This document shows, one piece after another, positions 1 through 20,084 of a stretch of 20,084 nt of DNA. The position numbers and the translations under genes are program-made. The stretch is taken from assembly GCF_006345805.1 (NCBI RefSeq), contig NW_021824062.1, forward strand, positions 1 to 20,084, in the 5' to 3' direction. Within the stretch, counting starts at the first letter, position 1. Every line of letters begins with the position of its first letter. This stretch comes from Octopus sinensis (taxonomy: Eukaryota). The notes below the pieces were generated by a model. The model saw only the letters and a program-made list of their open reading frames with translations. It searched no databases and was not told the DNA's origin.

Positions 1-534
1 AAAATGGAAAAAATATGATGGTAAATTTTTTTTAAATCGTTGACTCATCGTAGACATTTTTAGAGAGTTACTCCCTTATATAATAGCGAAAAAATGCATT
101 AAAATGGAAAAAAACGATGGTAAATTTTTTTTAAATCGTAGACTCATGTAGACGCTTTCTTAGCCATTTCTGTTTTGGTGTCTTCAAGCCATGAACTCGT
201 TGTTCTAAAAGAACGCTGGTTTCCTTGACAACGCTTTACGACGTTGATTTCCTTACACTCCCTTCCCCACAGGTGCAGTGTGAGCGGTGACGCCAACTCC
301 GCCGCCATCGACACGCGAAAAATTATGCATTAAAATGGAATAAAAAATGATGTTAAATTATTTTTAAATCGTAGACTCATCGTAGACGCGCGCTAATAAT
401 CAGACGGGCTTGATATGAATCACGACTATAAGCTACCCGAATTTGGTTAAACTGCACCGCAAAATGTGGGAGTAGTTAGGAATCTAAATCGAAGGGGACA
501 AACACTCACACAACTACAGTTTTATATATATAGA
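1..534 (-). mobile_element. Non-autonomous Helitron-like element, 5' part; runs off the left edge of the window
   Basis: The minus strand starts A^TCTATATATATAAAACTGTAGTTGTGTGAGTGTTTGTC (TC at 534-533), the TC start typical of short invertebrate Helitrons. It carries an internal repeat (aaaatggaaaaaa..gatggtaaattttttttaaatcgtagactcatcgtagac) at about 1-55, 101-153 and 332-387. That repeat is homologous to part of the Helitron at 13390-13761. Confidence 0.7.
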
Positions 535-540
535 TATACA

Positions 541-976
541 TAGCGCAGTAGTGGTGAGATGTGACAGCAAAGAAAAGCATACATTCACTCTCTGCATGCA
601 ATTATACTCGGAAAGTTCGTGAGGAACCCATTGACCCAATTTGCTGACTTTTTCGATAGCACACAGGTCTCAATGAATGGTTGAATGACCAAATCCAAGC
701 TTCTCTGCTAGTTCCTCAACAGTTACGATGATATTTTGTTCCAGGGTTTTCAGGATGTCCTTGTCGAGTTCTACAGATCTTTCAGGATGAGGCTCGTCTT
801 CTAGGCTGTAGTTTATGGCTCGGAATTTCTGGAACCACCATTGACACTGCCTTACGCTTATTGTCCAATCCCCATATACTGCATTAATATTTCTTGTACT
901 TTCCGTTGCTTGTGTTATCTTTATTGAACTCATAAAGCAAAATATGCCAAATATGCTCCTTTGTTACTTCCAACAT
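541..976 (-). pseudogene. Mariner (Tc1/mariner) transposase pseudogene, N-terminal HTH region through the WVPHEL linker
   Basis: From ATG at 976 it reads MLEVTKEHIWHILLYEFNK, frameshifts into ATESTRNINAVYGDWTISVRQCQWWFQKFRAINYSLEDEPHPERSVELDKDILKTLEQNIIVTVEELAEKLGFGHSTIH, then continues past a stop as DLCAIEKVSKLGQWVPHELSEYN (WVPHEL at 630-613). It ends at the Helitron junction before the catalytic domain. Confidence 0.93.
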
Positions 977-1086
977 AGCTTTGAAAAATATAGCTGTTAA
1001 ACTCTCTCTCTCACACACATGCACACATTTATATTCTGTTATTCTTTTATATGTTTCAGCCTTGAGGTTGTGGCCATGCTGGATCA

Positions 1087-1363
1087 TGTGTGTGTGTGTG
1101 TGTGTGTGTATCTATCTGTCTGTCTGTCTATATGTATATATGTATATGTATGTGTGTGAACAATAATATTTTCAACAGATGTGTTGCAAATGTATCTGAT
1201 TGTTCTCAAGCTTCAATACTGTGTGTGTGTGTATGTGTGTGTATGTATGTATGTATATGCATGTATGTATGTATATGTATGTATGTATGTGTGTGTATGT
1301 ATGTATGTGTGTTTGTATGTGTGTGTGTGGTATGTATGTATGTATGTATGTATGTATGTATGT
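1087..1363. repeat. Compound (TG)n/(TATG)n microsatellites
   Basis: Visible GT and ATGT runs with a short unique spacer. Confidence 0.95.
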
Positions 1364-1721
1364 TTACTTTATTACTAACACAAGCCACTACGGTTATTTA
1401 ATGTAAAGTCTTCCTCAAATCACTCTCTCTCTCTCGCTATTTACTCTCTTCCAAGAACATTTTCACTCACTCTTATGTCTTAGCTTCCCATACATTTTAC
1501 TCATGTATCTATCAGCGTCATAGACAGAAACAAATATTACATCGCCATCGTCACCGCATTCTATTGTCTACCTGTCAACACACTGAATTACTTTCACTTT
1601 ATTCGTAGCACACTGTGTGTGTGCGTTTGCGTGTGCTGTAAACCAGACTAGAGAAAAGCATTTGACATACACACCAGAATGTGAGTTTTTCTGTAAATTT
1701 TGCTTAATTGGAGTTTAAATT

Positions 1722-1857
1722 TTAAAACTGGACCTGGCATGACCCGATGCATTCTACTCTAAAAATGCTAGGTAAATTGTAATTGAAGAAATCCTATATT
1801 GTAGATTTCTATAAGATACAAAGGGAGGCAGATAAAATCTGCTTTTATAATAAGAGA
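1722..1857 (-). mobile_element. Possible short Helitron-like repeat
   Basis: The minus strand starts A^TCTCTTATTATAAAAGCAG beside a TA tract, with a hairpin gcagat-aaa-atctgc at 1828-1842. The 3' end reads CCAG rather than CTRR, so the call is weak. Confidence 0.3.
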
Positions 1858-1918
<61 letters not shown>

Positions 1919-2004
1919 ATATATATAATATATATAATATAACATACATATATTATATATATATATATAGATATATAATATATATATATAATAATAATAT
2001 ATTT

Positions 2005-2038
<34 letters not shown>

Positions 2039-2060
2039 ATACATATATATGATACATATA
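1857..2060. repeat. (TA)n microsatellite, imperfect
   Basis: Visible directly. Confidence 0.97.
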
Positions 2061-2555
2061 CAACAAACACGCATACCTCTTTGGCGTATGCTGTAAGTAT
2101 AAATGAATAAACTAGAACGAATAACGTTAGTGTTGATGGTGAATGGTTATACTGAGAAAGTAAGCGAAAATTGTGAGGACGACGACGACGAAGCCGTTGA
2201 AGTTACCAATGGCTACATGAAAACATAATGGCGATGAAGAGGAAGGGGTGAAAAAGACAAATATATGTATATGTGTGTCTTTGCCATGGATGTAAATATA
2301 TTTATACATGTATATAGTTTTAAGAAACTCTCAAGAGAGTTGACCAACTGAAGATTTTCGTGGAGACAGAAACTAACACGTACACACATATCTTCTAATG
2401 TCGATCATTAGCAGTCAGAACTGACTTCGATAGATATTGAAGCACCATCCTTAGGACATCTCTTTAAACGTGTGGGTGTACTTTATAATGAAGGCTAATT
2501 GCCTTCATTTTTAAAGCGTTGCTAGCTTTCGCAAGTTATTAGTGAGATTCCATAC

Positions 2556-2728
2556 CGGAAGTAGCAACTACTTCAAAGTGACAAGACCAGGTCAAGACGG
2601 ATGTGAAATTTAGTCCCTGCAGTGGCTTCTCGAAAGTTACAGGTGATTCCATAAAAAGTTTCAACATTAATGTTTCTTCCACATTGTGTGACATAGTTTC
2701 TTTTAAATTTTTCATTTTTACCCCTCAC
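2556..2728 (-). other. Candidate spliced exon (173 nt) of an unidentified host transcript
   Basis: Minus-strand acceptor ttctctcttttacAG and donor CCG|GTATGG flank non-repetitive sequence. No recognisable protein family. Confidence 0.3.
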
Positions 2729-2917
2729 CTGTAAAAGAGAGAATATGCCACAAGGGCTTGGATATAATTATGTAAGAGAGAGATGTTTAATTCATTTTGT
2801 GTTCACATATTTTCTTAAGTTAAAAACACATATACACCATACGTACGCTTAGTCGTTGTTTATGTATTTTGGCGTTAGTGTGTACTTATACACACACACA
2901 CCCACCCACACACATAT

Positions 2918-3080
2918 GCGGCTGTGTGGTATGTAGCTTGCTTACCAGCCACATGGTTCCGGGTTCAGTCCCACCGCGTGGCATCTTGGGCAAGTGTCTT
3001 CTACTATAGTCTCGGACTGACCAAAGCCTTGTGAGTGGATTTGGTAGACGGAAACTGAAAGAAGCCCGTCGTATATATGT

Positions 3081-3143
<63 letters not shown>

Positions 3144-3378
3144 GTGTGTGTGTGTGTGTGTGTGTGTGTATGTTTGTGCGTTTGTGTTGTCCCCCTAGCA
3201 TTGCTTGACAACCGATGCTGGTGTGTTTACGTCGCCGTCACTTAGCGGTTCGGTAAAAGAGACCGATAGAATAAGTACTGGGCTTACAAAGAATAAGTCC
3301 TGGTGTAAATTTGCTCGACTAAAGGCGGTGCTCCAGTATGGCCGCAGTCAAATGACTGAAACAAGTAAAAAGAGAAAA
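2918..3378 (+). mobile_element. tRNA-derived SINE family A, near full length: head, internal (TA)n(TG)n, 3' module
   Basis: Pol III A-box-like cggctgtgtgg (2919) and B-box-like ggttcagtccc (2962), followed by a CORE-like cttgggcaagtgtctt. The head ends about 3075, the microsatellite spans 3072-3170, and the 3' module (3170-3378) recurs at 4850, 8630, 12836 and 14251. Confidence 0.85.
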
Positions 3379-3431
3379 AGATATATATATATATATAATA
3401 TATATATATAATATATATATATATATATAAA

Positions 3432-3675
3432 AGGAGACTCCATCGGTTACGACGACGAGGGTCCCAGTTAATTCGAACAACGGAACAACTTGCTCGTGAA
3501 AACGTGCAAGTGGCTGAGCAAACCACACACACGGATGCCCTTAACGTATTCGCAGGGAGATTCAGCGTCACTCAGAGTAACAAGGCTGGCCCTTTGAAAT
3601 ACATGTACTACACATTTTAGCCACCTGAGTGAACTGGAGCGACGTGAAATAAAGTATCTTGCTCAAGGACACAAC
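3432..3675 (-). mobile_element. SINE family B, 5'-truncated (no tRNA head)
   Basis: The minus strand begins gttgtgtccttgagcaagatactttatttcac, resembling the conserved central segment (gtgtccttgagcaag) of CORE/V-type SINEs, and ends at a TA tract. Family assignment is from memory. Confidence 0.6.
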
Positions 3676-4520
3676 AAGTGTGATCTCTGCATAGCTAATT
3701 TGCAATCCACGGATTGTCTAAATGAACATAGCAGTATAGGTTTTTTTCCTGCAAACATCGATCACTAAATCTATTCTCAAAATACAAATAACAACAACCC
3801 TATCCCGCTTTTTCCCTTATTGACCCTCACTACCACCGTATATTAAACCAACTTTATACCTTCCCTTTAATTCCTTTTTGTCGTTCACATAATTCTCTCT
3901 CTATCTTTCCTTACTATTTATAAAATTCTTTTCTCTTAATTCACGTGGCTTACACCTACCCACTCCACTATGCAAACTTACAATCACATACACCAACATT
4001 CACCTCTACTACTTTATATTAGTGTACACGCTCACCGCATACAATATACAACCTATAACTGAACGCTAATAGTAGTCGCCACTATTCTTGCCCATTGCAT
4101 CTTACTTCACACATACTTTCTTCCACCCTCTCCCCTCCACATTTTCTTTTTTCAAATACCACTCCTCTTTCTTATTTCTGTGATTCGGCCAAAATGGCGC
4201 TACCGAACACTACCAGTCAAAAGCTTTGCTGAAGCTCCTCTTTCTTCTCACTACCTTATGTATTTATTCTTTCTCCTTCTTTTAATCCCAATTTCTCTCT
4301 ATATTTATATTCTCCTCTCTTAGTGTGCTCTCTGCACATTCTGATTGAATATTCCATGCGTTAACATGTAAATTCTGGCGACAATGTAAACTTTCATTTA
4401 ACCAAGATATCCTGGCCTGAAGAGTAACCTGCACTATACACATCGCTTGAATATTTACCACTTCTGAGGTTCCGATTACTATGAAATATATGTAGCCCGG
4501 ATCTTATCTACTCCATATAA
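3676..4520 (+). mobile_element. Penelope-like retroelement 3' remnant: endonuclease C-terminus, long CT-rich 3' region and terminal hammerhead motif
   Basis: 3676-3791 translates KCDLCIANLQSTDCLNEHSSIGF, then after a frameshift in a T7 run SCKHRSLNLFSKYK*. This resembles the CxLC...LN...CR/KH tail seen after GIY-YIG domains of invertebrate Penelope-like elements. A hammerhead motif follows at 4404-4505, then (TA)n. Confidence 0.6.
4404..4505 (+). ncRNA. Type I hammerhead ribozyme-like motif with extended helix I
   Basis: Helix I aagat(at)cc(t)ggc / gcc(c)ggatctt; CTGAAGA at 4417-4423; long imperfect helix II; GAA at 4483; near-palindromic helix III ATATATGT; putative GUA cleavage triplet at 4492-4494. 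Confidence 0.65.
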
Positions 4521-4550
4521 ATATACATACATACATACACATATATATAT

Positions 4551-4618
<68 letters not shown>
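4515..4618. repeat. (TA)n/(TACA)n microsatellite
   Basis: Visible directly. Confidence 0.97.
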
Positions 4619-4621
<3 letters not shown>

Positions 4622-4820
4622 AATTCAAATAAACAAACAATTCAAATAACGGGGAGGAAAACACTAAAAGAAGAAAAGGAAAGCAACGACACCTAAGAAT
4701 GTGCACAAAAAGTATATTAGCTTGACGCTACGCTCGATGAAAGGAGAGAGTTTAATGTTTCGAACATAGCCCTTCGTCGGAAAGGAGAGAGGGAAAAGTC
4801 GAGTGAAGAAATGGAAATGT
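4619..4820 (-). mobile_element. Short Penelope pLTR-like fragment with a minimal hammerhead motif (4751-4783)
   Basis: The minus strand reads ttt-CCGACGA-a-gggc-tat-gttc-GAA-ACAT-T-aaa. The element is flanked on both sides by (TA)n and shares its layout with 11433-11622. Confidence 0.5.
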
Positions 4821-4849
4821 ATAAATATATATATGTGTGTGTGTGTGTG

Positions 4850-5058
4850 TGTTTGTTTGTCTGTCTGTGTTTGTCCCCACAACATCGCTTGACAACCGAT
4901 GCTGGTGTGTTTACATCCCCGTCACTTAGCAGTTCGGCAAAAGAGACCGATAGAATAAGTACAAGGCTTACAAAGAATAAGTCCTGGGGTAGATTTGCCC
5001 GACTAAAGGCGGTGCTCCAGCTTGGCCGCAGTTAAATGACTGAAACAAGTAAAAGAAT
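4850..5058 (+). mobile_element. SINE family A 3' module; head not present
   Basis: Near-identical to 3170-3378 (cttgacaaccgatgctggtgtgtttac...aatgactgaaacaagtaaaaga) and preceded by the same (TA)n(TG)n run. Confidence 0.9.
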
Positions 5059-5099
5059 ATATATATATATATGAGCTGCGTTCTAAAACAATCCGACTT

Positions 5100-5240
5100 A
5101 ACTGGTACCTACTTCATCGACCCCGAATGAATGAAAGCAACGTCGATCTAGGCGGAATTTGACCCTAGAATGTAAAGATAAATGAAATGCCGCTAAGCAA
5201 TTTATCTGGCGAGCTCACACCTCTGACAGCTCACCGCCTT
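5100..5240 (-). mobile_element. tRNA-derived SINE family C, degenerate copy
   Basis: Aligns with copies at 7258, 16806 and 17050-17905 (atcgacccc...gtcga.ct.ggcggaatttga...gaaatgccgctaagca...ccgcctt). Confidence 0.85.
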
Positions 5241-5601
5241 ACAATCAAATGTAATGATACAACGCAAATAATAATGCTGTTTTACCAAAAGAGAAAATAT
5301 GTAATATATATATATCAAGTATATTGCATAATTATGTCTAAGAAGTGAACTTTGGAAAATATTGAATATTTAAACAGAAGTTATTAATGCGATGAGAATA
5401 ATAAAGTCAGTGTTCCTCTGTAAAAGAGCGCACTCGGTGTACAACGACAATAGTTAATCAAATACGTCCACGACTACCACTGCATACACACATACACACT
5501 GGCATGTACTCTCAAACGTTTGTCTCAATGCAAAATAGATCTGAAAGGTTAGTAGGGTGAAAATATGAACTGTTAATATGTATATTCACAGATGGGTAGA
5601 A

Positions 5602-5605
5602 ATAT

Positions 5606-5649
<44 letters not shown>

Positions 5650-5800
5650 CACTCACACACACACATATATACATATATATATATATGTAAGTGTGTGTGA
5701 GTGTATATGTATGTAATCATACACATATGCATATATGTATACGCATATGTATTTATGAATATATGACTATATAATTACATATGTATATATATATAATTCC

Positions 5801-5856
<56 letters not shown>

Positions 5857-6200
5857 ATACATATATAGATAGATATTTATGGTTATGTATACGCATTAAT
5901 ATATATATTATATATATGGTATGTTTATGTATATGTATGTATATATCAATTTATATACATGTACATATATACAAATATATGTGTATATATGTATATATAT
6001 ATATATATATAGATTATATATATATGAATGCCTCGGCGTTTTCAAGGATGTTCTTTCATTCTTGCTCCCTTGATATTATTATATACATATATATATATAC
6101 ACAAACACATAAATATATACATACATATATGCATATATATATATTATATATATGAATGTATATATGTATGTATGTACGTATTTATGTACGTATGCATGTA
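5602..6200. repeat. Long compound (TA)n/(CA)n/(TATG)n low-complexity tract
   Basis: Visible directly. Confidence 0.95.
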
Positions 6201-6555
6201 TCTTTAATAAGCCAGTCCTTACGATAAGAGAATAATGGAAAACAGAATTTATTGGAATTCCGGAATAGGAAATAACCGATAATGCAATTCTTCCTAAAGC
6301 AACGAAACTTTTAATGACACATCATCTATGATAGCATCGTGCTTCATACTACAGAGAATGGATTTGGCCACTGGACTTAGTATGTCTTCAACTGACCAGA
6401 ATTGTAAGCACTTTTCCAACTATACTTCATGAATATCAAACTTGAAATCCTTTTTCTACAGCCTACATAAATGGTAGAAAGTGTTAAAAACCCTTAACAC
6501 GTAAGTACGATGTTTTTAATGCTTGTTCAAGAAGTTTGTATTTCCTACACTTAAA

Positions 6556-6700
6556 CTATACGCAATATGCGCACTTTGTAACATTGTTGGTACAAAGAGA
6601 ACTATACCCTGGCCACCATATTGTATAATTTTCTGTTGCTCTTTGTTTTTGTTTTTCGATTTTGACACAAAGATTTGTCTCAAAAGCTGCTTCTTCACAA
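6556..6700 (-). pseudogene. Probable Ty3/Gypsy integrase zinc-binding (H2C2) domain remnant
   Basis: Two frames give KKQLLRQI and IEKQKQRATENYTIWWPGYSSLCTNNVTKCAYC (WWPG at 6618-6607). This matches the Gypsy pattern L..IH.GHLGIEK.K.RAR..VWWPG...I...V..C..C, although the His residues are lost. Confidence 0.5.
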
Positions 6701-7257
6701 TTTATACGCAATATTTTCTGAGGACTTGTATGTCTCAGTCTCACGCGAATATTTACCAAACGAACGATGAATTAGCTTGTGAGCGATTTCAAACTGATCT
6801 TTTTAGTATATCAATTTCTTTATCAAGCACACTAGGAAAAAAGAAAGTCTTTATCTCTCCAAACTATGTTATAAACTAACAAACCAAGTTCAGTAATATT
6901 CTATCATACTAATATTCTATCTTACACCCACTCTGGAATTCTTCTAATTGTCAAGTAGCTTTTGTTCATTTTCCCTTCTGAAAAGGGCACCTTCGGTTGC
7001 CAGTACAATTTAATGAGCTCCGCTTTCTATGCTCAGTTTTGTTCAAATTACGAACAATGAAAACCACTTCGAAATATTAAATTTTCATCAGTTGCTCGAA
7101 AGGATAAGCATTCAGTAGTTCTGTCCTCAAAAGTGTATAGATATTTGGTTTAAGCATTTAGTAGACTGCGAGGCCAAAAATATTTGTATATTGTCTTTAG
7201 TCCTCCATATTTCGTTAGACCTTGTTTATACTACGTGGCATTTGCTCATGCATCAAG

Positions 7258-7386
7258 TTATTGACTTCGAAATGATGAAAGGCAACTCCGATCTCGGCGG
7301 AATTTGAACTCAAAACGTAAAGACGGACGAAATGCCGCTCAGTATTTCGTCCGGTGTGCTAACGATACTGCCTTCTTACCGCCTTA
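7258..7386 (-). mobile_element. SINE family C copy
   Basis: Minus-strand B-box-like gagttcaaattcc; aligns with the other family C copies. Confidence 0.88.
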
Positions 7387-7619
7387 TACATCTTCAATAT
7401 TACTAAGAGAAATTATAACTGTAGGCGGAGAAATTTGTGGACTTCCAAAAGAACCAAACATATTTGTGTAAGTTCGACGCATTTTGTTTGCTAACTTATT
7501 TGAACAATTGTTCGTAAGAAGTGCAGATTGTTTATATTGCCTCCTTAATCTCACATAGATTCATTTTGTTATACGACCCCTTAATAAAAGACTACGATTC
7601 TATTCTCAAATAAAAATTG

Positions 7620-8052
7620 AAGTAACAAATGCAGAAGATCTTGCTGAATTATTCAGGACAAGATTGAATGTATGAATATATTAGCAGACAATATCGGAAA
7701 ATCATCTACGGCGCACTCACTACCGGAAAGAGATCGCGCGAGACGCGAGTGTCCCATGCGACGCCACAAAGACCAACTGAAGCAGACGATAAAACACACC
7801 AACATGGAACCTAAATTCTGGGAACAACGCTCAGAAGACAAAACAACGTGGCATTACACTAGCAAGACTGACGTAGAATATTTTGAAAAATATTGTCGAA
7901 GAAGTGAAGATAAACGATGGAAGACTTACAAACTCCAGCCAGAGCCTCAACGGACCTTTAAATGTGACTTCTGTGGATAATTGCTCAACGCAAAAAAATC
8001 AGTCTTATTAGCAATACTTGGAAACGAGGAGCCGATTACGACGACGACGATG
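7620..8052 (+). mobile_element. RTE-clade LINE 3' end, decayed
   Basis: ORF 7672-7980 (RRHKDQLKQTIKHTNMEPKFWEQRSEDKTTW...FKCDFCG) matches the RTE C-terminal pattern KRYKDxLKxxLK...WExxAxDRxxW...FxCxxCG. A short (GAC)n tail follows at about 8038-8052. Confidence 0.85.
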
Positions 8053-8629
8053 TCATCATGAATTTGTCTGCTTGAATTACTCTTCTGCTTGGTTGAGAAT
8101 CTAATGGAGACTCATTGCAAATTAGTTAATTCCTAAATGGTATGAACAATACATTTATTTACATCTAATTTATTCATGCATGAGCACATTTTACAAAAGT
8201 TCGTGGAAACAGTTTCGTACAGAGTCAATAAAATTCACTGGTGCTTACAACGTTTTCAGGATTTGTCGGTTGTTCACACACCGATTGACAACAGAACCTT
8301 AGTTTTTCACTGAATTTATATAACTAGTGTTGTGTCTATACGTATCGAAAACATATTTGTTTCCCGAATATTCTTAGCTACAGCCCTATTTATTCATAAT
8401 TAAGTAACATTTCTGAATTTACTTGAGATCGTTTCCATAATAATACTGCTCAAATTAAGTCATTAATTGTAGACACGTATGCTAACTGACTCTAGATTTG
8501 TCCTTATCCTTATTCGTGCATTATTTGCCTCTCTACGTTACAGGAAGTTATACAAGTTATACTCTGTTGTAGAGTCATCGTTTGCCGAGACGTTCCACGG
8601 CTTCGGCAATTGTCTTCTTTTGCTCTCTT

Positions 8630-8832
8630 CGCTTTTACTCGTTTTAGTCATTGGAAATGCGGCAATGCTGTAGCACCAGCTTGTAAAGTTAGTCAAACAT
8701 TCCTATCCAAGTGGTTGAGCCAGGTACCTACTATTATAGAGACTGCTTTTGCCGAACTGCTAAGATTCGGGGACGTAAACGAACCAACATTGGTTGCTAA
8801 GCGGTGGGAAGACAAACAGACAAAGACACAGA
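8630..8832 (-). mobile_element. SINE family A 3' module, older degenerate copy
   Basis: cttttactcgttttagtcattgg...tgcggcaatgctgtagcacc...cttttgccgaactgctaag...ggggacgtaaac...gacaaaca is the reverse complement of 3170-3378. Confidence 0.8.
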
Positions 8833-8963
8833 TACATATACATCATATATATATAGGTTTATATATATATACACATACATACATATGCATATACATACAC
8901 ATATAAAACGTATATATGAATGCATATATATTATATATGTATGTGTGTGTATGTGTGTGTGCG

Positions 8964-9037
8964 TGTGGATCAAAACAATTTGATTCAAATCCTTGATGCA
9001 TGTGGATCAAAAAAGTTTGCTTCAAATCCTAGATACT
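8964..9037 (+). repeat. 37-bp direct tandem duplication (2 copies)
   Basis: tgtggatcaaaacaatttgattcaaatccttgatgca / tgtggatcaaaaaagtttgcttcaaatcctagatact. Confidence 0.85.
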
Positions 9038-9212
9038 CTGAGTTTCAAGTATTTCTATGGTCCTCGGCTATTGAGTCTGAATGAGAGTTTGATTGAAGAG
9101 AGTGAATGTTTAGTACTGAACGTTAGCCTGAGGCTAGTCGAGAAAGGTCACGCAGTGTCGCAGTCTGATGTTGGTATTTCAATGCCAACAATTACTTGGA
9201 ATTTTCATTCGT

Positions 9213-9222
9213 GTATATATAT

Positions 9223-9266
<44 letters not shown>

Positions 9267-9500
9267 AATAGATAGATAGATAGATAGATATAAATATATA
9301 CCAACATACACATATATATATACACATATATATGTATATATACATATATATATGTATATATGTATATACATACACATATATGTCAGTTTGATTGTGTGTA
9401 TATATATTGGTAAAAACGGTAAGATAACAAAAGAAAGAAAGAGACCTCAATATTATGTAAATAGAGAGAGAGAGAGAGAGAAGAGAGAGAAAGAGAGAGG
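9213..9500. repeat. Compound (TA)n/(GA)n/(GATA)n microsatellites
   Basis: Visible directly. Confidence 0.9.
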
Positions 9501-9844
9501 AACTTCAAATTCGCCTTTCCCTAATTAAATTATTGACTTGAGGTAGTCGTTCTGCCTTGGTTCTGCTTTTTCCCCTAATATAATATATACCTGCTATAAC
9601 AGAACCCTAATACGGATACCTCGATACAGCCTCAGCTTTGAACTTGGAACCTAACGGACGACCAAACTATAGCACTTACACAGTGTACATATTCGTTTAG
9701 ATCACAAATGAACTAAACCCCTCATTCTTTACATATATGTATACACGCTCCCGATCACAGATATGCAAACAATACTGGTTCCATACCTAGCATTATTGGA
9801 GAATGAAAGTCCTTTAAAACAATAGGTATATATTACGCATATAG

Positions 9845-10140
9845 TTCACATTCAGTTAAATGAAGAAAAGAAAACGGAGAGTTGAAAGTTGATAATTATT
9901 TATTATTAACAAATTCGTAATCATTACTTCTTACAGCCGTTTCCATTAGTATTCAATAATTAAATTACAAATTAAATTACAAATTAAATTACAAATTTGT
10001 GCATTAAATTTGCTTTTACATGTTATGAGCATAATTTCATCAGAGAAACAGATATACTTTTCTATGTTACATGGCGACTTGTCAGGTCATACCAGCAGAC
10101 TAAATATGATGATTTATTATTTTAATAGTATTATGCGCGA
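9845..10140 (-). mobile_element. Hammerhead-bearing repeat (Penelope pLTR/retrozyme-like), left arm of an inverted pair
   Basis: Diverged reverse complement of 11145-11420; contains the hammerhead motif at 9928-10047. Confidence 0.7.
9928..10047 (-). ncRNA. Type I hammerhead ribozyme-like motif
   Basis: The minus strand reads ttct-CTGATGA-a-atta...(long AT-rich loop)...taat-g-GAA-ACGGCTGT-A-agaa, with helix I ttct/agaa and a GUA triplet. Confidence 0.65.
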
Positions 10141-10589
10141 GTGAAAAGTTAACGGATTGATTAGAATATAATGATGGCTAAAGTAAAATAAAGAAAGATA
10201 AAAAATTAAATGAAGTAAAACAGAAATAAATGGAGACTAATAAAATGAATAGGATAAATGTATAGCGAGTAATAAGAATAAAAATATTCACTTATAATAT
10301 ATAGATAAAGAGTTTTTATATATATATATATATGGAGAGAGAGAGAGATAAAGAGTATTTATATAAACATATATATATATATTTGAATATATTTTTCATA
10401 CCCATCACAACTATAAATAAAATAAGCATAGATCCATTTTAGTCCACCAGTGCGAAATAGCGTCTCCAGAAAGAAATACATCTAGTCTTAACGGATTTAT
10501 GAAAATGTGGGTGTGAGTGGATTTTTATCATAGAGCCAACAGTAACCATCAGATGTTTATGCTTACATAACAATATAATTACACTCGTA

Positions 10590-11053
10590 TGCATATATGT
10601 GTACATACACATAAGTGTAATATACATACATACATTCATACATATTTGTATATTATATATACACAATATATAACGTAATACACACACACAAATATATATA
10701 TATATACATATATATATATAATATATATATAATACATATATATATATATATATATACATTACACACGCATAGATATATACGCATTTCTATGCATACACAA
10801 ACATACACATATGTAGGCATATACACACATATATATGCATGTGTACACATCCATGCGCGTATATATATATACATGCATGGATACATATACAGACATACGC
10901 CCATACATAGATATATGTGTGTGCATAGATGTAAATAAGTACACACCTACATACATATACATAAATATATGTGTAAACACACATATTTATATATATAAAT
11001 ATACGTACATACATTAACATACGACTATACATACACACAAATGTATATATATA

Positions 11054-11095
<42 letters not shown>

Positions 11096-11110
11096 TCACA
11101 CATACATGTA
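10590..11110. repeat. Compound (TA)n/(CA)n low-complexity tract
   Basis: Visible directly. Confidence 0.93.
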
Positions 11111-11144
11111 CGATATCTATGACATAACGAAAATAAACATTATC

Positions 11145-11420
11145 TACACACGTAATAATTTAAAATAATAAATCATAATATTTTATCTGGTGTTATTATC
11201 CGATAGGCCGCCATGTAACATCGTAATGTATATCTCTTTCTCTGATGAAATTATGCTCATAGCATGAAAATGCAAATTTAATACACAAATTTGTAATTTA
11301 ATTATTTAGTACTAATGGAAACGGCTGTAAGAAGTAATGATTACCAGTTTCTTAATAATAAATAACTATTCTTTTTAACTTTCAACTTACTATTTTTTTC
11401 CTTCATGTAACTTGATATGA
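11145..11420 (+). mobile_element. Hammerhead-bearing repeat, right arm of the inverted pair
   Basis: Diverged reverse complement of 9845-10140; ends at a (TA)n tract. Confidence 0.7.
11238..11333 (+). ncRNA. Type I hammerhead ribozyme-like motif
   Basis: ttct (11238), CTGATGA (11242-11248), long helix/loop II, GAA (11318), ACGGCTGT (11321-11328), A, agaa (11330-11333). Core and helices I/III are identical to the inverted copy. Confidence 0.68.
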
Positions 11421-11432
11421 TGTATATATATA

Positions 11433-11622
11433 GAGAGAGTTTACAAAAAAGAACAAAAGAAGAAGTCAGGTGGTGTACAAAACGAACAGATGTATTAGTA
11501 TAACGCTCAGGAATAGAAAAAGTATTTTACATTTCGAGCCTACGCTCTTCTACAGAAATGGACACAGAAAAAACAAGGTGAGAAACAAGGAGAGAAAAAA
11601 ATGTGGGTAGTGGCTGGCTAAC
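11433..11622 (-). mobile_element. Short Penelope pLTR-like fragment with a variant minimal hammerhead motif (11525-11558)
   Basis: The minus strand reads ttt-CTGTAGA-a-gagc-gtag-gctc-GAA-ATGT-A-aaa. Helix II is a perfect 4 bp, but the core is non-canonical (CUGUAGA). Flanked by (TA)n on both sides. Confidence 0.5.
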
Positions 11623-11752
11623 GATATATATATATATAATATATATATATGTATATATATATATAACCAAAAAATAAGCAACAAGAATGGATCCGGTAAT
11701 TTAGATCAGTTTTTATGATTGGAGCTAAGAATGGGGGCTTCTGAACAATTAC

Positions 11753-11861
11753 CGTGGTACCATCCGTTTCCATGTTCATTAACCGTTTGGCATATATGCT
11801 TCCAGTTCTGTAGAACTTCCATAAAAGAACTGCTTTTATGTTCTTCTCTATACTCGAGATA
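11753..11861 (-). other. Candidate spliced exon (109 nt)
   Basis: Acceptor ttcactttcactttgccatatAG and donor ACG|GTAATT. Two frames are open (ISSIEKNIKAVLLWKFYRTGSIYAKRLMNMETDGTT and YLEYREEHKSSSFMEVLQNWKHICQTVNEHGNGWYH); no family recognised. Confidence 0.3.
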
Positions 11862-12422
11862 CTATATGGCAAAGTGAAAGTGAATTATTACATTGATTTT
11901 ATGGTGACCAAAACCGATGAGAGCCTGCTTTCTCTTAAATATGCTTTTTGGTGAAAACAGCAAAGAAATGTAATCTTGTATCTTGTAGTTGTAGTGTATG
12001 CAATTGAAAAAAAATCATACAACATCTCTTATATAAGATTAACCAAGTAAAAAACACAGCAGCATCTTCGGTTCTAAATCAGATCTTCTTGCGGAAACGT
12101 CTCGTTCATCGCCAGTTCTTTCCTTCTTTCTCACATGTAAGCTCATAAATTTTGTTTATAGTTTCTTGCGTGGAAGAATTATAATGTGTCTGTTAAGTTT
12201 ATAGCGATTTTCGTCTTCAGTTTCCATTCTTACTTCACGATGTTCCTACATACAGTACGAAATGTCAGTACGAACTTCAAATACTTCTGCCTTGCTCATA
12301 AGCAGCACACCTCCTTTGTCAGTTCAAGATTTTCTCCCCTTCCTTCCGTCCAATTATTATATTTCTTTTCCATCTACTGATGAGGCACAGATGTGATTGT
12401 CTGCTAAGCAAGCATGCAGTTT

Positions 12423-12478
12423 ACCAAGGCCTTCTGAGTGAATTCAGTGGATAGAACCGGGTGGAAGCCTGTCATATG
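12423..12478 (+). mobile_element. SINE family A head fragment, degenerate
   Basis: accaaggccttctgagtgaattcagtggatagaaccgggtggaagcctgtcatat aligns with 3020-3074. Confidence 0.65.
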
Positions 12479-12521
12479 AATATATATACATATATGTACA
12501 GCCTCCCCTCTTGTATATATA

Positions 12522-12578
<57 letters not shown>

Positions 12579-12587
12579 CACACAATA

Positions 12588-12790
12588 GGGGATGCCGTAA
12601 AGGCTTCTCGTAAAAGAAAAACACCGGTTCCAGTCAATTGTGATTTTATCCAAATTATTCGCTTCTCAGATGCACGCAATTATTGCACCGGTCCTTCGTT
12701 TCTTCTAAGCCGTGTAAAAGATCTCGCAAGGTTTGGCCTAAAACCAGAGCTTTCACAGTAACCTCAAAGCCAGGGACTTTTCAGCACCCC
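12588..12790 (-). mobile_element. Mariner-derived MITE (about 200 bp) retaining the transposase C-terminal codons
   Basis: Degenerate terminal inverted repeats: ggggatgccgtaaaggcttc on the left and the reverse complement ggggtgctgaaaaagtccctggc on the right. The internal minus frame LHGLEETKDRCNNCVHLRSE*FG* resembles the mariner ending GIxKLxxRWxKCVxxxGxYxE*. Confidence 0.7.
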
Positions 12791-12835
12791 TTCCTTCCTA
12801 CACACACATACACACACATATATATATATATATTT

Positions 12836-12900
12836 CCTTCCTCTTAGTCATTGGACTGCGGCTATGGTGGGGCACAGCCTTGACGGTTTTTAGTCGAATG
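12836..12900 (-). mobile_element. SINE family A 3' end fragment
   Basis: ttagtcattggactgcggctatggtggggcacagccttg...tttagtcga aligns with 14270-14320. Confidence 0.7.
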
Positions 12901-12989
12901 AATCCACTATCTTTCAGGGAGCTAAACGTAACGAGTCAAGCAGCGGTAGGAACAATCACAAACCTTACAGTCACATCTGAGCCTGGATA

Positions 12990-13055
12990 TGCATATATAT
13001 ATATATATATATATGGTGTGTGTATATACATATAGATTATATATTATATATATAT

Positions 13056-13103
<48 letters not shown>

Positions 13104-13126
13104 GTATATACATAATATATATATAC
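12990..13126. repeat. (TA)n microsatellite, imperfect
   Basis: Visible directly. Confidence 0.95.
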
Positions 13127-13340
13127 CGGAGTAAACACATAACAGTGAAACAAGGTGGAAAAAAGAGTACTCAAATACCATGGTAGAGTAATATGCTTTA
13201 TTTAAAGCAGCAGAAAATTCAACAAAACCTGTTACTCTGATATGTCATTGACATATCGGTTCTATTCTAGCAAAGACTGTCCGATGAACGGCAACGCGAA
13301 ACTCAGAGTAACTGTTTTGTTGAATTTTCTGCTGCTTTAA
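13127..13340. mobile_element. Penelope pLTR-like fragment with an internal inversion
   Basis: A 38/39-bp inverted repeat (13202-13240 vs 13303-13340) encloses a palindrome and a hammerhead motif. Flanked by (TA)n on both sides. Confidence 0.65.
13277..13314 (+). ncRNA. Minimal type I hammerhead ribozyme-like motif, degenerate
   Basis: ctgt-CCGATGA-acg-GCAA-cgc-GAA-ACTCAGAGT-A-actg has a GNRA loop II, palindromic helix III and a GUA triplet. The inverted copy reads acag at the last position, which restores helix I. Confidence 0.65.
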
Positions 13341-13341
13341 C

Positions 13342-13344
<3 letters not shown>

Positions 13345-13396
<52 letters not shown>
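13345..13396. repeat. Perfect (TA)n microsatellite
   Basis: Visible directly. Confidence 0.97.
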
Positions 13397-13400
<4 letters not shown>

Positions 13401-13760
13401 GGCAGTTTGTCTGTGCGTTTTTCTGTGTGTCTGTTTGCTTGTACCCTCACCTGACCACGGCTTTCAACCGATTCTGATGAAACTTGACACACACATAGCC
13501 CAATGTCATAATTCAAAACTAACGCAGCGAAAATTTTGAAAAGTTCCCCCAGTTCTGAAAAAATCGATAAATTCGAGGGGTTGAGAATCAGAAACAACGA
13601 ACAACAAACTGTCTAGGGGACGCAACTCCACCTTTTTTAAATCTCAAAAAAAAATTTACCATAATTTTTTCCATTTTTTTGCTATTTTTTGGCTATAACT
13701 CTCTAAAAATGCTTTATAGTTATTTCCTTACAACCTGAGCAACGCCGGGCGATACTGCTA

Positions 13761-13761
<1 letters not shown>
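13390..13761 (+). mobile_element. Non-autonomous Helitron (about 370 bp)
   Basis: The 3' end has a GC-rich imperfect hairpin cctgagcaacgccggg followed by CTAG (13758-13761) and then T. The 5' end TATATAAACGGCAGTTTGTCTGTG merges into a TA tract, and there is an internal caaccgattctgatgaaacttg motif typical of small invertebrate Helitrons. Confidence 0.85.
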
Positions 13762-13814
<53 letters not shown>

Positions 13815-14068
13815 CATATATGTATGTTTATATATATATGGCGCTACATTCGAAACAAAATTATCAAAATTAACCAAAAATCACTTTTTCTGAACTTAGC
13901 AGATGTAGGCGATTTTATTGCTCACTATAATTTTCTCCTACCGTGCCTGTATTTATTTTGTGACCATTCCATGGCACAGAAGTATTTTTCACTTCTAACT
14001 TTAGCGATGCAGGTACTCGTATAGTGTTGGTATTTTGATAATACTATCAATCTCGCATTTACTTAGAA

Positions 14069-14132
14069 TACACACACACACCCACACCCACACACACACA
14101 CATACACACACACCCCACACACACACACACAC

Positions 14133-14167
<35 letters not shown>

Positions 14168-14250
14168 ATATATATGTATACATATGAACATATATATAAT
14201 ATATATATACATACTTATGTAACACACACCCATATATATATATATGTATA
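14069..14250. repeat. (CA)n + (TA)n compound microsatellite
   Basis: Visible directly. Confidence 0.93.
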
Positions 14251-14403
14251 TTCTTTTACTCTTTTACTTGTTTCAGTCATTTGACTGCGGCCATGCTGCA
14301 GCACCGCCTTTAGTCGAGCAAATCGAACCCGGGACTTATTCTTTGTAAGCCCAGTACTTATTCTATCGGTCTCTTTTGCCGAACCGCTAAGTGACGAAGA
14401 CGT
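14251..14403 (-). mobile_element. SINE family A 3' module, little diverged
   Basis: Close reverse complement of about 3228-3378. Confidence 0.9.
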
Positions 14404-14680
14404 TTTGATACTTCTTTCGCTTGGAACTATTTCTAGTTGTTCTGTTTGTTTACGTATTCTATTGTTGATCCACCTAGGTTCAACCTCTTTTGACGTTGGG
14501 ACATCGAACAAGTCATAACACACTTCCATCGGTATTTCTTCTCTTTTTTCGGTATGTCTAGTCTTCAGTTGGTTCAAATGTTTATGCTTATCTTTTGACG
14601 AGTCCAAAACAGCTCTCAACGAACTATAACATCTTCTCAATTTCCTGCAAATCTACGAACTCACGAACGACACTTTTCGA
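14404..14680 (-). pseudogene. RTE-clade LINE internal fragment (linker between endonuclease and RT)
   Basis: LRRCYSSLRAVL...KHKHLNQLKTR...EEIPMEVCYDLFDVPTSKEVE...IVPSE resembles the RTE pattern FYxxLKAVYG...WxEHFNQLLNR...IPQ...DLDxPPTxxEV...IPAE. Confidence 0.6.
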
Positions 14681-14684
14681 CTTA

Positions 14685-14846
14685 CTGCAATTTGTCATCT
14701 CACAAATCCACTCACAAGACATAACCTCGGTCCGAGGCTATACTAGGAATTAGAAGACACTCGCTCAAGGTGCACATAGTGGGACTGAACCCCCCGAATA
14801 TGTGGTTGGGAAGGAATCTTATTACCACACAGCCAAGCCAGCGCCT
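14685..14846 (-). mobile_element. SINE family A head, diverged
   Basis: The reverse complement reads aggcgctggcttggctgtgtggtaa...gggttcagtcccac...ccttgagcgagtgtcttcta...tatagcctcggaccga...cttgtgagtggatttg and aligns with 2918-3045. Confidence 0.85.
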
Positions 14847-15147
14847 ATGTTGCATCAACTTCGGTAAATATCTGCATTGCATTATATAGACTCGATCTAC
14901 AGTTTAGAAGAAAAATACAACCATTTTCTTTAACATGAGATATTATGACAGTTCCATATCATCATAAGATAGGGGTTATCTCGATGGTGTTCAGTTAATT
15001 AAGCTAAGAATTAACACAAAAGCATCTCAGGTTATAAGCAGTTACCGAGATGCATTCTGCTTCGCTTCTTTCTCTTATAAGGATTTAAATTGTTTCTTAA
15101 AATTTGGTAATTAAAAACAAAACCAACCGGTGAATAATTATTTCTCA

Positions 15148-15455
15148 ATACACACATACAAACATGCATACACACACAGACACACACAGACAGGCACACA
15201 CACACTCAAACAATCTGATACACACAAAAACATGTATATGTATATACACATATATATATGTGTACATATATATAGATATGTATATATATATATATATGTG
15301 TGTGTGCCTATGTATATATATAAGTATATATATATATATGCGCATATATATAAACATATATATATATATGTATATATACATATACATATATACATATATG
15401 CATATAATATATATATAATATATATATTATATATTACACATATATTATATCTATG

Positions 15456-15495
<40 letters not shown>

Positions 15496-15538
15496 TATAT
15501 GTGTATATATATATATATATGTGTACATATATATATGT

Positions 15539-15603
<65 letters not shown>
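15148..15603. repeat. (CA)n/(TA)n compound microsatellite
   Basis: Visible directly. Confidence 0.95.
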
Positions 15604-15736
15604 CTGTGTTTTTGCTATGAATTCGAGCACAATAACCCTATAGTTCTTTTGTGACATATTTTTTCACGTTCGATCAACTGGCCTCTATTGATATCCATAA
15701 TTACTTTCTGTTTTTATTAAAATTTAACGTGCATTC

Positions 15737-15739
15737 TAA

Positions 15740-15804
<65 letters not shown>

Positions 15805-15822
15805 GAAGAAAGAAAGAAAGAA
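15737..15822. repeat. (TAAA)n(GAAA)n compound tetranucleotide microsatellite
   Basis: Visible directly. Confidence 0.97.
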
Positions 15823-16236
15823 AATACTCACCATCAACAAAATAAAATAATTCAGCGTATAAAACTTTTAGATTAATTATACTTAAAAAAAAAAAGAAAA
15901 ATCTGAACTTTCCCAAACCAAGTCGTGTTATTCTTATTGTTCGGTTAATGAAATATTCAACACAAACAAGGTAAAAGTAAAAACGAAACGGAAAAATAAT
16001 ACTTATTGCGTTTCACTATTTTAGCTATTTTCCATTTGATGAGATTCCTAATCATCAGAATTTTCCATATCGTTTAAATAAAAACAGGCGTAAATTTCGA
16101 ACAACTTTTCATCGGGATAAACGTAACAATGGTTGGTGATTAAAATATAAGGTCAACAGTAATTAAGGAGATGAGGAAAGTCGATTAAATTGTTCTCGTT
16201 TTTTTTTTTTTTGATAGGTATTTTATTTTATTTTGG

Positions 16237-16320
16237 TGAGATTTGAACACAAGTTCGAAAGAAGCAGAAGAAACACGGCAGAGCAATTCTTACTGAACGC
16301 GCTAATGATTCTGTCAGCTC
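16237..16320 (-). mobile_element. SINE family C head, highly degenerate
   Basis: gagatttgaacac...aaacacggcagagcaatt...cgcgctaatgattctgtcagctc aligns loosely with 16928-17010. Confidence 0.55.
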
Positions 16321-16324
16321 ATAA

Positions 16325-16795
16325 CCTCTGTGTACTTCCCTGGGCATGGACACATTGAAAATCCGACGTCTGGCAGCTGACTTGGCAGACACCCATAAAA
16401 TTATCAACCATCGTACAAACAATAACTCTGACCACCTTTTCAAACTCCACCCATCTAACACCCGTGGACATATTTACAAAGTAAGAAAACAGCACAGCTC
16501 CCATGACTTCAGGAAACATTTTTCCACGCTGAGAGTTGCTGAAGCATGGAACAAACTGCCGGCATCAGTTGTTAGTTGTCGGAGCACTGCATCCTTCAAA
16601 ACTTCCATGCTTCCTGAGATTCGGCAACACTACACTTGATTTTCTCCCCTCCATACACACACAAGCATGTATCTGACTCATACATTGTTCGCTATCCAGA
16701 CATTTCTACATTACTGCATGTACTTTATATGCACTTTTTGACAAGTTGTGGTGCATCTGAGCACTGTATACAATAATTTCATTATATTATTATAT
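16325..16795 (+). mobile_element. CR1-clade LINE 3' end: ORF2 C-terminus, 3' UTR and short (ATT)n-like tail
   Basis: ORF 16346-16639 (TLKIRRLAADLADTHKII...NTRGHIYKVRK...FRKHFSTLRVAEAWNKLPASVVSCRSTASFK) matches the CR1 motifs RRLRGDLI..YKI, TRGH and RV...WNxLP.....S...FK. The frame is uninterrupted and the element is 5'-truncated. Confidence 0.92.
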
Positions 16796-16805
16796 ATAAT
16801 ACTCT

Positions 16806-17013
16806 TTTTTATCGTAAGCACAAGGTCTGAAAATTGTGGGACTGCGACAGGGGTGGGAGGAATCGGTTTCATTCATCCCACTTATTTTATCGACTCCGAA
16901 AAGATGAAGTGCAAGGTTGACCTCCATGGAATTTGAACTAAGACCCATAAAATGAAGGAAATGCCGCTAAGCATTTTGTCCTGTGTGCTAACGATACAGC
17001 CAGCTTGCCGCCT
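16806..17013 (-). mobile_element. SINE family C, near full-length diverged copy
   Basis: The minus strand starts aggcggcaagctggctgtatcgttagc (A-box-like), then tagttcaaattcc (B-box-like) and the central ccttgcacttcatcttttcggagtcgataaaataagt. Confidence 0.85.
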
Positions 17014-17049
17014 AACACATCACTTTATTAATTCCTTCCATTATATTGT

Positions 17050-17905
17050 TAGGGGGGGGAGCTAGTCGATTACATCGACCCCAGTGTTTCACTGGTATTT
17101 AATTTAGCGACCCCGAAAGGATGAAAAGCAAAGTTGATTTCGGCGGAATTTGAACTCAGAACGTAACGGCAGACGATACACTTATTTCTTTACTACCCAC
17201 AAGGGGCTAAGCACAGAGAGGACAAACAAGGACAGACAAACGGATTAAGTTGATTATATCGACTTCAGTGCGTAACTGGTACCTATTTAATCGACCCCGA
17301 AAGGATAAAAGGCAAAGTCGACCTCATTGGAATTTGAACTCGGAACGTAACTGCAGGCGAAACACGGCTACGCATTTTGCCCGGCGTGCTAACGGTTTTT
17401 ATTTCTTTATTGCCCACAAGGGGCTAAGCCTAGAGCGACAAACAAGGACAGACAAAGGAATTAAGTCGATTAAATCGACCCCAGTGCGTAAATGGTACTT
17501 AATTTATCGACCCCGAAAGGAGGAAAGGCAAAGTCGACCTCGGCGGAATTTGAACTCAGAACATGGAGACAGACGAAATGCCGCTGATCATTTCGTCTGG
17601 CGTGCTAACGACCCCGGAAGAATGAGAGGCAAAGTCGACCTCGGCGGAATTCGATCTCAGAACGTAGAGACAGACGAAATATGTATTTCTTTACTACCCA
17701 CAAGGGGCTAAACACAGAGGGGACAAACAAGGACAGACAAACGGATTAAGTTGATTACATCGACCCCAGTGCGTAACTGGTACTTATTTAATCGACCCCG
17801 AAAGGCTGAAAGGCAAAGTCATCCTCGGCGGAATTTGAACGCAGAACGTAACAGCAGGCGAAATACGGCTACGCATTTCGCCCTGCGTGTTAACGTTTCA
17901 ACCAG
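17050..17905 (-). repeat. Head-to-tail array of SINE family C copies (unit about 217 bp plus partial units)
   Basis: The tail tatttctttaYtRcccacaaggggctaa starts at 17183, 17400 and 17684. The core gaccccgaaagga.gaaaggcaaagtcgacctcggcggaatttgaactcagaac occurs five times. The central segment resembles Meta/Sauria-type SINE domains (from memory). Confidence 0.9.
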
Positions 17906-18462
17906 AACGCCACGTTGCAGCTTTCAAATATTTTAGCAGAAAGTTATGCGGTAAAACGATCGGTGAAAAGATACGGAGAGAGTGTCTCTACATGGCCACA
18001 GACCAATGTTCGAAGCGACTAAAAGAGTGTAACATTTCCCACGATAGTAATCCAAGAATCGAAGACAATCGTGTTCAACGAACACATACACATGTACACG
18101 TATGAACCTACACGTATATCTACACACACATGCGTCCGTATATATAAACATATCCATATACATACATACATAAATACGTACGTGTTTATGTGCTGTATGT
18201 GTGTGTGCGTATAAATATTTCTATTTTCGAACGTGATAGTCTTCAATCGTGTATGTGGGAACACACGCACATATACATACACACTTGGATAGACACATTC
18301 GACGTGGACAATACATGTATACTTACGTATGTGAGTTCGTTATCTTCGGATAACTTCGTGTGTATTCGCCTCCGGATAACTTCATGACATATGGAAATCG
18401 TTATTTCATTGCATTGTCAGAGTTTCTAAAGTTGTATTTTCTACTTTTCCCTATACACACCG

Positions 18463-18464
<2 letters not shown>

Positions 18465-18510
<46 letters not shown>

Positions 18511-18615
18511 GTATGTATGTATGTATATATGCATATATAGATAGATTGATAGATAGATAGATAGATAGGGATAGATAGATACATATATACCTACATACAT
18601 ACATACATACATACA

Positions 18616-18649
<34 letters not shown>

Positions 18650-18905
18650 CATAGACAGATAGATTTAAATACGTATATATATGCGTATATATATTTGTGA
18701 GTATGTGTACATATTTACGTATATATGTATTTACATCTATTAATAGCTTACACTTACACACACATGCGCACACATGGACACTCACCGACACACATATACA
18801 TACATAAATGTATACATATACACATATATATTCACACACACACATACACACATTCACACATATGTGCATGCCCCCCCCCCATATATATACATATATATAT
18901 ATTTG
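18465..18905. repeat. Compound (TA)n/(GATA)n/(TACA)n/(CA)n microsatellites
   Basis: Visible directly. Confidence 0.95.
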
Positions 18906-19414
18906 TAATATCTACATATACCCATCCACATAGAAACGCAGAAAAATCGCAAAAACATATCGCATTATTACAAGGCATCGAACGAATGATGCGATACATT
19001 TTGGAAGAATTCTTGGAGGCGGAATTTCAGTAAATTTCGATGAAGCGTAGAACATTTAGCGTTATTTTCGAATATAATCTTATGTTAGGGAATTTGGAAT
19101 TATATTTCAATGTAAAGGTTTAAGGAAGACTCTTAACTAGTTATGTATATTATGATTGCATGCGTAGCAATGTGTATGATTGTATATGTATATGTGTGTA
19201 TGTTTGTATGTATGTGTGTATGATTACGTGGGTGTACCTATGTATGCGTGATTAGATGTCAGTGTGTATGTATGTACTTACGCATGCGTATAATGTTTTT
19301 AGGTATACATATATATATATATATATGTGTATGTGTATGCATAAAGACAGAAAAGGAAAGAGAAAGAGCGAAAATGAAAGAGAGCAGAAATAATGGATAC
19401 GGTTGAAGAGAGAA

Positions 19415-19565
19415 TGTGTGTGTGTGTGAGAGTGAGACAGGAAGAGTGCGTGCTTGTTTGAGTGTGTGTGTGTGTTTGCGCGTGTGTGTATGTGTTTGTG
19501 GAGGTGTGTGTGTTTATGTTAGTGTGTGTGTTTGTGGCTCTGTATGTATGTGTGTGTGTGTGTGT
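19415..19565. repeat. (TG)n imperfect microsatellite
   Basis: Visible directly. Confidence 0.93.
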
Positions 19566-19705
19566 GGTTTTCTGCTTTTATTCGCAACTTGTAAGTCCTT
19601 GTAAGTATGTATCTGTGTATATGTACAGACACGCACACACACATTTATATATATATATATATATATACACACAAATATTTGTTTGTGACAGTGCTAGCTA
19701 GCTAC

Positions 19706-19820
<115 letters not shown>

Positions 19821-20084
19821 TAATGCTTCAACTTTTAATTATAATTCCGTAAAATTTTCATCTAGTAAAAAGAAAAAAACTGCTTCAAAAGCCTTTAAGA
19901 GTACTTGTATGACGTTCTTTTAACCGAACTTTATAATTTTGATTACTTTATAATTTATTCATTCATGAATTCATACATTTTTAATTCGAAATTCACGAAC
20001 TCTTGTGTGCATAAGAACATGATTATTCAAATACTGTGCCATTCAAATTTATATTTCGTCAAGCCCTTTCACACGACCCCAGCT

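Follow-up and report, generated by a model that had tools for sequence, protein, structure and literature searches.

The window, by which we mean the whole stretch of 20,084 nucleotides of Octopus sinensis DNA that was analysed (RefSeq GCF_006345805.1, contig NW_021824062.1, positions 1 to 20,084), contains six hammerhead-like motifs, which we assign to five repeat families, A to E. The features are as follows.

3673..4516, +: family A, 3' end of a Hydra-type Penelope-like element (PLE), 5'-truncated (blastn to long copies L376 and L124; family loci)
3670..3788, +: C-terminal end of a GIY-YIG endonuclease, broken, CxxC...CxH region (tblastn, L203 frame, E 1e-8)
4414..4497, +: family A hammerhead-like motif; core 4417-4423, GAAA 4483-4486, 59 nt between boxes
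4515..4618: TA-rich tract common to the 3' ends of the A and E copies
4619..4818, -: another Neptune-type PLE (family E), represented by a short 3' end
4751..4783, -: family E minimal hammerhead motif; GAAA box, core with U4C, an additional A ahead of helix II
9771..10627, -: family B long arm, Hydra-type, with tail (blastn to L222 and L373)
9928..10047, -: family B hammerhead-like motif of the long arm; 93 nt between boxes, predicted cut after 9932
11147..11420, +: family B short arm in inverted orientation, tail-less, with its end at a TA tract
11238..11333, +: family B hammerhead-like motif of the short arm; 69 nt between boxes, predicted cut after 11329
11433..11618, -: a Neptune-type PLE (family D), represented by a short 3' end with TA on either side
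11525..11558, -: family D minimal hammerhead motif with the family-wide U6; predicted cut after 11528
12993..13125: (TA)n tract beside element C
13126..13240, -: family C arm with tail (tail about 13126-13195)
13247..13345, +: family C inverted arm without tail, hammerhead motif at 13277-13314
13345..13397: (TA)n tract beside element C

The family A element comprises an endonuclease remnant, a T/C-rich 3' UTR and the pseudo-LTR (pLTR), and stops early at the TA tract; its GIY-YIG remnant lies in two pieces in different frames, with the last endonuclease codons retained. Its motif has a predicted cut after 4494 and nine differences from the family majority, while that of family E, with a family helix III of ACGU, shows three differences from its own majority and has its predicted cut after 4754. 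In the long arm of B, a microsatellite interrupts the 3' UTR and the motif carries a local tandem expansion at 9958-9997. The two B arms are 86% identical to each other, against a median of 81% to other copies, and have four rare letters in common (at least four are shared in 19 of 435 pairs); on sequence grounds the short arm is probably the 5'-inverted partner of the long arm within one insertion. The tailed arm of element C is its second, inverted arm and is cut off inside its own hammerhead, whereas the motif at 13277-13314 has a GNRA loop II, a helix III of ACUC-A-GAGU and a predicted cut after 13310.

All six motifs were found at the positions and on the strands given in the original prediction, with core boxes at 4417-4423(+), 4780-4774(-), 10043-10037(-), 11242-11248(+), 11555-11549(-) and 13281-13287(+), and its proposal of several families is borne out, in that five families carry hammerhead-type motifs. 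Other parts of it need amendment. The hosts had been called mostly unrelated, but D and E are distantly related, and both B motifs probably sit in one insertion. The core boxes are present in all six, but CUGUAGA is not a decayed copy variant, because U6 runs through the whole of family D. Helix III had been described as palindromic or near-palindromic; in the majority sequences of the families it is a perfect palindrome, so that its imperfect forms in three copies (ATATATGT, ACAT, ATGT) reflect decay of single copies. Nor do all the motifs adjoin (TA)n: for the one at 9928(-), the nearest (TA)4 lies 274 nt upstream and 536 nt downstream.

Families A and B carry a CUGANGA...GAAA...UH core, with 59-93 nt between the core boxes, and families C and E have C at position 4. 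All core positions are intact in 15 of 28 A copies, 18/26 for B, 21/29 for C and 14/29 for E. In the family alignments helices I and II pair and helix III is short and palindromic; 91.5% of the helix cells of family A are paired, compared with 14-49% when the helices are slid. As a hairpin, helix III is not stable, and its computed self-duplex energies are -1.7 to -9.7 kcal/mol. By analogy, we infer that these motifs would cleave as dimers. Covariation in family A did not rise above shuffles (0 double changes), and in family B double changes occur in 3 of 19 rows, at a single distal pair. When intact copies were folded as single strands, the hammerhead fold did not form, and the only parts of it recovered were helix II (in D and E) and helix I (in D). 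With RNAalifold, family A gave no hammerhead fold and family B just helix I plus part of helix II.

The expected link to PLE coding sequence was recovered, in that longer genomic copies lead upstream into RT/GIY-YIG ORFs, all of them broken. Both RT and GIY-YIG were found in A, C and D, and GIY-YIG only in B (one locus) and E (two loci). In 16 of 30 family A loci (seed locus included), the pLTR follows the endonuclease (EN) on the same strand at a distance of 78-1254 nt, and RT, EN and pLTR occur in that order at L169, L207 and L209. For family C, a same-strand EN lies upstream in 5/30 loci, and two near-full elements of ~3.3-3.5 kb (L371, L372) contain RT and EN, with a pLTR at the 3' end and a tailed copy in inverted orientation at the 5' end. 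Family D has RT (DKG, YIDD) and EN upstream of the pLTR at L374 and L375; its protein has 103 database homologues, the best with RT and PF26215 and some also with GIY-YIG PF01541. In family B, EN lies about 1.2 kb upstream in L373, and a second, related EN query gave 0/30 loci with B downstream within 1.5 kb; in family E, EN lies upstream in L365 and L344. All long copies have stops or frameshifts, and none yielded an intact full-length ORF; a local Pfam scan of seven ORF fragments placed 0/7 above the cut-off, and an EN homologue search returned one protein. Two other EN groups found with the family A protein end in hammerheads of their own, distinct from those of B-E.

As judged by sequence motifs and not by an RT tree, A, B and C are assigned to the Hydra clade and D and E to the Neptune type. 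The CxCX5C linker is found in A, B and C, CxxC/CxH in A and C, and DKT in C only. Family D has a CX4CxxC linker, a CCHH-type GIY-YIG C-terminal to RT, DKG and YIDD; just the C-terminal part of EN was recovered for family E, and it is 59% identical to that of D over 81 aa. Naiad was rejected, as EN is C-terminal, and so was a single-family origin of the six motifs.

Targeting of (TA)n, as originally proposed, is upheld: 26 of 29 C copies are TA-adjacent at each end, against 6.9% of random positions and 16/96 in a SINE control, and the first (TA)4 lies at +99 to +109 in 19/29 D copies. Most copies are 150-350 nt long, with 5' ends forming continuous ladders up to and into the ORF. Families A, B and C have 5' truncation, an inverted 5' partner, two alternative 3' ends and an optional 3' tail of about 70-205 nt (about 70, 120 and 205 nt among them); D and E have truncation alone and a single 3' end. 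Inverted partners within 1.5 kb were seen for 28 of 29 C copies, 8/26 for A, 8/26 for B, 0/29 for D and 1/29 for E. For all counts we dropped the window's own loci and the same-locus duplicates L049, L052, L053 and L132 (for inverted and direct partners, also L134 and L137). None of 64 flank-found copies starts within -6 to +4 of the predicted cut and one starts at +5, a count of low power that fits uncleaved templates, as in Frangieh 2024.

Among the 100 family D matches listed (of 15,076 exact matches in the genome), position 6 is U in 98, C in 2 and A in 0. A search by the 3' flank alone found 23 D copies, five of them without the hammerhead region, and A6 was present in 0 of the remaining 18; a reversed control of the D pattern gave 0 matches. 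The other ten core positions are kept. All four bases occur at position 7, and variation falls mainly at 7 and 17, both free in the catalytic consensus. Family D with U6 comprises at least 15,076 copies in several subfamilies. Its sequence is abundant in contigs of four presumed-RNA runs, contigs that carry no strand, end or cleavage information. The survey of Lunse et al. 2017 reportedly holds about 150,000 variant hammerheads. We found no U6 in print in the parts of the literature searched, and it is possibly present in the surveys of Lunse et al. 2017 or Weinberg 2015; the alignment rows compared in Cervera and de la Pena 2014 (PMC4209133) have A6. Activity is low when A6 is changed, and a natural A6C ribozyme still cleaves, slowly (Perreault 2011), and by analogy the U6 core likely slows the predicted self-cleavage of family D.

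From these observations, we hold it very probable that the window contains the 3' pseudo-LTR ends of five endonuclease-encoding PLE families, as strongly 5'-truncated dead copies in TA microsatellites, each with a predicted minimal type I hammerhead that is likely slow and dependent on dimers or protein. What we observed directly is the motif, the family structure, the upstream RT/GIY-YIG in longer copies, the TA-adjacent 3' ends, the inverted partners and the two 3' ends of A, B and C. By extension from the PLE literature, the GIY-YIG nuclease would nick (TA)n, and RT, working on uncleaved RNA, would start from either of two internal sites, which yields tail-less or tailed ends, and usually halt early. 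The hammerhead would trim tandem read-through transcripts from rare full-length source copies, with cleavage slower still in family D through its U6 core. The copies in the window are decaying passengers.

We consider it next to impossible that the motifs arose as chance matches, in DNA that is rich in AT and in repeats. In its favour, a first, stricter descriptor, weak on decayed copies, passed only 1-2 motifs in the window, a count reached by 2-18 of 200 shuffles, and Rfam covariance models gave the motifs no score, narrow scans on five of the six returning no hammerhead row at E<=10 and a whole-window scan showing no hammerhead for the left B motif among the matches listed. Among the matches listed, the Rfam scans of the window gave solely miRNA matches, driven by microsatellites. 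With a later descriptor, drawn from the literature but after the families had been viewed, 3/6 copies in the window pass the dinucleotide-shuffle comparison, against a shuffle mean of 0.02 and 0/200 block-wise shuffles reaching three, and 40 arbitrarily placed 10-kb stretches of independent DNA gave 11 strict-core matches against 0 in each of 10 shuffles. A motif stands at the PLE 3' end in each of the five families, features not forced by the search recur (C15.2-G16.2 palindromes, a GNRA loop, a free position 7), and the helix III of C agrees with published Hydra-clade hammerheads. Core columns depart from the majority less than flanks do, in 38 of 1347 non-CpG cells against 866 of 10358, which we count towards the preferred explanation, although the comparison is confounded by BLAST selection, shared ancestry and T-tract misalignment. 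Chance origin was ruled out on the shuffle comparison and the reversed D control, and by their sequence the six motifs are identified as decayed hammerhead-ribozyme sequences, far above chance.

The same ends and coding links bear on the proposal that some or all of the families are non-autonomous elements, solo-pLTR SINE-like or retrozyme-type, whose short RNAs are mobilised in trans by PLE proteins, a reading that we regard as improbable. The shortness of most copies would suit it, as would the argument that animal retrozymes stem from pLTRs (Li 2026 preprint) and a cluster of D 5' ends, where, by eye, about 9 of 30 unselected copies start no more than about 20 nt from a common point that lies 70-85 nt 5' of the core (also at -90 to -102 from GAAA); there may be a short-transcript subset within family D. 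However, the scattered 5' ends run continuously into the PLE ORFs and ORF-bearing copies carry the same pLTR sequence, so dedicated non-autonomous families, which the original prediction favoured, are not upheld. Nor are retrozyme-type elements: canonical retrozyme-type helices or loops are absent, the coding links speak against them, and tandem arrays were ruled out by direct-repeat partners in only 4/26 A, 0/26 B, 0/29 C, 3/29 D and 0/29 E loci. We give more room, while still thinking it unlikely, to the idea that source elements keep the fold for a non-catalytic job, such as RNA recognition or RT positioning by the PLE protein, with cleavage dispensable at least in D; it can be reconciled with the origin that we prefer. 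The success of D with U6, the low activity on changing A6 and the lack of copies starting at the predicted cut all speak for it, as does the finding that anole PLE hammerhead mutants still insert in vitro, with no RNA ends at the cut site (Frangieh 2024, PMC11167929). On the other side, variation in D confined mainly to the free positions is as expected under selection for catalysis, and the natural A6C ribozyme does cleave.

Returning to the 3' ends of five PLE families as our preferred explanation, we note that earlier papers describe minimal hammerheads in the pseudo-LTRs of PLEs, targeting of (TA)n and a Hydra element from an octopus (PMC4209133, PMC8557442); with the basic arrangement known, the window offers an unexceptional sample of a genome rich in PLEs. 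Families A, B and C resemble the Hydra clade, including Hydra-1_Obim of Octopus bimaculoides (PMC8557442), in the CxCX5C linker, CxxC and CxH around E/N, the lack of CCHH, (TA)n insertion and a hammerhead close to the 3' end whose palindromic helix III spans 7-9 nt; DKT is matched in C, whose helix III equals that given for Penelope-3_HM and whose RT resembles, by eye, that of Hydra-1_Obim. Their hammerheads differ in sequence from that of Hydra-1_oBim, their tails exceed the published 30-40 bp, and the Hydra loop 2 of 3-10 nt contrasts with the long inserts of A, B and many further families in this genome. Relative to the pseudo-LTR hammerheads of PMC4209133, with about 10-25 nt between boxes, A and B are far longer, and C and E differ in C4. 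For Neptune a microsatellite bias is reported, and D is likewise TA-adjacent; D differs in its family-wide U6 and in that a second 3' end and inverted partners are seldom or never seen. Poseidon PAc of the green anole (Frangieh et al. 2024, PMC11167929) likewise has two genomic 3' ends (tail), and the intact hammerheads of all our copies are consistent with its mode of insertion, from uncleaved RNA, although it is of a different clade, has a tail of 30-40 nt, the published length, and has a ribozyme that was assayed (protein-assisted), whereas cleavage in our families is predicted from sequence. Non-LTR retrozymes (PMC7229834; Li et al. 2026 preprint) share the type I hammerhead, animal genome and high copy number, but our families lack head-to-tail arrays and the canonical loop-loop hammerhead and are contiguous with coding PLE bodies. 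In the portions of the literature covered we found no octopus hammerheads beyond Craig 2021 and, for PLE hammerheads, no precedent for U6 in D, the 59-93 nt box spacing or the ~70-205 nt tails.

A random 400-kb sample contained about 27 intact-looking hammerheads per Mb, or about 75,000 genome-wide (Poisson range 37,000-134,000), and 1.83 Mb of non-random loci yielded 41 clusters, which suggests a large uncounted population of ribozyme-like sequences with long loop II inserts. We propose tentatively, and with somewhat less than even confidence, that D, the most successful hammerhead PLE lineage sampled, with U6 fixed, the rest of the fold kept and positions 7 and 17 drifting, represents a natural core variant that has been selected. 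The ribozyme would then be attenuated and rescued through dimers or PLE protein, or else the fold would be maintained so that RT can recognise it. On this view D belongs to a population of tens of thousands of hammerheads drawn from dozens of families, many of which have loop II inserts of 45-95 nt that escape standard descriptors and Rfam, and 3' tails 2-5 times as long as those published. The long two-ended tails would carry the two-start-site priming model over to the Hydra clade. Family D, with its fixed U6, beside the related E, with A6, would constitute a natural experiment on the role of the PLE hammerhead, discussed in Craig 2021 and Frangieh 2024, and, if this is true, the pair would make the function of PLE hammerheads directly testable.

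The six hammerhead-like motifs of the original prediction were all found in the window sequence. Their segments are members of the known system of Penelope-like elements (PLE), with three departures: U at core position 6 (U6), a long loop II and long tails, a tail being the extra sequence at the longer of two 3' ends. They fall into five repeat families, A to E:

3670-3788, GIY-YIG C-terminus of family A, by sequence match
4404 (+), hammerhead motif, family A
4751 (-), hammerhead motif, family E
9928 (-), hammerhead motif, family B
11238 (+), hammerhead motif, family B
11525 (-), hammerhead motif, family D
13277 (+), hammerhead motif, family C

The proposed linkage to PLE genes held throughout, an upstream walk reaching PLE coding sequence in all five families. 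For family A, the GIY-YIG endonuclease (EN) C-terminus lies upstream in L133, L150, L124 and L122 (L-numbers are loci fetched from the same genome), a same-strand pseudo-LTR (pLTR) lies downstream of EN in 16 of 30 EN loci, and reverse transcriptase (RT) lies further upstream of EN in L169, L207 and L209. EN is present in 5/30 loci of family C, whose RT by eye resembles the printed Hydra-1_Obim protein; its two near-full elements comprise a DKT/YRDD RT, EN and a 3' pLTR without tail, and both bear at the 5' end an inverted copy with tail. Family B has EN in one locus, the UTR of which matches window 10387-10627. All three families have a CxCX5C linker and no CCHH, which is the Hydra-clade definition in Craig 2021 (PMC8557442). 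The family D RT has DKG/YIDD, with a CX4CxxC linker and a CCHH-type EN, with 103 homologues, mostly RT+PF26215; an EN related to that of D occurs in 2/30 loci of family E. Long copies of every family are broken, and the 5' ends of copies are scattered. We also observed two more Hydra-type groups (L181, L219, L193, L214 and relatives; EN ~40-47% identical to that of A), whose 3' end is their own long-loop hammerhead, then TA.

The host segments of all motifs are dispersed repeats, with 633-1,743 first-look candidates per family; in each family, 40 candidates were scored and 30 were then fetched. Despite the worn window copies, the alignments recover the hammerhead fold in the family majority. 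Helix III is a perfect palindrome in the majorities of A, D and E; helix II is G-U-closed in A, and G-C-closed and preceded by an extra A in D and E; the C majority has a GNRA loop. Within family C, two GNRA tetraloops alternate in loop II, and the base opposite position 10.1 differs between subfamilies (U, G, C). Departures from the majority occupy 38/1,347 core against 866/10,358 flank cells (non-CpG), a comparison in which BLAST selection and common descent act as confounders; the core is thus less variable than the flanks, where equal conservation would have spoken against the original prediction. Helix covariation was absent in A and slight in B, as expected of copies decaying neutrally.

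The window is an entire contig of 20 kb, and the animal genome to which it belongs measures 2.72 Gb and is rich in microsatellites. The window motifs are decayed: a strict descriptor passes only 1-2 of the six, and none received a Rfam hammerhead score in narrow scans of five of the six or among the matches listed for the whole window. Another descriptor, patterned after PLE hammerheads in the literature and composed after the families had been inspected, passes 3/6 against 0.02 expected from block shuffles. In its independent test, on 40 arbitrarily placed 10-kb stretches (L377-L416), the strict core matched 11 times, with no match in any of 10 shuffles; freeing position 6 gave 13 matches, with 0-2 per shuffle. 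Intact-looking type I motifs number ~27 per Mb there, which extrapolates to about 75,000 genome-wide (range 37,000-134,000); the window exceeds the genome average in motif density and has the same kind of motif. All fetched loci (1.83 Mb, a non-random sample) hold 256 distinct matches, a few of them due to chance, in 41 clusters: 17 with at least two members and 24 singletons. In many cluster members, 43-96 nt separate the core boxes (CUGANGA and GAAA), whereas Craig 2021 (PMC8557442) lists 3-10 nt loops for Hydra elements.

Inverted partners accompany 28/29 copies of C, 8/26 of A, 8/26 of B, 1/29 of E and 0/29 of D, and direct partners only 0-4 per family. The two B motifs of the window are probably one inverted pair, which would make five insertions. 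The predicted TA preference was borne out in family C, where (TA)4 lies within 20 nt of each end in 26/29 copies, compared with 6.9% of random points and 16/96 SINE 3' ends. Counting from GAAA, the nearest downstream (TA)4 begins at +99 to +109 in 19/29 copies of D. Alternating purine-pyrimidine tracts (TA, often then TG or CA) begin at +112 to +150 in 21/29 copies of E, at +36 to +58 in 10/28 and +216 to +260 in 14/28 copies of A, and at +89 to +103 in 14/26 and +189 to +225 in 7/26 copies of B, against a background of 2-4% per interval. From the tract positions we infer two 3' ends each in A, B and C, spaced ~205, ~120 and ~70 nt apart, respectively; published PLE tails measure 30-40 bp (Craig 2021, PMC8557442; Frangieh 2024, PMC11167929). 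Taken together, the reading of the motifs as several ribozyme-bearing, non-autonomous families targeting (TA)n is partly supported.

Other repeats share the window. At 11660-11760 (-), another element's 3' tail adjoins a TA tract. The final 45 nt of this tail match the terminus of the L187/L219 Hydra-type group, and there is no evident intact hammerhead upstream of it. A short TA-flanked fragment of a different family at 9400-9466 (92-97% to L041, L308 and L208) is possibly a PLE tail without hammerhead. Very abundant repeats, which we take to be SINE-like, lie at 2915-3081, 3169-3380, 4854-5056, 8613-8843, 14246-14403 and 14692-14851 (25-123 matches in fetched loci). A further abundant repeat occupies 5095-5247, 7255-7399 and 16880-17931, the last containing tandem ~216-nt units (17049-17931); 16414-16800, 90-96% identical to parts of L212, L029 and L205, is presumably a LINE 3' end. 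The segment 12587-12793 is moderately repeated, and 6200-6950 resembles decayed transposase sequence by eye and has no match in the fetched loci.

Element anatomy and linkage to coding sequence are the directly observed part of the mechanism that we propose. By analogy with PLE work, EN would nick TA-rich DNA, and RT would start at either of two internal sites in the RNA and usually stop early (Frangieh 2024, PMC11167929). Copies contain an intact hammerhead, and among 64 that were found by their flanks none starts at the predicted cut site (one starts at +5), which suggests templates uncleaved at that site. Helix III is stable as a self-duplex and has no stability as a hairpin, a pattern consistent with the dimer model and with the low activity that Cervera 2014 (PMC4209133) describes in vitro for minimal hammerheads.

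Much of this has precedent: Hydra-1_Obim was known to have a hammerhead and a (TA)n preference (Craig 2021, PMC8557442), and truncated PLEs had been described as a source of minimal hammerheads, both solo and on opposite strands (Cervera 2014, PMC4209133). An Octopus vulgaris annotation counts 190 Penelope-like families covering 6.83% of the genome, and the consulted portion of its main text makes no mention of ribozymes. Further hammerhead and retrozyme literature compared comprises Cervera 2020 (PMC7229834), Weinberg 2019 and the Li 2026 preprint.

A 27-nt family D pattern that leaves positions 4, 6, 7 and 15.2 unconstrained yields 15,076 exact matches (reversed control, 0). The first 100 matches listed, all from a single chromosome arm and counted by hand, have U at position 6 in 98 cases, C in 2 and A in 0, and at position 7 U in 46, A in 23, C in 16 and G in 15; position 7 follows subfamilies on the flank tree (9 changes, compared with 16.9 after shuffling; weak support), and A or U occupies position 17. 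A6 occurs in 0/18 D copies found via the 3' flank alone, and the related family E keeps it in 29/29. Since Perreault 2011 reports low activity for changes at A6, and slow cleavage by a natural A6C ribozyme, the D core is predicted to be impaired; family D would thus have spread with such a core and kept the consensus elsewhere. We found no published U6 core in the hammerhead literature compared, and U6 is absent from the compared part of the Cervera 2014 (PMC4209133) alignment. Of the three departures, the U6 core is the one that deserves assay.
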